From sequence record MK327934.1: a stretch of DNA of 64,000 nt. One strand, 5' to 3'. Numbering within the stretch: the stretch's first letter is position 1; every line of letters begins with the position of its first letter. Both the position numbers and the translations under genes were made by a program. This document shows positions 1 to 64,000 of the stretch, piece by piece. Source of the stretch: Escherichia phage vB_EcoM_G2469. The notes under the pieces are model-generated. The model was given only the letters and a program-made list of their open reading frames with translations. It did no database searches and was not told the DNA's origin.

Positions 1-2
1 AC

Positions 3-260
3 ACATTAAATACTCTTATAAATGGCACCAACCCAAATGGTTCGACTGTTGAAGAACGCGGTATATTGCCTACAGTTAAAAGTCATGATACGACAATTAA
101 TAGTTTAACTTCTAGAATTGCTACTCTTGAAACTGATTTGGCCGCTGCAGAAGCCGAAATCCAAACTCTTAAGGACGCTGGATATATTGAAGATGCTCCT
201 TCAGACGGTAAATTCTATGTTCGCAAAGATGGTGCATGGGTTGAACTTCCTACAGCTTAA
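3..260 (+). CDS. wac: fibritin (whisker/neck fiber), C-terminal part; gene start is upstream of the window
   Basis: Frame open from window edge; C-terminus ...GYIEDAPSDGKFYVRKDGAWVELPTA matches the T4 fibritin foldon pattern (recalled); followed by a hairpin. Confidence 0.8.
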   Translation, partial: TLNTLINGTNPNGSTVEERGILPTVKSHDTTINSLTSRIATLETDLAAAEAEIQTLKDAGYIEDAPSDGKFYVRKDGAWVELPTA

Positions 261-266
261 TGAAAA

Positions 267-280
267 GGGCCTTCGGGCCC
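267..280 (+). terminator. hairpin GGGCC-UUCG-GGCCC after wac (weak terminator or stability element)
   Basis: Perfect 5-bp GC stem with UUCG loop 7 nt after wac stop; no strong U-run. Confidence 0.45.
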
Positions 281-292
281 TAAAGGATTTAT

Positions 293-1219
293 ATGTCAGG
301 TTATAATGCACAAAACCCTAAAGAATTAAAGGACGTAATATTACGTCGTTTAGGCGCTCCTATTGTAAATGTTGAATTAACTACAGACCAAATTTATGAT
401 TGTATTTCACGAGCGTTAGAACTTTATGGCGAATACCATTTTGACGGGTTGAATAAAGGTTTCCATGTATTTTTTGTTGATGACGAAGAAAAATATCGTC
501 ACGGCGTATTTGATATGCGTGGTTCTAACGTATTTGCTGTAACAAGAATTATAAGAACAAATGTTGGCTCTATTACTTCAATGGATGGTAATGCAACTTA
601 TCCATGGTTCACTGATTTCCTTTTAGGAATGGCAGGTGTTTCAGGTGGTATGGGTAGTAATTGTGGTAAATTCTACGGTCCGAACGCTTTTGGCGCTGAC
701 CTCGGGTATTATTCTCAATTAGTATCTTATATGGGTATGCTTCAAGATATGATTGCTCCTATTCCGGATTTTTGGTTTAACTCTGCAAACGAGCAATTAA
801 AAGTAATGGGTAACTTTAGACAGAAAGATGTCATTATCGTTGAATCGTATGTTCGCTCTTATATCGAGACCCATAAGATGGTAGGAAACACAGTAGGGTA
901 CGGTCAGGTCGGTCCTCGTGATTCGTGGTCTATTTCTGAACGTTATGATAATCCAGACCATAATTTGGTCGGACGACGAGTTGGTGAAGATCCTGCAACT
1001 AAACAAGGCGCATATAACAACCGCTGGGTTAAAGATTATGCAACTGCATTAGCTAAAGAGCTTAATGGACAAATTCTTGCTAAACATCAAGGTATGATGT
1101 TACCAGGTGGCGTCACTGTTGATGGTGTTCGATTAATTGAAGAAGCTCGTTTAGAGAAAGAAGCTTTACGAGAAGAGTTATATTTACTGGACCCTCCTGC
1201 AGGTATTTTGGTAGGTTAA
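293..1219 (+). CDS. 13: neck protein gp13
   Basis: 308 aa; near-identical over long stretches to T4 gp13 as recalled ([23 protein letters not shown]...LYLLDPP.GILVG). Confidence 0.93.
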
Positions 1220-1220
1220 T

Positions 1221-1985
1221 ATGGCAACTTATGATAAAAATCTTTTCGCCAAGCTAGAAAATCGTGGTGGGTATTCTCAGACAAATGAGACCGAAATCCT
1301 CAATCCATTTGTCAATTTTAATAATTATGAGAATAGTCAGACATTAGCCGATGTTCTAGTGGCAGAAAGCATACAGATGCGCGGTATTGAATGTTTTTAT
1401 GTTCCACGTGAATATGTTGCCGTGGACCTTATCTTTGGTGAGGACCTTAAAAATAAATTTACTAAAGCATGGAAATTTGCTGCATATCTGAACTCTTTTG
1501 AAGGTTATGAAGGAGCGAAATCGTTCTTCAGCAACTTCGGAATGCAAGTTCAAGACGAAGTTACATTATCTATTAACCCAGGTCTTTTCAAACACCAGGT
1601 CAACAATCAGGAGCCCAAGGAAGGTGATTTAATATACTTCCCAATGGACAACAGTTTGTTTGAGATTAACTGGGTTGAACCATATGACCCATTCTATCAA
1701 GTAGGTAAAAATGCGATTCGTAAAATTACTGCAGGCAAGTTTATTTACTCTGGCGAAGAAATCAATCCGGTGCTTCAGAAAAATGAAGGTATCAATATAC
1801 CTGAATTTAGTGACTTGGAACTTAACCCTGTTAGAAATCTTGACGGTATCCATGACATTAATATCGATGAATATTCTGAAGTTGAGCAAATCAATTCAGA
1901 GGCAAGTGAATACGTTGAGCCGTATGTAGTAGTTAACAACCATGGTAGACAAAATTCACCGTTTGACGACGTGTTTATGAATTAA
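1221..1985 (+). CDS. 14: neck protein gp14
   Basis: 254 aa; [15 protein letters not shown]... matches T4 gp14; synteny 13-14-15. Confidence 0.93.
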
Positions 1986-2037
1986 TAAATAGATAAGATA
2001 AAGCAAACACCGGTCGAAAGGCCGGTTAGGAGAAATG

Positions 2038-2859
2038 ATGTTTGGTTATTTTTACAACTCGTCGTTCAGGCGATATATCACAATGATGGGCGATTTGTTT
2101 TCAAATATCCAAGTTAACCGTCAATTGTCTACAGGCAATAAATTAATTAGAGTTCCTATTACGTATGCATCTAAAGAGCACTTTATGATGAAACTTAATA
2201 AATGGACCTCTATAAACTCACAAGAAGATGTGGCTAAAGTCGAAACTATTCTACCACGTATAAATCTCCAAATGGTAGATTTCGTTTATAACCCAACGTT
2301 TAAAACGAATATATTGAATAACTCTCTTTTGAGTAAATCGACTAAGGATATTGTAGACCAATACAACCCATCACCAATTAAAATGATTTTTGAACTGAGC
2401 ATCTTTACTCGTTATGAAGATGATATGTTCCAAATCGTTGAGCAAATTATTCCATATTTTCAGCCGCATTTTAATACGACTATGATTGAGCAATATGGGC
2501 AGGATATTCCATTTGAAAGGGATATTAAAGTCGTATGGATGGCAGCAGCAATGGATGAACAAATAGACGGTGATAATTTATCCCGTCGACGTTTAGAGTG
2601 GTCATTAACATTTGAAGTAAATGGATGGATGTATCCTCCGGTAGGCGCAGCTGAAGGCCTTATTAAAACGACTTATCTTGATTTTCATGCTAATGAACGA
2701 GACCTTCAAACAGCCGCCAGCGTTTTTGAATCAGTTGATACAGAAATTAAACCGAGAGACGTTGAAGCACAAGATTGGAATGGTGAAGTTGAACAAACTT
2801 ATACTCATGATATTCCAATCCCGACTCCACCAACCCCTCCTGGTCCTAGAAAACAATAA
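2038..2859 (+). CDS. 15: tail sheath stabilizer / tail completion protein gp15
   Basis: MFGYFYNSSFRRY... like T4 gp15; second ATG chosen for better SD spacing (AGGAGAAATGATG). Confidence 0.9.
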   Translation: MFGYFYNSSFRRYITMMGDLFSNIQVNRQLSTGNKLIRVPITYASKEHFMMKLNKWTSINSQEDVAKVETILPRINLQMVDFVYNPTFKTNILNNSLLSKSTKDIVDQYNPSPIKMIFELSIFTRYEDDMFQIVEQIIPYFQPHFNTTMIEQYGQDIPFERDIKVVWMAAAMDEQIDGDNLSRRRLEWSLTFEVNGWMYPPVGAAEGLIKTTYLDFHANERDLQTAASVFESVDTEIKPRDVEAQDWNGEVEQTYTHDIPIPTPPTPPGPRKQ

Positions 2860-5185
<2,326 letters not shown>

Positions 5186-5212
5186 AAATAAAGCAAATTA
5201 AGAGGAATTAAA

Positions 5213-7195
5213 ATGTCACTTCTCTCTCCGGGCGTTGAGCTCAAAGAAACTACCGTACAGAGTACTGTAGTTAATAACTCCACTGGTACTGCTGCCCTGG
5301 CTGGAAAATTCCAATGGGGACCTGCATTCCAGATTAAACAAATCACTGATGAAGTTGCATTAGTTGATATGTTTGGTACTCCTAATACGGATACAGCAGA
5401 TTATTTCATGTCTGCTATGAACTTCCTTCAATATGGTAATGACCTTCGTGTTGTACGCGCAGTTGACCGTGATACTGCTAAGAACTCATCTCCTGTAGCA
5501 GGCAATATTGAATTCACAATCTCTGCTGCTGGTAGTAACTACGCAGTTGGTGATAAAATTATCGTTAAGTATTTGACCGAAACTGTTGAAGCAGATGGTT
5601 ATGTCACTTCAGTTGATGTCGATGGTAAAATTCTTAACATTTATATCCCAACCGGTAAAATTATTGCTCGTGCAAAAGAAATTAATGAATATCCGGCATT
5701 GGGTTCTAACTGGACCGCCGAAGTTGCCAGTTCTTCTTCTGGACTCTCTGGCGTTATTACAATTGGTTCTATCGTAACCGATTCGGGTATTCTGTTAACT
5801 GAAGTTGAAACTTCTGAAGAAGCTATTACTTCTCTAACTTTCCAAGAATCTATTAAAAAATATGGTGTCCCAGGCGTAGTTGCTCTTTATCCTGGTGAAC
5901 TTGGCGACCAGCTCGAAATTGAAATCGTATCTAAAGCAGACTACGACAAAGGTGCTTCAGCCCAGTTAAAAATTTATCCTGATGGTGGTACTCGCGCATC
6001 TACTGCTAAAGCAATATTTGGGTATGGCCCACAAACTGATGACCAATATGCAATTATCGTTCGTCGTAACGATGCTGTAGTCCAGAGTGTAGTTCTTTCT
6101 ACTAAACGAGGTGAACGCGATATTTATGGTAGTAATATCTTTATTGATGATTTCTTTGCTAAAGGTGCAAGCAATTATATTTTCGCTACTGCACAAGGTT
6201 GGCCAAAAGGTTTCTCTGGCGTAATCAAACTGGGTGGTGGCTTATCATCTAATGAAACGGTTGACGCTGGTGATTTAATGGAAGCTTGGGATTTGTTTGC
6301 TGACCGTGAATCTGTTAATGCGCAGTTGTTTATTGCCGGTTCTTGTGCAGGTGAATCTTTAGAAGTTGCTTCTACAGTTCAGAAACATGTTGTAGCAATT
6401 GGTGATTCTCGTCAAGATTGCTTGGTTCTTTGCTCACCACCACGTGCAACTATAGTCGGTATTCCTGTTAATCGTGCAGTTGATAATCTGGTTGATTGGC
6501 GTACTGCATCAGGAACTTACACTGATAATAACTTTAATGTAAGTTCTACTTACGCTGCTATTGACGGTAACTATAAATATCAATATGACAAATATAATGA
6601 TGTGAATCGTTGGGTTCCATTAGCTGCTGATATTGCTGGTCTTTGTGCTCGCACAGACAATATTTCTCAGCCTTGGATGTCTCCTGCCGGTTATAACCGT
6701 GGACAAATTCTTAACGTTATTAAGCTTGCAATTGAAACTCGCCAAGCGCAGCGTGATCGTTTGTACCAGGAAGCTATTAACCCTGTTACTGGTACCGGCG
6801 GTGATGGATATGTTCTGTATGGTGATAAAACTGCCACTTCTGTTCCTTCACCATTTGACCGTATTAACGTTCGTCGTTTGTTCAATATGGTTAAAACGAA
6901 CATTGGTTCAGCATCTAAATATCGCCTGTTTGAATTGAACAACGCATTTACCCGTTCTTCTTTCCGTACAGAGACTTCTCAATATCTACAGGGTATTAAA
7001 GCTCTCGGTGGTGTATATAACTTTAAAGTTGTTTGTGATACTACCAATAACACACCAGCAGTTATCGACCGTAATGAATTTGTAGCTACTTTCTACTTAC
7101 AACCTGCCCGCTCGATAAATTATATTACGTTGAACTTTGTAGCAACAGCAACCGGTGCCGATTTCGACGAACTGATTGGTGCTGTAGGCGGTTAA
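5213..7195 (+). CDS. 18: contractile tail sheath protein gp18
   Basis: 660 aa; long near-identical stretches to T4 gp18 (MSLLSPGVELKETTVQSTVVNNSTGTAALAGKFQWGPAFQIKQ...). Confidence 0.95.
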   Translation: MSLLSPGVELKETTVQSTVVNNSTGTAALAGKFQWGPAFQIKQITDEVALVDMFGTPNTDTADYFMSAMNFLQYGNDLRVVRAVDRDTAKNSSPVAGNIEFTISAAGSNYAVGDKIIVKYLTETVEADGYVTSVDVDGKILNIYIPTGKIIARAKEINEYPALGSNWTAEVASSSSGLSGVITIGSIVTDSGILLTEVETSEEAITSLTFQESIKKYGVPGVVALYPGELGDQLEIEIVSKADYDKGASAQLKIYPDGGTRASTAKAIFGYGPQTDDQYAIIVRRNDAVVQSVVLSTKRGERDIYGSNIFIDDFFAKGASNYIFATAQGWPKGFSGVIKLGGGLSSNETVDAGDLMEAWDLFADRESVNAQLFIAGSCAGESLEVASTVQKHVVAIGDSRQDCLVLCSPPRATIVGIPVNRAVDNLVDWRTASGTYTDNNFNVSSTYAAIDGNYKYQYDKYNDVNRWVPLAADIAGLCARTDNISQPWMSPAGYNRGQILNVIKLAIETRQAQRDRLYQEAINPVTGTGGDGYVLYGDKTATSVPSPFDRINVRRLFNMVKTNIGSASKYRLFELNNAFTRSSFRTETSQYLQGIKALGGVYNFKVVCDTTNNTPAVIDRNEFVATFYLQPARSINYITLNFVATATGADFDELIGAVGG

Positions 7196-7208
7196 TAAGA
7201 CGCCTGAT

Positions 7209-7226
7209 GGGCTATTTCGGTAGCCC
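7209..7226 (+). terminator. hairpin GGGCUA-(U)UUCG(G)-UAGCCC after gene 18
   Basis: 6-bp stem with UUCG-type loop 14 nt after gene 18 stop. Confidence 0.45.
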
Positions 7227-7227
7227 A

Positions 7228-7235
7228 TATAAATA
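7228..7235 (+). promoter_or_regulatory. late promoter (TATAAATA) for gene 19
   Basis: Exact TATAAATA after the gene 18 hairpin. Confidence 0.7.
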
Positions 7236-7307
7236 TACTATATCGTTTAAAAATTAATTCTATGGGCATCCGGTTAATCCTAAGCCCATATTACTACAGA
7301 GGCTAAT

Positions 7308-7799
7308 ATGTTTGTAGATGACGTAACTCGCGCCTTCGAATCTGGTGATTTCGCTCGCCCTAACCTGTTCGAAGTAGAAATCTCTTATCTTGGGCAAAAC
7401 TTTAGCTTCCAGTGTCGTGCTACGGCTCTTCCTGCTGCGATCGTTGAAAAGGTTCCTGTTTCTTATATGAACCGTAAAATTAACGTGGCCGGTGATCGTA
7501 CATTCGATGATTGGACTATTACAGTAATGAACGATGATGCTCATAGCATTCGTCAGAAATTTGTTGATTGGCAAGGTATTGCAGCAGGACAAGGTAATGA
7601 AATTACCGGTGGTAAACCTGCTGAATATAAAAAGTCTGCTATCGTTCGTCAATTTGCTCGTGATGCTAAAACGGTCACTAAAGAAGTTGAAATTGTCGGC
7701 TTGTGGCCTACTAACGTTGGCGAAGTATCTCTTGACTGGGACAGCAATAACGAGATTGAAACGTTCGAAGTAACTCTTGCTCTTGATTGGTGGGAATAA
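7308..7799 (+). CDS. 19: tail tube protein gp19
   Basis: 163 aa, T4 gp19 length; MFVDDVTRAFESGDFARPNLFEVEISYLG...; late promoter upstream. Confidence 0.93.
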   Translation: MFVDDVTRAFESGDFARPNLFEVEISYLGQNFSFQCRATALPAAIVEKVPVSYMNRKINVAGDRTFDDWTITVMNDDAHSIRQKFVDWQGIAAGQGNEITGGKPAEYKKSAIVRQFARDAKTVTKEVEIVGLWPTNVGEVSLDWDSNNEIETFEVTLALDWWE

Positions 7800-7806
7800 T
7801 CTGGTT

Positions 7807-7820
7807 GGGGAGAAATCCCC
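7807..7820 (+). terminator. hairpin GGGGA-GAAA-UCCCC after gene 19
   Basis: GNRA tetraloop hairpin 8 nt after gene 19 stop. Confidence 0.45.
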
Positions 7821-7847
7821 AGCTTCCCGTGATGACGGAGAAGTCCA

Positions 7848-7855
7848 TATAAATA
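7848..7855 (+). promoter_or_regulatory. late promoter (TATAAATA) for gene 20
   Basis: Exact TATAAATA 29 nt upstream of gene 20 ATG. Confidence 0.7.
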
Positions 7856-7883
7856 TAACTATAATTCCCATTCGGAGAATACA

Positions 7884-9455
7884 ATGAAATTTAATATCTT
7901 AAGTTTGTTTGCTCCATGGGCAAAAATGGACGAACGTGATTACAAAGACCAAGAAAAAGAAAATTTAGAATCTATCACCACACCAAAATTAGACGATGGT
8001 GCTAAAGAATACGAAGTATCTGAAAATGAAGCACAGCAAACATATAATGCTATGTTTCAGAGAATGTTTGGTAGTCAAGAACCAGGGCTCAAATCAACCC
8101 GTGAACTAATCGATACGTATCGAAATTTGATGACGAACTATGAAGTGGATAATGCAGTCTCTGAAATAGTTTCCGATGCTATCGTATATGAAGATGATAC
8201 AGAAGTCGTTTCTATAAATTTAGACAACACAAAATTTAGTCCAAATATAAAATCAATGATGTTGGATGAATTTAACGAAGTGTTGAATCATTTATCTTTC
8301 CAACGTAAAGGTTCAGACCATTTTAGGCGTTGGTATGTGGATTCTCGAATTTTCTTCCATAAAATTATTGACCCTAAACGCCCTAAAGAAGGTATTAAAG
8401 AGCTTCGTCGTTTAGACCCACGTCAAGTTCAATATGTCCGTGAAGTTATTACAACCACTGAAGCCGGTGTTAAAATAGTCAAGGGTTATAAAGAATATTT
8501 CATTTATGACACATCACACGAATCTTATGCTTGTGATGGTCGCATATATGAAGCGGGCACAAAAATAAAAATCCCTAAAGCCGCGATTGTTTACGCCCAT
8601 TCTGGTTTAGTTGATTGTTGTGGTAAAAATATCATTGGTTATTTGCATCGGGCTATTAAGCCAGCGAACCAATTAAAACTTCTTGAAGATGCCGTCGTAA
8701 TTTATCGTATTACTCGTGCTCCCGATCGTCGTGTATGGTACGTTGATACAGGTAATATGCCTTCAAGAAAAGCAGCAGAACATATGCAACATGTTATGAA
8801 TACGATGAAAAACCGTATTGCATATGATGCTACTACAGGCAAGATTAAAAACCAACAGCATATTATGTCGATGACCGAAGATTATTGGTTACAACGACGT
8901 GATGGTAAAGCAGTAACAGAAGTTGATACATTACCAGGTGCAGATAATACCGGAAATATGGAAGATGTACGTTGGTTCCGTAATGCGCTTTATATGGCTT
9001 TACGTATTCCTATTACCCGTATTCCAAGTGACCAAGGTGGTATACAGTTTGATGCTGGTACTTCTATTACACGAGATGAATTATCATTTGGTAAATTTAT
9101 TCGTGAGCTGCAACATAAATTTGAAGAGATATTCCTAGACCCGCTTAAAACTAATTTAATTCTTAAAGGAATTATTACAGAAGATGAGTGGAATGATGAA
9201 ATAAATAATATTAAGATAAAATTTCATCGGGATAGTTATTTCTCGGAATTAAAGGATGCTGAGATTCTGGAGCGTCGCATTAATATGCTTCAGATGGCCG
9301 AACCATTTATTGGTAAATATATTTCTCACAGAACAGCTATGAAAGATATTCTTCAGATGTCTGACGAGGAAATTGAACAAGAGGCTAAGCAAATTGAAGA
9401 AGAGTCGAAAGAGGCTCGTTTCCAAGACCCCGACCAAGAACAAGAGGATTTTTAA
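7884..9455 (+). CDS. 20: portal vertex protein gp20
   Basis: 523 aa; [18 protein letters not shown]... and C-terminus ...[14 protein letters not shown] match T4 gp20. Confidence 0.95.
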
Positions 9456-9685
9456 TGGACGATTTAATTCAAGCTATTAAATCAAACGACCTCGTTGCTA
9501 CTCGAAAGTTTTTTGAAAGTGCAATGGCAGAAAAAACGGTTCGTTTGATTGAAGCACGCAAAGCAGAAATCGCTTCTCAATTTTTAATTGAAGGCGAAGA
9601 ACCTGAAGAAGAAAAGAAAGCTTCGGAAGACGACGCTGATGAAGGCGATGACGACGAAGACGAAGATGATGAGGACGATGAATAA
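9455..9685 (+). CDS. 67: prohead core protein gp67
   Basis: 76 aa with acidic D/E-rich tail; position between 20 and 68 as in T4. Confidence 0.8.
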
Positions 9686-10110
9686 TGTATCTTATCCCTG
9701 AATCTTATGAATTGGTACTCGAAAATGTCGAAGCACTTATTCCTGAAGCACAGGGCCGAATCGATGCATTGTCTTCTGCTCTCGATATTGACGATATAAA
9801 TACTATTATCGAGAACATGCTTGAAACTGAAACGGATTTAGCTGTTGCAATGGCTTCCATTATTAATGAAGAACAGTTAAATGAGTTTATCGTTAAACAT
9901 GTTTCTTCTCGTGGTGAAGTCACTCGCACTAAAGACCGTAAAACTCGTGAACGTAACGCGTTCCAAACCACTGGTCTTTCTAAAGCAAAACGTAGACAAA
10001 TCGCTCGTAAGGTCGTTAAAGCTAAAAAAGCTAACCCTTCAGGCCAAGTTAAAGGCTTGCGTAAGCGTAAAAAGGCTCTTAAACGTCGTAAAGCATTAGG
10101 ATTAAGCTAA
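9685..10110 (+). CDS. 68: prohead core protein gp68
   Basis: 141 aa, basic C-terminus; T4 synteny 20-67-68-21. Confidence 0.8.
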
Positions 10111-10751
10111 TGAATAAACCCGAGTTACTTATTGAAACTTGGGGTCAACCCGGTGAGATTATTGATGGCGTTCCAATGTTGGAATCTCATGATGGAAAAG
10201 ATTCTGGCTTAAAACCAGGGCTTTATATAGAAGGTATTTTTCTTCAGGCAGAGGTTGTTAACCGAAATAAACGTTTATATCCTAAACGCGTTTTGGAAAA
10301 AGCAGTAAGTGACTATATTAAAGAACAAGTCGCAACCAAACAAGCCCTTGGAGAATTAAACCATCCACCTCGTGCAAATGTTGACCCTATGCAAGCCGCT
10401 ATCATTATTGAAGATATGTGGTGGAAAGGAAACGATGTATATGGACGTGCTAGAATTATTGAAGGCGACCATGGTCCCGGTGATAAATTAGCTGCTAATA
10501 TACGAGCTGGTTGGATTCCAGGTGTTTCCTCTCGTGGTCTTGGTTCTTTAACCGACACCAATAAAGGGTACCGTATCGTGAACGAAGGATTTAAATTAAC
10601 CGTCGGCGTAGATGCCGTATGGGGACCTTCTGCTCCAGATGCTTGGGTTACTCCTAAACAAATATCAGAATCAGAAAATTCGGTGGAAATCACCAAAAAC
10701 AGTGCTGATGAAGCATTTAAAGCTCTCGCAGAGAGTTTAAAAGCATTATAA
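10110..10751 (+). CDS. 21: prohead core protease gp21
   Basis: 213 aa; T4 gp21 length and position; start overlaps gp68 stop. Confidence 0.9.
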   Translation: MNKPELLIETWGQPGEIIDGVPMLESHDGKDSGLKPGLYIEGIFLQAEVVNRNKRLYPKRVLEKAVSDYIKEQVATKQALGELNHPPRANVDPMQAAIIIEDMWWKGNDVYGRARIIEGDHGPGDKLAANIRAGWIPGVSSRGLGSLTDTNKGYRIVNEGFKLTVGVDAVWGPSAPDAWVTPKQISESENSVEITKNSADEAFKALAESLKAL

Positions 10752-10754
10752 ATA
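10747..10754 (+). promoter_or_regulatory. late promoter (TATAAATA) for gene 22
   Basis: Exact TATAAATA overlapping gene 21 stop. Confidence 0.65.
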
Positions 10755-10784
10755 ATAATGTAATCTAAACCACAGGACACTAAA

Positions 10785-11597
10785 ATGATCAAAGAACAAC
10801 TTTTGAAAGAAGCTCAGAATATCGAGACTTCAGTTGCTCTTAATAGTGTTTTCGAATCAGTAGAACTGTCTCCGGACGTTAAAGCTAATTTCAGCACTGT
10901 ATTCGAAGCCACCGTTAAGCAGGAAGCAGTCAAACTAGCTGAATCTCATATCAAAGCTATCGCCGAAAAAGCCGAAGAAGAAGTTGAAAAGGCTAAAGAA
11001 GATGCTGAAGAGAAAGCTGATAAAAAATTGGCTGAACAAGCTTCTAAATTCCTAGACCATCTTGCAAAAGAATGGCTCGCAGAAAACCAAATCGCAGTTG
11101 ATAAAGGCATTAAAGCTGATTTGTTCGAATCCATGCTTGGTGGTCTGAAAGAACTGTTTGTTGAACATAACGTTGTTGTTCCAGAAGAATCTGTAGATGT
11201 TGTAGCAGAAATGGAAGAAGAGCTGGCCGAACATAAAGAAGAAACCGCTCGTTTGTTCGAAGAAGTTACCAAACGTGATGCATATATCAATTACGTTCAG
11301 CGTGAAACCGCTATTAATGAAAGCGTAAAAGACCTGACTGAATCTCAGAAAGAAAAAGTTATTGGCCTGGTTGAAGGTATGGATTATTCTGACGCATTTG
11401 GTACTAAGTTAACTGCTATTGTAGAAATGGTTAAAGGTTCTACTAAAGAAGAAGCCGCTATTACCGAAAGTATAAATACAGTTGACAATGACGCTGCCGG
11501 TCTTAATTTTGTTGCCGAAGCAGTTGACACTACCACAACTCAGGTAGAACAGAATTCTAATGTAAGTTTATATGCGAAAGTCGCATCTCGTTTCTAA
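10785..11597 (+). CDS. 22: prohead core scaffold protein gp22
   Basis: 270 aa, E/K-rich predicted coiled coil; T4 gp22 length and position; contains the late promoter for gene 23. Confidence 0.9.
   Translation: MIKEQLLKEAQNIETSVALNSVFESVELSPDVKANFSTVFEATVKQEAVKLAESHIKAIAEKAEEEVEKAKEDAEEKADKKLAEQASKFLDHLAKEWLAENQIAVDKGIKADLFESMLGGLKELFVEHNVVVPEESVDVVAEMEEELAEHKEETARLFEEVTKRDAYINYVQRETAINESVKDLTESQKEKVIGLVEGMDYSDAFGTKLTAIVEMVKGSTKEEAAITESINTVDNDAAGLNFVAEAVDTTTTQVEQNSNVSLYAKVASRF
11471..11478 (+). promoter_or_regulatory. late promoter (TATAAATA) for gene 23, inside gene 22
   Basis: Exact TATAAATA about 140 nt upstream of gene 23 ATG. Confidence 0.65.
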
Positions 11598-11614
11598 TTT
11601 AAAGGTTAACACAA

Positions 11615-13183
11615 ATGACTACTATCAAAACTAAAGCTCAGCTCGTAGACAAATGGAAAGAACTGCTGGAAGGTGAAGGCCTGCCGGAAATCGCTAATAG
11701 CAAGCAGGCTATTATCGCTAAAATCTTCGAAAACCAGGAAAAAGATTTCGAAGTATCCCCTGAATATAAAGACGAGAAAATCGCTCAGGCATTTGGTTCT
11801 TTCTTGACCGAAGCTGAAATTGGTGGTGACCATGGTTATAATGCTCAGAACATCGCAGCAGGTCAAACCTCTGGTGCAGTAACCCAAATTGGGCCGGCAG
11901 TTATGGGTATGGTTCGTCGTGCTATTCCTAATCTGATCGCTTTTGATATTTGTGGTGTTCAGCCTATGAACAGCCCGACCGGCCAGGTATTTGCTCTCCG
12001 TGCAGTATATGGTAAAGACCCTATCGCTGCTGGCGCTAAAGAAGCTTTCCATCCGATGTATGCCCCAGACGCGATGTTCTCTGGTCAGGGTGCTGCTAAG
12101 AAATTCCCAGCTCTGGCTGCTGACACTACTACTGTTGTAGGTGATATCTATACTCACTTCTTCCAAGAAACTGGTACTGTATATCTGCAAGCTTCTGCTG
12201 TCGTAACACTTGATTCTGGTGCAACTGATGCAGCTAAATTAGATGCAGAAGTTAAGAAACAAATGGAAGCTGGTGCACTGGTAGAAATCGCTGAAGGTAT
12301 GGCTACTTCTATCGCTGAACTTCAGGAAGGTTTCAACGGTTCTACCGATAACCCATGGAATGAAATGGGCTTCCGTATCGATAAACAAGTTATCGAAGCT
12401 AAATCTCGCCAGCTGAAAGCTGCTTACTCTATCGAATTAGCACAAGACCTCCGTGCAGTACACGGTATGGATGCTGATGCTGAACTGAGCGGTATTCTGG
12501 CTACAGAAATTATGCTAGAAATCAACCGTGAAGTTGTTGATTGGATTAACTACTCAGCACAGGTTGGTAAATCTGGTATGACCCTGACTCCGGGTTCTAA
12601 AGCTGGCGTATTTGACTTCCAAGACCCGATTGATATCCGTGGTGCTCGTTGGGCCGGTGAAAGCTTTAAATCTCTGTTGTTCCAGATTGATAAAGAAGCA
12701 GTTGAAATTGCTCGTCAAACCGGTCGTGGTGAAGGTAACTTCATTATCGCTTCCCGTAACGTAGTTAACGTACTGGCTTCAGTTGATACTGGTATTTCTT
12801 ACGCTGCACAGGGTCTGGCTTCTGGTTTTAATACCGACACTACTAAGTCTGTATTTGCCGGTGTACTTGGTGGTAAATACCGCGTATACATCGACCAGTA
12901 TGCTAAACAGGATTACTTCACCGTTGGTTACAAAGGCGCTAACGAAATGGATGCAGGTATTTACTATGCTCCTTACGTTGCACTTACCCCGCTGCGTGGT
13001 TCCGATCCTAAGAACTTCCAGCCGGTAATGGGCTTTAAAACTCGTTACGGTATCGGTGTTAACCCGTTTGCTGAAAGTTCCCTGCAGGCTCCAGGTGCTC
13101 GCATCCAGTCCGGTATGCCATCTATCCTGAACAGCCTTGGTAAGAACGCTTACTTCCGCCGTGTATATGTAAAAGGCATCTAA
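11615..13183 (+). CDS. 23: major capsid protein gp23
   Basis: 522 aa; MTTIKTKAQLVDKWKELLEGEGLPEIANSKQAIIAKIFENQEKDFEVSPEYKDEKIAQAFGSFLTEAEIGGDHGYNAQN... is the T4 gp23 sequence pattern. Confidence 0.97.
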   Translation: MTTIKTKAQLVDKWKELLEGEGLPEIANSKQAIIAKIFENQEKDFEVSPEYKDEKIAQAFGSFLTEAEIGGDHGYNAQNIAAGQTSGAVTQIGPAVMGMVRRAIPNLIAFDICGVQPMNSPTGQVFALRAVYGKDPIAAGAKEAFHPMYAPDAMFSGQGAAKKFPALAADTTTVVGDIYTHFFQETGTVYLQASAVVTLDSGATDAAKLDAEVKKQMEAGALVEIAEGMATSIAELQEGFNGSTDNPWNEMGFRIDKQVIEAKSRQLKAAYSIELAQDLRAVHGMDADAELSGILATEIMLEINREVVDWINYSAQVGKSGMTLTPGSKAGVFDFQDPIDIRGARWAGESFKSLLFQIDKEAVEIARQTGRGEGNFIIASRNVVNVLASVDTGISYAAQGLASGFNTDTTKSVFAGVLGGKYRVYIDQYAKQDYFTVGYKGANEMDAGIYYAPYVALTPLRGSDPKNFQPVMGFKTRYGIGVNPFAESSLQAPGARIQSGMPSILNSLGKNAYFRRVYVKGI

Positions 13184-13207
13184 TCTTAATTGATTAAATC
13201 TTATTTT

Positions 13208-13234
13208 GGGAGACTTCGGTCTCCCATTTTTGGT
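13208..13234 (+). terminator. rho-independent terminator after gene 23 (GGGAGAC-UUCG-GUCUCCC plus U-run)
   Basis: 7-bp stem with UUCG tetraloop followed by ATTTTTGGTTTT. Confidence 0.75.
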
Positions 13235-13235
13235 T

Positions 13236-13505
13236 TTATTTCTGTGCAATTTCGATGTAAGTTTTCAAAATATTTTGCCAATTAGGCATACCTTCTTGGA
13301 CATATGCCGGAGAACCATCTTTGTTTTTGAATGATGCAAGTTTATCAGTGGCCCAATAACCTTTAGCTCGAGCTTCAGAACCAACTTTCATCCATACTTT
13401 GTTGAAGGCATTACCATTAACTTTTGCACCATATTTTTCTACTAACTTAATTGCTTCAGCTTCCAGAACTTTTAAAGTATCTCGTAAGAAACGTGCTTTA
13501 GTCAT
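13236..13505 (-). CDS. hypothetical early protein, 89 aa, opposite strand between genes 23 and 24
   Basis: ORF with SD GAGGAG and own early-type promoter upstream; no recognisable motif. Confidence 0.55.
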   Translation of the reverse strand: MTKARFLRDTLKVLEAEAIKLVEKYGAKVNGNAFNKVWMKVGSEARAKGYWATDKLASFKNKDGSPAYVQEGMPNWQNILKTYIEIAQK

Positions 13506-13535
13506 TTTGTTTACTCCTCTGTAGTTGATAAGTCT

Positions 13536-13565
13536 ATAGTATCACATACCAAATACGTTGTAAAC
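13536..13565 (-). promoter_or_regulatory. early promoter (GTTTAC-N18-TACTAT) for the 89-aa ORF
   Basis: - strand GTTTACAACGTATTTGGTATGTGATACTATAG followed by SD GAGGAG and ATG. Confidence 0.55.
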
Positions 13566-13571
13566 AATCTT

Positions 13572-13579
13572 TATAAATA
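13572..13579 (+). promoter_or_regulatory. late promoter (TATAAATA) for gene 24
   Basis: Exact TATAAATA 28 nt upstream of gene 24 ATG. Confidence 0.7.
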
Positions 13580-13606
13580 ATCTATATCACATAAGGAAAA
13601 AATGCA

Positions 13607-14890
13607 ATGAGTAAAATCCAAAAATTATTGCGTGAATCTACAACGTCTACTAGCAACTCAATTGGTCGCCCAAATCTCGTTGCTTTGACTCGCGCTACGA
13701 CTAAATTAATATATTCTGACATTGTAGCAACACAAAGAACTAATCAACCTGTTGCTGCTTTTTATGGTATCAAATATCTTAACCCGGATAACGAATTCAC
13801 ATTTAAAACTGGTGCTACTTATGCTGGCGAAGTTGGATATGTAGACCGAGAAAAAATTACTGAACTCACAGAAGAATCAAAAGTCACACTAAATAAAGGT
13901 GATTTTTTCAAATATAATAATATCGTCTATAAAGTGTTAGAAGATACACCATTTGCAGATATTCAAGAAAGTGATCTAGAATTAGCTCTTCAGATTGCAG
14001 TCGTTCATTTAAAGGTACGGTTATTTTCAGATGCAGCGGTAACAAGCAAATTTGAAAGCTCTGATAGCGAAATTTCTGATGCAAGATTCCAGATTAATAA
14101 ATGGCAAACTTCAGTCAAATCTCGCAAACTTAAAACTGGTCTCACGGTTGAATTAGCGCAAGATTTGGAAGCGAATGGATTTGATGCCCCTAACTTCTTA
14201 GAGGATTTGCTTGCTACTGAAATGGCTGATGAAATTAATAAAGATATTCTTCAGTCTTTAATTACTGTATCGAAACGTTATAAAGTTACTGGAATTACTG
14301 ACACCGGATTTATTGACTTGAGCTATGCATCCGCTCCAGAAGCAGGTCGTTCATTATATCGAATGGTGTGTGAAATGGTATCACACATTCAAAAAGAGAC
14401 AACTTATACTGCAACGTTTTGTGTAGCCTCAGCTCGTGCAGCTGCTATTCTTGCTGCTTCCGGTTGGTTAAAACATAAGCCAGAAGATGACAAGTATCTT
14501 TCACAAAATGCTTATGGATTCTTGGCAAATGGATTACCTCTTTACTGCGATACCAACAGTCCGTTAGATTATGTTATTGTTGGTGTTGTAGAAAATATCG
14601 GCGAAAAAGAAATTGTAGGGTCCATCTTTTATGCTCCATACACTGAAGGAGTAGATTTAGATGACCCGGAACATGTTGGTGCATTTAAAGTTGTAGTTGA
14701 TCCAGAAAGCTTGCAACCGTCTATCGGATTATTGGTTAGATATGCTTTATCAGCAAATCCTTACACAGTAGCAAAAGACGAAAAAGAAGCGAGAATAATT
14801 GATGGTGGGGACATGGATAAAATGGCAGGACGTTCAGACTTGTCTGTTTTACTCGGTGTTAAATTGCCTAAAATTATTATAGATGAATAA
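13607..14890 (+). CDS. 24: capsid vertex protein gp24
   Basis: 427 aa, same length as T4 gp24; gp23-like fold segments; late promoter upstream. Confidence 0.93.
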   Translation: MSKIQKLLRESTTSTSNSIGRPNLVALTRATTKLIYSDIVATQRTNQPVAAFYGIKYLNPDNEFTFKTGATYAGEVGYVDREKITELTEESKVTLNKGDFFKYNNIVYKVLEDTPFADIQESDLELALQIAVVHLKVRLFSDAAVTSKFESSDSEISDARFQINKWQTSVKSRKLKTGLTVELAQDLEANGFDAPNFLEDLLATEMADEINKDILQSLITVSKRYKVTGITDTGFIDLSYASAPEAGRSLYRMVCEMVSHIQKETTYTATFCVASARAAAILAASGWLKHKPEDDKYLSQNAYGFLANGLPLYCDTNSPLDYVIVGVVENIGEKEIVGSIFYAPYTEGVDLDDPEHVGAFKVVVDPESLQPSIGLLVRYALSANPYTVAKDEKEARIIDGGDMDKMAGRSDLSVLLGVKLPKIIIDE

Positions 14891-14891
14891 A

Positions 14892-14925
14892 CAAAAAAAA
14901 AAGGGACCGTAAGGTCCCTTTTTCG
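14892..14925. terminator. bidirectional terminator between gene 24 (+) and rnlB (-)
   Basis: A10-AGGGACC-GUAA-GGUCCCU-T5: stem flanked by A-run and T-run. Confidence 0.7.
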
Positions 14926-15924
14926 TTATGATACTAATTCAATCCATGCAGGACGCAGAACATCTTGCACCATTCGGACTAATTCTTTCTTAACAAGATT
15001 CGGATTATCGGATGATGTTAATACAATACCTTCACGAGAAGTTTCTTCCAGAATATCTTGAACAGTCAATCCCATCACTTTGCCAAAATCTTTTGGCGTT
15101 ACAGACCCAATCTTAGAAATCACATTATTAACACGGTTTAATGTAACATAACAAGCTAGGACATCAAGCAAGTTTTTGTCAATTTCGGTTAATGGAACCT
15201 GAGTTTTAATAGGCTTATCAGACTTTTTCTTTTCACTGAATTTAGAGTTCTTACACTTAATAGCTACACGAGTACCGTTTGGCAGCCATTTAGGGAAACA
15301 AGGCTTCAGAACATAACCTTCTGCCGTATTATCGCCAATAACATTAGCATCAAATACACAATTATTTGCTTCTACAAGGTCTTCTGACGCAGTAGCATTA
15401 TAAGCGGCTAAAACGGAATCAAGGTCATTTGGAATCATGATAAGAGAATCAAATGTTCCACGACCAAGCATTGGTGCCATTTTAAAACCGAATTCATTAC
15501 AGAAATCTTGCATTTCGTAATCGGTCAAATACGTATTATCACCACTTTCTGTATTGATAAGGATATCGAACACATAAAAATCTTTTTCACCGTAGTCAAC
15601 ACCTTTCTGGATTCCACCACCAGCGAATTCACCAAAGACCTGATATGATACAGCTCGAGAACTACCCATTACTTCTTGAACGTTTTTAATAGCCTTATCA
15701 TACTTCTTGAGTACAATTTCATAACCATAAAAATCTTCTGCTGGAAGAATAGGGCCTGTGCGCTTGGCGCATGTGACGTTGTCACGTTCAATTATTAACG
15801 AGAAGTTAGTCCCATGGATTTTCTCACGTGCTACCCAAACACCAGTAGTCAAACCATTAGTGTAGAGTTTTTCAATAAACTTAGAGTTGTAGTGGTTTTC
15901 AAGACTGCTGTATTTCTTAAACAT
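14926..15924 (-). CDS. rnlB: RNA ligase 2
   Basis: 332 aa; nucleotidyltransferase motif KIHGTN; T4 Rnl2 position downstream of gene 24. Confidence 0.88.
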
Positions 15925-16043
15925 AAATCACCATTATAAATAATAATATCAAAATAATTAGCAGAGACTCTATCTCTGACCGGATGTTTAATTTGAATGG
16001 ATAGAACCTAGATTCATTATACCATCAAAAATTGTAAAGCATA

Positions 16044-16295
16044 TTAGAACTTGATTTCTATCCAATGACCATCACGCTGGTCGTGATTAATTTTGTACTG
16101 AAAGCCATTATCACGAAGCCATTGACCGACTTGTTCAGTTATAGTTAAATCGTTCTTTGACGGGTAGTACGTGAATTGTGTCTGGCCTTTATCAGCGGCT
16201 TTCTCTGCCATCACAGAGAAGTTAGTAATAAAATCACTCAACAAATTAGCTTTAGTGGCCAGTGCCCTTTCTCTTAATTCCTGTGCAAAACTCAT
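16044..16295 (-). CDS. hypothetical protein (T4 24.2/24.3-region small ORF)
   Basis: 83-aa ORF between rnlB and hoc, overlapping the next ORF by 4 nt. Confidence 0.5.
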   Translation of the reverse strand: MSFAQELRERALATKANLLSDFITNFSVMAEKAADKGQTQFTYYPSKNDLTITEQVGQWLRDNGFQYKINHDQRDGHWIEIKF

Positions 16296-16492
16296 TTCTT
16301 CACCTTTTTGTTAATCAAACGTTTACGGTATACAACTTTTTCTTTTGCTTTAAACTTTGACCGAGCTGTCTCGGCTTTAGTCCATAGTAATCCAACTTCT
16401 TTAGGTTGTAAACCAATTTTTTGAGCAATTTCTACGAATGAAAATCCCGCCTCATGTAATGTATAAACTTCAACTTCAGCTCTCATAATCAA
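16292..16492 (-). CDS. hypothetical small protein with helix-turn-helix-like segment
   Basis: 66 aa; segment SFVEIAQKIGLQPKEVGLLW resembles an HTH; basic C-terminus. Confidence 0.5.
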   Translation of the reverse strand: MIMRAEVEVYTLHEAGFSFVEIAQKIGLQPKEVGLLWTKAETARSKFKAKEKVVYRKRLINKKVKK

Positions 16493-16568
16493 TCCCGTAT
16501 TATTTGGTTTGTGCCATTATATACATCAATCTCAAGTTGTGTTTTTGTATGCTTTAAAAACGAAGAAA

Positions 16569-16582
16569 GGGGCCGAAGCCCC
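16569..16582 (-). terminator. terminator hairpin after hoc (UUCG loop on - strand)
   Basis: - strand GGGGC-UUCG-GCCCC followed by UUUCUUCGUUUUU. Confidence 0.65.
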
Positions 16583-16588
16583 TTACGA

Positions 16589-17719
16589 TTATGGATATGT
16601 ATAGATGATACCAGTTTCCAAAGCAGTTTTATGGATGATGTATCCATTACGTGATTCTTGAACATCAACTTCCGGATAGTCTTTCATCATTTTCTGAAGA
16701 GTGTAACGATGCAGGTAGTATTTACTATCTGGATCTTCAGTTTTCCAATCTTTACCTTCTTCAGTCATTTTTTGGATTTCATCCATAACCCACCAACCGC
16801 ACCAGATGTAAGCTGAAGTACGATGTGGAAGAGGATGAACATAAGGTAATTCACCTTCTGGTTCCGGAGCAACTTTATCAGTTACCTGAACTTGACCTTC
16901 TGCTGTAATAGTTTTGCTATCGTAATCAGTTGCAGTAATAGTTGCAGTAACTTCAATAGTTTGACTTCCAATAGACGAGGTATCAACGGTATATACATTA
17001 GTTGACCCTTCTACAGGAGAAGAATCTTTCTTCCATGAATACGCAATTTGCGCTTCTTCTGGAGCATCCGTAACATTAGCCGTAAATGTAGCCGAAGCAT
17101 CTTGTTGAACATTAATAGAAGGAGGAGTCAATGTAACCTGTGGATTCATTGTCTTCTTATTAACCGTTAATGATACTTCATTCGAAGTAACTTCCTTTGC
17201 ATCATAATCTGTCGCAGTTACTTGGGCTACACATTTAATTCTTTTTACTCCACTTGTAGTTGGAGTATAGCTAAATGTAGAGTTAGTTTCTCCACCAACC
17301 TGTGAATCATCTACATACCACTGATACGTAGCAGACGCTCCAGCTGGTTGAGAAGCTAAGGCAGCAGTAAATTGAACTGGGGTTCCAATTACTCCAGCTG
17401 AAGGACTATTGGGAGTTACAGCTAAGGTAGTCGTTTGTGTCTTGTTTTGAACTGTGATGGTTGTAGAAGCTTCTGCTGTTTCAGCTTCAGCTTCTGGAAC
17501 TGTATTTGTTGCAACTACTTTAATAGTCTTTTGACCGGCAGGTCCTTTTAGTACATAACTAAAAGTTGCTTCAGCTCCATCTTGCGGAACATCATCTACA
17601 GTCCAAGCATATGTAATAGTTCCGCCTCCAGTTTCACCACTGGGTGTAGCAGTAAACTGCTGAGTCTGATCTATAACTCCAGTAGGTGTTTTAGGAGTTA
17701 TATCAACTGTAAAAGCCAT
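16589..17719 (-). CDS. hoc: highly immunogenic outer capsid protein Hoc (Ig-like domains)
   Basis: 376 aa as in T4 Hoc; T/S-rich repeated beta-rich segments; position rnlB-hoc-inh. Confidence 0.85.
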   Translation of the reverse strand: MAFTVDITPKTPTGVIDQTQQFTATPSGETGGGTITYAWTVDDVPQDGAEATFSYVLKGPAGQKTIKVVATNTVPEAEAETAEASTTITVQNKTQTTTLAVTPNSPSAGVIGTPVQFTAALASQPAGASATYQWYVDDSQVGGETNSTFSYTPTTSGVKRIKCVAQVTATDYDAKEVTSNEVSLTVNKKTMNPQVTLTPPSINVQQDASATFTANVTDAPEEAQIAYSWKKDSSPVEGSTNVYTVDTSSIGSQTIEVTATITATDYDSKTITAEGQVQVTDKVAPEPEGELPYVHPLPHRTSAYIWCGWWVMDEIQKMTEEGKDWKTEDPDSKYYLHRYTLQKMMKDYPEVDVQESRNGYIIHKTALETGIIYTYP

Positions 17720-17728
17720 AAGTTATCC

Positions 17729-18397
17729 TTATTTTAATGTTACGAAAGAAGAATTACGAGTTTCACGAATTAGAACTGATCCATCGCGGTTAATATAATA
17801 AATTAAGCTAAATAATGTTTGGTGAGCAGAAGCATGCACAAAACTAGTTGGGCGAGATTTCCAATCTGGGGTTTCGGCTATCCATTGATAAATCCACCAA
17901 GGAACAGTAACATATCCTGGACCTTTGCCTAATTTAATGAGTGTAGGACTAAAATTTTCAGGCAGAACAAATTTTACTTCTTTATTTACCTCTGCCTCAG
18001 GCTCTTTTTCAGATTCAACAACCTGAGTAATTGCTTCTTCGAATTTATCATGGTCGAATTCTTTTTCTTGTTCGACAACTTCTAATACTTCAACTTGTTC
18101 TGTTGGAGAATCAAACAACAGAATAGCTTCTTCTTTAACTTCTTCGTTGGTGAAATTAACACCGTCCACATCATCTGCGGCAGTAATTAAATCGGTGATA
18201 GATAATCCATCAGTTTCAGGTAATGGTTCATCAGCCAGTGCGTTAAGAGCTTCTTCGATATCAATAACAATATTATCGAATGATTTTGTTTTCTTAACAC
18301 TAATGCCAAATTGTTCTGCATATTCAAACAGTTTAGCTTTGGCTTCCTTTTTATCAGAAAGAGCACGTAACTCTTCAATATAGTCTTTATCGATCAT
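17729..18397 (-). CDS. inh: inhibitor of prohead protease gp21 (Inh)
   Basis: 222 aa; position between hoc and uvsW as in T4. Confidence 0.7.
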   Translation of the reverse strand: MIDKDYIEELRALSDKKEAKAKLFEYAEQFGISVKKTKSFDNIVIDIEEALNALADEPLPETDGLSITDLITAADDVDGVNFTNEEVKEEAILLFDSPTEQVEVLEVVEQEKEFDHDKFEEAITQVVESEKEPEAEVNKEVKFVLPENFSPTLIKLGKGPGYVTVPWWIYQWIAETPDWKSRPTSFVHASAHQTLFSLIYYINRDGSVLIRETRNSSFVTLK

Positions 18398-18410
18398 GAT
18401 ATTTCCTCAT

Positions 18411-18418
18411 TATAAATA
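18411..18418 (+). promoter_or_regulatory. late promoter (TATAAATA) for uvsW
   Basis: Exact TATAAATA 30 nt upstream of uvsW ATG. Confidence 0.65.
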
Positions 18419-18447
18419 TAACTATATTTATTACATGGTAATTTGAC

Positions 18448-19962
18448 ATGACTGACATTAAAGTACATTTTTATGATTTTAGTCACGTGCGCATTGAATG
18501 CGACGAAAGTACGTTTTACGAACTTCGTGACTTTTTTAGCTTTGAAGCTGACGGGTATAAATTTAACCCAAAATATCGCTATGGGAACTGGGATGGTAGA
18601 ATTCGACTTTTAGATTACAATCGTTTGTTACCATATGGACTTGTAGGACAAATAAAAAAGTTCTGTAACAATATGAGTTATTCTGTATGGATTGACCCTA
18701 AAATCTTTGAGACCGAAGACCTTACCAGGGAAGATTTTGACGCGTGGCTTTCTAAACAAGAAATTTATTCAGGCAACGCCAAAATCGAACCACATTGGTA
18801 TCAAAAAGATGCAGTATATGAAGGTCTGGTTAATCGTCGTCGAATTTTAAACCTTCCGACATCAGCAGGTAAATCACTAATCCAAGCACTTTTAGCTCGA
18901 TATTATCTAGAGAACTATGAAGGTAAAATTCTCATTATCGTCCCTACAACAGCATTGACAACCCAAATGGCTAATGATTTTGTTGATTATCGCTTGTTTA
19001 GTCATTCGATGATTAAGAAAATTGGCGGTGGTGCTGATAAAGCGGACAAATCTAAAAACGACGCTCCAATTATTGTTGGCACATGGCAAACGGTAGTTAA
19101 GCAGCCTAAAGAATGGTTCTCTCAGTTCGGTATGATGATGAACGATGAATGCCACTTAGCAACAGGCAAAAGTATTTCTTCAATCATCTCAGGATTAAAT
19201 AATTGCATGTTTAAATTCGGTTTATCTGGCTCATTAAGAGACGGAAAAGCCAATGTAATGCAGTACGTAGGTATGTTCGGCGAAATCTTCCGTCCTGTTA
19301 GCACGTCTAAATTAATGGAAGACGGACAGGTAACTGAGCTTAAGATTAATAGTATTTTCCTTCGTTATCCGGACGAATTCGCCATTAAATTAAAAGGTAA
19401 AACATACCAAGAAGAAGTTAAAATTATTACCGGACTAAAACGACGTACAAAGTGGATTGCTCAACTTTCGGTCAAATTGGCTAAGAAAGACGAGAACGCC
19501 TTTGTAATGTTTAAACACGTTACACACGGTAAAGAAATATTTGAAGCTATTAAAGAGCTTGGATACGAAAAAGTTTATTACGTATCAGGTGAAGTTGATA
19601 CTGAAACACGTAACGCGCTTAAAGTCATGGCAGAAAATGGTAAAGGCATTATTATTGTTGCATCATATGGAGTATTCTCTACTGGTATTTCAGTCAAGAA
19701 TCTTCATCATGTTATTTTTGCCCATGGTGTTAAATCAAAAATTATCGTACTTCAAACCGTAGGTCGCGTGCTTCGTAAGCATGGTTCTAAAGCTGTTGCT
19801 ACAGTTTGGGATCTCATCGATGACGCAGGTGTAAAACCTAAATCATTAAATACTAAAAAGAAGTATACTCATCTTAATTACTTGTTAAAACACGGTATTG
19901 ATCGTATCCAACGTTACGCTGATGAGAAATTTAACTATGTAATGAAAACAATTAATTTATAA
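18448..19962 (+). CDS. uvsW: UvsW SF2 DNA/RNA helicase
   Basis: 504 aa; helicase motifs PTSAGKS (motif I) and DECH (motif II); T4 UvsW length about 502 aa. Confidence 0.92.
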   Translation: MTDIKVHFYDFSHVRIECDESTFYELRDFFSFEADGYKFNPKYRYGNWDGRIRLLDYNRLLPYGLVGQIKKFCNNMSYSVWIDPKIFETEDLTREDFDAWLSKQEIYSGNAKIEPHWYQKDAVYEGLVNRRRILNLPTSAGKSLIQALLARYYLENYEGKILIIVPTTALTTQMANDFVDYRLFSHSMIKKIGGGADKADKSKNDAPIIVGTWQTVVKQPKEWFSQFGMMMNDECHLATGKSISSIISGLNNCMFKFGLSGSLRDGKANVMQYVGMFGEIFRPVSTSKLMEDGQVTELKINSIFLRYPDEFAIKLKGKTYQEEVKIITGLKRRTKWIAQLSVKLAKKDENAFVMFKHVTHGKEIFEAIKELGYEKVYYVSGEVDTETRNALKVMAENGKGIIIVASYGVFSTGISVKNLHHVIFAHGVKSKIIVLQTVGRVLRKHGSKAVATVWDLIDDAGVKPKSLNTKKKYTHLNYLLKHGIDRIQRYADEKFNYVMKTINL

Positions 19963-19987
19963 GGGCTGAAGCCCTTAGGAGATAAAA

Positions 19988-20221
19988 ATGGTACTTGAAT
20001 TTAAACAATTTTTATACGAAGCATCTATTGACGAATTCATGGGTAAAATTGCTAGTTGTCATACCTTAGAAGGGCTTGAAGAATTGGAAGCTTATTATAA
20101 GAAACGTATAAAAGAAACGGAATTAAAAGATACAGATGATATTTCTGTCAGGGATGCCTTAGCAGGTAAGCGTGCCGAACTTGAAGGCGACGATGATGAG
20201 GATGTGGAAGAAGACTTCTAA
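19988..20221 (+). CDS. uvsW.1: UvsW.1 small acidic protein
   Basis: 77 aa immediately downstream of uvsW with SD AGGAGA. Confidence 0.7.
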   Translation: MVLEFKQFLYEASIDEFMGKIASCHTLEGLEELEAYYKKRIKETELKDTDDISVRDALAGKRAELEGDDDEDVEEDF

Positions 20222-20229
20222 TTAAAAAA

Positions 20230-20252
20230 GGCCCGACCTTTTTGGAAGGGCC
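20230..20252. terminator. hairpin between uvsW.1 (+) and the small Cys-rich ORF (-)
   Basis: GGCCC...GGGCC stem with A-runs on both sides. Confidence 0.5.
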
Positions 20253-20278
20253 AAAAACCATAGGCAAAAAAGGTAACA

Positions 20279-20446
20279 CTATAGTAAAAGTTGGGTTTCG
20301 TTCAATTGCTCTTCTGAACTTTCTGAAACCGGCAATTGTTGGACATAATTATAACAAGGACCAGGATGTGCTGGACCTTTGTCTGTTTCAACAACCAATG
20401 CAGAATCGATTGGAGTTTTACAGACAACACAAATCTTATCTGACAT
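20279..20446 (-). CDS. small Cys-rich protein (CxxC...C), uvsY.-1-position
   Basis: Hand-translated 55-aa ORF MSDKICVVCKTPIDS...PGPCYNY... with SD AGGAGG; below the 60-aa cutoff of the ORF track. Confidence 0.55.
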   Translation of the reverse strand: MSDKICVVCKTPIDSALVVETDKGPAHPGPCYNYVQQLPVSESSEEQLNETQLLL

Positions 20447-20478
20447 GATTGCCTCCTAAGTTGAAATTACATATCTAT

Positions 20479-20703
20479 TTATACAACTCTCATATGCATA
20501 TCAATGCCCATATCTTTAGAATAAAAATATTCATCAAGATATCCGGCAAATTTTCCTTTAATATAAAGGACATCTTCACCACACGGGTGGTCTGCCAGGA
20601 TACGAATATCCTGACGACGTAGACGATACTTTTCCATTAAGAATTTAATTTCAGTTTCAAATTCTTCATCATTATTAAAGGCATCTTCAATTGAATAACG
20701 CAT
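20479..20703 (-). CDS. hypothetical protein (uvsY.-2 position)
   Basis: 74-aa ORF directly downstream of uvsY with overlapping stop/start. Confidence 0.55.
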   Translation of the reverse strand: MRYSIEDAFNNDEEFETEIKFLMEKYRLRRQDIRILADHPCGEDVLYIKGKFAGYLDEYFYSKDMGIDMHMRVV

Positions 20704-21116
20704 TATTGCCCCGCTTCAAATTCTCGCATATCCTGGATATGTTTAAGTGCAAAACTACGAGACTTAACTGCGTCAAGTGCACCACTACAGAACTCAAGTA
20801 AAATTCCCCAGTATTGTAAAGTAGTCTCTATTTTAAGCACATCTTTATCTGCAGCCAAGACAGTTTTCATTTCAGATTTCTCATATCGGTCCATACTGAA
20901 TTCATCACCGTCACCTCGTCCCGAGTAGTAGTCTAATCTTGCTTTTAGAGCAGTTTTCTTCTTAGTCTCTATACGCAACATTTCTTTACGAATAAATGAG
21001 TGCTTACGTAGCCATTTGCTGTATAACTTAACATTATTCGCCGTCTCATATTGCAACTTTGTCATATCAATAGCTAAGTCTGCGTCTAACTCTTCCTGTA
21101 AATCTTCCAGCTTCAT
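20703..21116 (-). CDS. uvsY: recombination mediator UvsY
   Basis: 137 aa from internal Met (MKLEDLQEELDADL...); matches T4 UvsY almost residue-for-residue as recalled. Confidence 0.93.
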   Translation of the reverse strand: MKLEDLQEELDADLAIDMTKLQYETANNVKLYSKWLRKHSFIRKEMLRIETKKKTALKARLDYYSGRGDGDEFSMDRYEKSEMKTVLAADKDVLKIETTLQYWGILLEFCSGALDAVKSRSFALKHIQDMREFEAGQ

Positions 21117-21171
21117 AATGTTCTCTCTTTTAACTAATAATCTCCCGGCTGTATCGGAAGGACCTAAAACC

Positions 21172-21198
21172 ATTATACATATGTTGCCTTGAAGCATT
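21172..21198 (-). promoter_or_regulatory. MotA-dependent middle promoter for uvsY
   Basis: On - strand AATGCTTCA (MotA-box-like TGCTT) 12 nt upstream of TATAAT; overlaps gene 25 stop. Confidence 0.55.
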
Positions 21199-21595
21199 AC
21201 ACTCTATTGCTTGACGCTAACTGAAGTTTAATTTGTTCAATATCGTCAGGGTTGTCTATGACCGAAAATCTAATCTCTACTATAACCGTATAGTCGTCAT
21301 ATACTGGCGTTACACTTACAGAAAGTTTGTCGATGCGTGGCTCATAGTTACGAACAGCTGCCTGGATATTACGCTCAATCGTATCGGCTGTAAGTGGTGT
21401 CATGTTCTCGAAAAGTTCATCAACCAAATCGCATCCAAATTCAGGGTCGAAGGGGCGCGAGCCTTTTCTAGTTGTCACTATGCCAAGAAGACTATTTTTA
21501 ATAGAACGAAGTCCTACAGAACGAGCAACGTCCTTGTTCCAATCCATACGCATTTCTGGGTCGATATCTGAATAAAGTTTATTGATATTAGACAT
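21197..21595 (-). CDS. 25: baseplate wedge protein gp25
   Basis: 132 aa; MSNINKLYSDIDPEMRMDWNKDV...SRPFDPEFGCDL... matches T4 gp25. Confidence 0.93.
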   Translation of the reverse strand: MSNINKLYSDIDPEMRMDWNKDVARSVGLRSIKNSLLGIVTTRKGSRPFDPEFGCDLVDELFENMTPLTADTIERNIQAAVRNYEPRIDKLSVSVTPVYDDYTVIVEIRFSVIDNPDDIEQIKLQLASSNRV

Positions 21596-22221
21596 TATAG
21601 TAACTCAAAGAATTCTTTGAGGCCTCGTATTGTGTGAACGTGTGACGCCCCACATTTGGGACATTTAATAGGGGTTGCCAGATAAATTGATGGCGACACC
21701 AAAAGATTTTTAATATTGATTATGTCATCTTCTGTTATAAGGCCATAAAGGTCGTTTATTTCTGCTTCAGTTAAATCTTCAACAGGGATGGACTCTCCAT
21801 TGACAAAAACAGCCTCAATACATGAAGCAATCATTAATGCGATATTTTTATCATCAAATAATTTAGGTTGACGGAACTTAATTTTAATACCACTAAACGA
21901 ATACCAGGGATCGGCCTGTTCATCTAATTGAGTGTGCAATAAATTCATATAGACTTGAAATGAATGCCCACAGGAACAATTCCAGGTGTGTTCTTGATTC
22001 ACTTCACCTAATGAATGTGCCCAAAGATTTACCAACAATAACTCGGCTTCTTGTTTAGTCAAGTTTTTAGCATTAGAGCAATTAGTGATAATATTGTTCA
22101 CTGCGGATTCAATAGTACCGGTAGCCCGCGCACCTATGAGTCCTAAATATTCTTTTAAAGTAAAGGCTCTACAATTCACTTCTTTATCGCCTAAACGTAC
22201 TGTAAACGTATATTTGTACAT
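21595..22221 (-). CDS. 26: baseplate hub protein gp26
   Basis: 208 aa as T4 gp26; divergent late promoter shared with gene 51. Confidence 0.85.
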   Translation of the reverse strand: MYKYTFTVRLGDKEVNCRAFTLKEYLGLIGARATGTIESAVNNIITNCSNAKNLTKQEAELLLVNLWAHSLGEVNQEHTWNCSCGHSFQVYMNLLHTQLDEQADPWYSFSGIKIKFRQPKLFDDKNIALMIASCIEAVFVNGESIPVEDLTEAEINDLYGLITEDDIINIKNLLVSPSIYLATPIKCPKCGASHVHTIRGLKEFFELL

Positions 22222-22239
22222 GTTAACTCCTTTATTGTG

Positions 22240-22247
22240 TATTTATA
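22240..22247 (-). promoter_or_regulatory. late promoter (TATAAATA on - strand) for gene 26
   Basis: Reverse complement of TATTTATA; overlaps the gene 51 promoter by 4 bp. Confidence 0.65.
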
Positions 22248-22251
22248 AATA
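22244..22251 (+). promoter_or_regulatory. late promoter (TATAAATA) for gene 51
   Basis: Part of palindromic TATTTATAAATA between divergent genes 26 and 51. Confidence 0.7.
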
Positions 22252-22268
22252 ATAGAAAAGGAGTAATT

Positions 22269-23021
22269 ATGGCTAATATAATTCGTTGTAAATTACCGGA
22301 TGGTGTTCATCGTTTCAAGCCGTTCACCGTAGCGGATTATAGAGACTTTTTACTAGTTAGAAATGATATCGAACATCGTTCGCCACAAGAACAAAAAGAA
22401 ATAATTGCCGATCTGATTGATGATTATTTTAACGAATACCCTAAAACATGGCAACCATTTATATTCCTGCAAGTTTTTGCAGGCTCTATAGGCAAAACAA
22501 AAGTTCCCGTTATTTTCACTTGCCCTAAATGCTCTAAAGAAAAAACTACACCATTTGAGATATATCAAAAAGAACTAGTCGAACCTGAACTTGATGTTGC
22601 TGGTATAAAAATACGTTTTTCTTTCCCTGAAAAGTTTTATGACAACAAAGCATTAATGATAAGTGAAAACATAAAAGAAATATATTATAATGACGAATGG
22701 TACCCATGGAATGATTTGACTGAAGAGAACCAAATCCAAGTAATAGAAGCAATAGACATTGACTCGCTCGAGAAGGTTATTGCTTCTATGAATCCTATTA
22801 ATTTGACCCTTAGATTAGGATGTTGTGAACGACATGTTAAAACATATACTGATATCTTAGAGGTTTTTAAATTGTTAGTTAACCCTGATGAGATTTTTAC
22901 ATTCTATCAGATAAACCATTCACTGGTAAAGAGTCAATACACATTGGATTCTATTATGCAAATGATTCCTGTTGAACGTGGTATTGCTTTAACATTAGTA
23001 GAAAAGGACCATAAAAAATGA
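22269..23021 (+). CDS. 51: baseplate hub assembly protein gp51
   Basis: 250 aa; position and divergent orientation relative to 26 as in T4. Confidence 0.85.
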
Positions 23022-24190
23022 AAGTATTCCAACGTCCAGGATATCCTAACTTAAGCGTTAAATTATACCAAGATTATTCGGCTTGGCAAGAAAATAGATA
23101 CGTTGAACTCGCGGCAACAATAACAACTTTAACCATGCGAGATTCGCTATATGGAAGAAATGAAGGGATTCTTCAATTTTATGACACTAAAAACATCCAC
23201 ACTAAAATGGACGGTAGACAGATAGTTCAAATCTCTGTTTCAAATTCAAACACACCTCTCCAAGTTAGAACTCGAATTTATGGATGTAGACATTATTCTG
23301 TGTCTGTGGACTCAAAAGGTGACAATATTATTGCAATTGAGCTTGGAACAATACATTCTATAGAGAACCTTAAATTTGGGCGTCCATTCTTCCCGGACGC
23401 AGGCGAATCTATACGTGAAATGTTAGGTGTCATATACAAAGACCGTGCGTTAATTACTCCGCCAATAAACACTATTAATGCTTATGTTCCTGATATCCCT
23501 TGGACAAGCACATTTGATGATTATTTGGCATATGTCAGAGAATTAGGACTTGCTACAGCGAGTGATAAGTTCGTATTCGTATGGCAAGATATTTTAGGCG
23601 TAAACATGATTGACTACGATACTCTTATTGGTCAGGAAGGCATTAAGATGGTTGTAGGTGAGCCAAATACTGTAGGTCAGTATATTCAAGAGCTTGAGTA
23701 TCCATTAGTATGGGATTTTACCTGGATGACTAAAGCCAACCAATTTACAAGAGACCCTATTAAAAACGCCACAATATTCGCCCATTCATTTTTAGATACA
23801 TCTATTCCGGTTATTGTTACAGGCGACGGTGATAATGCTATTGTTGTGTCAAGATCCGGTGGATATTCCGAAATGACCTATCGTAATGGATTTGAAGAAG
23901 CAAGTCGTCTTCAGACAATGGCTCAATATGACGGATATGCTAAATGCACTACTACAGGCAATTTTAACATAACTCCTGCTACTAAAATTATATTTGTTGA
24001 CCAAAAGAACCAATTCAAATCCGAATTTTACGTGGATGAAGTTATTCATGAGTTATCAAATAACAACTCACAAACTCATCTGTACATGTTTACCAACTCA
24101 ATGGTGTTAGAACCTGTTAACCCAGTTAAGGTTAAAAATGAACTTAAATCTGATTCTACCTCTAAAGAAAATAATTCTACCACAGTCTAA
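23018..24190 (+). CDS. 27: baseplate hub protein gp27
   Basis: 390 aa; strong similarity to T4 gp27 as recalled (…[20 protein letters not shown]…). Confidence 0.93.
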
Positions 24191-24671
24191 TAAAAAGGTA
24201 ATGATTCCTAAATTAGGGCTCAAACATTATAATCTTTTAAAGGACGTTAAAGGTCCTGATGAAAATATGAAAATCTTAGCTGATTCTATTTGTAAAAATA
24301 TGAGTCCCGCAGATTTTGATTTTGCATGTCTACACATATTGGAATTTAATAACAAACTTAAGTCTGAAGTTGAAAAAGACGGATTCACGTATAAACTAGA
24401 TGACGTCTATGTATGCCAACGAACAGAATTCCAATTCCAAGGCAATACTTTTTATTTTAGACCTCCAGGCAAATTTGAGCAATTCGCTACAATCAGTGAA
24501 ATGCTATCAAATTGCTTAATAAAAGTTAATGACGAAGAGAAAGAAATTTCTTTCCTTGAGATGCCTGCTTTTGTAATCAAATGGGCAGAAGACCTTTCGA
24601 CAACTATTGCTATTCCAGGCCCCAATGGTCCTATTAAGGGTATAGCAGAAATTATTGGATTGCTTGAATGA
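24138..24671 (+). CDS. 28: baseplate hub distal protein gp28
   Basis: 177 aa, T4 gp28 length; start overlaps 3' end of gene 27 (start codon choice uncertain). Confidence 0.8.
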
Positions 24672-26440
24672 AACCTGAAGAAATGAAATCCATGCGTAGA
24701 AATAAGGTCATTGCCGATAATAAACCACAAAAAGTAGCTGCTGATGCAGCTACCGATTCATTAGAAGCATTGAATAACATTTCATCAAAACTAGACGATG
24801 TCCAAGCCGCGTCTGAACTCACATCACAAAGTGTAGAAGATAAAGGCAATGGAATTATTGAATCAATTGGAGACTTAAAGAATTCGACAGATAATACTGC
24901 TGAAGGCACAGAGCTTATCGCAGAAGTTATTGAAAAACAAACTGAAGTCACTAAAAGTATAAACGAAGTTTCTAGTGCAATAAGCTCTAAGTTAGACCGA
25001 TTAGCTACATTATTAGAGCAAAAATTACAAACATCTACCGCTATTCAAAATACAGGAGGCACCTCTCTTGAAGTAATTGAGAACGCAATACCTGTTAAAG
25101 TGGTTGAGAATGAAACTTCTGATGAGCTGTTTAAAGCATTCCCTACACCTGAAAAGATTGATAATAAGCCAGACGAAGATTTCTTCCCGGCTCCGGTTCA
25201 AGAAAGTGCTAATTCTACTTCCGATTCTAAAGGTGGAATTAGCTTTAAATTGAGCGATAAAATTGCAATGCTCACCAAAACAGTTCAAACCGGGTTTAAT
25301 AAATCAATATCAATTTCAGACAGAATTGCTGGAATGCTTTTCAAATACACTATAACGGCTGCTATTGAAGCAGCAAAAATGGCCGCACTTATTCTTGGTA
25401 TTGTTATCGGTATTGATTTATTGATAGTCCATTTCAAATATTGGACAGACAAGTTCACTTCTGCCTGGGATTTATTTGATGAAAACTTTACTAAATTCTC
25501 CGATGAAGCTAAAGAGTGGGGTAAATTCTTAAGTGATATATTCACTTCTATTGACTCGATAAAACAATTGTGGGAAGCTGGAGACTGGGGTGGTTTAACC
25601 GTTGCTATTGTCAAAGGTGTAGGAACAGCATTAATGAACTTAGGTGAACTAATTCAATTAGGAATGGCTAAACTCTCTGCGTCTATATTGCGTGCTATAG
25701 GTTTTGGCGATACCGCGGACGAAATAGAAGGACGTGCTTTGGAAGGATTCCAAGAAACTACTGGGAACAAATTAAAGAAAGAAGACCAAGAGAAAGTCGC
25801 TAAATATCAAATGAAGCGTGACGATGGGGAATTAGGAACCGTTTCTAAAGGTCTTGATATGCTACAACGCGGCAAAACATTCGTTACTAACTGGGTTCGT
25901 GGTAATGACAATAAAGAAGAGTTTAGTACAAGTGATGAGCGTGCTGCGGAATCGGCAAAATTAAAAGAGTTACCTGAAGAGGAGCGTAAAGAGGCATATA
26001 TAAAAGCTAATGAAACTCGTGCGGCACTGGTTAGATTTGAGGATTATATCGATAAAATCGATATGACTAATCCGGAAAATGCTAAAAACGTCGAGAAGTC
26101 TTATGCTGATTTAAGTAAACTTATTAAAGACCCTGAACTTAATAAAACTCCTGTTGTTAAAAAGGAATTAGATGCTAGATTTGAAAAGCTAAATAATAAA
26201 ATGGCTGAAGCCAAAAAGGCTCAGACAACAGTTAAGCCTGAATCTTCGTCTAAATCTCCGGAAGCAAAACAAGTTCAGTCAATAGAGAAAGGACGTGCTT
26301 CTGAATCTAAACAACAGCAACCGGTAGCGGCGATTAGTAACACAAATAATGTCGTCAAAAAGAATACCGTAGTCCAGAATATGACCCCTGTAACAAGTAC
26401 AACGGCTCCTGGAATTTTCCATGCCACCGGTGTTAATTAA
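24668..26440 (+). CDS. 29: baseplate hub / tail length determinator gp29
   Basis: 590 aa as in T4 gp29; internal hydrophobic segment. Confidence 0.9.
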   Translation: MKPEEMKSMRRNKVIADNKPQKVAADAATDSLEALNNISSKLDDVQAASELTSQSVEDKGNGIIESIGDLKNSTDNTAEGTELIAEVIEKQTEVTKSINEVSSAISSKLDRLATLLEQKLQTSTAIQNTGGTSLEVIENAIPVKVVENETSDELFKAFPTPEKIDNKPDEDFFPAPVQESANSTSDSKGGISFKLSDKIAMLTKTVQTGFNKSISISDRIAGMLFKYTITAAIEAAKMAALILGIVIGIDLLIVHFKYWTDKFTSAWDLFDENFTKFSDEAKEWGKFLSDIFTSIDSIKQLWEAGDWGGLTVAIVKGVGTALMNLGELIQLGMAKLSASILRAIGFGDTADEIEGRALEGFQETTGNKLKKEDQEKVAKYQMKRDDGELGTVSKGLDMLQRGKTFVTNWVRGNDNKEEFSTSDERAAESAKLKELPEEERKEAYIKANETRAALVRFEDYIDKIDMTNPENAKNVEKSYADLSKLIKDPELNKTPVVKKELDARFEKLNNKMAEAKKAQTTVKPESSSKSPEAKQVQSIEKGRASESKQQQPVAAISNTNNVVKKNTVVQNMTPVTSTTAPGIFHATGVN

Positions 26441-26448
26441 GGATTATT

Positions 26449-27558
26449 ATGATTAGTGTAAAAGAAATAGTAGTAGATGCAAAGGATTTAAATAAAGCAA
26501 TCCCAGTCTCAGAAAGTGCCGGGCAAAGCACTAAAACCGAAACAACTACTAAAACTTATGTTGCTCAATTTCCTACAGGAAGAGCAGCCGGAAATGACTC
26601 CACAGGAGACTTCCAGGTAACAGACCTTTATAAGAATGGATTATTATTTACCGCGTACAATATGTCTGCACGCGATTCAGGATCCCTCAGGAATTTACGT
26701 CCGGCATATGCCGGTACTTCATCTAATGGTATCATATCAGATTTAACTGATAATGTTAAAGATGCAGTGACTAAATTCTCTAATGGATTGCTTCCTGCCG
26801 GGGCTAATAAATCTACTATAAATAAAACTCCTGTTGCTAATATACTTTTGCCACGTTCCAAATCTGACGTCGATACAACTTCACATCGTTTTAATGATAT
26901 CGGTGATAGCCTTATTACTAAAGGTGGAGGTACTGCTACGGGTGTTTTAAGTAACATTGCTTCTACTGCAGTCTTTGGTGCATTAGATTCTATTACTCAA
27001 GGGCTTATGGCTGATAATAACGAACAGATTTATACGACTTCTCGTAGTATGTACGGTGGTGCTGAGAACCGTACCAAAGTCTTTACATGGGATTTAACTC
27101 CGCGTTCAACTGAAGACCTTATGGCTATTATAAACATTTACCAGTATTTTAACTATTTCTCATATGGTGAGACCGGTAAATCACAGTACGCCCAAGAGAT
27201 TAAAAGTTATTTAGACGAATGGTACCGTTCAACGTTTATTGAGCCTATGACACCTGACGATGCAGTAAAAAATAAGACATTGTTTGAAAAGATTACTGCG
27301 TCATTAACAAATGTATTAGTTGTAAGCAACCCTACAATTTGGATGGTTAAAAACTTTGGTTATACGTCTAAATTTGATGGATTAACTGACGTATTTGGTC
27401 CATGTCAAATTCAAAGCGTACGTTTTGATAAAACTCCAAATGGACAATTTAATGGTCTCGCTGTTGCTCCTAACTTACCATCAACATTTACGTTAGAGAT
27501 AACAATGCGAGAAATTATTACATTAAACCGTTCTTCACTTTATGCGGGGACTTTCTAA
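26449..27558 (+). CDS. 48: baseplate-tail tube junction protein gp48
   Basis: 369 aa; T4 synteny 29-48-54. Confidence 0.85.
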   Translation: MISVKEIVVDAKDLNKAIPVSESAGQSTKTETTTKTYVAQFPTGRAAGNDSTGDFQVTDLYKNGLLFTAYNMSARDSGSLRNLRPAYAGTSSNGIISDLTDNVKDAVTKFSNGLLPAGANKSTINKTPVANILLPRSKSDVDTTSHRFNDIGDSLITKGGGTATGVLSNIASTAVFGALDSITQGLMADNNEQIYTTSRSMYGGAENRTKVFTWDLTPRSTEDLMAIINIYQYFNYFSYGETGKSQYAQEIKSYLDEWYRSTFIEPMTPDDAVKNKTLFEKITASLTNVLVVSNPTIWMVKNFGYTSKFDGLTDVFGPCQIQSVRFDKTPNGQFNGLAVAPNLPSTFTLEITMREIITLNRSSLYAGTF

Positions 27559-28520
27559 TGTACTCTTTAGAAGAATTTAATAACCAAGCTATAAATGCAG
27601 ATTTCCAACGAAACAATATGTTTAGTTGTGTATTTGCTACTACACCATCGACTAAATCATCTTCACTAATTTCGTCAATTGGTAGTTTTGCTTATAGTAA
27701 CTTAGGGTTGGATTCCGATTGGCTAGGATTGTCTCAAGGTGATATCAATCAGGGCGTAACAACCCTGATTACAGCAGGAACACAGAAATTAATTCGAAAA
27801 TCAGGTGTAAGTAAATATCTGATTGGAGCAATGAGTCAACGTACGGTACAAAGCTTGTTAGGTGAGTTCACAGTAGGAACTTATCTGATAGACTTCTTCA
27901 ATATGGCATATAATAATACAGGTTTAATGATTTATTCTGTAAAAATGCCTGAGAACCGATTATCTTATGAAACGGATTTCAACTATAACTCCCCGAACAT
28001 CCGAATTACCGGCCGTGAAATGGACCCGTTAGTAATAAGCTTTAGAATGGATTCTGAAGCATCTAACTTTAGAGCAATGCAAGACTGGGTAAACTCAGTC
28101 CAAGACCCTGTAACAGGTCTTCGTGCTTTACCACAAGACGTCGAAGCAGATATTCAGGTTAATTTACATGCACGAAATGGTTTACCACATACCGCTGTTA
28201 TGTTCACCGGATGTATTCCTGTTAGCGTCTCTTCTCCTGAGTTAACGTATGATGGTGATAATCAGATAACAGTTTTTGATGTAACATTTGCTTATCGTGT
28301 TATGCAATCAGGTGCTGTAAATAGACAGGCTGCTTTAGAATGGCTGGAATCAGGACTTATTAGTAGTGTTTCAGGAATGTTTGGAAATAATCAGAATGAT
28401 TCTGGACTAGGAAGTGCAGTATCAAGACTTTCTAGATTAGGTGGGACTGCTGGTGGTGTGTCTAATATAAACACATTGACAGGTGTGGTGAATTCTGCGT
28501 CAAGAGTTTTAGGACTATAA
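27558..28520 (+). CDS. 54: baseplate-tail tube initiator gp54
   Basis: 320 aa, same as T4 gp54; tube-protein-like. Confidence 0.88.
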   Translation: MYSLEEFNNQAINADFQRNNMFSCVFATTPSTKSSSLISSIGSFAYSNLGLDSDWLGLSQGDINQGVTTLITAGTQKLIRKSGVSKYLIGAMSQRTVQSLLGEFTVGTYLIDFFNMAYNNTGLMIYSVKMPENRLSYETDFNYNSPNIRITGREMDPLVISFRMDSEASNFRAMQDWVNSVQDPVTGLRALPQDVEADIQVNLHARNGLPHTAVMFTGCIPVSVSSPELTYDGDNQITVFDVTFAYRVMQSGAVNRQAALEWLESGLISSVSGMFGNNQNDSGLGSAVSRLSRLGGTAGGVSNINTLTGVVNSASRVLGL

Positions 28521-28526
28521 GAAAAA

Positions 28527-28543
28527 GGGAGACGTTGTCTCCC
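28527..28543. terminator. hairpin GGGAGAC-GUUG-GUCUCCC between gene 54 (+) and the - strand early ORF
   Basis: 7-bp stem between convergent genes; A-run upstream and TTT downstream. Confidence 0.6.
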
Positions 28544-28552
28544 TTTAGGGGT

Positions 28553-28846
28553 TTATTTACGGAATGAAAGGAATGCTGGTGCTCGGAATGGAGTATCATC
28601 TTTAGAGTATTTAACTAATACGACCATTGGTACCTCTGTTTCTAAATGACCTGTCACTACACCGATAAAAATTTGATCAGTGTGCTCAGGGTCACGAAAG
28701 TTTTTAAGAGGTTCCATAGCAATATGGAATGCACCTGGGAATACTCGATTCAATTCGTCAATCACAGCTTCGTTAAAAACATCATCCGCTGGGATAGCAT
28801 CTTCAACTACTAGTTCTTGACCATTAAAGCGAAGCATAGATTTCAT
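28553..28846 (-). CDS. hypothetical early protein (alt.-1-position)
   Basis: 97 aa from internal Met with SD AGGAAA (MKSMLRF...); early promoter just upstream. Confidence 0.55.
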   Translation of the reverse strand: MKSMLRFNGQELVVEDAIPADDVFNEAVIDELNRVFPGAFHIAMEPLKNFRDPEHTDQIFIGVVTGHLETEVPMVVLVKYSKDDTPFRAPAFLSFRK

Positions 28847-28875
28847 AACGTTTTCCTCATGTTGTTGATGGGACA

Positions 28876-28905
28876 ATAGTATCACACATCCATGTGTTTG
28901 TAAAC
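28876..28905 (-). promoter_or_regulatory. early promoter downstream of alt
   Basis: - strand GTTTAC-N18-TACTAT. Confidence 0.5.
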
Positions 28906-30992
28906 TATCCTTGGACAAATTTAAACGGAACTGATTCTAAATCCATTAAAGATGCTAACAATTTCAAACCTTTAGGTGCACTAGTTTTTTCTACAAATGA
29001 GGAGAACGATACCGGCTCAACTGATTCGATTTCACCCGTCATAGCAACCACCTCGCCTGTTTCCATGAGAACATCACCATCGTAAATGACAGCTTCATCT
29101 AACTGGTCTGAGGACATGACTTCAGCTTGAATAAATTTAAGGTTGGATTCTAAACCTGCACCAGTGTCAGATGACGCATCTGTAATTTTATTTATCTGCA
29201 AGAGAATGCCTCTAGGCAAAATAATTTCTTGCTCATTAGGGTGATTACTCAACTGTCCCGGATAAATCACGTTAACTTTATGGGCGCCATCAATAGCCCA
29301 TCCAACGTTAACACGGATTTGTTCTGGTGCATGCATAGCTGTTCTTACTTGACTAGGAGAAATAGTAACACCTTCGTCATTATTGTCAATGTTAAGCTCT
29401 TTGCGAACTTCTTCAGGAGCAAGTCCAAGGGCAACGTTCTCTTTAAACCCACCGAAAATAATAGGAGCTAGTGAAGTGGAAACATAGTTTCTGAAATAGA
29501 ATACCTTATTTTTAACCATTGCTTCGTAAATAGGCATTCTGATAGACTGAGCTCTATATAACGTTAGTCCTTCAGGTAAACGGTCTCCATTTAAAAACGC
29601 CGAATCAAGACCATCAATAGCGCGTTTAACTTCATCTTCATCTGCAACATCGTAAAAATCTGGTTTATAACGACCTAACAACATATTATTGATATCGGTA
29701 TACGCAGAAGAGGCATATTCACGAATAGCTCGTTTTTCAGCAACAGAGTATTGTTTAGGGTCCCGATTCATTGTTATATTAAAGGTGCCTCTAGCCGATT
29801 CTCGTGCATAAGTATACATCACATTAGACAAGAACGCTGATTTACGTTGTTTCCAAGTTTTTTCAGATACTTCAGCTAAAACATCGTCGGCCAGTTGGAA
29901 ATTATCACGTCTAAAATCTTCAAACCATTCGTCTTTAATAGAGTCTGCAATTTCATTTGCAGCTTCAACAAAAGCAGCTAATGCTTTAACAGATGTTGTT
30001 TTTTCAGTTTTAATTTTCTTAGCAAACTTTTCTAAAGTTGGCTTAATAACACTACCATAAGAAACTTCATCAGCAAATCTAAAGGATTCATCAATACGAT
30101 TATAAATCTTATTTTCGATATCAGCAACTAAAGTGCCTTTTGCTGTGGATGATGCTTGGGCCAGTACGATTTCATATGCTTCAGGAAGTAATTCGGCTGT
30201 AGCTGGGCCACTAACTTCTTTAGCAGAATTTTCGTATTTCTGGAATAACTCACCTTCTTGTCGGTCAGCTTCTAAAGATTGACTTGCTGCAATAGCACGA
30301 CGAGAAATTTTAGTACGAGCAATAACAGGCTTATCTTTACGTTTTTCTTCTACAGCAGCAATAGAACCAGCGATAGCCGTTTCTTTGGTGACCTTTTCGC
30401 CGGTCTTTTTACTCACATAAACTTCGCCAACATCAGAATCTACTTTCGTGTACAACTCTGTGTTAATGTTAGGGATGCCTTTAATATCTTCAATGTTGGC
30501 ATTTTTACGAACCATCATCACATAGGTGTGTTTACCTGTGAATTGATACATTGCCGACAATACTTTAAAACGACCACCGGTTTTAGTAGAAACTAAACGA
30601 GCAAGAAGAGTTTGAAGCTGCTGACCACGTCCTTTCAATTTCTTGGTAGGGAATCGGAACAGAACTGCATCCATACGAAGAGCTTTAACCTGTTCATATA
30701 CTGTATTGAAAATGGTGTTGATTGCATCAATAGGAGCAGGACCAAGGCCATTTTTCAATTCAGCGAGATTACCCTTTTCAGACAGACTCATAATAACAAC
30801 ATGAGCGTATTTGTCGCCAAGTTTAACTTGTTTTACGGCGTCGCCTTCGGAAAGGTAAGAGAATAAACGAACTACGATGTTTGTATCGATATCACCAATT
30901 TTCCAGACTTGTGGAACTTTAGCTTTAGGGTTCAAATTGACGACAGGAAGACTGCCTTCAGATTCAAACACTTCATTTAATTGTTCAGACAT
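28905..30992 (-). CDS. alt: Alt mono-ADP-ribosyltransferase (capsid-packaged, injected)
   Basis: 695 aa; extended similarity to T4 Alt as recalled (…KISRRAIA.SQSLE…, RLP.G.TLYR.Q, VFYFRNFVSTSL, C-terminal FKFVQG). Confidence 0.88.
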   Translation of the reverse strand: MSEQLNEVFESEGSLPVVNLNPKAKVPQVWKIGDIDTNIVVRLFSYLSEGDAVKQVKLGDKYAHVVIMSLSEKGNLAELKNGLGPAPIDAINTIFNTVYEQVKALRMDAVLFRFPTKKLKGRGQQLQTLLARLVSTKTGGRFKVLSAMYQFTGKHTYVMMVRKNANIEDIKGIPNINTELYTKVDSDVGEVYVSKKTGEKVTKETAIAGSIAAVEEKRKDKPVIARTKISRRAIAASQSLEADRQEGELFQKYENSAKEVSGPATAELLPEAYEIVLAQASSTAKGTLVADIENKIYNRIDESFRFADEVSYGSVIKPTLEKFAKKIKTEKTTSVKALAAFVEAANEIADSIKDEWFEDFRRDNFQLADDVLAEVSEKTWKQRKSAFLSNVMYTYARESARGTFNITMNRDPKQYSVAEKRAIREYASSAYTDINNMLLGRYKPDFYDVADEDEVKRAIDGLDSAFLNGDRLPEGLTLYRAQSIRMPIYEAMVKNKVFYFRNYVSTSLAPIIFGGFKENVALGLAPEEVRKELNIDNNDEGVTISPSQVRTAMHAPEQIRVNVGWAIDGAHKVNVIYPGQLSNHPNEQEIILPRGILLQINKITDASSDTGAGLESNLKFIQAEVMSSDQLDEAVIYDGDVLMETGEVVAMTGEIESVEPVSFSSFVEKTSAPKGLKLLASLMDLESVPFKFVQG

Positions 30993-31047
30993 AGAGTTTT
31001 CCTTTTAGTAATAATTTATATTTATGCCAAAAAGAGCCCGAAGGCTC

Positions 31048-31236
31048 TTAATCCACAATCGGGAGCAAAGTACGATAAACTTCAAAATTAGGGCCTTTTT
31101 CGTACTTATCAAAATTGTCCATAAAAATATGATAGGAATCGTTATTAGGAAAATCTAATATAATCTGAGAGCAAGAGGTGGAAACATCTCCACCATCCTT
31201 CTTAGCTACAATAACTGTTTCTAAATAAGCTTTCAT
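31048..31236 (-). CDS. hypothetical small protein downstream of gene 30
   Basis: 62 aa; ATG overlaps gene 30 stop (TAATG). Confidence 0.5.
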   Translation of the reverse strand: MKAYLETVIVAKKDGGDVSTSCSQIILDFPNNDSYHIFMDNFDKYEKGPNFEVYRTLLPIVD

Positions 31237-32729
31237 TATAAACCTGTCTGGGACCACGGTCCAAATACGTCTTCAAACGAATCCGCTTCTGTTTTATCAA
31301 AACGGAACCCTTTAATAATTGGGAGGAAAATACCCACAGTACCTTCACGGCCTTTAGAATGAACCCAACCATTACATTCACAATCAGCGATACGTCCAAT
31401 TAATTTACCTTCACGAGCTTCAGCCATTAATCGTTCACGGTCTAAATCATGACGCTCGTCTAAAGGAATAAGAACCTTTACACCGTCAACTGTTTTATGA
31501 GTTGTATCTTTAAAACCTGAACCACAATCGGTTGTAATACGACGACAACGTGATACGAGTTCGACACCACCTAATTTGTTAGGGTCTTTAGAGTGTTCAT
31601 AGTATCCTACAACTTCTAAAGCGATATCAATAACTTCTTTAAATTTAATTAGATTCTTAGAGCGTTTGTTTTCCCAATATGAATCACGGTTTTTAAGGAT
31701 AATACCTTCAAGACCTTGGTCAACATATTTTTTATAAACCACTTTAGCTTCGTCAAGATTACGAACTAACTGATTTTCAATTGGCTCAATTCGCTTAAAG
31801 CCTTCAGCCATATTTTCAAGAGCAGCAAAACGAACATCGTATTTCTGACCTTTAATTTTGCCATCAGAATAGACTTCATCTAAAGGAACATAGTCCCAGG
31901 CTTGAAGAACCATACCTTCCGCTTCTTTAGGAGAAATAGTCCCTTGAAGAGATTTATTTGCTAAACCATTTGAAGTGCTACGGTCTGCAACTTGTACTTC
32001 TTCGGATTCTTCATTACCACCAAATAAGAACGACAGGTCATTTCCTGAGCTCACAGCCTTTTTAATATCGAATGAATGATAAACTAATTCACCGTCGATT
32101 AAAACCCCATTAGGGTGTCTTTCACGAGCTTCTTTAGTCATTTCCATTAGTTCATCTGCTAATAGGGTAAGACCATGGTATTCATTACCAGCACGAGAAA
32201 AGAATTGAACACCATCATCGCGAACTTCAGCGAAACAACGAGCACCATCGGCTTTTAATTGAGCAAATGCAGGCCATTTAATATTTTTAGTAATCAATTT
32301 CTCATCATATGCAGATGCTAACATCTGTGGTTGCAATTGAATAAGTCCAGGCCACACCTTATTCGCGATAGACACTGAAGCACCTACTTCAAGGTCGCGC
32401 ATCATTACACGACGAAGGACTTCTACATCATCAGGTTTACCGTCAGCGATATAACCCATGAGCTCTTTAATTGCAGCATTACCAGTGAGTTTACGAGTGG
32501 CTAATGTGAACTCAATAAAATCCAACATGTCATCTAATTCAAGAAGACCATACGCTTGAGACCTTTCACCCGGTCCTGGCCATTTCTTAATATAATACTG
32601 GATGCCACGTGCATATGTTAAACGATACACACGTTCAAGTAATTTGTTGTCCTTATTTTTCTTAAGGATTTCCTGTTTTGTTTTAGTAGAACCGATCGCA
32701 GCTATTTGGTTTAAAATATCTAAAATCAT
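31236..32729 (-). CDS. 30: ATP-dependent DNA ligase gp30
   Basis: 497 aa; adenylation-site motif KADGAR; very high similarity to T4 DNA ligase as recalled. Confidence 0.96.
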   Translation of the reverse strand: MILDILNQIAAIGSTKTKQEILKKNKDNKLLERVYRLTYARGIQYYIKKWPGPGERSQAYGLLELDDMLDFIEFTLATRKLTGNAAIKELMGYIADGKPDDVEVLRRVMMRDLEVGASVSIANKVWPGLIQLQPQMLASAYDEKLITKNIKWPAFAQLKADGARCFAEVRDDGVQFFSRAGNEYHGLTLLADELMEMTKEARERHPNGVLIDGELVYHSFDIKKAVSSGNDLSFLFGGNEESEEVQVADRSTSNGLANKSLQGTISPKEAEGMVLQAWDYVPLDEVYSDGKIKGQKYDVRFAALENMAEGFKRIEPIENQLVRNLDEAKVVYKKYVDQGLEGIILKNRDSYWENKRSKNLIKFKEVIDIALEVVGYYEHSKDPNKLGGVELVSRCRRITTDCGSGFKDTTHKTVDGVKVLIPLDERHDLDRERLMAEAREGKLIGRIADCECNGWVHSKGREGTVGIFLPIIKGFRFDKTEADSFEDVFGPWSQTGL

Positions 32730-32995
32730 TTGATGTCCTCGATTTTGGTTACGGTTCTATTATAAGCCACTTCATCTAGAAGCGATTTCAGCGTTTTCTG
32801 ATAAGTGGTAATCCATTTACCGAGACCTTCAACATAGTATTCTGAAATGTAGATGAACCCTTGTTCAACACACTCTTTAAATATTTCTGCGTCTTTTACT
32901 GAACGAAACAACGGCCAGTCTCGAAAGAACATGTTAACGTGACCGTAGTCACGCGTTGTGTTTTTGCCATCTGTAATATCATGAACTACAAACAT
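32726..32995 (-). CDS. hypothetical protein (30.1 position)
   Basis: 89-aa ORF overlapping gene 30 start by 4 nt. Confidence 0.6.
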   Translation of the reverse strand: MFVVHDITDGKNTTRDYGHVNMFFRDWPLFRSVKDAEIFKECVEQGFIYISEYYVEGLGKWITTYQKTLKSLLDEVAYNRTVTKIEDIK

Positions 32996-33004
32996 AATTA
33001 ACCC

Positions 33005-33820
33005 TTAACAATTTATAGACCAAGTCCATTTGGACGAATCTAAAGGAAAGTTTTGAATCGTCCACCATGGCTGCATATCGGTTGGTCCTGGAGTTCGCCA
33101 GGTATACGGATTCGACGGAGCGCCGATTTGATTAGGCCATGCGCCTGGACTTGTTGCACCAGATTCTTTAAGCAAATCCGCCAATCGTTTTAAAAGGTCT
33201 TCACGATCTGAATCTGAATTATGCTCAGGTGGAACCAAACGAGATTCAATATCATCCCACGTGTGTACACGTTGTGCAGTACGAGGAATGGCATCACGTT
33301 CACCACGAGCCAACCAATAAATCGGTACATTAAGAATTTCTGCTGCATGGTCACAGTGATGAGCTAAATCGTCAACGTAACAAATCACGTTATATTTTGT
33401 TTTAGCTAGTTCAAATAATTGTTCCTTTGAAGAAACATGACCACACATCATTACTTCAGAGAAAGCGCCTGGGAACAAAGCATTCAAATTAAATTGTCTA
33501 TTCAATCGAGCATCAATTGAATCACCTAGCGCCGTCACGGCTACAAAATTATAGTCTTCTTTTAGTTTATTGATAACTCTAAGAGCATCCGAATAAGGCG
33601 CTAAGTAACGAATAAAATCAGAGCGATTATATTTTTCTATTAATTGTTTACCGAGGTTATCGTCGGTATTGAATAGTTTACCAGGAGAAATAAATTTTTC
33701 ATCCTGAATCATTTTTAAAATATGTTCTAATGGAAGATTATATTTTTGGGCAAAATAAGGAAGTCCAGATTGCCAGCTTAAACATACACCATCAATATCA
33801 GTCAAAATAGTAGGCTTCAT
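33005..33820 (-). CDS. conserved T4-type protein 30.2-like with N-terminal HAD-like motif
   Basis: 271 aa; N-terminal LTDIDGV resembles HAD phosphatase motif I (DxDG[TV]). Confidence 0.65.
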   Translation of the reverse strand: MKPTILTDIDGVCLSWQSGLPYFAQKYNLPLEHILKMIQDEKFISPGKLFNTDDNLGKQLIEKYNRSDFIRYLAPYSDALRVINKLKEDYNFVAVTALGDSIDARLNRQFNLNALFPGAFSEVMMCGHVSSKEQLFELAKTKYNVICYVDDLAHHCDHAAEILNVPIYWLARGERDAIPRTAQRVHTWDDIESRLVPPEHNSDSDREDLLKRLADLLKESGATSPGAWPNQIGAPSNPYTWRTPGPTDMQPWWTIQNFPLDSSKWTWSINC

Positions 33821-34284
33821 AAAGAGTCTCTTAATAGGTTTAACACATCAATAAATTCAGCTTCGGTTAGTATTGTATCATCTTTTGTTAGGTGGCTAGC
33901 CATGCTGTGCTTCAAAATTTTTCCTTTAGAGGCTTGTAAGGCATCACGAAACCCCTTGTTTTGGATCGCGGCTTCAAAATATGCATTTGTGTATAATTCT
34001 TTCCACGCTTCGGAGTATCTTGAAAATGGAACTCCTAGCCAGAAGAGAGTCCCACGGTCCTGAGCTCTTGCATAAGACCTTCCAGCTTGCTGTGCAGCCA
34101 ATCCAGACAACCCAAATATACGTCTTTGTTGTTCAATATTTTTCACCTTACATCCTTGGAGAAATCCTTCAAGACCTCCGAATTGAATACCATCCATAAC
34201 AAAAGGCCATTGAGCAAAGTTACTTAATGCACATGACGGCCATTTGAAATTACTTCTTATTTCTAATTCAGACATCTTTAACAC
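33817..34284 (-). CDS. 30.3-like protein with YbiA/NADAR-like (DUF1768) motif
   Basis: 155 aa; LSNFAQWPFVMDGIQFGGLEGFLQGCKV resembles E. coli YbiA FSNFAAWPIKVDGKTWPTSEHYFQAQKF (recalled). Confidence 0.65.
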   Translation of the reverse strand: MLKMSELEIRSNFKWPSCALSNFAQWPFVMDGIQFGGLEGFLQGCKVKNIEQQRRIFGLSGLAAQQAGRSYARAQDRGTLFWLGVPFSRYSEAWKELYTNAYFEAAIQNKGFRDALQASKGKILKHSMASHLTKDDTILTEAEFIDVLNLLRDSL

Positions 34285-34486
34285 TTATAATTTCAACATC
34301 AGCCCAATGTCCGTATCCAGGTATACGGTCTTCGATAGATAAATTTCTGTCATTTTTAGGCATTTTAATTGACGTAACGTATGGTTCTAAACGGTTTTCC
34401 GCGTAATATGGAAAAACGTCGGTTACACGATAAGTAACTTCAATCATTTCCGTACCAAACAATTTCTGGATTAATTTATTCAACAT
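34268..34486 (-). CDS. hypothetical protein (30.x block)
   Basis: 72-aa ORF in an overlapping gene chain. Confidence 0.5.
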   Translation of the reverse strand: MLNKLIQKLFGTEMIEVTYRVTDVFPYYAENRLEPYVTSIKMPKNDRNLSIEDRIPGYGHWADVEIISVKDV

Positions 34487-34673
34487 GTTTCAACCCTTTA
34501 ATAGGAGATAACTCTTTACCCATACGTATGTCAGAAGTCCCATCAACCCATTGAACAGCATACGCTTCATTGATAATTCCAGCGGCAGTTTTAAATTCGT
34601 TGAGAACTTTAAAAATCATCCCAGGGATTCCAACACCTTTTAATTGGACTGTTTGTGCTATTAAAAATTTCAT
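34476..34673 (-). CDS. hypothetical protein (30.x block)
   Basis: 65-aa ORF with early-type promoter (TATAAT) upstream. Confidence 0.5.
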   Translation of the reverse strand: MKFLIAQTVQLKGVGIPGMIFKVLNEFKTAAGIINEAYAVQWVDGTSDIRMGKELSPIKGLKHVE

Positions 34674-34727
34674 ATTTTTCCACTTACTAAAGAAATCATT
34701 ATACTCTAATCCGTCCTTGGATGTACA

Positions 34728-35009
34728 CTACTTAATGAAATTAATTTCTACCGGATGAACAACAGGTTGAGCAGTGATATATTGAGTAATTGCTTTCATG
34801 ACTAGAGCTTCAGAACCAGGATTTTTCTCAACGAATTCACGTGCTAGGTTATGAGCTTCGAGTTCACTCAATAAACCGGAACGCTGGCATCCACGGTCTT
34901 GAGTACCCTGTTCAGATAAAAGGACTACTACATATTTTTCATCGTCGTAGGGCTTAGCCAGTTGAGCAAATGTTCCTTTACTTCCAAAAGGAGAGTTATG
35001 TCGCCACTT
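34728..35009 (-). other. roughly 93-codon open frame without ATG/GTG start, +1 relative to the upstream gene (possible frameshifted gene or non-canonical start)
   Basis: Hand translation of - strand: ...SPFGSKGTFAQLAKPYDDEKYVVVLLSEQGTQDRGCQRSGLLSELEAHNLAREFVEKNPGSEALVMKAITQYITAQPVVHPVEINFIK*; only internal TTG and a late ATG. Confidence 0.35.
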
Positions 35010-35343
35010 TCACGCCGTGAGGAGTTTCAACCTTCGTATATTCGTGCGGTCCATTTTTCTTAGTTTCTTGATGTGGAACTTCATAGACCTTAGGGTTAGG
35101 ACATTCAATAAAATGCTCATCTAAATCGGTCGAGAATATTAAAGTAAAACAATTACTGAATTTACCAACACCGGCCTGATAAATTTTACCTTCAGAAGTT
35201 CTAATTTCACAAACCGAGCCGGCATCAGTAACTTCTAAAACTTCAAAAGGCTCGATAAGGTCATATGAGAACATGTTTTTAAGGCGTGGAGTAATATCCC
35301 CATTTTTAAAATTCATTTTATAAAAAGTATTAACTTTAAACAT
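34996..35343 (-). CDS. hypothetical protein (30.x block)
   Basis: 115 aa from ATG with SD GAGGAA (ORF track began at an upstream TTG). Confidence 0.55.
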   Translation of the reverse strand: MFKVNTFYKMNFKNGDITPRLKNMFSYDLIEPFEVLEVTDAGSVCEIRTSEGKIYQAGVGKFSNCFTLIFSTDLDEHFIECPNPKVYEVPHQETKKNGPHEYTKVETPHGVKVAT

Positions 35344-35378
35344 AATTTCCTCAATGGGAGCCGAAGCTCCCAATTAAT

Positions 35379-35744
35379 TTAGATATCAAATTCGTTAAGA
35401 ACTACATCAAAGATTGCTTCGAGATGTTCAGGTTTAGCTCGGTTGCTCAGGATATGACGAATCCAAGTTTTAACCAGAAGTTTACGATTAACACCATTCC
35501 AGCAAGGATGAGTACCTAAATCACGCTGACGGAAATCATCATCTAATGCAATTTTAAAATTTGAACCTTCCATCGTGATTGAAACCGTGATACCATTTTC
35601 AAATCGCATATAAACGTAATTAGGAGTCATGCACTGTTCGATTTCACAAACTGTACCGTTTTCGTGTTTCCATAAGCAAATAACTTCAGAAGAACCAGCA
35701 ATACCATTAGAAACATATTTACGTTCGAAGTTGGTGTAGTTCAT
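35379..35744 (-). CDS. hypothetical protein (30.x block)
   Basis: 121-aa ORF downstream of a palindrome-containing early promoter. Confidence 0.55.
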   Translation of the reverse strand: MNYTNFERKYVSNGIAGSSEVICLWKHENGTVCEIEQCMTPNYVYMRFENGITVSITMEGSNFKIALDDDFRQRDLGTHPCWNGVNRKLLVKTWIRHILSNRAKPEHLEAIFDVVLNEFDI

Positions 35745-35785
35745 TTTATTCTCCAGATGTTTAAGTTGTTTGTTGGTACAGGTCT

Positions 35786-35814
35786 ATAATAACATAACCT
35801 GTACCAAAGTAAAC
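35786..35814 (-). promoter_or_regulatory. early promoter with -10 embedded in an 11-bp-arm inverted repeat
   Basis: - strand GTTTAC-N17-TATTAT; the -10 lies between palindrome arms TTGGTACAGGT and ACCTGTACCAA. Confidence 0.5.
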
Positions 35815-35818
35815 TGTT

Positions 35819-36187
35819 TTATGCAACTTTAATCCAATTGTCTAAATTTAAAACACCTTTGGCTTTCATTTTTTCGATCAGGTTATCTGCTGTAATGCGT
35901 CCATTTTGATACCATGTAACATCTTCAGAGTAACCAGTTTCTTCGTCAACATATGTTTCTGAACGAATTTTACCGGTAATAATAGTTTTTAATTCATATG
36001 TGTCACCTGTGAAAAAGTTTGCTAACACAATTTTCCAAGAGAAATCATCTGAAGGACCTTCAGGGGTCATACAACCTACGAACTCAAATTGCTCTTTGTA
36101 TAACATCCACTGGAATTCTTTAATTTCGATAGCTTTATAACCGTCGTGGTCTTTACATTTGATGTATGAGTTCAGATTGATTTTCAT
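35819..36187 (-). CDS. hypothetical protein (30.x block)
   Basis: 122-aa ORF with GTTTAC-N17-TACTAT promoter upstream. Confidence 0.55.
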   Translation of the reverse strand: MKINLNSYIKCKDHDGYKAIEIKEFQWMLYKEQFEFVGCMTPEGPSDDFSWKIVLANFFTGDTYELKTIITGKIRSETYVDEETGYSEDVTWYQNGRITADNLIEKMKAKGVLNLDNWIKVA

Positions 36188-36229
36188 TTTGTTCTCCGGT
36201 TTGTTTTATCGATTAGGTGGTACAAGTCT

Positions 36230-36258
36230 ATAGTAACACATCCTACAGGAGAGTAAAC
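36230..36258 (-). promoter_or_regulatory. early promoter (GTTTAC-N17-TACTAT)
   Basis: - strand GTTTACTCTCCTGTAGGATGTGTTACTATAG upstream of ORF 35819..36187. Confidence 0.55.
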
Positions 36259-36296
36259 ATCTTTTTTTAAACTTTTTCTGCCCTAAACGCACAAAA

Positions 36297-36314
36297 GGGA
36301 GACCGAAGTCTCCC
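36297..36314 (-). terminator. rho-independent terminator after the 59-aa basic ORF (UUCG loop on - strand)
   Basis: - strand GGGAGAC-UUCG-GUCUCCC followed by UUUUGUGCGUUU. Confidence 0.65.
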
Positions 36315-36319
36315 TAAAA

Positions 36320-36499
36320 TTATGCAACAACCTTTCCAAAACGAGAAGCATCATCTCGAAGAACTGCACGTGCTCTGCGCATGATCTTCTCAACTGTTTG
36401 ATTAATACGAGAGTTCGACCCACGCTTGTATCCAGCGCGTTTAGAGGTACCATCAACTTTCTTTTCAACTGCTTTCTTTGCTTTAGCTTGTTTTGCCAT
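36320..36499 (-). CDS. hypothetical small basic protein (59 aa)
   Basis: Hand-translated MAKQAKAKKAVEKKVDGTSKRAGYKRGSNSRINQTVEKIMRRARAVLRDDASRFGKVVA; followed by UUCG hairpin and T-run. Confidence 0.45.
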   Translation of the reverse strand: MAKQAKAKKAVEKKVDGTSKRAGYKRGSNSRINQTVEKIMRRARAVLRDDASRFGKVVA

Positions 36500-36762
36500 T
36501 ATAAATTCTCTTTAAATGAAAATGCAGGACTTATTGACATTGCCTGCGCAAGCCCTCAAGGGGAACATAGGTTTTGGATATTTAACGACAGGATAACCAT
36601 AAACCCGTCATCATACCAACCACGACTTAGACAGATAACCTTTTTCTGACGCGTGATAGTACAAAATACATTCAAGAGGTACACCGTAAAACTGCCGGGG
36701 ACTTAAAACTATAATGATTCGCAAATCATTAATCAGACAGTTCGACGGCTCCTCGATTTAAC

Positions 36763-37011
36763 TTACTTTAGGGTAATAACAAAATGACGTACTGCTTTAC
36801 GAGCTGCAGAAGCCAAAGGCTTAGCATATTTCAGTTCATCTTTTGCTTCCAGTTCAGAGGCCAAAGCTGCCTGGACCGGGTTCAGATGTTTGAAATATCG
36901 CAGGATTTCAAGAGCTTCGGCTTCAACATCGATAGATGCGCCATAGTTTTCGTGACCATTATTCCATGCGTTACGTTGCAGTTCAAGAGCGTGTTGTAAT
37001 TGTTTAATCAT
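36763..37011 (-). CDS. rIII: lysis inhibition accessory protein rIII
   Basis: 82 aa as in T4 rIII; position next to gene 31. Confidence 0.8.
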   Translation of the reverse strand: MIKQLQHALELQRNAWNNGHENYGASIDVEAEALEILRYFKHLNPVQAALASELEAKDELKYAKPLASAARKAVRHFVITLK

Positions 37012-37126
37012 TTTAAATTCTCAATTCGAGATAATATTTAGTAGCCACGTTCGTCTGAATTTCACCTTCTTTCGACAAGTCTCTCAGTTGTAGGCTACCG
37101 CTTAGAAGAGTGTTCTCTTCATATAG

Positions 37127-37134
37127 TTATTTAT
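37127..37134 (-). promoter_or_regulatory. late promoter (TATAAATA on - strand) upstream of rIII
   Basis: Reverse complement of plus TATTTATA in the 31-rIII intergenic region. Confidence 0.55.
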
Positions 37135-37135
37135 A

Positions 37136-37468
37136 TCACTTATAAAGACACGGAATAGCTTTATAATGGCATGTTACGAATTTCTGTTTAATTTCTTTAG
37201 GTTGTTTAAGTCCCAAAGCCACAAATGGATGTGGAACATTTCGAATTTGTCCAACTGGTAGTGGAGTCAAATCACCGACTTCAACAAAACCTTCAGGAAC
37301 ATCAGGACCTACAGAATGAACTACACATAGTTCAGGAACTTCACCTTGAACACGTTTACCAATCACAAGTCCTGATTCGGTAACTTCTTCATCACCTGCT
37401 TGAGCGGGTTCAGAAACCAGAATGACATATTCACCAACAGCACGAATTGGGAGTTGTACTTCAGACAT
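37136..37468 (-). CDS. 31: head assembly co-chaperonin gp31 (GroES-like)
   Basis: 110 aa; [34 protein letters not shown]...[15 protein letters not shown] matches T4 gp31. Confidence 0.95.
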
Positions 37469-37525
37469 CTTATTTCCTTGTTGTTTGACGATAGATTAAT
37501 AATACCATACTATTCGTAAAGCATA

Positions 37526-37834
37526 TTACATAAGAAGCAAACGTTCTACCGGAGTACCATCAACCGAAATTACTTTATCAAGGCGGAAAGAACGCCACTG
37601 ACCTAACTTGGTATCGAATGCTCGAACTGATTCACGAGGTTCAGAACGAACTTCTGTTGCCGGATTGTTATTTTCATATTTGACTTCAAGTTCATCGCGA
37701 GAAGCAAACATAGTGCGTACCTCACCGTTAGCCTTTTCAAATACAACACAATGAACGCCTACAGACAGAATAGTTTTAATACGTTCACGAAGAACCATAG
37801 TTTCTTGTTCAGTTAAAATCATATTATTCACCAC
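37526..37834 (-). CDS. hypothetical protein (31.1/31.2 position)
   Basis: 102-aa ORF between cd and 31. Confidence 0.55.
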   Translation of the reverse strand: MVNNMILTEQETMVLRERIKTILSVGVHCVVFEKANGEVRTMFASRDELEVKYENNNPATEVRSEPRESVRAFDTKLGQWRSFRLDKVISVDGTPVERLLLM

Positions 37835-38405
37835 AAAAGTTTCGGATTTGTTCCCAATTCAGAGAACGAAGATTATTACGAGAGTACTGAATTACTTCAA
37901 TGCCGGCTTGTTTTAGAATGTCTGCCCAATTTTCAGGAGATCTGTCATATAATTCTGCGTATACAACCTTTTTAATACCTGACTGCGTAATAGCTTTAGT
38001 GCAATCAGGACATGGAGAAAGCGTCGTATACAACGTAGCACCTTCAATAGAATTACCTTTACGAGCTGCAAACAAAATTGCATTCAATTCAGCATGGATT
38101 TCGTTATTAGCAGACCATGCACTATGAGCGGCCCGATGTTCTTTAGCCAAAACAAAATTATCCACCCGTCCAAATGCTGTAGTGCCTTCTTTATGCCCAG
38201 CAACGATGACCGGGCTTGGTTTATTCTTCAACCAACCGTTTTCGGATGCATGTTCGCAACAGTTTGTACCACCTGAAGGAGAGCCATTATACCCTGTAGA
38301 AATAATGCGTCCATCTTTTTCAATGACGGCGCCAACTTTCCATGAACAACATTTTGATTCTTGAGAAATCAGATAAGCAATCTGAAGATATGTGCTAGCT
38401 TTCAT
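37824..38405 (-). CDS. cd: dCMP deaminase
   Basis: 193 aa; zinc-binding motifs HAE and PCPDC; T4 cd length. Confidence 0.93.
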   Translation of the reverse strand: MKASTYLQIAYLISQESKCCSWKVGAVIEKDGRIISTGYNGSPSGGTNCCEHASENGWLKNKPSPVIVAGHKEGTTAFGRVDNFVLAKEHRAAHSAWSANNEIHAELNAILFAARKGNSIEGATLYTTLSPCPDCTKAITQSGIKKVVYAELYDRSPENWADILKQAGIEVIQYSRNNLRSLNWEQIRNFCGE

Positions 38406-39397
38406 TATTGAACCTTATTAATATAAGTTAACAGCTCTTTAGTTTGTTCCCAACTGATGCACGCATCGGTAATGGAAACGCCATAGGACATATTATCAGA
38501 AATTTTTTGATTTCCTTCATGTAGGAATGATTCTATCATAATTCCTTTGACCAAATCATTAGCTGCTAAATTTTTACCAATACCAATTTGATTGCTATAA
38601 TGCCCAGCAGCGTTTGCATGGCTACAGTCAACCATTACATAATGATTCATACCTACTGCACTTGCTTTGTTAGAAGCTTCTTGAATATCAGAAGAATGAT
38701 AGTTCGGGCCGTTGGTCCCGCCACGCAATACGATATGCGTATTCTGATTACCTTCAGCTTCAACAATGCCTACAGTACCATCGACGTCCATACCCATATA
38801 CCGATGAGGCCTGGCGGCACTATACATCGCGTCTGTAGCTACTTTAATAGAACCATTGGTTGCGTTCTTGAAGCCTACGCACATCGGTAGACCTGAAGCA
38901 ATTTCACGATGTGTCTGACTTTCAGTCGTACGGGCGCCAATAGCAACCCATGAGAAAATACCAGAAAGATACTTAATCGTGAATGGGTCTAATACTTCAG
39001 TTGCTAATGGAAGTCCCATACGTAGAAGTTTACGACACAATGTTCGTGCAACTATAAGACCGTGGTTCATATCAAAACTTCCGTCAAGATATGGATCATT
39101 TACAAGACCTTTCCAACCTACGGTAGTTCGAGGCTTTTCAAAATAAACGCGCATCACTAACAGAACATTAGGAAGACGAGTTTGAAGTTCAGCCAGACGT
39201 TTGCCGTATTCAACAGCAGCAATAGGGTCATGAATTGAACAAGGACCTACAACAATAAGTTTGCGTGGGTCTTCACCGTTCATAATCGAATTAACTTGTT
39301 CGCGATGAGAAGCCACTTGTGATGCGTAAGCTTCCGACAAAGGAATAATCTCAGCCAGTTCTTTTGGAGAAATAAGTTTTCTGACGACAGGTAACAT
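38405..39397 (-). CDS. 3-deoxy-D-arabino-heptulosonate 7-phosphate (DAHP) synthase, class I (AroG/AroF/AroH-like)
   Basis: 330 aa; blocks LIVVGPCSIHDP, VMRVYFEKPRTTVGWKGL.NDP, AIGARTTESQ.HRE.ASGL, GFKN.T.GSIKVA, IVLRGG, ESFLHEGNQ, GVSITDACI.WE align with E. coli AroG (recalled); stop overlaps cd start (TAATG). Confidence 0.9.
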   Translation of the reverse strand: MLPVVRKLISPKELAEIIPLSEAYASQVASHREQVNSIMNGEDPRKLIVVGPCSIHDPIAAVEYGKRLAELQTRLPNVLLVMRVYFEKPRTTVGWKGLVNDPYLDGSFDMNHGLIVARTLCRKLLRMGLPLATEVLDPFTIKYLSGIFSWVAIGARTTESQTHREIASGLPMCVGFKNATNGSIKVATDAMYSAARPHRYMGMDVDGTVGIVEAEGNQNTHIVLRGGTNGPNYHSSDIQEASNKASAVGMNHYVMVDCSHANAAGHYSNQIGIGKNLAANDLVKGIMIESFLHEGNQKISDNMSYGVSITDACISWEQTKELLTYINKVQ

Positions 39398-39517
39398 AAC
39401 AATCCTTAGGAGATATAAACAGATTCTGATTCAACAATACCTTTAACCGGATTAGACAGGCTAAGTTGGTAGTGCTCAGACTTATGACCATTCTCGATAG
39501 TAATGAGATAGCTCTCA

Positions 39518-39754
39518 TTATAGTGTTCCATATACTCGAGTTGCTTCAACAAGACCATCACTGCCTAATTTAAGATTAGTAATTTGGTCACCATCTTTAG
39601 GATTAACGATTATGAGAAAAGAACGTGGAGATTCTTGAATAACTCGTAATGTTGCATCTTGGAAACGTTCAGACACTTTATTGATGAGTGCTTGAGCAAA
39701 TTCTTTTACTTTAATCTGAAATTCGTGTACTGTAATTGGGTTTTCACTTAGCAT
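39518..39754 (-). CDS. hypothetical early protein
   Basis: 78-aa ORF with SD and early promoter upstream; a further 40-codon ORF overlaps its 3' end. Confidence 0.5.
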   Translation of the reverse strand: MLSENPITVHEFQIKVKEFAQALINKVSERFQDATLRVIQESPRSFLIIVNPKDGDQITNLKLGSDGLVEATRVYGTL

Positions 39755-39783
39755 TTCTATTTCCTCATTTGTTGGTAGAGTTA

Positions 39784-39811
39784 TAGTATCACAACTCCAC
39801 CATGTTGTAAA
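39784..39811 (-). promoter_or_regulatory. early promoter (GTTTAC-N16-TACTAT)
   Basis: Upstream of ORF 39518..39754. Confidence 0.5.
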
Positions 39812-39814
39812 CCA

Positions 39815-40090
39815 TTAAATTGCTTTGCATTCAATTTTTTGTGTACCGAAATTGATATCACATTGGATAACTAAATCGCCGTCAAGATCAAATACCACGA
39901 TGACGTGTGCAGATCCAGGGAGAAGAGTAATAGCAATAGAATCTACTTGGTCTGGGAGCAAAGCATTAAGTACATGAGTTACTTGAGCATGAACTCTGAG
40001 TTCGGCTGCATTATCAAGCACTTCAAACATATTATTAGCAATAATCTGACTGAAGACTACCTTTACAATTTCAGAATAAGTTGGGAACAT
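39815..40090 (-). CDS. hypothetical early protein
   Basis: 91-aa ORF in cd-pseT interval. Confidence 0.5.
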   Translation of the reverse strand: MFPTYSEIVKVVFSQIIANNMFEVLDNAAELRVHAQVTHVLNALLPDQVDSIAITLLPGSAHVIVVFDLDGDLVIQCDINFGTQKIECKAI

Positions 40091-40097
40091 AATTACC

Positions 40098-40322
40098 TCA
40101 GTGCACAGTATTTACTTTAACTCGAACAACAAATCGCTCGGTTGGTTCACCTACAGGAACAAACTCTACATGATATTCACCTTTGTAACGAGTATTCAGA
40201 TCATTACGAATTCCTGCTAGTTTGTTGATTAATGTAGGACTCATATTAAGTCCCACTAGTTTACGAAGCATTTTGTATGCTTCATCTTCGATTTCATGAT
40301 GTTTATCGTACATAGTTTTCAT
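40098..40322 (-). CDS. hypothetical early protein
   Basis: 74-aa ORF in cd-pseT interval. Confidence 0.5.
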   Translation of the reverse strand: MKTMYDKHHEIEDEAYKMLRKLVGLNMSPTLINKLAGIRNDLNTRYKGEYHVEFVPVGEPTERFVVRVKVNTVH

Positions 40323-40493
40323 TTAACCATTCAATTGCCTGGTCGACGTTATCAAATATACCACCGTCCAAACGTTCTTCATGCTCATAGTCCAGCACAT
40401 CAATACCGAACTGTCCATTTACTAAAGGCCAGGCTACAAACAAATATTCTTTATGCTGTTCGATGGCCTCAATAACTTCATATAATCGTTTCA

Positions 40494-40494
<1 letters not shown>
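40303..40494 (-). CDS. hypothetical early protein
   Basis: 63-aa acidic ORF directly downstream of pseT. Confidence 0.5.
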
Positions 40495-41580
<1,086 letters not shown>

Positions 41581-41581
<1 letters not shown>

Positions 41582-41880
41582 TATTTTATTCCTAAGAAAG
41601 TTTCAAGAATACGAATGTTATGCTCGCGCCGGTCTTTATTAATTTCAGCAACGTTTTTATTAATTGACGTACTTCTAACGTTTGAAGAAATAAATTTAAT
41701 CATATGACTTTTGAGTTGTTGCAAATCCAACCCTTTTTCTTTAGCAGCTTTACGAAGAGCTTTACCTGCTTCATCTAGTGCCTTTGCTGTATCTTTGTCA
41801 TAATTGACAAGTGTCATTCCACGACAGATATCAATATACTCATCAGACCGTTTGATGTAATTCTCTAGTAATGTTTTCAT
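41581..41880 (-). CDS. hypothetical protein
   Basis: 99-aa basic ORF with early promoter upstream. Confidence 0.55.
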
Positions 41881-41908
41881 TTAGATTTCCTCAATTATCC
41901 ATAGGAGC

Positions 41909-41938
41909 ATTATACTCTGCTCCCACGAGTTTGTAAAC
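41909..41938 (-). promoter_or_regulatory. early promoter (GTTTAC-N18-TATAAT)
   Basis: Upstream of ORF 41581..41880. Confidence 0.5.
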
Positions 41939-42162
41939 TATTTTACTAAAGATTCAATATACTCATGAAGAGCTTTAGTCGCTACTGCCCACTTATTCTG
42001 ATATTCATTTTTCAGATTAGCACGAGACTGAACTAACAAGCGGTCATTAGTTGGAGGCAAAGATTCTAATCGTTGAATCTGGCGCCCATAAATCATAGCC
42101 GCCATTTCAGATTCATAGATAAGCCCTTTAAGGTATTCATGTTGTTCTTTAGTCATTGACAT
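41938..42162 (-). CDS. hypothetical protein
   Basis: 74-aa ORF overlapping the upstream ORF by 10 nt. Confidence 0.5.
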   Translation of the reverse strand: MSMTKEQHEYLKGLIYESEMAAMIYGRQIQRLESLPPTNDRLLVQSRANLKNEYQNKWAVATKALHEYIESLVK

Positions 42163-42443
42163 TTTTCCTCTTTTAAACCACTACGATAATAACATAACAT
42201 AGTCTTCTGGTCATGTACATATCTTTTTACGTCGTTTAACCAGATACGAAATTCTTGAGAGTCTTCAAATGGCATTCCAACCCACGGATTACCATCAATA
42301 ACCTTTACTTGCCATTTCTGGTTATATTCAGCAATAGATTCAGGCCATGGCGGATGTAAAGTTTCTTTAGGGCTTAATGGTACATCCTGGGCACATCCAG
42401 CCAAAATGCCAATAGATAATACAACTGCGGTTAATTTAATCAT
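42153..42443 (-). CDS. outer-membrane spanin (o-spanin) lipoprotein, T4 pseT.2-type
   Basis: 96 aa; signal peptide with lipobox LAGC; 4-nt overlap with the preceding i-spanin ORF. Confidence 0.7.
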   Translation of the reverse strand: MIKLTAVVLSIGILAGCAQDVPLSPKETLHPPWPESIAEYNQKWQVKVIDGNPWVGMPFEDSQEFRIWLNDVKRYVHDQKTMLCYYRSGLKEEKCQ

Positions 42444-42796
42444 TCTGAGAGCTTCCTGAGGTCTTCTGCAAAGGAATCGAAGGACCTGTTGATTTGTTTT
42501 TCGACCAATCCCGGTTTACTCGCCACCACGTTCTTCTTCTTCGAATCCTTACGGAGCTTTTCATTTTCGGCCTTAAGTTGGTCAACTAAAACACGGTTCT
42601 TATAAGTCATTTCTTCGATTGACTGATATTGAACCTTGAAGTCGTCTAATACTTTAGCATTGTTTTTAGCAGTCTCTTTGACAGAAGCTAATTCAGTATT
42701 CAACGAATCAACTTTGTTGTTTAAGACAACTATTGTTACCGTAGAAACTAGAGCAAAAGCTGCTACTATAGCGTAAATAGGATTTACTTTAAGCAT
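42440..42796 (-). CDS. inner-membrane spanin (i-spanin), T4 pseT.3-type
   Basis: 118 aa; N-terminal TM helix (IYAIVAAFALVSTVTIVVL) followed by coiled-coil-like region. Confidence 0.7.
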   Translation of the reverse strand: MLKVNPIYAIVAAFALVSTVTIVVLNNKVDSLNTELASVKETAKNNAKVLDDFKVQYQSIEEMTYKNRVLVDQLKAENEKLRKDSKKKNVVASKPGLVEKQINRSFDSFAEDLRKLSE

Positions 42797-43284
42797 GTTT
42801 TAATAATCTCAATGATTTCATCTCGGGATAATCCATTGATAAGAACTGTTTTAGGCCCGTCAGTTTGGATTTTGTACGATTCAAACAATACACACAACTC
42901 TTCTGCTGTATGATACGGACTTGAAATTCCGAGGCGGTTGAATTTGTCAGTAAGAGGGTCGCAAATAATGTAGAATTTTATACCTGCGATATGTACGTTT
43001 GGTTGACTAATATTAATGAACACATTAGCGTCATATTTAGTCAAATTGTTTTGAAGAAATTCTACCATGGCATTAACTGCTTCCGGCATCGCTTCGCGTT
43101 TCTCTTCAGCGTATCGGGTGGAATACTCTTTTTGTTTTACTTTCTTTTTAAGATTTTTGGCCAGTGTAACACGTAGGTCAGTAAGATAACCAACTGGACG
43201 TCCTTTCTTAAAGACCCGGATTCCGTCAGTTGTGTCTCCAAAAGCTGTTACGACCATATCGTTAGTAATCAATTGCATATTCAT
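42784..43284 (-). CDS. alc: probable Alc (blocks transcription of cytosine-containing DNA)
   Basis: 166 aa from internal Met with SD GAGGAG; position between spanins and rnlA as in T4; sequence itself not recalled. Confidence 0.55.
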   Translation of the reverse strand: MNMQLITNDMVVTAFGDTTDGIRVFKKGRPVGYLTDLRVTLAKNLKKKVKQKEYSTRYAEEKREAMPEAVNAMVEFLQNNLTKYDANVFINISQPNVHIAGIKFYIICDPLTDKFNRLGISSPYHTAEELCVLFESYKIQTDGPKTVLINGLSRDEIIEIIKTCLK

Positions 43285-43314
43285 AATTTTCTCCTCGTGT
43301 TGTTGATAAAAGCC

Positions 43315-43344
43315 ATAGTAACACCTTCCTTGGTGTTTGTAAAC
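43315..43344 (-). promoter_or_regulatory. early promoter (GTTTAC-N18-TACTAT) upstream of alc
   Basis: - strand GTTTACAAACACCAAGGAAGGTGTTACTATGG then SD GAGGAG. Confidence 0.5.
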
Positions 43345-43346
43345 CA

Positions 43347-44480
<1,134 letters not shown>

Positions 44481-44498
44481 TCAGTTAGTTTTTTTTAA

Positions 44499-44528
44499 AT
44501 TGTACCACAATCCTTGTGGTATGTAAAC
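44499..44528 (-). promoter_or_regulatory. early promoter (GTTTAC-N18-TACAAT) upstream of rnlA
   Basis: Spacer contains palindrome CCACAAGGATTGTGG. Confidence 0.5.
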
Positions 44529-44938
44529 TACTTTTTCTTATGTTGGATATTCCAAGGCGGGTTGAACTTTTTGATAAAAAGCGGTTCTTCAAGGTCCATT
44601 GTTGCGATGGTCATTGAACCAAGTTCGTTGGTGACTGAAAGGTCAAAACATTGGCGGGCCCAGAATTCAACCTTTTTGCCTTGCATTAAGGCATCCAAAA
44701 TCATAAGTGATTTTCTTGAATCTGAAGTCTGGTCTTTTCGATTTATGGCTGTTCGATAATAGTTAATGCGTTTCTTTAAATTCTTGGTTTTACCAATATA
44801 CACAAGTTCGTCATCTATAGCAATAGCGTATATGACATTTTTCTTATTAGGGACATCGACTGTTTTAATTGTTGCATCTTCTAATAGCTCCAATTCTGTA
44901 TATTTAATAAAGGAATATTCGGCGGCGATATCTTTCAT
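44528..44938 (-). CDS. denA: endonuclease II (GIY-YIG family)
   Basis: 136 aa; near-identical to T4 DenA as recalled (MK.IA.EYSFIKYTELEL...VYIGKTKNL.KRINYYR...). Confidence 0.93.
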   Translation of the reverse strand: MKDIAAEYSFIKYTELELLEDATIKTVDVPNKKNVIYAIAIDDELVYIGKTKNLKKRINYYRTAINRKDQTSDSRKSLMILDALMQGKKVEFWARQCFDLSVTNELGSMTIATMDLEEPLFIKKFNPPWNIQHKKK

Positions 44939-44946
44939 AATAAAGT

Positions 44947-44960
44947 GGGACCGAAGTCCC
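44947..44960 (-). terminator. hairpin GGGAC-UUCG-GUCCC after nrdB (- strand)
   Basis: Between nrdB stop and denA start. Confidence 0.5.
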
Positions 44961-44964
44961 GTCC

Positions 44965-45467
44965 TTAGAAATATTTTTTGTATGAATTGATTACATTTTG
45001 GTCTACATCATTATCAATTTGTGCGACAAGATAAGAACTGATTTCAACTTCTTGTGGGGCTGCTTGAACCAAATCAGAGTTCAAATACTCACGAATCCAT
45101 GGAATAGGATGACGAGTTGATACGTCTTTAAGAGGACATGGCAGACCACAACTACGCATACGAGACACGGTAAGATAATCCACAAATTCACTTAGGATTT
45201 TAACATTTAGACCTGGAAGAGCACCATCTTTAAACAAGTGTTCAGCCCATTCTTTTTCTTGAGCGTTAACTTCCATGAAAATATCAACTGCTTCTTGTTC
45301 ACACTCTTGAGCAATTTTGACCCATTCATCACCGTCTTCGCCATCTTGTAAAGCACGAATAATATATTGAGTGCCCTTGAGGTGGAGCTGTTCATCACGA
45401 GCAATGAACTTCATAATCTTGGCATTACCTTCCATGATTTCCATATTCTTGTGGAAGTTAAAGGTAC
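44965..45467 (-). CDS. nrdB: ribonucleotide reductase small subunit NrdB, exon 2
   Basis: Encodes (C)TFNFHKNMEIMEGNAKIMKFIARDEQLHLKGTQ... matching R2 region after FYVSFAC; exon starts after intron-terminal G. Confidence 0.8.
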
Positions 45468-46558
45468 CGTTATGTTCGATTGAGCTCGCTAATTCTCAAC
45501 CCGTTCTCTTATGAACTGCTACATATTACTATGCAGACCAGACTATATCACAATCCCAGAGGGATTCTCCCCATTTCGAGTCGCTTGACCCTACGTCCGA
45601 AGACTAGTCGTTGAACCTTGCTTTGCAATTGTCGCCGTGCCATCGTTTATATGTTGATGGTGATAAATCTTTCTTATCACAATATGGACAATTCAATTGA
45701 ATTCTATTTGGATTTAATTTACATCTGTCATTATGTTTTAGATAAAATCCAGGACCTTTACCAATGTGACCGCAGAAATCACATGTGATTTCTTTTTGTG
45801 CAGGATGGGTCCCGTTCTTAACCATTTCTAATGTTTTTGCTGATGTTCTTTTCTTATGGTCTTCTGACAAGAAATGATGTGAACCGTCATTTACCCGTTT
45901 TGATTGAGTTTCTGACTGCATTTTACCACCGCAAAATACATGAGTACCTTCTTTTATAGCTGCAATATTGCGTTCTTTAACTTTTGCAATATGCTCAGCT
46001 TGTTGAAAATTATGTATACCTAATGCAACTCTATTTAAATTAGATTTACGCTGTATTTCACCGTCTAAAAGATGAAATGTACCATTTTCTATCTTAGATT
46101 TAATAGAGGCAATATTTTTAGCTCGTACTTCAGGGATATTAAAAATCTGGATTTCTCTAGATTTTGCGGCTTTAGAAGCTAATTCAGAAATTTCTTCAGG
46201 AGAATATTTCATTCTAAGCTTTATAGCATGACAAGCCTGGTAATCTTTTTGAGCTAAATGTATATCATAATGTTCCTGTATAGAAAGGCACATCAAATTA
46301 TCTAAATCATTATTTTCACGGTTACCGTCTTTATGATGGATTTCGTATGTTCTTCCATCAGAATCTTTAGGTATAGGTCCGTTAGCATCTATCCAAATTT
46401 TTCTATAGTTCAATTGTGCATCCTCTTAAAAGTATAATCATATTTATATTATACTAATTAAAGGTGCAAGCAAAACCTTGGCTGCTAGTTTTCCTATAAA
46501 GGACTTTCCAGCAATTAAAGGAGTTTTCGATAAACGTTACCGTTTAAAGGCGCATTTT
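45468..46558 (-). mobile_element. group I self-splicing intron in nrdB carrying a homing endonuclease ORF
   Basis: 1091 nt between inferred splice sites (exon 1 ends ...UUUGCGU, intron ends ...AUAACG); restores the conserved FAC codon and frame; boundaries are inferred. Confidence 0.75.
45604..46413 (-). CDS. intron-encoded HNH homing endonuclease I-TevIII (full length)
   Basis: 269 aa inside nrdB intron; HNH-like EIHHKDGNRENNDLDNL; C-terminal Cys-rich zinc-finger-like region. Confidence 0.85.
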   Translation of the reverse strand: MNYRKIWIDANGPIPKDSDGRTYEIHHKDGNRENNDLDNLMCLSIQEHYDIHLAQKDYQACHAIKLRMKYSPEEISELASKAAKSREIQIFNIPEVRAKNIASIKSKIENGTFHLLDGEIQRKSNLNRVALGIHNFQQAEHIAKVKERNIAAIKEGTHVFCGGKMQSETQSKRVNDGSHHFLSEDHKKRTSAKTLEMVKNGTHPAQKEITCDFCGHIGKGPGFYLKHNDRCKLNPNRIQLNCPYCDKKDLSPSTYKRWHGDNCKARFND

Positions 46559-47234
46559 ACGCAAAAGATACATAAAAACGAATAGCTTCTAAGGCATTAA
46601 TAACGTGCAAACAGAGGTAAAGAGATTTCATTAGCTCACGCTTCCAATATGTCTCATGCTCAATAGCATCTTCAATAACGTCTTCGTCTGCATTAATTTC
46701 TTTTTGGTATTCGATATCAGCTTTAGCGTTTTCCCAATAACGAGCTTTAACCAGAACATCATCATAATATCGTCCGATAGATTCGGCACGCTTCATAATA
46801 GCTTCATCTAATACAATCTCATCAAACACCTTCGATGGATCTGTATAAAGATTTCGCATAATATGAGTATATGAACGAGAGTGAATAGTTTCACTGAAAG
46901 TCCATGTAGCAACCCATGTATCTAATGAAGGGTCTGAAAGCAATGACATAAGTACCGCAGATGGTGCTCTACCTTGGATAGAATCTAATAATGATTGATA
47001 CTTAAGGTTGTTGGTAAAGATGTCCTGTTGGAACTGTGGAAGCTTATTAAACTGGGCCGAATCCAACATCAAGTTTACTTCCTCGGGACGCCAAAAGAAC
47101 GAGAGCTGCTTTTCGATAAGCTCTTCAAAAACTTTATGACGCTGAATATCATACCGTGCGAGGCCAAGACCAGAACCAAAGAACATCGGTTCATTCAAAA
47201 CATCGACTTGTTGTGTGTTAAAAACTGTACTCAT
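46559..47234 (-). CDS. nrdB: ribonucleotide reductase small subunit NrdB, exon 1
   Basis: From MSTVFNTQ... to ...ALEAIRFYVSFA; diiron/tyrosyl radical R2 motifs; in-frame stop lies in the intron. Confidence 0.85.
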
Positions 47235-47288
47235 TATATTTCTCACTTAGTTATTAACTCATCCATGAGTAAATTATAATAAAAAGTC

Positions 47289-49544
47289 TTAAAGCTTACA
47301 AGCAGAACAATCTTCTGCTTTAGGTGTTTCTAATTCATAGTCGTCTGTACCAGACCCATCACGAGTGTTATGATAGTAGAGGTTTTTTCCGCCAAAGTAC
47401 CAGAAGTAAAGCAGATCGTCAAGCATTACTGACATTGGCACTTTACCTTTCTCAAATACTGCAGGGTCATAGTAAGTATTAGCAGAAGCAGATTGGCACA
47501 CCCATTTCAACATGATAGCAACTTGGGTCAAATAAGGTTTATTACCTTTCTTAGCAAGTTTCCACGCGTAGTCGTAAAGACTCATGTTATGTTCGATATT
47601 AGGAACAACCTGTCGGAAGTTGCCTTCTTTAGATTCTTTAATACTTACTGGACCACGTGGGGGCTCAATCCCGTTTGTAGAGTTCGATACTTGACTGCTT
47701 GACTCACAAGGCATGAGTGCAGACAACGTTGAGTTACGAATTCCATGTTCTTTGAGTTCAGCTCGAAGTTCTTCCCAGTCACAGACGTAGTTCGGGGCTG
47801 CGATTTGGTCAATCTTTTTATTGTACCAGTCGATAGGTAATTCGCCTCTAGACCATTTAGTGTCTGAATAATACTCACAACATCCTTTTTCTTTGGCGAG
47901 TTTGATTGATGCTTTGATAAGGCCATATTGCAATCTCTCAAACAATTCATGAGTCAAATCGTTAGCATCTTCATATGACGCAAAGTTAGAAGCTAACCAT
48001 GCAGCATAGTTCGTAACACCAACACCAAGATTACGACGCTTTTTAGCTTTTAAAGCTTCTGGAACCGGATAATCTTGATAGTCTAACAAGTTATCAAGTG
48101 CACGTACTTGTACTTCAGCAAGTTCATTAATTTTATCTTGGTCTTGCCAATCAAATTTATCTAATACAAAAGCAGATAATGTGCATAAACCAATTTCAGC
48201 ATCAGGCCCATTCACATCATTAGTTGGAATAGCGATTTCACAACATAAGTTACTCTGACGAATTGGAGCTTTTTCACGAATAAACGGAGTGTAGTTATTC
48301 GTGTTATCAACAAACTGTGGATAAATTCGAGCAGTACCAGAGCGTTCAGTCATGAACAATTCAAAGAGTTCTAGTGCTTTGATTCTTTTCTTTCTGATTG
48401 TTGGGTCTTTTTCAGCTTTCTCATAAAGCTCACGGAATTTATCTTGATCTTCAAAGAACGAGTAGTATAGTTCGCCTGACATTTCGTGAGGGCTAAATAA
48501 AGTAATATAATCATTTTTACCAAGGCGTTCCATCATAAGGTCATTAATCTGAATTCCGTAGTCCATATGTCGAATACGGTTTTCATCCACGCCTTTGTTA
48601 TTTTTCAGAACTAATAGGTTCTCTACTTCTAAGTGCCACATCGGATAATACGCTGTAGCAGCACCACCACGAATACCACCTTGAGAACAAGATTTTACTG
48701 CAGTTTGGAAATGTTTCCAGAATGGAATAACACCCGTATGTCGAACTTCACCCATACCGATCTTAGAACCTTCTGCACGAAGCATACCAACGTTGATACC
48801 GATACCAGCTCGTTTAGAAATATATTCAATAATTGATGCTGAAGTTTTGTTAATAGATTTTAACGAATCACCGGCTTCAATAACTACACAACTAGAGAAC
48901 TGGCGAGTCGGAGTACGAGCACCTGCCATAATTGGGGTTGGCAATGAAACTTGATGAGTAGAAACGGCATCATAAAAACGAATAATATGTTTCAAACGGT
49001 CATGAGTTTCGTCTTGATGTAAGGCCATACCAATAGCCATGATAGCAAACTGTGGAGTTTCATAAATCTTCCCAGTTGTTTTATCTTTAACTAGATATTT
49101 TTCTTTAAGCTGCATAGCACCAGCATAAGTCAGGTCAAAGTCTCGTTCATGTTTAATCTGTGAATCGAGATAAATGATTTCTTCTGCTGAATATTGAGAC
49201 AACAGCTCAGGGTCATATTTGCCTTCATTAACACAATAAGAAATATGGTCGATAAAAGCAGGCGGTTCAAACTGCCCATATACATCTTTACGAAGTGCAA
49301 ACATTAGCCCTTTGGCGGCGACATACTGATAATCAGGTTCTTCGACAGAAATCGAGTTAGCTGCAACTTTAATACAAATCTTCTGGATATCTTTGGTGCT
49401 CATCCCGTCGACAAGATGGGTCTTAATTTCTTCGTACAATTCATATGGATCAATTTGTGTTCCTTCACATTGCCAAGTTAAGACTTGAATAATTTTCTGT
49501 GCATCAAAATTTTGGGATACACCACTGCTCTTAGTTACTTGCAT
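47289..49544 (-). CDS. nrdA: ribonucleotide reductase large subunit NrdA
   Basis: 751 aa; T4 NrdA length and similarity; C-terminal radical-transfer tyrosines. Confidence 0.95.
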   Translation of the reverse strand: MQVTKSSGVSQNFDAQKIIQVLTWQCEGTQIDPYELYEEIKTHLVDGMSTKDIQKICIKVAANSISVEEPDYQYVAAKGLMFALRKDVYGQFEPPAFIDHISYCVNEGKYDPELLSQYSAEEIIYLDSQIKHERDFDLTYAGAMQLKEKYLVKDKTTGKIYETPQFAIMAIGMALHQDETHDRLKHIIRFYDAVSTHQVSLPTPIMAGARTPTRQFSSCVVIEAGDSLKSINKTSASIIEYISKRAGIGINVGMLRAEGSKIGMGEVRHTGVIPFWKHFQTAVKSCSQGGIRGGAATAYYPMWHLEVENLLVLKNNKGVDENRIRHMDYGIQINDLMMERLGKNDYITLFSPHEMSGELYYSFFEDQDKFRELYEKAEKDPTIRKKRIKALELFELFMTERSGTARIYPQFVDNTNNYTPFIREKAPIRQSNLCCEIAIPTNDVNGPDAEIGLCTLSAFVLDKFDWQDQDKINELAEVQVRALDNLLDYQDYPVPEALKAKKRRNLGVGVTNYAAWLASNFASYEDANDLTHELFERLQYGLIKASIKLAKEKGCCEYYSDTKWSRGELPIDWYNKKIDQIAAPNYVCDWEELRAELKEHGIRNSTLSALMPCESSSQVSNSTNGIEPPRGPVSIKESKEGNFRQVVPNIEHNMSLYDYAWKLAKKGNKPYLTQVAIMLKWVCQSASANTYYDPAVFEKGKVPMSVMLDDLLYFWYFGGKNLYYHNTRDGSGTDDYELETPKAEDCSACKL

Positions 49545-49631
49545 ATATTCCTCAGTATAGGTTGATAGACATTACTCCAAACGGGATAGTATTTATCCCG
49601 TTAATTTATTATACACTTTTAAACTGAAGCG

Positions 49632-49886
49632 TTAATTATCCTCAGCAATAATTTCTTCGTATTCTTTAGGTGTCAAGACCGTGATATCGAAATAAACCAA
49701 TGGTTCTTTTTCCATACCGTAACCACCACAAAATTCACGATATTCATAAATTCGTTCATGTGAATAACAAATGAATCGTTCACCTTTAACTGTGATTTCA
49801 CTATTCGGTGAAGGGATATCCAGTTCGGTAGGATTTTTCATTTCAAAAATTGTGGTGCCATATGAATTAATAAAACGTAAAATCAT
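49632..49886 (-). CDS. hypothetical protein (nrdA.1 position)
   Basis: 84-aa ORF between td and nrdA. Confidence 0.55.
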   Translation of the reverse strand: MILRFINSYGTTIFEMKNPTELDIPSPNSEITVKGERFICYSHERIYEYREFCGGYGMEKEPLVYFDITVLTPKEYEEIIAEDN

Positions 49887-49887
49887 T

Positions 49888-50199
49888 TTATACCGCCATT
49901 TTAGCTTTGATAGCTGGATGTGATTCGTAATTTTTAAGAACGAAATCAGAATGTGTCATTGTTCCAGTAACCCAGTCCATTTGGATTTTTGTAGGCCAAT
50001 TCTCAAAATTACTAGGCCAATTAATTTCAAGAGAACATAACTCTTTAGGTTCACGACGAAGAACTTCTTTGCATTGTTCTACATGATTGCGGTAGATATG
50101 CGTGTTGCCGCCTGAGAACACTAAATCACCTGGGATAAGGTTACACATCTTCGCTACAATATGCGTCAAGGCAGCGTAAGAGGCAATGTTGAACGGTAG
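49888..50199 (-). CDS. td: thymidylate synthase Td, exon 2
   Basis: Encodes LPFNIASYAALTHIVAKMCNLIPGDLVFSGGNTHIY...; exon begins right after intron-terminal AUG. Confidence 0.9.
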   Translation of the reverse strand, partial: LPFNIASYAALTHIVAKMCNLIPGDLVFSGGNTHIYRNHVEQCKEVLRREPKELCSLEINWPSNFENWPTKIQMDWVTGTMTHSDFVLKNYESHPAIKAKMAV

Positions 50200-51215
50200 C
50201 ATTATGTTCAGATAAGGTCGTTAATCTTATCCCGGAATTATATCCAGCTGCATGTCACCATGCAGAGCAGACTATATCTCCAACTTGTTAAAGCAAGTTG
50301 TCTATCGTTTCGAGTCACTTGACCCTACTCCCTAAAGGGATAGTCGTTAGGCATTTATGTAGAACCAATTCCACTTATCAGATTTTACACGGTAAGTAAC
50401 TAATCCTGATGAAATTTCAAAATGTCTAGCCGCATCGGCTGCACATTCAAAAATAATCCCATCGCATGAAATCTTTTTGATGTTAGCTGGCTTTTTGCCT
50501 TTCATCTTTTCAGATAGTTTAGTTTTAGTTTTTTCTGAATGTTTGTGATTAAAGAACGGGTTATTTTCACCTGAACGTTTTCGGCACTTTCCACAAGTAT
50601 CGGCCGAAGATGGTATGCGAACACCGCATTTACAAAACTTGTGGTTTTCTGGATTCCATCGGCCATTTTTACTTCCGTGTTTACCATAAAGAGCTTTCCG
50701 ACCATCAGGACCAAGCTTAAGCATCTTAACTTTAACAGTTTCAGCTCGTTTCTTAGCAATTTCTTCTTTTAATGGATGATTTGAAAGCACATCGCCAAAA
50801 GACGCATCAGCAATATTATATCCATTAATTTTAGAATTTAGCTCTTTAATCCAAAAATTTTCTCGTTCAATAATCAAATCTTTCTCATACGGAATTTCTT
50901 CCAGTACAGAGCATTCAAAAACATTACCATGTTTATTAAAAGACCTTTGAAATTTTATAGAAGAGTGAACACCGTTTTCAAGGTCTTTAAAATGTCTCTT
51001 CCATCTTTTCTCAAAATCTTTAGCACTTCCAACATACACTTTACCGTTTAAAGTGTTTTTAATCTGATAAATTCCGCTTTTCATAAACACCTCTTTTTAT
51101 ATAGAAGTATTTATTAAAGGGTAGTCCTACAATTTAGCACGGGATTGTCTACTAGAGAGGTCCCCCGTTTAGATAGATTACAAGTATAAGTCACCTTATA
51201 CCTAGGCCTAAATTA
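50200..51215 (-). mobile_element. group I self-splicing intron in td carrying I-TevI
   Basis: 1016 nt, same length as T4 td intron; 5' end UAAUUAGGCCUAGGUAUAAGGUGACUUAUACUUGUAAUCUAUCUAAACGGGG... almost identical to T4 td intron as recalled. Confidence 0.9.
50347..51084 (-). CDS. intron-encoded GIY-YIG homing endonuclease I-TevI
   Basis: 245 aa from MKSGIYQIKNTLNGKVYVGSAKDFEKRWKRHFKDLE...; GIY-YIG motif; matches T4 I-TevI. Confidence 0.93.
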   Translation of the reverse strand: MKSGIYQIKNTLNGKVYVGSAKDFEKRWKRHFKDLENGVHSSIKFQRSFNKHGNVFECSVLEEIPYEKDLIIERENFWIKELNSKINGYNIADASFGDVLSNHPLKEEIAKKRAETVKVKMLKLGPDGRKALYGKHGSKNGRWNPENHKFCKCGVRIPSSADTCGKCRKRSGENNPFFNHKHSEKTKTKLSEKMKGKKPANIKKISCDGIIFECAADAARHFEISSGLVTYRVKSDKWNWFYINA

Positions 51216-51764
51216 ACCTAAGAAAACATCTACACTGCGTTGATACCATTGTAAATCAAGATGTCCATTACGCACATTAAATTGATAGAACATATGACAA
51301 GGAGGAAGAGCCATTTGGTCAATTTCGGCTGGGTTCCATGCAGAAACTATTTGACGACGATCATTAGGAAGAGCTTTAATGCGGTCGATAGTTTTGACCA
51401 ATTGGTCTACACCACCAAAATCACGCCATTGCTTACCATAAATAGGACCAAGTTCGCCGCTATGATATCCAAGGTCTTTTGCCTGATTTTCATAGTTGTC
51501 GTCCCAAATAGTTTTACCTTGAATAAGACTACCATGAGTACGAATACGCAAATCATTAACATTGGTAGAACCAGACATGAACCACAGTAACTCGGCAATA
51601 CAAGCTTTCCATGCTAATTTCTTAGTTGTTACTGCAGGAAATCCTTTAGTAAGGTCCCAACGTAATTTAGTTCCGAACAGGGCAATAGTGCCGGTACCTG
51701 TACGGTCGTCTGTTTCGTAGCCATTTTCTAAGATATCTTTAATCAGGTATTGGTATTGTTTCAT
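51216..51764 (-). CDS. td: thymidylate synthase Td, exon 1
   Basis: 183 codons MKQYQYLIKDILENGYETDDRTGTGT...PPCHMFYQF...QRSVDVFLG then in-frame UAA in intron. Confidence 0.93.
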
Positions 51765-52348
51765 TTATATACGCTCTCAGTAATTTCGGTGAGTTCATCG
51801 ATTCTGTAGTAATGAGATTCTACCATAGAACGTTGAAGCATAATATCTTGGACGAAATCTTTATCAAGTTGAACATCGGAATTAACACGACATTTCTTAA
51901 TGATTTTAGTCATCACGATTTCATCGGCATAAGGCAGTGCTTGTTTAAGTAGAGCAGGACCGCCGATAACAGATACATTAACATGTTCAGTAGAAAGTTT
52001 AAACGGTACATCAGTTGCAGGGCTAAACAGGTTAATTTCATCACCTGTTACCAAGGTAATAAATTCTGCTTGGGTGATATAGAACCGTGCAAGTTCATCA
52101 GTTTTAGTCCTAGGCAGTTTTCTGGCCATATCAGTGACAACCACATGAGTACGATCTGGGAGTAGACGAGGTAATGATTCAAAAGTCTTAGCACCCATAA
52201 CCATTACAGTGTTTTTAGTGCGAGCAACAAAGTTACTCATATCTTGTTTGATATGCTTCCATGGAAGTCCATCACCTAATCCAAAAGCATATTCCAGTTT
52301 ATCATCAACCGTTTTAGATGGTGCGCATGCGAATACTAATTTAAGCAT
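51761..52348 (-). CDS. frd: dihydrofolate reductase
   Basis: 195 aa from internal Met (MLKLVFA...) with SD AAAGGA; matches T4 Frd pattern; stop overlaps td start. Confidence 0.88.
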   Translation of the reverse strand: MLKLVFACAPSKTVDDKLEYAFGLGDGLPWKHIKQDMSNFVARTKNTVMVMGAKTFESLPRLLPDRTHVVVTDMARKLPRTKTDELARFYITQAEFITLVTGDEINLFSPATDVPFKLSTEHVNVSVIGGPALLKQALPYADEIVMTKIIKKCRVNSDVQLDKDFVQDIMLQRSMVESHYYRIDELTEITESVYK

Positions 52349-52589
52349 TTTTAAGTCCTTTAATAACTTTTTGGATTTGTGATTTAGAAGAAACCAAATC
52401 AGTCTGGATTTGACAACCGTCGGTAGAGTCAAATACTATAACACAAACACGAGGTTTTGTTGTGTATCGCCCAGACAAATCAAATGCGTCGCCAATGAAT
52501 TCGGCCAAATCCGGATGGTCTAAATTAACTGAAGTATAAACTTCATATCCGACATCAGCGCCTTGAGAGTATTCAACAACAACATTCAT
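52341..52589 (-). CDS. hypothetical protein (frd.1 position)
   Basis: 82-aa ORF whose stop overlaps frd start. Confidence 0.55.
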   Translation of the reverse strand: MNVVVEYSQGADVGYEVYTSVNLDHPDLAEFIGDAFDLSGRYTTKPRVCVIVFDSTDGCQIQTDLVSSKSQIQKVIKGLKNA

Positions 52590-52591
52590 AA

Positions 52592-52840
52592 TTATTTCCT
52601 CAGATTTTTCTTAACAACTTTCCAATCAACTTTAAACGATTCAACATCAGAGTGGTGAATCCAGAATCCTGCACTTTCACCATCTTCGTAGAGTGGACAT
52701 CCATCGCATTCTTCGTTCCAACCCATTTCACGTAAAGCTTCTTCAGCTTGTTCAAGGAGTTCAGCGTCTTTACCAACGATGTTGAAGTACCATTTACCTC
52801 TAACTTCTGAATCTTTGATGCTCTGGCGTTGCAATCTCAT
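52592..52840 (-). CDS. hypothetical protein (frd.2 position)
   Basis: 82-aa ORF with promoter-like region containing a palindrome upstream. Confidence 0.55.
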   Translation of the reverse strand: MRLQRQSIKDSEVRGKWYFNIVGKDAELLEQAEEALREMGWNEECDGCPLYEDGESAGFWIHHSDVESFKVDWKVVKKNLRK

Positions 52841-52904
52841 TTTATTCTCCGCTTCACTTTTGATTTGATAGGGCTACTATAACATAGCCCTATCTTGTTA
52901 TAAA

Positions 52905-53297
52905 CTACTTTTTAAAAGTTTTTTGCAAAAGTTTGATGATTTCGTCGACGTTAGTTTCATCTACGATACAATGGATTTTTGTTACACCTAAAGTTATACC
53001 TTCGTTAGTAGGTTGAGGCTTTACTAAATCTACCTCAGTAAAGTATTTGAACTCGTCAGGATAAATCTCAAAATAAGTTTCAATTTCACCACCGGCAGAA
53101 CATACAGTACCATCTTCCATAGTTACACTTACTACGTTTGACGTATCGCTATCATAATCAGGTTCCATTCCGTTTACAACAAAACTAGGCCCGTGGAGTT
53201 CAATCAATTTTAACATCTTAGCGTTATTATGTGGTGCTTCTTGAACAAAGTCGTCTTTAAATAAAGGGTTAATGATATAAGATTTTCCGATTTCCAT
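52905..53297 (-). CDS. hypothetical protein (frd.3 position)
   Basis: 130-aa ORF with early-type promoter upstream. Confidence 0.55.
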   Translation of the reverse strand: MEIGKSYIINPLFKDDFVQEAPHNNAKMLKLIELHGPSFVVNGMEPDYDSDTSNVVSVTMEDGTVCSAGGEIETYFEIYPDEFKYFTEVDLVKPQPTNEGITLGVTKIHCIVDETNVDEIIKLLQKTFKK

Positions 53298-53326
53298 TTT
53301 GATTTCCTCATGTTGTTGATAGGTCT

Positions 53327-53355
53327 ATACTAACACATCCAGGGAAGAAGTAAAC
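53327..53355 (-). promoter_or_regulatory. early promoter (GTTTAC-N17-TAGTAT)
   Basis: Upstream of ORF 52905..53297. Confidence 0.45.
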
Positions 53356-53386
53356 AACTTTTTCGGCAATTTACAGATACTCAAAA

Positions 53387-53404
53387 GGGAGACCGAAGTC
53401 TCCC
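53387..53404 (-). terminator. rho-independent terminator after gene 32 (UUCG loop on - strand)
   Basis: - strand GGGAGAC-UUCG-GUCUCCC followed by UUUUGAG; 7 nt after gp32 stop. Confidence 0.7.
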
Positions 53405-53410
53405 AATTTA

Positions 53411-54310
53411 TTATAGACCAGCTAACAGGTCATCGAGGTCGCCATCGTCAGAAGACGAGGAACTCATGAAGTCATCTTCAGTTTTTGCAGAACCAAAGGC
53501 TTCCATGTCTTTATCAAAATCATCAAGGTCAGAAGCAACTTTATCTGCAACAGAAGCTGCTGCGGCTGCTGCACCACCAAGAGCGGCAGTACCAAGAACT
53601 TGATTAAATTTAGTATTCAATTCTTCAAACGATTTGAACTTATCTTTAGAAGTCATTTCAGAAAGGTCAACCATTTGTTCGAACAATTCTTTCTGGAAAG
53701 ATTCATCATCAATGTTTGGAATCGCAGATTGATTCAGGAATTTAGATTCATCGTAGTTACTGAAACCAGAAACCTGTTTAACTTTCAGCACAAAGTTAGC
53801 ACCTTCCCATGGGCAAGTTACATCAACAGGAGTTTCACCCATTTCAGTATCGACTGCAATCATTGCATTGATTTTGTCCCAAATCTTTTTACCGAAACGA
53901 TATTTGAATACTTTACCTTCATTATCTGGAGCTTGTGGGTCTTTAACAACCAGAATATTAGCCCAATAAGAAGTTTTACGTTTCAGTTGAGAATATTCAG
54001 TTTTGTTGGTATTGTACAGGTCATTTTTACTAATGTACTGACATACAGGACAAGAGTCATAATCGCCGTGTGTAGATGAACAGGTTTCAATATACCATTT
54101 ACCATTTTTCTTGAACCCGTGGTTAACAAGAATTGTAAACGGAAGTGCGTCATCTGTTTTTGCCGGCAGGAAACGAATTACCGCTTGACCATTACCGGAT
54201 GCATCGAGTTTCAGCTTCCATTCACCTTTATCTTCTGAAGAGAAACCTTTGTTACCATTCAGTTTAGCCATCTGAGCTGCGAGGTCTGCGGTACTTTTAC
54301 GTTTAAACAT
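53411..54310 (-). CDS. 32: single-stranded DNA-binding protein gp32
   Basis: 299 aa; [36 protein letters not shown]... matches T4 gp32; acidic C-terminus. Confidence 0.96.
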
Positions 54311-54427
54311 TTTATTTGCCTTTATTTAGATTATTAATTAAATTTTACAGTTGGTTGCTACGACACTTATACCTCGTAGCTGGTATGATTTATTTATAAA
54401 GTAATTTTAACACACAAGAAATAAAGC

Positions 54428-55081
54428 TTAATACTTACATGATTTGATTGTTTCTATGAACAATTTCTTAGCAGCATTTCCATCGATTTGAAGTATTTTT
54501 CGATATGCCTTTAATTTGGTAGAATAATTTTGCCAGACTAAGTTATCGGTGAGTTCGTCGTGCTTATCTATAATATTCAAAAATGAGTCCAACAATAAGA
54601 AAGTTTCAAATGAAATTATATTGCTTTGTAGCAATTTAAATATGTAGCTCGACTGAACTTTATTATTATAATCAAATATCTCTTGAAGCGCACTAACTTC
54701 AACTTTCTTACTGAAATAGTAGATGTTACGTACGTCTTCAGCAAACGTCTCCTTGGCTTGTTTGAGACGTCCAATATATTCCCTATAGAAAACTAATGCA
54801 TCAGCGTCTGATATCTCACCAATCCATGCGTCTTGGTTAGCAACTAAGTTGCTTATGAATATCAAGGTGAGTTCCTTCAATTTATATTTCTCTGCTAGTT
54901 TTTCAAAGAAATATTTATCTCGGCGTTTTTGATACGCATTATCCGAAACACGCATGCACCAGTTATATTTGATTACGTCATACCGACCATTAAAATGTTG
55001 TTTGCACATCAAGTATAGTTTGTATACCGATTTTCCGTTAATATAACGTTCTCCATCAGGAGGCATGCGTATTTTAATCAT
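54428..55081 (-). CDS. 59: helicase loader gp59
   Basis: 217 aa; near-identical to T4 gp59 as recalled. Confidence 0.95.
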   Translation of the reverse strand: MIKIRMPPDGERYINGKSVYKLYLMCKQHFNGRYDVIKYNWCMRVSDNAYQKRRDKYFFEKLAEKYKLKELTLIFISNLVANQDAWIGEISDADALVFYREYIGRLKQAKETFAEDVRNIYYFSKKVEVSALQEIFDYNNKVQSSYIFKLLQSNIISFETFLLLDSFLNIIDKHDELTDNLVWQNYSTKLKAYRKILQIDGNAAKKLFIETIKSCKY

Positions 55082-55416
55082 AATAAGAAATCTAACGTAT
55101 TAGTTTTTTCACCACGAGCAACTGATGGGCGAAGCATGTTTTCGTCAATTGCTTCGCTTGTAATTTTTTCAACAATTCCTGTAGGAATAAATTTAGCAAA
55201 TTGTGTTTCTGGAATAGAATTTTCTTCCAAGAAAGCAGTTGTTGCTTCTAAATAAGACATACCAAATTGTTCAACCATGGATTCGATAATGAATCCGTTT
55301 TCTTGTCGGTCAAGCAATTTAGCGATATCATCTTTATCGTGTTTTACTGCTAATTCTTGTTCAGATAAACCGGCCTCATCAACCGGTTTAATATCACTTA
55401 GTGAAAACTGTGTCAT
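55078..55416 (-). CDS. 33: late transcription co-activator gp33
   Basis: 112 aa as T4 gp33; position 59-33-dsbA. Confidence 0.88.
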   Translation of the reverse strand: MTQFSLSDIKPVDEAGLSEQELAVKHDKDDIAKLLDRQENGFIIESMVEQFGMSYLEATTAFLEENSIPETQFAKFIPTGIVEKITSEAIDENMLRPSVARGEKTNTLDFLL

Positions 55417-55663
55417 AAAGCTCGACTACCTCTTCGTTTTCAGCTTCAAATTGATCACGAGCGTCTTTATGATAAAGAGCTAACAAACGATTAAACATTT
55501 TTCCATCGACACCAAGCTCTTCTTTAGCACGAGTACGAATGTCTTTAATCAGTTCATTATAACCAGAAATTTTAAGTTTGTTATCGGAAGCTTCCTTGAC
55601 TAGTTTAGCCAGTTCTTCACCATGCACATCTTGATTAAATTCGACTGCTTCTTTCTTAGCCAT
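55394..55663 (-). CDS. dsbA: dsDNA-binding protein DsbA
   Basis: 89 aa from MAKKEAVEFNQDVHGEELAKLVKEA...; matches T4 DsbA. Confidence 0.88.
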   Translation of the reverse strand: MAKKEAVEFNQDVHGEELAKLVKEASDNKLKISGYNELIKDIRTRAKEELGVDGKMFNRLLALYHKDARDQFEAENEEVVELYDTVFTK

Positions 55664-55670
55664 GTTTACC

Positions 55671-56588
55671 TCAGAATTCATTAATTACACTTGTTAATTT
55701 AGAAAGACCAGATTTTACAAAGTATGAATAAATCTTGCCTTTAGGTTGTTGTTTATATGAGTTATAATACTCTATAATGGTTGAAGCAATATTATCAGGG
55801 ATATAATCAAAATCAATGAGAACCAAATTTTCTTGATACCGTTTATATTCTTCAGCACTTAATAATACTTCAGCTTGAGAACGGTCGTTAGCAATTGCTT
55901 CAATAATTGATGTTTTCATGCTTGGAGTTCGTTCACCATCAACTCTGGTAAACCAGAAGTCGCCACGAACTCGAACAGATGCAACACCATCCTTACGGTC
56001 ACCTTTAAGAATTTTAGTCATGCAATCAATTTCAGCAGAACCGTTCTTAATTTTAACCCATTTTTTCTGTGGTGGCGACCACTGTTTAACGTTAGGATAT
56101 TTGTGTAATTGTGTAAAGTCACCATCTGATGCAACAATACATACTTTATGTCCGGCTAATGACAAATATTTAGTTAATACACCAATATGGTCATCCGCTT
56201 CATACTTGTCAATATCCATTACAACGTATGGCATGTATTTCTTAATCTCATCAACAACTTGATGGAGTGCAGTAAAATATCCTTCCCAATCCCACTTTGA
56301 AGCTTCACGATCGGTTTTACGATTTTTCTTGTAATAGTAAGCAAAGTCACGACGCCAATAACCCGAAGTAGCATTATCCATACACAATACAAATTTTGTA
56401 TAGCCTTGCTTACGGAACATCACTACGTTTTTACGAATTGAATTCAAGATTACATGGCGAACCATTGGAACCGTAATTTTATCGCCGTCTTCAAAGTTGT
56501 TTAATGCGGCTGCCAATGCAATGTTACTAAAGTCGGCAAGTGCAATACCTTCTTTGTAATCTTCATCCAACATCATTTCTAAATCCAT
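55671..56588 (-). CDS. rnh: RNase H / 5'-3' exonuclease (FEN family)
   Basis: 305 aa; MDLEMMLDEDYKEG... matches T4 RNase H. Confidence 0.95.
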   Translation of the reverse strand: MDLEMMLDEDYKEGIALADFSNIALAAALNNFEDGDKITVPMVRHVILNSIRKNVVMFRKQGYTKFVLCMDNATSGYWRRDFAYYYKKNRKTDREASKWDWEGYFTALHQVVDEIKKYMPYVVMDIDKYEADDHIGVLTKYLSLAGHKVCIVASDGDFTQLHKYPNVKQWSPPQKKWVKIKNGSAEIDCMTKILKGDRKDGVASVRVRGDFWFTRVDGERTPSMKTSIIEAIANDRSQAEVLLSAEEYKRYQENLVLIDFDYIPDNIASTIIEYYNSYKQQPKGKIYSYFVKSGLSKLTSVINEF

Positions 56589-56620
56589 ATGAACCTCTTG
56601 TTCAGTTAGTCAACTTGTCT

Positions 56621-56650
56621 ATAGTAACACACTCATTTGAAAGCGTAAAC
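56621..56650 (-). promoter_or_regulatory. early promoter (GTTTAC-N18-TACTAT) for rnh, divergent from the gene 34 late promoter
   Basis: - strand GTTTACGCTTTCAAATGAGTGTGTTACTATAG. Confidence 0.55.
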
Positions 56651-56653
56651 TGG

Positions 56654-56661
56654 TATAAATA
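56654..56661 (+). promoter_or_regulatory. late promoter (TATAAATA) for gene 34
   Basis: Exact TATAAATA 31 nt upstream of gene 34 ATG. Confidence 0.7.
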
Positions 56662-56691
56662 AGTATTATTGAAACAATAAAGGAAAAACGA

Positions 56692-59600
56692 ATGGCCGAC
56701 ATCAAACGTAAGTTCAGAGCCGAAGACGGTCTGGACGCCGGTGGCGACAAGATTGTTAACGTAGCATTAGCCGACCGTACAGTAGGTACTGATGGCGTAA
56801 ACGTTGACTTCCTGGTACAAGAAAACACCGTTCAAGTATATGATTCTACACGTGGATATAACAAAGGATTTGTTGTTCTTTATGACAACCGTTTATATCA
56901 AGCAATAAATGATATCGTGTCTCCTTCCGGGGCATTTAACCTTTTACAATGGCGTGCAGTTCGTACCGACGCGCAATGGATAACTGTCGCTTCTGGGACT
57001 TATCAACTTTCTTCAGGTGAATCGATTTCGGTTAACACTGGTGCCGGCAATGATATGGTTTTCACGTTGCCGAATACGCCGGTTGATGGCGATACTGTTG
57101 TTTTGGCTGATATTGGTGGAAGAACCGGGACAGTTAAAGTACAGATTAACGCGTCTGTACAGAGTATTTTAAACTTTAGAGGTGAACAAGTTCGTACGGT
57201 TTTAATGACGCGTCCGCGTTCACAACTATTGTTTGTGTTTAGTAATCGTTTGTGGCAGATGTATATTACCGATTATGGTAAAGAATCAATCACTGTTACA
57301 CCTGCGACACCATATCAAGCACAAGCAAATGATTTTATCGTTCGTCGTTTTACTAGTGCAGCACCAATCAACATTACACTTCCACGTAATGCTAACAATG
57401 GTGATATAATCCACCTAGTTGATTTAGATAAATTAAACCCACTGTATCATACAATTGTTAAAACATTTGATGATACAACGTCTATTGGTGAAGTCGGGAC
57501 TCATATTGCCGAAGGCAGAAATGACTCTGACGCGTTTTTTGTTTTTGATGCTGCAAATAGTTTATGGCGTATATGGGAAGGCGACCAGAAATCGCGTCTT
57601 CGTATTATCCGTGCGGATTCAAATATTCGTCCAAATGAAGAAGTTCTTATTTTTGGCACAAATAACGCTACAACCGGAACTATTAATCTTACGCTGCCTT
57701 CCGGAATTTTGTGTGGTGACACTGTTAAAATTTCAATGAACTACATGCGTAAAGGCCAAACAGTAAAAATTAAAGCTGCCGAAGGTGATACAATTGCTTC
57801 TTCTGTTGCATTGCTTCAGTTCCCTAAACGTTCTGAATATCCACCTGATGCTCAATGGGTCTCTGTTACTGAACTAGAATTCAATGGCACTACTTCATAT
57901 GTTCCTGTATTAGAATTAGCGTATATCGAAGACACCGTTGCTGGTACACGTTATTGGGTTGTTCAACAAAACGTCCCAACTGTAGAACGTGTTGATGCTG
58001 GAACTGATGCTACACGAGCTCGTTTAGGTGTTATTGCTCTTGCTACTCAAGCGCAAGCAAATGTTGATTTAGAGAATACTCCAGCTAAAGAAGTGGCTAT
58101 TACTCCTGAAACGTTGGCAAATCGTACAGCAACTGAAGCTCGACGTGGTATCGCTAAAATTGCTACAACAGCACAAGTTAACCAGAATTCCACAGCATCA
58201 TTTGTGGACGATACTATTGTTACGCCTAAAAAACTAAATGAGCGTACAGCAACTGAAACTCGTCGCGGTCTTGCAGAAATTGCTACTCAGGCCGAAACCG
58301 ATGCTGGTCTTGATGACACAACGATTATTACACCTAAGAAATTGCAGGCACGTCAGGGTTCTGAAACACTATCGGGTATAGTTAAATATGTATCAACTAC
58401 TTCTGCTACTCCTGCTGAAACTCGTGGGGCTGCAGGCACTAACGTTTATAATAAAACCGTAAATAATTTAACTATTTCTCCTAAAGCCCTTGACCAATAT
58501 AAAGCAACTTATGCTCAACAAGGTGCAGTAATTTTAGCTGTTGAAAGTGAAGTAATTGCTGGTCAATCCCAAGCAGGTTATTCTCACGCTGTAGTAACTC
58601 CTGAAACACTACATAAGAAAACTTCTACTGATGGACGTATTGGTTTAATTGAAATTGCTACGCAAGCAGAAACTAATGCTGGGACTGATTATACACGTGC
58701 AGTAACGCCTAAGACGTTAAATGATAGGAGAGCGACGGAAGGATTATCCGGCATAGCCGAACTTGCTACGCAAGTTGAATTTGATACTGGAACTGATGAT
58801 ACTCGTATCTCGACTCCACTGAAAATTAAAACTCATTTTGATTCTTCTGACCGTACCAGTGTTAATTCTGATTCCGGACTTATTGAAGAAGGAACCTTGT
58901 GGAACCATTATACTCTTGATATTTCTAAAGCAAATGAAACACAACGTGGTACACTTCGCGTAGCGACCCAGGCAGAATCTAATGCAGGAACTTTAGATGA
59001 TGTTCTTATTACTCCTAAAAAGCTTTTAGGGACTAAGTCCACTGAAACGTCTGAAGGCGTAATTAAGGTTGCTACTCAGGCTGAAACTGTAACAGGAACT
59101 TCTGCTAATACTGCTGTATCTCCTAAGAATTTAAAATGGATTGTCCAAAATGAACCAACATGGGCTGCTACTACGGCGATTCGCGGATTCGTTAAAACTT
59201 CATCCGGTTCTATTACATTCGTTGGTAATGATACAGTTGGTTCAACACAACCTTTAGAATCATATGAGAAAAATAGCTATGCAGTATCACCATATGAATT
59301 AAACCGTGTATTAGCAAATTATTTGCCGTTAAAAGCAAAAGCTGTAGATAGTAATTTATTGGATGGTCTAGATTCATCTCAGTTCATTCGTAGGGATATT
59401 GCACAGACGGTTAATGGTTCACTAACCTTAACCCAACAAACGAATCTGAGTGCCCCTCTTGTATCATCTAGTACTGCTACGTTTGGTGGTTCGGTATCTG
59501 CTAATAGTACACTGACTATTTCTAATACGGGAACAGCTACTCGTCTAATTTTTGAGAAAGGACCTCAGACTGGAACTAACCCAGCACAGACGATGACTAT

Positions 59601-60564
59601 CAGAGTTTGGGGAAATGAATTTGGTGGTTCAGATACAACACGTTCTACTGTATTCGAAGTCGGTGATGAAACATCTAATCACTTTTATTCTCAACGTAAT
59701 AAAGCTGGGAATATAACGTTTAGCATTAATGGTACTGTGATGCCAATAAATGTTAACGCTTCAGGCACGTTAAATGCGAATGGTGTAGCAACATTTGGTA
59801 GTTCAGTTACAGCCAATGGTGAATTCATTAGCAAGTCTGCAAATGCTTTCAGAGCAATTAGTGGTGATTACGGATTCCTTATTCGCAATGATGGCTCTAA
59901 TACCTATTTTTTGCTAACCCATCCAGGAGGCCAGACTGGCGGATTTAGTGGATTGCGTCCTTTAGCTATTAATAATACATCCGGCCAGGTTACAATTGCC
60001 GAAGGGCTTGTTATTGCTAAAGGTGCTACTATAAATTCAGGTGGTTTAACAGTTAACTCGAGAATTCGTTCTCAGGGCACTAAAACATCTGACTTATATA
60101 CCCTTGCGCCAACATCTGATACTGTAGGATTCTGGTCAATCGATATTAACGATTCAGCTACTTATAACCAGTTCCCAGGTTATTTTAAAATGGTTGAAAA
60201 AACTAATGAAGTGACTGGGCTTCCGTACTTAGAACGTGGCGAAGAAGTTAAATCTCCTGGTACATTGACTCAGTTTGGTAATACACTTGATTCACTTTAC
60301 CAAGATTGGATTACTTATCCAACAACTCCAGAAGCACGTACAACCCGTTGGACTCGTACATGGCAGAAAACTAAAAATTCTTGGTCAAGTTTTGTTCAGG
60401 TATTTGATGGTGGAAACCCTCCTCAACCTTCTGATATTGGTGCTTTACCTTCTGATAATGCAACAATCGGAAACTTGACAATAAGGGATTTCTTAAGGAT
60501 TGGTAATGTCCGCATTATTCCAGACCCTGTGAATAAATCTGTTAAATTCGAGTGGATTGAATAA
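56692..60564 (+). CDS. 34: long tail fiber proximal subunit gp34
   Basis: 1290 aa (T4 gp34 about 1289 aa); late promoter upstream; internal tandem repeats. Confidence 0.93.
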   Translation: MADIKRKFRAEDGLDAGGDKIVNVALADRTVGTDGVNVDFLVQENTVQVYDSTRGYNKGFVVLYDNRLYQAINDIVSPSGAFNLLQWRAVRTDAQWITVASGTYQLSSGESISVNTGAGNDMVFTLPNTPVDGDTVVLADIGGRTGTVKVQINASVQSILNFRGEQVRTVLMTRPRSQLLFVFSNRLWQMYITDYGKESITVTPATPYQAQANDFIVRRFTSAAPINITLPRNANNGDIIHLVDLDKLNPLYHTIVKTFDDTTSIGEVGTHIAEGRNDSDAFFVFDAANSLWRIWEGDQKSRLRIIRADSNIRPNEEVLIFGTNNATTGTINLTLPSGILCGDTVKISMNYMRKGQTVKIKAAEGDTIASSVALLQFPKRSEYPPDAQWVSVTELEFNGTTSYVPVLELAYIEDTVAGTRYWVVQQNVPTVERVDAGTDATRARLGVIALATQAQANVDLENTPAKEVAITPETLANRTATEARRGIAKIATTAQVNQNSTASFVDDTIVTPKKLNERTATETRRGLAEIATQAETDAGLDDTTIITPKKLQARQGSETLSGIVKYVSTTSATPAETRGAAGTNVYNKTVNNLTISPKALDQYKATYAQQGAVILAVESEVIAGQSQAGYSHAVVTPETLHKKTSTDGRIGLIEIATQAETNAGTDYTRAVTPKTLNDRRATEGLSGIAELATQVEFDTGTDDTRISTPLKIKTHFDSSDRTSVNSDSGLIEEGTLWNHYTLDISKANETQRGTLRVATQAESNAGTLDDVLITPKKLLGTKSTETSEGVIKVATQAETVTGTSANTAVSPKNLKWIVQNEPTWAATTAIRGFVKTSSGSITFVGNDTVGSTQPLESYEKNSYAVSPYELNRVLANYLPLKAKAVDSNLLDGLDSSQFIRRDIAQTVNGSLTLTQQTNLSAPLVSSSTATFGGSVSANSTLTISNTGTATRLIFEKGPQTGTNPAQTMTIRVWGNEFGGSDTTRSTVFEVGDETSNHFYSQRNKAGNITFSINGTVMPINVNASGTLNANGVATFGSSVTANGEFISKSANAFRAISGDYGFLIRNDGSNTYFLLTHPGGQTGGFSGLRPLAINNTSGQVTIAEGLVIAKGATINSGGLTVNSRIRSQGTKTSDLYTLAPTSDTVGFWSIDINDSATYNQFPGYFKMVEKTNEVTGLPYLERGEEVKSPGTLTQFGNTLDSLYQDWITYPTTPEARTTRWTRTWQKTKNSWSSFVQVFDGGNPPQPSDIGALPSDNATIGNLTIRDFLRIGNVRIIPDPVNKSVKFEWIE
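58020..59150 (+). repeat. imperfect tandem protein-coding repeats inside gene 34
   Basis: At least six repeat units of about 35-40 aa with core [IV]TPKKL/TPETL ... RxG[IL]xxIATQAE seen by eye in the translation. Confidence 0.6.
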
Positions 60565-60572
60565 GAGGTATT

Positions 60573-61700
60573 ATGGAAAAATTTATGGCTAAGTTTGGAC
60601 AAGGATACGTCCAAACGCCATTTTTATCGGAAAGCAATTCAGTACGATTTAAATTAAGCATAGCGGGCTCTTGTCCGCTATCAACATCTCCTGCTTATAT
60701 TAAGTTCCAGGATAATCCACTTGGGTCCCAGGTTTTTTCCGTTGGATTAAACGTTCGTGTAATAAATCCTACAACAGGTGCAGTAGTTGAATCTAAGACA
60801 TATAATTTCTCTACTGAAAACGACGCCACGTCAAGTGCATTTGTTACTTTCATGGACACACATGCTTCAAATTTTATATTTGCTCTTGTTACTAACGCTA
60901 AAACAAACTTTCCTCCTGAAGTTCTCGCATGGTTTACCAAAGCTGGGAGTTCTGCTATTCCATTAGCTCAACAAGTTTTAAATATAGTGGACATTTCTTA
61001 TTCGGCATTTTATATTTCTGGTAAGAATGCTATAGCACTAGAACATATTAAGTATAGTAATAAGAAAACTTCAACCGACTATAGTACACCACTTGATGTT
61101 GTGTACGACACTATCGATGATATTGGTGCTACCGGCTTCCCTAGTCGTACGTATGAATCGCCAGACACATTTTTATCTGCTGTTGGAGGTACTAATAATG
61201 AAATTAAAAGGATGCCTACAACGTCCATTATTACACCTCTCGCTGGGTATAAATTGAAGCCTGGAGATTTCCTTTATATGAAATTCCAACTAATGGCCGA
61301 TGCCGATTTGTTAGCACAAGGGACGACACGACTTTCTATTCGTTTCTTTAAATCTCCTTCTACTTCACCTATTTCATTTAAGGATATAAACTTTGACGGG
61401 GGTGCAGGTGAATGGAAGATATATGAAGACTACATAGAAATTCCTGCTGGTGCTGACGGGTTCACGATTTATTGTTATCGTACAGCTCCAGTCGGGCAAG
61501 GTGGATTAAGAAACGTTATATTCACTGAAGTATCATGTAATGGAAGCGTTTCAAAACCTGCTGAGTTTGGTATAAATGGTATTCGTGTAAATTATGTTTC
61601 AGAATCTTTAAGTGCTCCAGACATAATGACATTACCTACTCAATCTTCAACTGATACTGGTAAGGTGTTTGGACAAGAATTTAAAGAAGCATCAGAATAA
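60573..61700 (+). CDS. 35: long tail fiber hinge connector gp35
   Basis: 375 aa; position 34-35-36. Confidence 0.85.
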   Translation: MEKFMAKFGQGYVQTPFLSESNSVRFKLSIAGSCPLSTSPAYIKFQDNPLGSQVFSVGLNVRVINPTTGAVVESKTYNFSTENDATSSAFVTFMDTHASNFIFALVTNAKTNFPPEVLAWFTKAGSSAIPLAQQVLNIVDISYSAFYISGKNAIALEHIKYSNKKTSTDYSTPLDVVYDTIDDIGATGFPSRTYESPDTFLSAVGGTNNEIKRMPTTSIITPLAGYKLKPGDFLYMKFQLMADADLLAQGTTRLSIRFFKSPSTSPISFKDINFDGGAGEWKIYEDYIEIPAGADGFTIYCYRTAPVGQGGLRNVIFTEVSCNGSVSKPAEFGINGIRVNYVSESLSAPDIMTLPTQSSTDTGKVFGQEFKEASE

Positions 61701-61704
61701 ATTT

Positions 61705-61728
61705 AGGGAGACTTCGGTCTCCCATTTT
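61705..61728 (+). terminator. rho-independent terminator after gene 35
   Basis: GGGAGAC-UUCG-GUCUCCC followed by ATTTTTG; identical stem to the gene 23 terminator. Confidence 0.75.
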
Positions 61729-61729
61729 T

Positions 61730-61737
61730 GTATAAAT
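61730..61737 (+). promoter_or_regulatory. late promoter (TATAAATA) for gene 36
   Basis: Exact TATAAATA directly after the gene 35 terminator hairpin. Confidence 0.7.
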
Positions 61738-61762
61738 ATGGTATACATATAAGGAGACAACT

Positions 61763-62428
61763 ATGGCCGATTTAAAAGCTGGTAGTACAACTGGCGGTGC
61801 TGTCATATGGCATCAAGGTAATTTCCCTTTAATGCCAGCAGGTGATGACGTCCTGTATAAAACGTTTAAACTCTATTCAGAATATAATAAACCACAAGCT
61901 GCTGATAACGATTTCGTTTCTAAAGCTAATGGTGGTACTTATGCATCAAAGGTAACATTTAACGGCGGTGTTCAAATACCATATGCTATAAACAATACAA
62001 ATCAATCTGGTATTTATCCAGGTAATGGTGATGCAGCTACTTTTGTTACAGCAAATATTGATATTGTTTCATGGTATGGTATTGGTTTTAAATCATCACA
62101 AGGAACAGCGGGTAGAACTGTAGTAATCAATACACGTAATGGTGATATTAATACAAAAGGCGTTGTATCTGCTTCAGGACAAGTAAGAAGCGATATGACT
62201 GCTCCTATAGCAGCGAATGATCTCACAAGAAAAGATTATGTTGATGGACGAATAAATATTGTTACGGATAACGCAAATTCCCGTGTATTGCGTAAAGGCG
62301 ATACCATGACTGGTACTTTAACAGCACCAAACTTTTTCTCACAGAATCCGGCGTCTGAGGCTAATCATGTTCCTCGTTTCGACCAGATTGTAATTAAAGA
62401 TTCTGTTCAAGATTTCGGCTATTATTAA
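61763..62428 (+). CDS. 36: long tail fiber distal connector gp36
   Basis: 221 aa as T4 gp36; late promoter upstream. Confidence 0.88.
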
Positions 62429-62436
62429 GAGGACTT

Positions 62437-64000
62437 ATGGCTACTTTAAAACAAATACAATTTAAAAGAAGCAAAACCGCAGGTGCACGTCCTGCTGCTT
62501 CAGTATTAGCCGAAGGTGAATTGGCTATAAACTTAAAAGATAGAACACTTTTTACTAAAGATGATTCAGGAAATATCATTGATTTAAGCATTTCTGCTGG
62601 TGGTAATATCAGTGGAAACGTGACTATTGATGGAACTTTACGCGTCAATGGACCAATAAACAATTTTGGAAATTTTTCCACAAGTGGCCAGATTACCGCT
62701 GGTAGTAGTATTTCAGCTCAAGTTTTTAGAGCATTGCAAGGTTCGTTTTATTCAAGAGCTTCAACCGGTGAAACAGCAAATGCCCATCTTTGGTTTGAAA
62801 ATGCCGATGGCACTGAACGAGGCGTTATATATGCTCGTCCTCAAACTACAACTGATGGTGAAATACGTCTTAGAGTTAGACAAGGAACAGGAAGCACCGT
62901 TAATAGCGAATTCTATTTCCGTTCTATAAACGGCGGTGAATTTCAAGCCAACCGTATTTTAGCATCAGATTCGTTAGTAACTAAACGCATTGCAGCTGAT
63001 ACAGTTATCCACGGTGGCAAAGCCTTTGGTGTATATGATACAGATTCATTAGTTAATTATGTATATCCAGGCACCGGCGAAACGAATGGTGTAAACTATC
63101 TTCGTAAAGTGCGAGCTAAATCCGGTGGTACAATGTATCATGAAATTGTTACTGCACAAACAGACCAGGCTGATGAAGTTTCTTGGTGGTCTGGTAATAC
63201 ACCATCATTTAAATTATATGGTATTCGTAATGACGGCCGAATGATCGTCCGCAATAGCGTAGCCATCGGGACCGTGACTGCAGGATACCCGTCAAGCGAC
63301 TATGGTAATGGTGCCGCTTTAGGATTCGGTGTTTATTTAGCTCTAGGCGATAACGGGACGGGGCTATCATACAAAAAAGCCGGTGTTTATGATTTAGTTG
63401 GTTCAGGGAATTCTGTCGCATCTATTACTCCTGATAGTTTCCGTAGTACCCGTAAAGCGATTTTTGGTCGTTCCGAGGACCAAGGTACAACATGGATTAT
63501 GCCTGGAACCAACGCCGCGTTTTTAACGGTTCAAACACAAGCTGATGAAAACACTGCTGGAGACGGTCAAACCCACATTGGATATAATTCTGGCGGTAAA
63601 ATGTCCCACTATTTTCGTGGTAAGGGCCAAACCAACATTAATACTCAAGAAGGCATGGAAGTTAACCCTGGTATTTTGAAATTGGTAACTGGTTCTAATA
63701 ACGTACAGTTTTATGCCGACGGAACAGTATCTTCAATACAAAGAATTAAATTTGATAACGGATTAGTTCTTACTGGTGCTAGACCTGACGGTATTCAACT
63801 TGACGCTCCTACAGCGACAGATGGCACTAAAACTATACTGTGGGCTGGTGGTACTCGTGCTGGTCAGAATAAAAGCTATGTAACTGTTAAAGCATGGGGT
63901 AATTCATTTAACGCATCTGGCGATCGTAATCGTGAAACGGTTTTTGAAGTATCAGACGGGCAAGGATATTATTTTTATTCACAGCGTGTGGCTCCAAGTG
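62437..64000 (+). CDS. 37: long tail fiber distal subunit gp37, N-terminal part (continues beyond window)
   Basis: Open frame from ATG 62437 to window end; [47 protein letters not shown]... matches T4 gp37 N-terminus. Confidence 0.93.

Follow-up and report, generated by a model that had tools for sequence, protein, structure and literature searches.

Does the clustering of a HAD-like gene, a YbiA/NADAR-like gene and the gene of the ADP-ribosyltransferase Alt in Escherichia phage vB_EcoM_G2469 reflect a shared function? A sequence-only reading of the window (the whole stretch of 64,000 nucleotides that was analysed) had raised the question from motifs, treating the two small proteins as a pair and speculating on a functional link to Alt. 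Our analysis indicated that the interval very probably encodes two independent enzymes: AdfN, encoded by gene 30.3 (adfN), and a predicted Mg2+-dependent HAD phosphatase, encoded by gene 30.2.

The locus and its phage

Like RB69 and T4, the phage carried a run of minus-strand genes, spanning 28.9-39.4 kb of the window, in the order alt, gene 30, 30.1, 30.2, 30.3 and 30.4, followed by rIII, 31, cd and DAHP synthase. In a nucleotide comparison, a 2-kb stretch around 30.2 and 30.3 shared 99.0% identity with Escherichia phage vB_Eco_F27 and 97-98% with many further Mosigvirus records, and the source of the window is an RB69-like T-even phage of the genus Mosigvirus. Both genes were labelled 'hypothetical protein' in nearly all of the matching Mosigvirus records. 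The two open reading frames and the DIDGV and EGFLQGCKV motifs quoted from them earlier were present on the minus strand, and their proposed identity as T4 30.2 and 30.3 was borne out by profiles and by synteny with T4 and RB69: 30.3 matched Pfam Phage_30_3 (PF08010; E 4.5e-69, 231 bits, cut-off 36) and was assigned to PHROG 652, while 30.2 matched phrog_420 (E 3e-77), had 67% amino acid identity to T4 gp30.2 and occupied a conserved position. The genes around the pair were as follows.

28905-30992, minus strand: alt, packaged ADP-ribosyltransferase (Pfam ADPrib_exo_Tox, E 5.9e-28; RB69 and T4 annotation)
31236-32729, minus strand: gene 30, ATP-dependent DNA ligase, downstream of 30.2 (Pfam)
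32726-32995, minus strand: 30.1 (DUF3045), directly downstream of 30.2 (Pfam)
33005-33820, minus strand: 30.2 ORF, 271 aa (PHROG 420; synteny with T4 and RB69)
33817-33820, minus strand: ATGA overlap of 4 nt, 30.3 stop codon and 30.2 start codon (coordinates, sequence)
33817-34275, minus strand: 30.3, adfN, 152 aa (PF08010, T4 orthology, synteny)
34268-34486, minus strand: 30.4, 72 aa, overlapping the adfN start by 8 nt (phrog_2042)

The 3' end of 30.2 lay 2.0 kb from alt and 30.3 lay 2.8 kb from it, with gene 30 and 30.1 between alt and 30.2. Genes 30.4-30.3-30.2-30.1-30 form a tightly packed, co-directional early-gene run of a Mosigvirus. A scan of positions 32600-36600 for sigma-70 promoters and terminators returned 13 sites against 12.1 in shuffled sequences, and thus no excess. 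The alternative-frame ORF 30.3' of T4 was considered as a third element of the locus and rejected, because in this phage the ORF lacks its start codon and is broken by a stop.

Gene 30.3, the anti-DarT factor adfN

The open reading frame at 33817-34284 (155 aa from a GTG start) contained LSNFAQWPFVMDG...EGFLQGCKV. The frame and motif of this ORF stood as first described, but its start did not. Translation almost certainly begins at the ATG at 34275, for a product of 152 aa: the annotations of T4 and RB69 use this codon, the GTG has no conserved counterpart in T4, and the catalytic residues then fall at their published numbers, E36 and K43. The three-codon extension is probably untranslated. 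The features of the gene were placed as follows.

34276-34284, minus strand: GTG extension upstream of the 30.3 ATG, 3 extra codons (T4 and RB69 annotated from the ATG; GTG not conserved in T4)
34147-34170, minus strand: E36 to K43 catalytic codons, EGFLQGCK (family alignment; equivalents of PnNADAR E43 and K50)
33907-33909, minus strand: H123 codon, last beta-strand, subfamily signature position (invariant in 45-protein alignment)
33823-33864, minus strand: AdfN C-terminal helix, residues 138-151 (AlphaFold model)

The protein was equal in length to T4 gp30.3 and differed from it by six substitutions (96% amino acid and 90% nucleotide identity). A single-sequence search recovered just 19 close relatives, and a profile built from seven close relatives reached 3124 proteins, among them several that carried both PF08010 and PF08719 (NADAR) or were named 'YbiA (DUF1768)' by JGI; a filter-free HMMER scan for the family returned 1376 cluster representatives. 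Twelve of the 45 aligned family members matched PF08719 themselves, with a best E of 3.4e-6. Though a single-sequence phmmer search against the PDB found nothing, the AlphaFold (AF2) model built on the family alignment (pLDDT 95.4, pTM 0.90) had as its three top Foldseek matches in the PDB YbiA (2b3w), PnNADAR (8bau, a Phytophthora NADAR with ADP-ribose) and the G. lovleyi NADAR (8bat), and all other matches had a probability of 0.03 or lower. Across 45 PF08010 proteins, E36 and H123 were invariant and K43 nearly so, which settled the conservation of NADAR catalytic residues that had been put forward as a check. E36 and K43 correspond to PnNADAR E43 and K50, the residues that bind the distal ribose and phosphates (Schuller et al. 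2023, PMC11543638). By fold search, PF08719 profile links and conserved catalytic residues, 30.3 is a member of the NADAR superfamily.

The position of H123 in the last beta-strand distinguishes NADAR subfamilies: it is occupied by Glu in YbiA-type proteins, by Asp in NADARs linked to DarT1 and by His in those of phages (Schuller et al. 2023, PMC11543638). Since His123 replaces the defining Glu, 30.3 is, judged by this signature residue, of the phage (His) subfamily and not of the YbiA type; of the earlier description as YbiA/NADAR-like, the NADAR part holds and the YbiA part does not. E. coli YbiA (2b3w), the founding NADAR/DUF1768 protein, nevertheless ranked first among the structural matches (E 1.8e-4, TM 0.66, 18% identity). 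It hydrolyses guanine-ADP-ribose in vitro, as T4 gp30.3 does (PMC11125620), and its housekeeping role is that of an N-glycosidase acting on riboflavin intermediates.

Gene 30.3 is the published counter-defence gene adfN and as such already known. On DNA, T4 gp30.3 hydrolyses the linkage of ADP-ribose to guanine, but not that to thymine (Cihlova et al., Toxins 2024, PMC11125620), and it was renamed AdfN, anti-DarT factor NADAR, by Johannesman et al. (Nat Commun 2025, PMC11825919). In the latter study, T4 and T2 without adfN formed no plaques on DarTG1 hosts, E36A and K43A impaired T4 AdfN, and purified AdfN, but not its E36A variant, removed ADP-ribose from DarT1-modified DNA. Published work shows T4 gp30.3 to be both necessary and sufficient against DarTG1. 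RB69 was uniquely DarTG1-sensitive: an inserted T at gene position 411 makes its AdfN 15 residues shorter and costs the protein its last helix, which is required for full activity, and RB69 was fully rescued by ectopic AdfN (PMC11825919). We found the same extra T in RB69 30.3 after gene nucleotide 410 (about 33865-33866 of the window), producing a stop 15 residues early. In an alignment of the window, RB69 and T4, this insertion was absent from the window gene, which retains the C-terminal helix missing from RB69.

The window allele is therefore full length and, as far as its sequence allows a prediction, intact and active. By comparison with the 96%-identical T4 protein, it would hydrolyse guanine-ADP-ribose. 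In the proposed course of events, the host toxin DarT1 would ADP-ribosylate guanines in replicating phage DNA, and AdfN, a free-standing glycohydrolase of NADAR fold, would bind the ADP-ribose with K43 at the phosphates and with E36 and H123 flanking the distal ribose. Hydrolysis of the N-glycosidic bond would then restore clean DNA and let replication proceed. Because the allele is full length, unlike that of RB69, the window phage is predicted to resist DarTG1, by orthology and by the example of T4, T2 and BASEL phages.

Compared with T4 AdfN (PMC11825919, PMC11125620), the window orthologue shared the 152-aa length, the flanking genes 30.4 and 30.2, residues E36, K43 and H123 and the C-terminal helix, but T4 AdfN sits in a Tequatrovirus backbone whereas this allele sits in a Mosigvirus. 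The allele of RB69, the type Mosigvirus, is frameshifted, whereas the window allele is not. DarG1 (G. lovleyi 8bat, E. coli C7; PMC11543638), reported as the clade closest to T4-type NADARs, has the same fold as window 30.3 (Foldseek probability 0.93, TM 0.58), and its reaction, guanine-ADP-ribose hydrolysis, is that of T4-type AdfN. In contrast to DarG1, window 30.3 is an orphan with no adjacent DarT, is without the N-terminal extension and has His for the catalytic Asp, and T4 AdfN fails to protect uninfected cells from DarT1 toxicity. No DarT toxin gene was found beside 30.3, where the neighbours were 30.4 and 30.2 and the sole nearby ADP-ribosyltransferase (ART) was the exotoxin-type Alt.

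Gene 30.2, a predicted HAD phosphatase

The 271-aa product of 30.2 begins MKPTILTDIDGV, and could be divided as follows.

33785-33799, minus strand: HAD motif I, DIDGV, with D8 and D10 (family alignment)
33221-33820, minus strand: residues 1-200, HAD Rossmannoid core and helical C1 cap (about residues 13-76)
33005-33220, minus strand: residues 201-271, amphipathic helix (203-221), then a disordered Trp/Pro-rich tail (AlphaFold model)

We found 98 homologues of 30.2, which bore the names of T4-like phages wherever they were named, bar one labelled Acinetobacter baumannii. Many of them came from contigs of ~160-180 kb. Across 46 sequences, down to 38% identity, D8-x-D10-G11-V12, T96, K132 and D150-D151 were invariant or at least 90% conserved, and these are exactly the four HAD motifs: I, DxDx[TV]; II, S/T; III, K/R; and IV, DD. 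The AlphaFold model was confident over residues 1-190, with pLDDT below 50 for residues 227-271, and placed the cap after motif I, on a Rossmannoid core. It matched 112 PDB chains at E<=0.001, with HAD enzymes throughout among the matches listed, headed by the deoxyribonucleotidase-like 3bwv and the cytosolic deoxyribonucleotidase 2jao. W16 aligned with the Phe of the DMDGVLADF segment of the latter type of enzyme (cdN). On its four motifs and its modelled fold, gp30.2 is a member of the HAD superfamily, as first suspected from DIDGV. The structural check proposed at the time, AlphaFold models compared with known structures, thus put 30.2 with HAD enzymes and 30.3 with NADAR structures.

This membership rests on motifs and fold because the family is too divergent for sequence models. 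Against Pfam, 30.2 alone reached 14.7 bits with HAD_2, under the cut-off of 23.8, and NCBIfam returned nothing usable (TIGR01428, 13.7 bits against a cut-off of 125). A single-sequence phmmer search against the PDB gave chance-level matches only, and in PDB sequence searches the mouse 5'(3')-deoxyribonucleotidase appeared at E 0.15-0.55, the family profile giving a non-significant E of 0.15. Weak Pfam matches among family members were to Hydrolase (10), NT5C (6) and HAD_2 (5). Profile searches, also suggested as a check on both proteins, had recovered the expected families for 30.3 (PF08010, and PF08719 among its relatives), whereas the 30.2 protein alone stayed below the Pfam and NCBIfam cut-offs.

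An Asp at position +2 of the HAD nucleophile is typical of phosphatases, and a helical C1 cap is typical of HAD enzymes acting on small phosphorylated metabolites, usually not DNA ends. With both features, gp30.2 would be a small-molecule phosphatase, and we infer that it is Mg2+-dependent. Established HAD chemistry would assign the nucleophile to D8 and the acid/base to D10; T96, K132 and D150/D151 would complete the active site, with the C1 cap covering it. Our best guess at the putative substrate is a nucleoside monophosphate, as for 5'(3')-deoxyribonucleotidases. Members of the NT5C family (cdN 2jao/2i7d, mdN 1mh9, S. epidermidis 3bwv) were the top Foldseek matches and have the C1-capped HAD fold in common with 30.2, and in both a DxDGV motif I is followed by an aromatic residue. 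Unlike these enzymes, 30.2 falls below PF06941 and has an extra C-terminal helix and disordered tail, and its identity to them is only 13-20%.

The tail varied in length and sequence between phages. As it is unusual and disordered, gp30.2 could be pictured as a catalytically dead scaffold of HAD fold that acts through its Trp/Pro-rich end, but this is extremely improbable, since the catalytic residues were invariant or nearly so in 46 sequences and the tail is absent from roughly half of the homologues, which end at about 200 aa. Full-text literature searches, including T4 genomics reviews, found no functional data on T4 gp30.2. The HAD assignment is not new, as a HAD-like hydrolase label for 30.2 exists already in a few GenBank records.

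Gene neighbourhoods, the DarTG1 screen and the question of a link

We evaluated the neighbourhood of 30.2 in 77 viral loci with a 30.2 relative, of which 74 were bona fide and fell into 37 lineages at 90% identity, using 6-kb flanks. Downstream of 30.2, the ligase gene was no further than 150 bp away in 13 of the 37 lineages, no further than 600 bp in 34 and no further than 1.5 kb in 36. A PF08010 NADAR was found upstream within 100 bp in nine lineages and within 1.5 kb in 15, and in 21 of 36 lineages there was no NADAR within the 6-kb flank. The converse count, which covered 80 of 229 viral NADAR loci, found a 30.2 relative within 6 kb in 21 of the 80. In at least 10 T4-like genomes the NADAR gene was ~59 kb from the 30.2-ligase locus (for example UViG_2974718797, L023 versus L129). 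Adjacency of NADAR and 30.2 is thus not conserved across T4-like phages, and 30.2 tracks the ligase gene rather than NADAR. In a separate case, an unrelated viral contig of 166 kb (L114) carried a divergent 30.2-like HAD gene ~680 bp upstream of a NADAR gene in rearranged order, lacked a ligase in the 2.5 kb around the NADAR, and gives an isolated hint of a HAD-NADAR association.

The constancy of the ligase, which follows 30.2 even in phages whose 30.2 is about 40% identical to that of the window, and which stays while 30.1 and 30.3 are variably present, could mean that gp30.2 partners gp30, the DNA ligase, for instance by clearing nicks of 3'-phosphate ends or nucleotide by-products. We consider this unlikely. 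Such synteny may be mere inheritance, T4 already has the 3'-phosphatase PseT, and the ligase is essential whereas 30.2 is fully dispensable. C1-capped HAD enzymes usually act on small molecules, and the cap makes a DNA-end phosphatase role for 30.2 unlikely in its own right.

A direct view of both genes under DarTG1 was available from the HIDEN-SEQ preprint, a T4 transposon (Tn-seq) screen whose supplementary sheet S6 compares control with DarTG1. Exactly two genes, 30.3 and 30.4, were significant genome-wide in that sheet, and modA, modB and alt were outside these two. The values for the genes of interest were as follows.

30.3: log2FC -7.25 (150-fold drop), adjusted p 0
30.4: log2FC -1.79, adjusted p 0.014
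30.2 (71 TA sites): log2FC -0.12, p 0.61
alt: log2FC -0.01, not significant
61.2 (adfA): log2FC -0.34, not significant

In the same preprint, 30.2 was neutral in M9 versus LB (log2FC -0.10) and on K-12 took insertions at 72 of 72 TA sites, while the ligase was essential; 30.2 is dispensable in the laboratory. From these Tn-seq data, 30.2 and 30.3 do not act as a module for the known DarTG1 function, and Alt has no part in it. The earlier view of the two proteins as a pair was not upheld, either by their gene neighbourhoods or by the screen, in which insertions in 30.3 were lost and those in 30.2 were neutral. The signal of 30.4 may reflect polarity on adfN or mark a real partner.

Without infection, T4 AdfN failed to counter DarT1 toxicity, and it rescued T5 or Bas25 only weakly, from which Johannesman et al. 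(PMC11825919) concluded that AdfN needs an additional T-even factor for full activity. Could gp30.2 be this factor, stabilizing or localizing AdfN or clearing its product? AdfN from T4 works in RB69, whose 30.2 is intact, the two genes are positioned for translational coupling, and the 166-kb contig offers an independent HAD-NADAR neighbourhood. Against this, 30.2 had 71 TA sites and was neutral on DarTG1, AdfN purified alone is active in vitro (PMC11825919, PMC11125620), and most 30.2 lineages lack an adjacent NADAR. This role for gp30.2 is highly improbable, and we rejected it as an AdfN co-factor on the Tn-seq result. The ATGA overlap, the nine lineages with close adjacency and the juxtaposition in the unrelated contig leave room for a link between 30.2 and 30.3 in other conditions.

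The broader form of the link would join NADAR, HAD and Alt in one ADP-ribose module, in which the NADAR protein reverses or trims ADP-ribosylation by Alt or Mod, or processes NAD-derived products, and the HAD protein dephosphorylates the product. The three genes share a strand and span no more than 5.4 kb, 30.3 is coupled to 30.2 by the 4-nt overlap, and Iyer et al. (2022) had already placed T4-like NADARs as early genes near ARTs. This module is nonetheless very unlikely. Alt is an exotoxin-type ART (PF03496) with a protein, RNA polymerase, as its annotated target, whereas the substrate of the NADARs tested is guanine-ADP-ribose in DNA (PMC11125620, PMC11543638). Neither alt nor modA nor modB was significant on DarTG1. 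The proximity is that of conserved T4 gene order and is broken by ~59 kb in the T4-like genomes mentioned above. The suggested functional connection with Alt was not supported. The role demonstrated for gp30.3, in T4, is to reverse guanine ADP-ribosylation of phage DNA by the host toxin DarT1, not to process Alt products.

Two independent enzymes therefore remain our reading of the interval. A more specific role for gp30.2, as a phosphatase of nucleotides or of ADP-ribose-derived phosphates in conflict or repair, whether beside the ligase or together with AdfN against a defence other than DarTG1 that ADP-ribosylates DNA or RNA, is quite unlikely on present evidence; if true, it would explain why 30.2 is kept beside the ligase in nearly all T4-like lineages, and why a HAD gene stands beside NADAR in the unrelated contig.

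Most database records still name both genes 'hypothetical protein'. Based on motifs, model and neighbourhoods, gp30.2 can be described as a widely conserved, ligase-linked, dispensable protein that is predicted to be a HAD phosphatase. For AdfN, the search for its T-even factor is narrowed, as the Tn-seq data argue against 30.2 and point to 30.4, possibly through polarity. With adfN intact here, in contrast to RB69, the window phage would be expected to escape DarTG1, which is relevant to host-range prediction and phage therapy.

Identity of adfN and its flanks to T4

Across its length in the window (33817-34275), adfN (gene 30.3), encoding a NADAR DNA ADP-ribosylglycohydrolase predicted to counter the bacterial DarTG1 defence, was 90% identical to its T4 counterpart at the nucleotide level and 96% at the amino acid level, whereas the genes flanking it (30.4, 30.2, 30.1, 30 and alt) shared just 60-71% nucleotide identity with T4. 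Similar islands of high identity (87-88% at the nucleotide level) were found at 30.7, rIII and 31. The mosaic pattern at adfN suggests that adfN was recently exchanged between the Tequatrovirus and Mosigvirus lineages.

Genes and segments in and around adfN

Three features lie within adfN or in the genes on either side of it:
33005-33220 (-): residues 201-271 of gp30.2, a predicted HAD-type phosphatase
33912-34139 (-): ORF 30.3', annotated in T4 in an alternative frame inside 30.3
34268-34486 (-): gene 30.4, 72 aa

The C-terminal tail of gp30.2 (…PGAWPNQIGAPSNPYTWRTPGPTDMQPWWTIQNFPLDSSKWTWSINC) was rich in Trp and Pro and predicted to be disordered; it varied in length between homologues, around half of which had no tail, and may be a docking segment. 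ORF 30.3' was not conserved in the window, where its start codon was replaced by ATA and a stop fell inside the frame; 30.3' is unlikely to be a genuine gene. The T4 orthologue of gene 30.4 overlaps the start of adfN. In a T4 transposon screen on DarTG1, 30.4 was significantly depleted (log2FC -1.79, adjusted p 0.014), and was the sole significant gene besides adfN, making two in total. Depletion of 30.4 may be a polar effect; alternatively, 30.4 may be the T-even factor needed by AdfN.

Other features of the window and of a close relative

38405-39397 (-): class I DAHP synthase, 330 aa (Pfam E 2.2e-75)

The DAHP synthase gene directly followed cd in the window; RB69 and T4 had no such gene at the corresponding position. 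DAHP synthase is an already known auxiliary metabolic gene, present in 212 phage records, the majority from T4-like phages of Escherichia and Klebsiella. Compared with vB_Eco_F27, a 99%-identical relative, the window carried a 1-nt insertion at ~35008, within 34728-35373 (-), which interrupted a 204-aa ORF of the 30.5/30.6 region, leaving a piece of 125 aa and the rest out of frame; either the ORF is a pseudogene or the split comes from an error in sequencing. Some GenBank product names in the vB_Eco_F27 record (L160 among the collected loci; OP870146.1) were displaced onto the adjacent gene: the 270-nt 30.1 ORF was labelled 'DNA ligase' and the true ligase 'hypothetical protein', alt.1 bore a second 'ADP-ribosyltransferase' label, and 31.1 was labelled 'tail fiber'.

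Placement and disruption of adfN in other phages

The NADAR gene was ~59 kb from the 30.2-ligase locus in at least 10 complete T4-like genomes (distant NADAR loci: L107, L111, L129, L133-L135, L141, L146, L152 and L153), with conserved small neighbours of its own (clusters 11, 13, 14 and 19-21). In the viral locus L114 (IMGVR_UViG_2786546475_000015, 4736-6456), a divergent 190-aa 30.2-like HAD protein (MSKFLLTDIDGCVLNW...) was encoded ~680 bp upstream of a NADAR gene of the PF08010 family, the reverse of the T4 order, and no ligase was found within 2.5 kb of the NADAR gene. Database versions of 30.3 (protein clusters P0102-P0117) included many that were shortened (126, 109, 91 or 89 aa) and others joined to pieces of the neighbouring gene families PF11097, PF06919 and PF06019. 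These shortened and fused versions suggest that adfN is recurrently disrupted in nature, as in the frameshifted RB69 allele.

Follow-up and report, generated by a model that had tools for sequence, protein, structure and literature searches.

A start-less 93-codon open frame in the phage vB_EcoM_G2469 genome as the probable stranded 3' part of gene 30.6A

The start-less open frame at 34728..35009 (minus strand) of the window, the 64,000-nucleotide stretch of Escherichia phage vB_EcoM_G2469 analysed here, is very probably (about 95%) the 3' 45% of gene 30.6A, cut off from the rest of that gene by a T>AA change, and represents either a broken gene or a sequencing error and not a gene in itself. 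It holds codons 113-204 of 30.6A together with the native TAG. Gene 30.6A belongs to the accessory genes of the RB69-like T-even phages (Mosigvirus) and is located between 30.7 and 30.5. The locus holds nothing more unusual than such a gene split by a frameshift, or an assembly error at one site, within a known family; it is neither a new gene nor a recoding signal. For annotation, this means that the 93-codon frame should not be called a gene or a recoding event, and that the locus is best described as a disrupted 30.6A.

Anatomy of the interrupted gene

Read along the minus strand, the frame opens after the TGA at 35012-35010, continues for 93 sense codons (35009..34731) and closes with the TAG at 34730-34728; it is +1 relative to the upstream ORF, which ends with the TAA at 34998-34996. 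Its translation is KWRHNSPFGSKGTFAQLAKPYDDEKYVVVLLSEQGTQDRGCQRSGLLSELEAHNLAREFVEKNPGSEALVMKAITQYITAQPVVHPVEINFIK. There is no GTG in this frame, nor any ATG or GTG that could begin a full-length product, and start-like codons are limited to a TTG at 34871, after which 47 aa remain, and an ATG at ~34799, after which ~23 aa remain. The coordinates, the length and the absence of a start codon are all as given in the original prediction, and the same holds for the internal TTG and the late ATG that it named as the sole starts. The TGA bounding the frame on its 5' side (35010..35012, minus strand) is a product of the lesion described below, and reads G-TGA-AAG in the downstream frame.

The upstream ORF (34996..35343, minus strand) is the truncated 5' part of 30.6A. 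It extends from the ATG at 35343-35341 to the TAA at 34998-34996, and its product of 115 aa is made up of 111 native codons plus K-V-A-T read out of frame. This product is 100% identical to QBO62905.1 of vB_EcoM_G2469, and the GenBank record of that phage lists only the 115-aa 'hypothetical protein' at the 30.6A locus. The true start is the ATG that follows GAGGA, as opposed to the TTG of the 125-aa version in the mechanical ORF list; this Shine-Dalgarno sequence (35348..35352, minus strand), read from the DNA, lies 4 nt ahead of the ATG, and a ribosome binding site is annotated at the equivalent place in the TuIa record (AJ621579). Between 30.7 and 30.6A there is a GC-rich, terminator-like hairpin, GGGAGC-TTCG-GCTCCC (35355..35372, minus strand), the equivalent of which carries a terminator or stem-loop annotation in WFL6982, SA79RD and TuIa.

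The flanking genes encode a 121-aa gp30.7 and a 65-aa gp30.5, all on the same strand as 30.6A, and the order 30.7, 30.6A, 30.5 is likewise annotated in moha, WFL6982, SA79RD, TuIa and JK45. Directly past the TAG, and ahead of 30.5, is a promoter-like site, TGTACA-18-TATAAT (34698..34727, minus strand), with a promoter annotated at the equivalent position in SA79RD and TuIa. As gene 30.5 (34673..34476, minus strand) has this promoter-like site and a ribosome binding site of its own, its expression need not depend on the broken 30.6A, and polar effects should be small.

In moha, WFL6982, SA79RD, TuIa and JK45, a single CDS of 615 nt (204 codons) is annotated where the window has two pieces, and TuIa and JK45 use the gene name 30.6A for it. 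The lesion itself (35008..35010, minus strand) was located by aligning the window with moha, WFL6982, SA79RD and SQ17. Where relatives read CAC GGC GTG ATG TGG CGA CAT AAC, the window reads CAC GGC GTG AAA GTG GCG ACA TAA; that is, AAA stands in place of AT, the T of codon 112 (ATG) having become AA at 35009-35008, with a net gain of 1 nt. This is the sole frame-shifting difference in the alignment, GTGATGTGG versus GTGAAAGTGG. When AAAG is swapped for ATG the gene becomes 100% nucleotide-identical to that of moha, and its 3' half is nucleotide-identical to moha, WFL6982 and JK45 as it stands. Inactivation of a gene by a 1-nt indel was the first of the options originally put forward, and the alignment with orthologous 30.x genes, which had been proposed as the means of checking it, was decisive: relatives have one ORF of 204 codons, and the window has T>AA, net +1, at codon 112. 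The idea that the indel would be one of homopolymer length near 34996-35010 did not hold, the change being a substitution plus an insertion that together make AAA at 35010-35008.

The intact form predominates in the databases. Of 113 phage records, 112 read a 33-aa peptide across the junction without a change of frame, and the one exception, phage SQ17, is shifted in the opposite direction. A query of 1.1 kb matched 646 phage records, the best at 99.8% identity, and in the close records each match was exactly one base shorter than the query; by these matches the window belongs to an RB69-like T-even phage (Mosigvirus). With 121 nt spanning the site as query there were 108 matching records, none of which is 100% identical or has the window's variant; the 30 matches listed cover 120 nt for the window's 121, or 119 for 120. 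A metagenome scan gave a single locus, with 30.6A intact. Neither the window's 30.6A allele nor any length variant at the site was matched in the IMG/VR viral contigs, a collection that does not contain this gene, the window's variant was absent from E. coli complete genomes, and a look-up of the exact 115-aa product in a gene-position index returned no record. Within 500 nt on either side of the lesion there is no direct or inverted template for GTGAAAGTGG.

In this allele, ribosomes starting at the ATG at 35343 read the 111 native codons, add K-V-A-T and stop at the TAA at 34998-34996. Codons 113-204 lie one base out of frame, and because they have no start or ribosome binding site and sit behind the TGA made by the lesion, the stranded frame is presumably untranslated. 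The phage would then make only a 115-aa protein, consisting of the N-terminal module described below, and would lose the C-terminal module, a loss that is likely to be tolerated, 30.6A being presumably an accessory gene that the phage can do without. As the stranded half has no further change, the event is probably very recent.

Coding character and modular structure of gp30.6A

The openness of the frame is weak evidence when taken alone: from the base composition, the chance of one stop-free run of 93 codons is ~0.0016, but shuffled versions of the 64-kb window yield ~8 such runs per strand. The real window has seven runs of 93 or more codons that contain no stop and no usable ATG or GTG, the start-less frame included. 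The other six, of 101-217 codons, are at 21221-21571, 36287-36649, 53426-54079 and 30276-30596 on the plus strand and at 24452-24757 and 12779-13264 on the minus strand; judged by their coordinates, they appear to be shadow frames, antisense to long genes or across intergenic sequence. That the frame at 34728..35009 is real coding sequence follows from its homology to the protein family phrog_17531 and from a pN/pS of 0.13-0.18 for the C-terminal half, measured between allele groups in relatives, a ratio which indicates that this half is under purifying selection in those phages.

Of the 204 positions of the family phrog_17531, the upstream ORF accounts for 1-111 (E = 9.6e-78) and the start-less frame for 113-204 (E = 1.2e-60), while the intact moha protein matches all of them, 1-204 (E = 2.3e-146). 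Instead of the single ORF of ~204 codons that marks the gp30.6A family, the window has a 115-aa ORF and a 93-codon remnant, and to judge from these matches it holds a disrupted allele of the family rather than a functional full-length member.

Two modules can be distinguished in gp30.6A, an N module (~residues 1-100) and a C module (~residues 95-195). The N module is found also in other small phage proteins (phrog_622, phrog_8920, P0023). The conserved core of the C module lies within the start-less frame and reads Y.V.L.E.GTQDRGCQRSGL...A..EF...NPG.EA; in other T4-like phages, including CkP1, C6, SP18 and others, the module occurs in stand-alone proteins of 116-152 aa. A profile search found only 7 clusters, all of T4-like phages. 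As the reading frame is lost where the C module starts, the product in the window is essentially the N module alone.

In the search for a function, matches in PHROGs were to families of 'unknown function' only, a Pfam search of 30.6A gave 0 families at E <= 1, and a literature search on 30.6A returned only unrelated numeric matches. An AF2 model of the full protein has a pLDDT of 49 and is unusable; a model of the C module alone (pLDDT 72, beta-loop-alpha-beta) has no significant neighbour in the PDB, the best Foldseek match being at E = 0.76. When the 93-aa remnant by itself served as query, a word-index protein search found no match though the family is in the database, which was taken as a quirk of the index. 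The 65-aa gp30.5 proteins (P0004, P0006, P0012, P0016) share a 90%-identity cluster with the 204-aa gp30.6A (P0001) despite unrelated sequences; this co-clustering is probably an artefact, for which a fused or mis-called sequence may be responsible.

Mutation or sequencing error, and the SQ17 allele

The anatomy described above would be the same whether the T>AA change arose in the phage or in the reading of its DNA. We lean towards the former, and consider the lesion more likely than not to be present in the phage itself, because it is the sole indel to break a conserved gene in ~62 kb and because the change is not a slip in homopolymer length. A sequencing or assembly error, in which a T was miscalled as AA and the phage retains an intact 30.6A of 204 codons, is nevertheless a serious possibility. 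The rest of the gene is nucleotide-identical to that of intact relatives, as an error would predict, and the window's allele is found in no other record. The G2469 study used PacBio RSII or MiSeq, and a long-read-only consensus is possible; each phage was sequenced by PacBio RSII/HGAP3 or by MiSeq/SPAdes, and the method for G2469 is not stated (Korf et al. 2019, PMC6563267).

The nature of the change speaks against such an error: one base is substituted and one inserted to give an AAA where there was none, and no existing homopolymer is altered in length. A change in homopolymer length is the usual long-read error. Homopolymer differences from JK45 were also used as a gauge of assembly quality, and most of them are common to other phages: the T5/T4 difference at 16309 is shared with KAW3E185, and the A6 at 20230 is matched by records that align without a gap. 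One, at 16546, is possibly private. The site is an intergenic T-run close to the terminator that separates hoc from the small ORFs; the run counts five T in the window and four in JK45 and KAW3E185, and this further single-base difference is absent from the eight matches listed (all 99.7% identical) of 159. The fifth T could be a change private to the window or an error of sequencing; it bears weakly on the quality of the assembly, on the side of an error. Across ~62 kb of the window compared with JK45, the 30.6A lesion is the only indel that breaks a conserved gene; other indels of 1-2 nt fall between genes, or in divergent tail-fibre sequence where one offsets another.

The same comparison reveals several larger differences between the two genomes. 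Relative to JK45, gene 30.2 has a 9-nt in-frame deletion at 33111, and the rIII/30.9 intergenic region, downstream of rIII, has a 32-nt deletion at 36760. JK45 carries, in the space between genes 23 and 24, a gene for a segD-like homing endonuclease together with a small ORF (~930 nt, L007:13395-14329), in place of which the window has ~275 nt of unrelated sequence (13239-13514); a mobile endonuclease here shows presence/absence polymorphism. In the other direction, the thymidylate synthase gene td (49888-51764, minus strand) consists in the window of two exons, 51213..51764 and 49888..50202, separated by an insert of ~1.0 kb that is absent from JK45 and holds a 247-aa GIY-YIG (I-TevI-like) ORF at 50347..51090. 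The insert looks like the T4-type td group I intron, and gave no match in an Rfam scan at the gathering threshold.

A comparable lesion is found in phage SQ17 (MW882907.1), and it weighs against an error in that it has been reproduced at the level of reads. The 30.6A product of SQ17 (QVW29355.1) is a frameshifted protein of 158 aa. At the site (L004:3262-3402, set against window 35004-35013) SQ17 reads GGCGTG--TGCGGCG, an A being deleted and a T changed to C, with a net loss of 1 nt and an out-of-frame tail of 46 codons. The Logan assembly of SRR27732229 (L005) reproduces this allele exactly over 3,558 nt, and as this read-level assembly is independent, it shows that loss of the C module is viable. 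The two alleles are alike in that 30.6A is broken at the codon pair ATG-TGG (112/113) by a compound change that leaves the N module intact; they differ in that SQ17 has a net change of -1 and a different allele background. The SQ17 lesion is an independent event and not one shared by ancestry. Its T>C change turns CGGCGT into a perfect direct repeat. Templates were sought for both lesions, and apart from this CGGCGT repeat of SQ17 there was nothing that could have served as one.

There are, then, two compound lesions of opposite sign within 3 nt of each other in a 615-nt gene among ~114 genomes, for which the chance is ~1% if lesions fall at random. A hot spot of mutation, selection acting where the two modules meet, and chance could each account for the coincidence. 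One proposal is that codon 112/113 (GTG-ATG-TGG) would be a hot spot where, in Mosigviruses, the link between the N module and the C module is broken time after time and each time independently; this we consider improbable. Possible causes of such a hot spot are cleavage by a homing endonuclease or topoisomerase followed by imprecise repair, or selection to shed a C module that triggers host defence while the N module is kept; under the same proposal, the AAA-G of the window's allele might still permit some full-length protein by +1 slippage. Two lesions at one codon are in any case a cheap lead for work on mutational hot spots or on the function of 30.6A.

Translational alternatives and comparison with known systems

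A third option of the original prediction was a programmed +1 frameshift joining the two ORFs, and a frameshift of this kind, programmed or usefully leaky, is very unlikely. The tRNA-Lys would slip from AAA to AAG at 35010-35007, the stretch at stake being CACGGCGTGAAAGTGGCGACATAAC, and the product would be full-length gp30.6A with M112K, differing from wild type by that single residue. The overlap between the TGA (35012-35010) and the TAA (34998-34996) comprises only four sense codons with AAA-G among them, and AAA-G is the one site where a P-site tRNA could re-pair after a +1 shift, as GTG, GCG and ACA do not. The criteria for frameshifting rest on the established prfB-type and dnaX-type signals, and such signals are missing here: there is no SD-like element upstream, where the sequence is CUCCUCACGGCGUG; the A-site codon is the common GUG, neither rare nor a stop; and the 131 nt downstream, when folded, have no structure beyond that of shuffled sequences (z = +1.04, with 172 of 200 shuffles folding at least as well). 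Three A's are too few for transcriptional slippage. The split architecture is not conserved, the ORF being continuous in 112 of 113 homologous records. Occasional read-through at a low level, from a +1 slip that happens spontaneously on AAA-G, is compatible with the sequence.

The remaining alternative, that the C module is made separately from a non-canonical start or by restart after the TAA, can be set aside as extremely unlikely: the module does occur on its own in other T4-like phages, and there is an AAGGA at ~34981-34977 with an in-frame CTG 12 nt downstream, but initiation from a CTG at that spacing would be very poor, no ATG, GTG, ATT or ATA lies near the 5' end of the frame, which also lacks a Shine-Dalgarno paired with a near-cognate codon at a spacing of 5-9 nt, the TTG at 34871 and the ATG at ~34799 lack a Shine-Dalgarno and would remove much of the conserved core, the stand-alone homologues start 20-45 residues upstream of a conserved W and include an H.YT motif that the window has in the other frame, and the split arrangement is unique to the window's record.

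The nearest recoding system is that of E. coli prfB, which is like the window in that one protein is encoded across two adjoining frames, the second at +1 to the first. In the prfB type, a conserved slippery codon is followed by a poor stop, and an SD-like stimulator lies 3 nt upstream, all of them kept among homologues; the window has neither the stop nor the stimulator, and its AAA-G, where re-pairing would be possible, is not conserved. A second comparison is with the stand-alone C-module proteins (P0018-P0021, P0024, P0025), among them CkP1_0226 of a Citrobacter phage and the proteins of Escherichia phage C6 and SP18 gp30.6A, which have the C-module core in common with the start-less frame at 42-51% identity. 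These have a start codon of their own and a short unrelated N-terminal stretch, both of which the window's copy lacks.

The closest system is gp30.6A of the T-even phages themselves (TuIa CAF21717.1; JK45 YP_010076291.1; moha QHR68377.1). If the start-less frame is read as the stranded part of 30.6A, the window and SQ17 together indicate that a phage in culture survives the loss of the C module of gp30.6A, as would be expected of a dispensable accessory gene within the hyperplastic 30.x block. With the intact genes the window shares the locus, the start codon, the ribosome binding site and the stop, while its own copy is broken at codon 112 and encodes only 115 aa, with residues 113-204 out of frame.

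Follow-up and report, generated by a model that had tools for sequence, protein, structure and literature searches.

The window analysed here, a 64,000-nt stretch of the genome of Escherichia phage vB_EcoM_G2469, encodes a full-length type I-alpha DAHP synthase of the AroF/G/H type (EC 2.5.1.54). Our preferred reading, held with moderate confidence and drawn from sequence and structure comparison, is that this is an active, early-transcribed and feedback-free enzyme from an old lineage confined to T4-like phages, which would sustain shikimate flux during infection. The phage is a Mosigvirus, an RB69-like coliphage, and the window is 97-98% identical over 5.5 kb to Mosigvirus genomes. The gene itself is already known, being a catalogued phage auxiliary metabolic gene (PHROG 5045).

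Identity and genomic setting of the gene

The DAHP synthase reading frame is the only ORF at its position (Table 1), has no in-frame ATG, GTG or TTG between its start and the previous upstream stop in the ORF listing, and carries a Shine-Dalgarno-like motif 5 nt ahead of its ATG. It matched Pfam DAHP_synth_1 (PF00793; E=2e-75, 253.5 bits, cut-off 25.5), the NCBIfam aroFGH equivalog TIGR00034 (428.4 bits, cut-off 173.2) and NF009395 (PRK12755; 456.7 bits, cut-off 343), and scored under the cut-offs of the AroG model NF006723 (365 bits, cut-off 568) and the AroH model NF009396 (386 bits, cut-off 463). It also matched PHROG 5045 (phospho-2-dehydro-3-deoxyheptonate aldolase; 601.9 bits), with residues 1-330 aligned to profile positions 8-337 of 341, and the E. 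coli AroF structure 6AGM was matched over residues 7-327 (E=1e-104). Identity to E. coli AroF, AroG and AroH is 51, 47 and 44%, respectively. The original prediction of a class I DAHP synthase along the whole length of the ORF is thus borne out by database similarity far beyond chance.

Table 1 Features of the DAHP synthase locus
Feature	Coordinates	Strand	Sequence or motif	Basis or remark
Type I-alpha DAHP synthase CDS	38405..39397	minus	ATG start	330 aa; end includes TAA 38407-38405
cd (dCMP deaminase), downstream, translationally abutting the DAHP synthase gene	37824..38405	minus		Pfam dCMP_cyt_deam_1 (E=2e-26); annotation of relatives
cd.2 homologue (DUF7320), upstream neighbour	39518..39754	minus		Pfam DUF7320 (E=1.5e-35); 'similar to Cd.2' in PhAPEC2
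pseT	40494-41393			beyond four small ORFs from the DAHP synthase gene
Leader of 120 nt between cd.2 and the DAHP synthase start	39398..39517	minus	RBS AAGGA (39407-39403)	
Left copy of 19-nt direct repeat, degenerate relic of cd.2-stop/cd-start junction	39503..39521	minus	ATAATGAGAGCTATCTCAT	repeat search
Right copy of 19-nt direct repeat, functional DAHP synthase-stop/cd-start junction	38390..38408	minus	ATAATGAAAGCTAGCACAT	
Sigma-70-type promoter-like site between cd.3 and cd.2	39783..39811	minus	TTTACA-17-TACTAT with TG	scan match (scan not enriched over shuffles)

The stop codon of the gene shares a single base, position 38405, with the ATG of cd (38405-38403) in the context 'caaTAATGaaa', the overlap that had been predicted. 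Placement between cd and pseT also holds and can be refined, the gene lying precisely between cd and cd.2. In T4 this slot is occupied by cd.1, and the whole pseT-cd interval holds only cd.1-cd.5 with no DAHP synthase gene, as the original prediction had stated; in RB69 the slot is empty. We rejected the idea that the gene is a strict replacement of cd.1, because Serratia phage X20 has both and RB69 has neither.

Two copies of a 19-nt direct repeat, identical at 16 of 19 positions and spaced 1113 bp apart, flank the 1.1-kb cassette. The left copy aligns with RB69's single cd.2/cd junction, and in carrier genomes the BLAST match from the cd.2 side reaches into the start of cd by about 15 nt. 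We caution that the repeat is not significant on length alone and that chance repeats of like quality occur elsewhere in the region; it gains meaning solely from lining up with both ends of the cassette and with the single RB69 junction. The 120-nt leader with its cd-start relic was seen only in the Mosigvirus form, and the leaders of the Kanagawavirus and Marfavirus homologues span only 9-43 nt, so the longer leader is a peculiarity of the Mosigvirus form.

Neither a promoter nor a terminator stood out convincingly when the leader was scanned, and the scan overall showed no enrichment over shuffles. The promoter-like site further upstream aligns with GGTTTAC...GATAtTAT in T4 and RB69, and in the T4 record the gap separating cd.3 from cd.2 carries an annotated early promoter; by position the site is homologous to this T4 promoter, Pe133295, and it is likely to give rise to a cd.2-DAHP synthase-cd transcript. 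The translational overlap with cd, the Shine-Dalgarno motif, the lack of a terminator and the early-promoter homologue are all consistent with early expression. Scans of the window for tRNAs and Rfam families returned nothing bearing on the gene.

Fold and active site

An AlphaFold2 model of the protein (pLDDT 93.1, pTM 0.92) was matched by Foldseek against the PDB to AroG (1GG1_A; TM 0.95, rmsd 1.7 Å) and to the Neisseria meningitidis DAH7PS 4HSO (TM 0.95), with rmsd values of 1.5-1.7 Å across the two. In common with E. coli AroF (6AGM) and AroG (1KFL/1GG1), the phage enzyme has the (beta/alpha)8 barrel, the metal ligands, the PEP residues, the KPRT motif and the beta6a/6b hairpin, whose strands span residues 198-203 and 209-214 in the model. 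It differs from them in an N-terminus shorter by 8-9 residues, a C-terminus shorter by about 4-9 residues and two small deletions near the C-terminus.

Every residue expected of a working active site was found in the alignment with AroG. The metal ligands C53, H260, E289 and D311 correspond to AroG Cys61, His268, Glu302 and Asp326, and the PEP-binding residues R83, K88, G154-A155-R156, K177 and R225 to AroG R92, K97, G163-A164-R165, K186 and R234. The erythrose-4-phosphate-binding KPRT motif, in which KDO8P synthases differ from DAHP synthases, is present as K88-P89-R90-T91 (AroG K97-P98-R99-T100). These metal, PEP and erythrose-4-phosphate residues are kept at 14 of 14 positions in the phage protein and in all 24 other representatives of its clade.

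A rebuilt inhibitor site

The phage enzymes part from bacterial ones at the site where aromatic amino acids bind. In an unbiased scan of 329 aligned columns comparing 25 phage-clade with 98 bacterial sequences (the 95 best-scoring cluster representatives plus AroF, AroG and AroH), only five columns separated the two sets: Q151K, D155G, S180P, F209Y and T223A (AroG numbering). The first four belong to the inhibitor site as defined in the literature (Fisher p=7e-6, rising to about 4e-4 without D155 on the list, which was drawn from a review after some of the phage/bacterial differences were already known), and T223A falls on strand beta6b of the regulatory hairpin. A sixth position, P150I, comes close to separating the sets, with Ile in 24/25 phage and Pro in 88/98 bacterial sequences. 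In the phage protein the residues at AroG P150, Q151, D155, S180, F209 and T223 are I141, K142, G146, P171, Y200 and A214; across the clade the last five are K in 24, G in 24 and P, Y and A in all 25 sequences. Among the bacterial sequences the contact residues are close to invariant (Q151 98/98, D155 96/98, S180 97/98, F209 98/98), and Q151 and S180 are both substituted in 25/25 phage sequences. The original prediction had guessed that the enzyme was 'possibly feedback-insensitive', a guess now backed by residue-level evidence.

The N-terminus points the same way. Its helices are present in the phage protein; the first 8-9 residues (AroG 1-9, including D6 and D7) are absent clade-wide, and only 9-13 residues precede AroG position 20 in the phage clade versus 17-54 in bacteria. 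We take the N-terminal tail to be what caps the bound inhibitor in the AroG-Phe structure, and the extreme N-terminus reportedly has a role in the inhibition of DAHP synthases. A literature search on the AroF substitution N8K gave nothing. Given the inhibitor-site substitutions together with the missing tail, the phage enzyme is probably feedback-insensitive.

Several of the altered positions are those changed in deregulated laboratory enzymes (AroG P150L, S180F, F209A/S and D146N; AroF P148L; yeast ARO4 Q166K and K229L). AroG P150L is fully feedback-resistant and S180F and F209A/S are resistant, while the side chains of Q151 and S180 contact the main chain of the inhibitor in AroG and AroF alike (PMC9529685). 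K142 of the phage protein aligns without gaps to AroG Q151 and yeast Aro4 Q166, so that Q151K reproduces the residue change of the feedback-resistant yeast allele in use, ARO4-Q166K (PMC7513737; PMC5879953), and P150I is nearly AroG P150L. The parallel is incomplete: the phage has S to P where S to F was tested, F to Y where F to A/S was tested and P to I where P to L was tested, only Q to K matching a tested change (in the yeast orthologue), and no test of S to P or F to Y at the inhibitor site was found in the literature consulted. Unlike AroG D146N and AroF P148L, the phage enzyme is unaltered at D146 and at the equivalent of AroF P148. What distinguishes it from the laboratory alleles is that 5-6 pocket changes and an N-terminal deletion are combined and evolutionarily fixed.

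An ordinary feedback-regulated DAHP synthase, by which the phage would merely add enzyme dose after host shut-off and whose substitutions would shift only the preference among Phe, Tyr and Trp, is an unlikely explanation of these data. The protein is nearest overall to the Tyr-sensitive AroF, both in the 6AGM match and in the neighbour-joining (NJ) tree, and it retains AroF-like P147 and G211 as well as D146, L179 and the hairpin (AroG numbering), as a regulated enzyme might. However, Q151 and S180, near-invariant in bacteria and substituted throughout the phage clade, contact the backbone common to Phe, Tyr and Trp, which argues against a mere switch of specificity, and Q to K at the position equivalent to 151 confers feedback resistance in yeast Aro4. 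Another unlikely alternative is that the pocket has been re-tuned rather than disabled, so that another effector (for example chorismate, prephenate, a metabolite of the nucleotide pathway or a phage protein) ties flux to infection. The substitute residues are nearly invariant even though identity within the clade falls to 56% (entropy at pocket positions 0.22 versus 1.01 elsewhere in the protein), and the new Lys and Tyr bring polar groups. Such strong conservation is unlike the simple loss of a site, and the pocket may still bind a ligand or be structurally needed. Against re-tuning, no result points to a candidate ligand, the tail that presumably covers the inhibitor in AroG is missing, and the altered positions fall at what we take to be the AroG tight-dimer interface, where structural constraint alone could account for the conservation. 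The fuller version, in which I141, K142, G146, P171, Y200 and A214 would bind a new effector as a switch tying shikimate entry to infection, and in which linkage to cd, td and frd would reflect chorismate supply for p-aminobenzoate and folate, seems to us improbable.

Distribution, selection and origin

A DAHP synthase at least 95% identical to this one occurs at the same locus in about 140 GenBank phage genomes, in many of which it is annotated as such. The proteins of the Mosigvirus phages PhAPEC2 (gp185, YP_009056797.1), JS09, APCEc01, mogra (mogra_57) and Shigella phage JK45 are 97.6-99.4% identical to it; their genes share its strand, its place between cd and cd.2 and the overlap of its stop codon with the cd start. 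Of the 4-5 residues at which it differs from PhAPEC2 and mogra, none is at a catalytic or pocket position. Because a near-identical annotated gene thus occupies this position in T4 relatives and belongs to a named PHROG, the novelty hoped for in the original prediction does not hold. Beyond Mosigvirus, homologues lie in the pseT-cd interval of Kanagawavirus (PEi20, PEi26, Entb_45), Marfavirus (F48), Winklervirus (X20) and Bragavirus (PM2); these forms, which are 56-77% identical to the enzyme analysed here, share with Mosigvirus the short-form clade, the pseT-cd setting, the catalytic residues and the pocket signature. They differ in local detail, X20 having a Cd.1 homologue and PM2 two small ORFs between the DAHP synthase gene and cd. 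The Kanagawavirus KLB31 enzyme has been treated as an auxiliary metabolic gene (PMC11845039), and in the literature we found passing mentions (PMC8022965, PMC11845039) and no functional study of a phage DAHP synthase.

The phage DAHP synthases form a monophyletic, phage-only clade apart from all bacterial sequences (100/100 NJ bootstraps), with AroF as its sister and with identity falling to 56% within it. Its basal members, P0020 and P0022, are on T4-like contigs, the former with the order pseT-DAHP synthase-cd. The clade is under purifying selection with dN/dS of about 0.15 (0.16 for the unsaturated pair Entb_45/PEi26; 0.14-0.24 between genera). The DAHP synthase of Aeromonas phage HJ05 (H10PHJ05_6, annotated as hypothetical) is an independent acquisition: it is a type I-alpha enzyme of 387 aa with 14/14 catalytic residues and an extended N-terminus, shows only 37% identity, is encoded by a 79-kb non-T4-like phage and bears P150A, Q151H, D155P, S180P and F209V.

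A search for a recent bacterial donor singled out none, since the top bacterial matches are just 50-55% identical and scattered over Planctomycetota, Kiritimatiellota-like bacteria (Pontiella) and Pseudomonadales. Two low-identity 'phage' matches were set aside: the contig labelled 'Acinetobacter phage MD-2021a' is bacterial, with cobS and cobT adjoining, and the gut contig MT837466 is unverified.

That the gene is host DNA, whether misassembled or derived from E. coli aroF captured very recently, we regard as practically excluded. A 98%-identical NCBI cluster representative is named '[Escherichia coli]', but it sits on a contig of phage size (170,875 bp). The gene is only 51% identical to AroF, has a GC content of 0.41 against 0.52 for aroF (0.52-0.53 for aroF/G/H), overlaps cd by 1 nt, recurs at this site in about 140 phages sequenced independently and finds its best bacterial matches in unrelated phyla; as predicted, it is embedded in an early-strand phage operon rather than being contamination. 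Less remote, though still very unlikely, is a passenger role, in which the cassette recombines among T4-like phages without benefit or its product mainly drains host PEP and erythrose-4-phosphate. The gene is polymorphic for presence within one genus and bracketed by the direct repeat. In two Mosigvirus comparisons the cassette diverges by 0.5-0.6% at the nucleotide level versus up to 8% in its neighbours, as if recently spread, and non-synonymous changes predominate among the 5-6 differences within the genus (4-5 N against 1 S, numbers too few to test and at which dN/dS is uninformative). Yet over the long term purifying selection has been strong, every clade member keeps all 14 catalytic residues, the position is kept in at least five genera, and among the window ORFs and their Pfam matches neither a homing endonuclease nor any other mobility gene was linked to the cassette.

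Proposed role and significance

On our preferred reading of an active, unregulated enzyme, the gene would share an early transcript with cd.2 and cd, started at the conserved early promoter that precedes cd.2, and its metal-dependent product would condense PEP and erythrose-4-phosphate to DAHP. With the active site intact and the inhibitor pocket rebuilt by loss of the N-terminal tail and fixation of the six substitutions, Phe, Tyr and Trp would most likely be unable to shut the enzyme off, and in the infected cell carbon would go on flowing into the shikimate pathway regardless of how large the host pools of aromatic amino acids are. The resulting chorismate would supply aromatic amino acids and possibly chorismate-derived cofactors such as folate. 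Phage proteins of the window are Tyr-rich, 36 of them containing 4.05% Tyr and 9.6% F+Y+W, compared with about 2.8% and 8.3% in the E. coli proteome. Any benefit must be conditional, since T4, RB69 and about seven other Mosigvirus phages thrive without the gene.

The presence of a catalogued gene here adds nothing new; its possible value lies in the regulation hypothesis, namely that the evolution of T4-like phages may have fixed changes of the kinds chosen in metabolic engineering to free DAHP synthase from regulation. Natural pairs of carriers and non-carriers (mogra and moha; this phage and RB69) make the fitness question directly testable; JK36 is a further relative in which the site is empty. 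If confirmed, the enzyme would be a naturally optimised, feedback-resistant DAHP synthase for making aromatic compounds, and would represent a lytic phage overriding end-product control of host biosynthesis, beyond the mere addition of an enzyme.

Identity and setting of the phage DAHP synthase

The predicted product matches Pfam DAHP_synth_1 (E = 2e-75) and clears the cut-offs of the NCBIfam aroFGH equivalog TIGR00034 (428 bits, cut-off 173) and of subfamily PRK12755 (457 bits, cut-off 343), while scoring under the isozyme-specific AroG and AroH cut-offs. The closest solved structure is the E. coli Tyr-sensitive AroF (6AGM; E = 1e-104, residues 7–327), followed by the N. meningitidis and E. 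coli AroG enzymes, and identity is 51% to AroF, 47% to AroG and 44% to AroH. An AlphaFold2 model (pLDDT 93, pTM 0.92) superposes on AroG 1GG1 with a TM of 0.95 and an rmsd of 1.7 Å and keeps the two-stranded β6a/6b insertion that type Iα enzymes typically have. All 14 metal-, PEP- and E4P-binding residues checked are conserved (AroG numbering, used hereafter unless marked as phage: C61, R92, K97, P98, R99, T100, G163, A164, R165, K186, R234, H268, E302 and D326), including the catalytic metal ligands C61, H268, E302 and D326 for which alignment to AroG had been proposed. Family models, identities, fold and catalytic residues together support the class I DAHP synthase (DAHPS) assignment of the original prediction.

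The placement of the gene was likewise borne out. The 330-aa ORF starts with ATG, an AAGGA ribosome-binding motif lies 5 nt ahead of it, and a search further upstream for an alternative in-frame start gave none. The last base of the TAA stop is also the first of the cd ATG (caaTAATGaaa), the overlap that had been noted; cd (dCMP deaminase; Pfam E = 2e-26) is the next gene, and upstream, past four small ORFs, lies pseT (Pfam HAD_PNKP and AAA_33), which puts DAHPS between cd and pseT as proposed. A promoter-like site lines up with an annotated T4 early promoter located between cd.3 and cd.2, and no terminator intervenes; from this arrangement, early co-transcription of cd.2, DAHPS and cd is likely.

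Features of the window discussed in the text
Feature	Position	Strand	Remarks
DAHPS ORF	38405–39397	-	330 aa
19-nt direct repeat (family D3)	38390–38408 and 39503–39521		16/19 identical; brackets 1113-bp block
55-aa mechanical ORF	39351–39518	-	opens MRAISLL
Promoter-like site	39811–39783		
nrdB, two pieces	46557–47246 and 44965–45444	-	whole interval 44965–47246
HNH_3 endonuclease ORF	45604–46413	-	between nrdB pieces
Group I intron match, nrdB	45519–45759	-	sub-threshold; 34 bits, E = 7e-6; between nrdB pieces
td, interrupted	50248–51764	-	thymidylate synthase
td exon 1	51213–51764	-	Thymidylat_synt profile positions 1–175 of 266
I-TevI-like GIY-YIG homing endonuclease ORF	50347–51090	-	after td exon 1
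Group I intron match, td	50248–50478	-	sub-threshold; Rfam, 36 bits, E = 1.5e-6

The hope that the gene was new did not survive comparison with other phages. The surrounding 5.5 kb is 97–98% identical to many genomes of Mosigvirus (RB69-like coliphages), including mogra, PhAPEC2, JK45, APCEc01 and others, and tblastn against 50,697 phage records found a full-length homologue in 212, of which 139 are at least 95% identical, every one an Escherichia or Shigella Mosigvirus. In the PhAPEC2 RefSeq record the gene is gp185, flanked by cd and a Cd.2 homologue as in the window, and mogra has the same placement. The family is PHROG 5045 (602 bits; category 'moron, auxiliary metabolic gene and host takeover'), the phiC120 genome paper notes that ORF 64 contains a DAHP synthetase domain (PMC8022965), and a 2025 paper treats the Kanagawavirus KLB31 homologue as an auxiliary metabolic gene, its account of the role being a hypothesis of aromatic amino-acid supply (PMC11845039). 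Our literature search found no functional study of a phage DAHPS gene. Since a near-identical gene is annotated at the same position in these T4 relatives, it is already known, through annotation, in many of them.

An accessory cassette of long residence in T4-like phages

In T4 the slot between cd and cd.2 is occupied by cd.1 (112 aa); RB69, the type Mosigvirus, has no gene there, its cd.2 stop overlapping the cd start. In an alignment of the window, RB69 and T4, what sets the window apart from RB69 is a block of 1113 bp, comprising a 120-nt leader and the DAHPS ORF. The repeat that brackets the block is the cd.2-stop/cd-start junction itself, its left copy a decayed cd-start relic ('ATGAGAGCTATCTCAT' vs 'ATGAAAGCTAGCACAT'); RB69 carries a single copy, which fits either a junction-duplicating insertion or a precise, later loss of the segment between the repeats. 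Empty sites occur in a minority of genomes (RB69, ECO111 5-P, JK36, JK42, moha, mar005P1 and the more distant WG01/QL01/dhaeg group). Thus most, but not all, Mosigvirus carry DAHPS, which makes it an accessory cassette. Straight after cd.2, a 55-aa mechanical ORF opens at the relic TAATG, and its beginning mimics that of cd (MKASTYL). Rather than a gene, this is probably what cassette insertion left of the original start of cd. Separately, in the RB69 reference (NC_004928, region 7600–8252) cd is annotated as 169 aa. On translation, a local frame disturbance puts PSWY* for QAGIEVIQYSR before the normal C-terminal 'NNLRSLNWEQIRNFCGE' resumes in frame; either the 2003 record contains a sequencing error or cd is truncated in RB69.

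The pseT...DAHPS...cd neighbourhood recurs in Klebsiella F48 (Marfavirus), Proteus PM2 (Bragavirus), Serratia X20 (Winklervirus) and, within Kanagawavirus, Edwardsiella PEi26 and Enterobacter Entb_45. X20 also has a Cd.1 homologue (30% identity, E = 2e-10), placed between DAHPS and cd, so the site of DAHPS is between cd.2 and cd.1/cd and the gene is not strictly a replacement for cd.1. When 5.8 billion proteins were searched, the matches showed a sharp break: the first 24 cluster representatives are 319–343 aa long and at least 56% identical, and under ~55% identity there are only standard bacterial enzymes of 341–385 aa from unrelated phyla, from which no bacterial donor could be named. The short forms are monophyletic in 100 of 100 NJ bootstraps, and the two sequences that branch off first come from T4-like contigs, one of which shows alc-spanin-pseT-DAHPS-cd synteny. 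GC content is 0.41 for DAHPS, 0.40 for cd and 0.41 for pseT, against 0.52–0.53 for E. coli aroF, aroG and aroH. A phage-only clade, T4-like basal contigs and phage-like GC indicate an old resident of T4-like phages rather than a recent host capture. The dN/dS ratio, 0.16 between Entb_45 and PEi26 (dS 0.62) and 0.14–0.24 between genera, is a clear sequence signature of purifying selection.

Two database records carry doubtful labels. The cluster representative that is 98% identical (P0001) is named '3-deoxy-7-phosphoheptulonate synthase [Escherichia coli]' by NCBI, yet its contig measures 170,875 bp and is presumably the genome of a Mosigvirus that was assembled from an E. coli isolate and deposited under that name. 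CAKLQH020000056.1 ('Acinetobacter phage MD-2021a') has aroF_2 (140–1324) next to cobS, cobT and alpha-ribazole phosphatase genes and looks like bacterial chromosome mislabelled as phage.

Divergence of window positions 36500–42000 from PhAPEC2 and mogra is strongly mosaic gene by gene (from PhAPEC2: cd.2 8.4%, rIII 6.4%, pseT 4.7%, DAHPS 0.6%, gene 31 0.3%), a pattern indicating that Mosigvirus phages recombine often. In both comparisons the cassette ranks with the least diverged parts (0.5–0.6% vs up to 8.4%), which would fit recent recombinational spread within the genus. Elsewhere, td is interrupted in the window and uninterrupted (861 bp) in mogra, the closest relative; nrdB, here in two pieces, is intact in mogra, with a free-standing homing endonuclease between nrdB and nrdA.

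Clade-wide remodelling of the inhibitor site

Every member of the phage clade (25 sequences) begins 8–9 residues later than AroG or AroF, with 9–13 residues ahead of AroG position 20 compared with 17–54 in 98 bacterial sequences, and the segment with AroG D6 and D7 is absent. Across 329 aligned columns, only five have one residue in at least 90% of the phage clade and a different one in at least 90% of the bacterial sequences: Q151K, D155G, S180P, F209Y and T223A. Of these, four fall in the inhibitor-binding site as given by a review on feedback-resistant DAHP synthases, PMC9529685 (Fisher p = 7e-6; D155 joined the list after that review was read, and without it the count is three of five, p ~4e-4); the fifth, T223, is in strand β6b of the regulatory hairpin. 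P150 falls just below threshold (Ile in 24/25 phage, Pro in 88/98 bacterial sequences). In AroG, P150L confers complete feedback resistance, S180F and F209A/S are feedback-resistant, and the Q151 and S180 side chains bind the inhibitor main chain, as they do in AroF (PMC9529685). In a gapless 95-residue alignment, phage K142 corresponds to AroG Q151 and yeast Aro4 Q166, and ARO4-Q166K is a standard feedback-resistant yeast allele (PMC7513737; PMC5879953); the substitution fixed in the phage lineage is thus the one by which the yeast enzyme is deregulated. Alongside this change the lineage has a near-copy of the classical AroG P150L and, unlike AroG, lacks the Ser180 hydroxyl and the N-terminal tail.

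The chief reservation concerns conservation, which is higher in the rebuilt pocket than in the remaining protein (entropy 0.22 vs 1.01); this could reflect structural constraint at the dimer interface or re-tuning to another ligand. A 387-aa 'hypothetical protein' of Aeromonas phage HJ05 (79 kb, not T4-like; 3899–5062) is a distant type Iα DAHP synthase and appears to be an independent phage acquisition. It keeps 14/14 catalytic residues yet has P150A, Q151H, D155P, S180P and F209V, a single case whose sequence points in the same direction as the altered site of the T4-like clade.

Proposed role during infection

The best-supported mechanism, as read from sequence, is an early-expressed, active and feedback-insensitive DAHP synthase that, heedless of Phe, Tyr and Trp, would keep PEP and E4P flowing towards chorismate while infection proceeds. 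The benefit is likely aromatic amino-acid supply. The 36 confident window proteins contain 9.6% F+Y+W and 4.05% Tyr; the E. coli proteome has ~8.3% and ~2.8%, respectively. The constant linkage to cd, td and frd makes a contribution to folate via p-aminobenzoate conceivable. Since RB69, T4 and several Mosigvirus are without the gene, any advantage must be conditional. We did not find inhibitor-site remodelling in phage DAHPS stated in the searchable literature; the hypothesis that a whole phage clade mimics laboratory feedback-resistant alleles is concrete and could be tested cheaply.

Follow-up and report, generated by a model that had tools for sequence, protein, structure and literature searches.

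A full-length RB3-type nrdB group I intron with an intact I-TevIII gene in Escherichia phage vB_EcoM_G2469

A 1091-nt insert splits nrdB at an unambiguous position

Within the 64,000-nt stretch of Escherichia phage vB_EcoM_G2469 DNA analyzed here (MK327934.1; hereafter the window), the minus-strand ORF list contains nrdB in two pieces, an N-terminal NrdB fragment (...AIRFYVSFA) ending at 46557 and a C-terminal fragment ending at 44965. Is this a gene broken in two by a free-standing endonuclease gene, or a single gene interrupted by an intron that is removed from its RNA, and is such an intron still equipped to move? The locus is composed as follows:

47234..46559, minus strand: nrdB exon 1, 676 nt, ending ...TTTGCGT, with U as its last base
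46558..45468, minus strand: group I intron (subgroup IA-type), 1091 nt, with 46558 as first base and the terminal G at 45468
45467..44965, minus strand: nrdB exon 2, 503 nt including the stop codon, starting GTACCTTT

The insert starts with AAAATGCGCC and ends with ...ACATAACG. Joining of the two exons gave a CDS of 1179 nt that encodes 392 aa and contains no internal stop codon (...AIRFYVSFACTFNFHKNMEIMEGNAK... around the junction; a longer stretch of the joined product reads ...FYVSFACTFNFHKNMEIMEGNAK...). In the unspliced RNA, an in-frame UAA is formed across the 5′ splice site (GCG U/AA, with the slash marking the site). Alignment with the intronless nrdB of Shigella phage JK36 revealed a single gap of exactly 1091 nt, located between the T and the G of the JK36 junction (...TTCGCAT/GCACC...). 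As a shift by one base in either direction would lose this T or G, the splice boundaries are unambiguous. Between the spliced window CDS and JK36 nrdB, 4 of 1179 nt are different (in exon 1, only positions –5 and –2), and the two 392-aa proteins are identical. The terminal G at 45468 and the open joined frame are as expected of a group I 3′ splice site. The split gene with its 1091-nt insert at 45468-46558 is thus real, and the original prediction proved exact in every coordinate on the minus strand; its splice sites, deduced from an exon ending in U and an intron ending in G, are supported by the gap relative to JK36 and the identical spliced protein. Here, nrdB is consequently annotated as one joined 392-aa CDS, as opposed to the two fragments found in many public records.

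The ORF is embedded in a complete group I core

A search of the window against Rfam at gathering thresholds (50 bits for the group I model RF00028) returned no match. With E-value thresholds, RF00028 was recovered at 33.9 bits (E = 2.4e-6), the 3′ half alone being correctly aligned. The window stays below the cut-off because an 810-nt ORF sits in the P6a loop (L6a): the ORF-less CE1 intron (304 nt), whose ribozyme core is base-for-base identical to that of the window, scored 68.6 bits (E = 6.9e-16), and the SG1 intron (420 nt) 57.9 bits. As the ORF-less homologue passes the threshold, the miss was not counted against the intron; in the absence of a gathering match in the window, the group I family call therefore rests on homologues. 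The covariance-model search that had been proposed as a check reached the gathering score with CE1, but not with the window itself. More generally, phage introns that bear an ORF escape the Rfam group I model when its gathering score is applied. The end of the RF00028 match (45519) was considered as an alternative 3′ splice site and rejected: it would join GCGU to CAGUUCAUAAGAGAACGGGUUGA, leading to a stop after six codons, and JK36 puts the junction at 45468/45467. The match ends at 45519 because the model has neither P9.1 nor P9.2, and its end point is not a splice-site call.

Using an ORF-deleted construct, helices P1, P2, P3, P4, P5, P6, P6a, P7, P7.1, P7.2, P8, P9, P9.1 and P9.2 were mapped at the following positions:

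46550..46562, minus strand: P1, formed by exon GCGU (46562-46559) and intron GCGC (46553-46550); the pair at the 5′ splice site is a U-G wobble
46532..46545, minus strand: P2 hairpin AAACG-GUAA-CGUUU, with two pairs compensatory in SG1 and UTK0003
46465..46523, minus strand: 5′ half of the core, including the 5′ strands of P3 (46523-46518), P6 (46482-46481) and P6a (46474-46465)
46513-46508 with 46488-46483, minus strand: P4
46503-46500 with 46495-46492, minus strand: P5
45468..45627, minus strand: 3′ half of the core, from the P6a and P6 3′ strands (45627-45615) to the terminal G (45468)
45609-45605 with 45545-45541, minus strand: P7, GACUA/UAGUC
45604-45595, minus strand: P7.1, GUC-UUCG-GAC
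45591-45578, minus strand: P7.2, GGGUC-AAGC-GACUC
45572-45567, minus strand: 3′ strand of P3
45566-45552, minus strand: P8
45536-45519, minus strand: P9
45516-45503, minus strand: P9.1
45501-45478, minus strand: P9.2

From P1 to P9.2, 74 of 74 drawn pairs are standard. This includes the entire P3 to P8 core with the P3/P7 pseudoknot and the guanosine-binding helix P7, whose strands lie inside the Rfam-aligned consensus strings CAACGACUA and GAUAUAGUCU. P7.1 and P7.2, a hallmark of subgroup IA, are present; their pairs are invariant and hence without covariation support. Across four distinct cores, 99.7% of cells were paired, compared to 33-43% when the partners were slid. Compensatory double changes occurred in four pairs (two in P2, one in P5 and one in P9), although with just four distinct cores the statistics are weak, and covariation is to be regarded as supportive of the drawn structure, but not strongly so. 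An unconstrained minimum free energy (MFE) fold recovered P1, P4, P5, P6a, P7, P7.2, P8, P9, P9.1 and P9.2. Together, the CE1 score for an identical core and the complete set of standard pairs corroborate the classification as a group I intron. Self-splicing with a guanosine cofactor is suggested by the near-identity of the core to that of the T4 nrdB intron, whose splicing is established (PMC2988022, PMC1865063).

An open reading frame for an I-TevIII-type HNH endonuclease

The P6a loop accommodates the coding region of the endonuclease:

46413..45604, minus strand: I-TevIII ORF, 269 aa plus stop codon, UUG start, in the P6a loop

This ORF overlaps the ribozyme core with its last eight codons and its stop (P6a 3′ strand to P7); its last 24 nt double as the 3′ strands of P6a and P6, as J6/7 and as the 5′ strand of P7. 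Of the intact 269-aa ORF originally predicted, length and open frame (46413..45604) were upheld, yet its start codon is TTG, not ATG. The UUG is located seven bases downstream of AAGAGGA, and the same UUG is found in the record of phage RB3.

Assignment to the I-TevIII-type HNH endonucleases was borne out by a match to Pfam HNH_3 (residues 4-48, 6e-13), by a match to PHROG 12324 ("intron-like DNA endonuclease"; residues 1-269 of 269, 1.9e-193) and by identity to RB3 I-TevIII at 268 of 269 residues, the sole difference being D23Y. The RB3 intron homes, and cleavage by its endonuclease requires H26, H27, N39 and H48 (Robbins et al. 2007, PMC1865063), all of which are present in the window protein. 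The RB3 enzyme further contains two CX2CX12-13HX3C zinc fingers (C211/C214 and C242/C245) that bind zinc and DNA (PMC1865063). In the window, zinc-finger motifs are found at residues 211-231 and 242-263, with C211, C214, C242 and C245 all in place. Searching the PDB sequences with I-TevIII yielded no solved close relative, but only a chance match (E = 0.29), and a Pfam FlgM match in the linker region (residues 74-114; 26.2 bits at a cut-off of 25) was likewise taken as a chance match.

A related entry illustrates how an unusual start codon may affect annotation. Phage 348Ecol098PP, whose intron is also 1091 nt long and carries 7 substitutions relative to the window, is annotated with a 229-aa 'intron-associated endonuclease 3' (1908-2597 of the compared locus). 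Given that the true start codon is UUG, the start of this endonuclease has probably been miscalled.

The insert is a known element, found elsewhere at different stages of ORF loss

Descriptions of the nrdB intron, of its splicing, endonuclease and regulation, and of the T4 deletion derivative date back to about 1990; the RB3 nrdB intron with I-TevIII reportedly goes back to Eddy and Gold in 1991. A megablast search of 50,697 phage records with the insert gave matches in 128 of them, 84 of which cover at least 80% of the insert. Public nrdB alleles without the intron number roughly 500. Copies in Escherichia phages vB_EcoM_KAW3E185 and AV121 were 100.0% identical over 1091 nt, and so was the intron of Shigella phage JK45 (1091/1091). 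The comparison with RB3 and T4 that had been called for gave 1090 of 1091 identical positions for RB3 (the sole difference being at intron nt 212) and 98% identity to the T4 nrdB intron outside a deletion within the ORF. The insert is therefore almost certainly an RB3-type full-length nrdB group I intron whose I-TevIII gene is intact, that is, an element already known and with identical public copies. What the present analysis contributes in practical terms are its precise coordinates, the joined-CDS annotation and the miss at the Rfam gathering threshold.

The RB3 record has a joined nrdB CDS with I-TevIII inside. Its intron shares with that of the window the gene, the insertion site, the 1091-nt length, the UUG start, the HNH motif, the two zinc fingers, the late promoter and the hairpin. 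The differences lie in residue 23 of I-TevIII (D in RB3, Y in the window), in a mobE gene between nrdA and nrdB that is present in RB3 but absent from the window, and in the flanking exons, which are only about 80% identical, whereas the introns are 99.9% identical. This exon divergence is explained by the Mosigvirus-type (JK36-like) nrdB that hosts the intron in the window.

In the T4 record, nrdB is likewise joined and I-TevIII is called defective. The T4 intron has the same insertion site and the same ribozyme core, with few differing core bases, including compensatory changes in P9. By alignment, its length of 598 nt results from the absence of two single bases and of a 491-nt piece of the ORF; with this piece the HNH domain is lost and the frame is shifted, and what remains of the ORF product is 97 aa long. 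Removal of the 598 nt from T4 nrdB yielded a 388-aa NrdB without stops, spliced at the homologous sites. The original description of a shorter T4 intron with a truncated I-TevIII and a full-length RB3 counterpart thus turned out to be correct (598 vs. 1091 nt).

Among the compared phages, the nrdB intron is found in several stages of ORF loss, namely at 1091 nt, 598 nt (T4), 420 nt (SG1) and 304 nt (CE1). The deletion within the P6a loop differs between the shortened introns, and the core is intact in each.

Expression signals upstream of I-TevIII

Three elements are located around the start of the I-TevIII ORF:

46417..46468, minus strand: RNA hairpin pairing the Shine-Dalgarno sequence AAGAGGA (46427-46421) with upstream CCUUU
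46441..46448, minus strand: T4 late-promoter consensus TATAAATA, in the hairpin loop
46456..46475, minus strand: operator-like sequence TTTTGCTTGCACCTTTAATT, sharing 17 of 20 bases with the spliced homing site (-8..+12), just upstream of the late promoter

A 71-nt segment (46475-46405) folded with an MFE of -14.9 kcal/mol (z = -3.5), and 0 of 200 shuffled sequences folded as well. The late promoter occupies a homologous position in T4 and RB3 and is conserved in both. A hairpin that hides the ribosome-binding site has been described for I-TevI, II and III (Edgell et al. 2010, PMC2988022); late transcripts are not long enough for the inhibitory structure to arise, and a putative I-TevIII operator for autorepression has also been proposed (PMC2988022). 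By analogy to T4, I-TevIII of the window may be regulated in the same way.

Exon footprints suggestive of homing

The best 20-kb matches of the window were Mosigvirus genomes, at about 97% identity. The T4-type homing site and the corresponding JK36-type site read as follows:

T4-type homing site: ...TTTTGCGTGTACC...
JK36-type site: ...TTTCGCATGCACC...

Over the 200 nt flanking the insertion site on either side, window and JK36 are distinguished by positions –5, –2 and +2 only, and all three differences are synonymous. The G at –2 is a P1-pairing base, and the U at +2 could extend a short P10. At +17, +23 and upstream of –74, the window has kept JK36-type bases. AV111 and 348Ecol098PP are donor-type at +17 and +23, and in JK45 the exon is donor-type (RB3-type) between –162 and –76, a region in which the window is JK36-type. 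Co-conversion of flanking exon sequence during homing is well documented (PMC2790892, PMC2988022), and the limits of the co-converted tracts may differ between these phages, lying within –73 to +16 in the window, reaching +23 in AV111 and 348Ecol098PP, and extending upstream to –162 in JK45. As judged from sequence comparison, the footprints resemble the outcome of several events, by homing or recombination, that entered a single nrdB background and differed in their co-conversion ends.

We see an even chance that these alleles form a natural series of separate homing products from one Mosigvirus-type nrdB, represented without intron by JK36 and with intron by three co-conversion end points. 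If so, an active I-TevIII intron would have spread recently and repeatedly between Tequatrovirus and Mosigvirus. I-TevIII is an HNH dimer that cuts 14 and 16 bp upstream of where the intron inserts (PMC2988022, PMC1865063), and the tract in the window would be unusually short, yet span this –14/–16 cleavage site. The exon polymorphisms would then provide a clean natural example of homing tracts.

T4 depends on MobE for trans-homing (PMC2790892). Unlike in T4 and RB3, no mobE is present between nrdA and nrdB in the window, and any mobility would therefore depend on I-TevIII itself. The interval from the nrdA stop to the nrdB start comprises just 54 nt (47235-47288); T4 has mobE and nrdB.1 in this place, and RB3 mobE. 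As a separate observation, a stretch of exon 1 at 46634-46720 (about –162 to –76) is hypervariable, with ~50% identity to RB3 and indels in T4. Among the E. coli-phage alleles compared, it adjoins, on the upstream side, a nearly invariant block that flanks the intron.

A model for the nrdB intron and its alternatives

We propose that the nrdB pre-mRNA folds into the subgroup IA ribozyme mapped above, from P1 to P9.2 and including P7.1 and P7.2, and that, as expected from homology to T4, this RNA is catalytic. The intron would excise itself through two guanosine-initiated transesterifications, joining ...UUUGCGU to GUACC... for translation of the 392-aa NrdB. On unspliced molecules, the in-frame UAA at the 5′ splice site stops ribosomes and keeps them out of the intron. 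The gene in the P6a loop is predicted to supply an endonuclease with an N-terminal HNH nuclease domain and two C-terminal zinc fingers, by reference to the published activity of the RB3 protein. Repair of the resulting break from an intron-carrying genome would copy the intron along with flanking exon sequence, in keeping with the observed footprints. In transcripts started upstream, the hairpin would bury the Shine-Dalgarno sequence, and the late promoter in its loop would give rise to a transcript too short to form the hairpin, as published for T4. Finally, the operator resembling the homing site beside this promoter may allow I-TevIII to repress its own gene.

It is hardly credible that the insert stays unspliced, with nrdB having been broken by a free-standing HNH gene into two halves that are translated separately and come together as a functional protein. 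Many public records do list two nrdB CDSs plus an endonuclease, exon 1 ends with an in-frame UAA, and an ATG is available 26 nt into exon 2. However, the ORF has all elements of a group I core on its two sides. Outside the ORF deletion, the insert shares 98% identity with the T4 nrdB intron, which is annotated within a joined CDS and whose splicing is established in the literature (PMC2988022, PMC1865063). Joining at the junction yields exactly the protein that the intronless allele encodes.

It is also improbable, if less far-fetched, that the intron splices while its I-TevIII is inactive or weakened despite the open frame, so that the element would be immobile on its own and be kept by vertical descent or trans-mobilisation. 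The single substitution relative to the only assayed enzyme falls three residues before the catalytic H26, with D23 in the biochemically tested RB3 protein and Y23 in the window. Furthermore, the start codon is UUG, the trans helper gene mobE is not next to nrdB, and decay appears frequent given how common eroded or ORF-less copies are (T4, 598 nt; SG1, 420 nt; CE1, 304 nt). Against this, the frame is open for 269 codons, every residue shown to be necessary is there, RB3 has the same UUG start, and the exon footprints are suggestive of a recent arrival by homing in this nrdB background. Y23 also occurs in I-TevIII of JK45, AV111, 348Ecol098PP and even the divergent UTK0003 (241/269 residues identical to the window), arguing for conservation; it is probably a common state and not a private lesion. 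We thus favor an RB3-type intron that is spliced out of nrdB and encodes an intact endonuclease.

Possible related introns in the window and beyond

In the marine, N4-like Pseudoalteromonas phage pYD6-A (NC_020849), an 'ATPase' CDS is split and contains an internal ORF (about 1720-2590 of the compared locus). RF00028 scored this insert at 23.4 bits only. Over 87 nt at its 3′ end, which comprises the P7 3′ strand, P9, P9.1 and P9.2, it shares 86.5% identity with the nrdB intron; elsewhere the two are dissimilar.

A second split gene in the window is td, encoding thymidylate synthase (49888-51764, minus strand; exon fragments 51764..51213 and 50202..49888). The td insert (about 50203-51212) contains a GIY-YIG ORF at 50347-51090 (MKSGIYQIKNTLNGKVYVGS...) and, judging by its sequence, is arranged like the T4 td intron, its ORF being I-TevI-like. 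Like the nrdB insert, it was not reported by Rfam at gathering thresholds in the window. The T4 td intron with I-TevI resembles the nrdB intron in being of subgroup IA, in residing in a nucleotide-metabolism gene, in carrying its ORF in a peripheral loop, and in combining a late promoter with a hairpin that sequesters the ribosome-binding site. I-TevI itself acts as a GIY-YIG monomer, with cuts 23 and 25 nt upstream of where its intron inserts (PMC2988022, PMC1865063).
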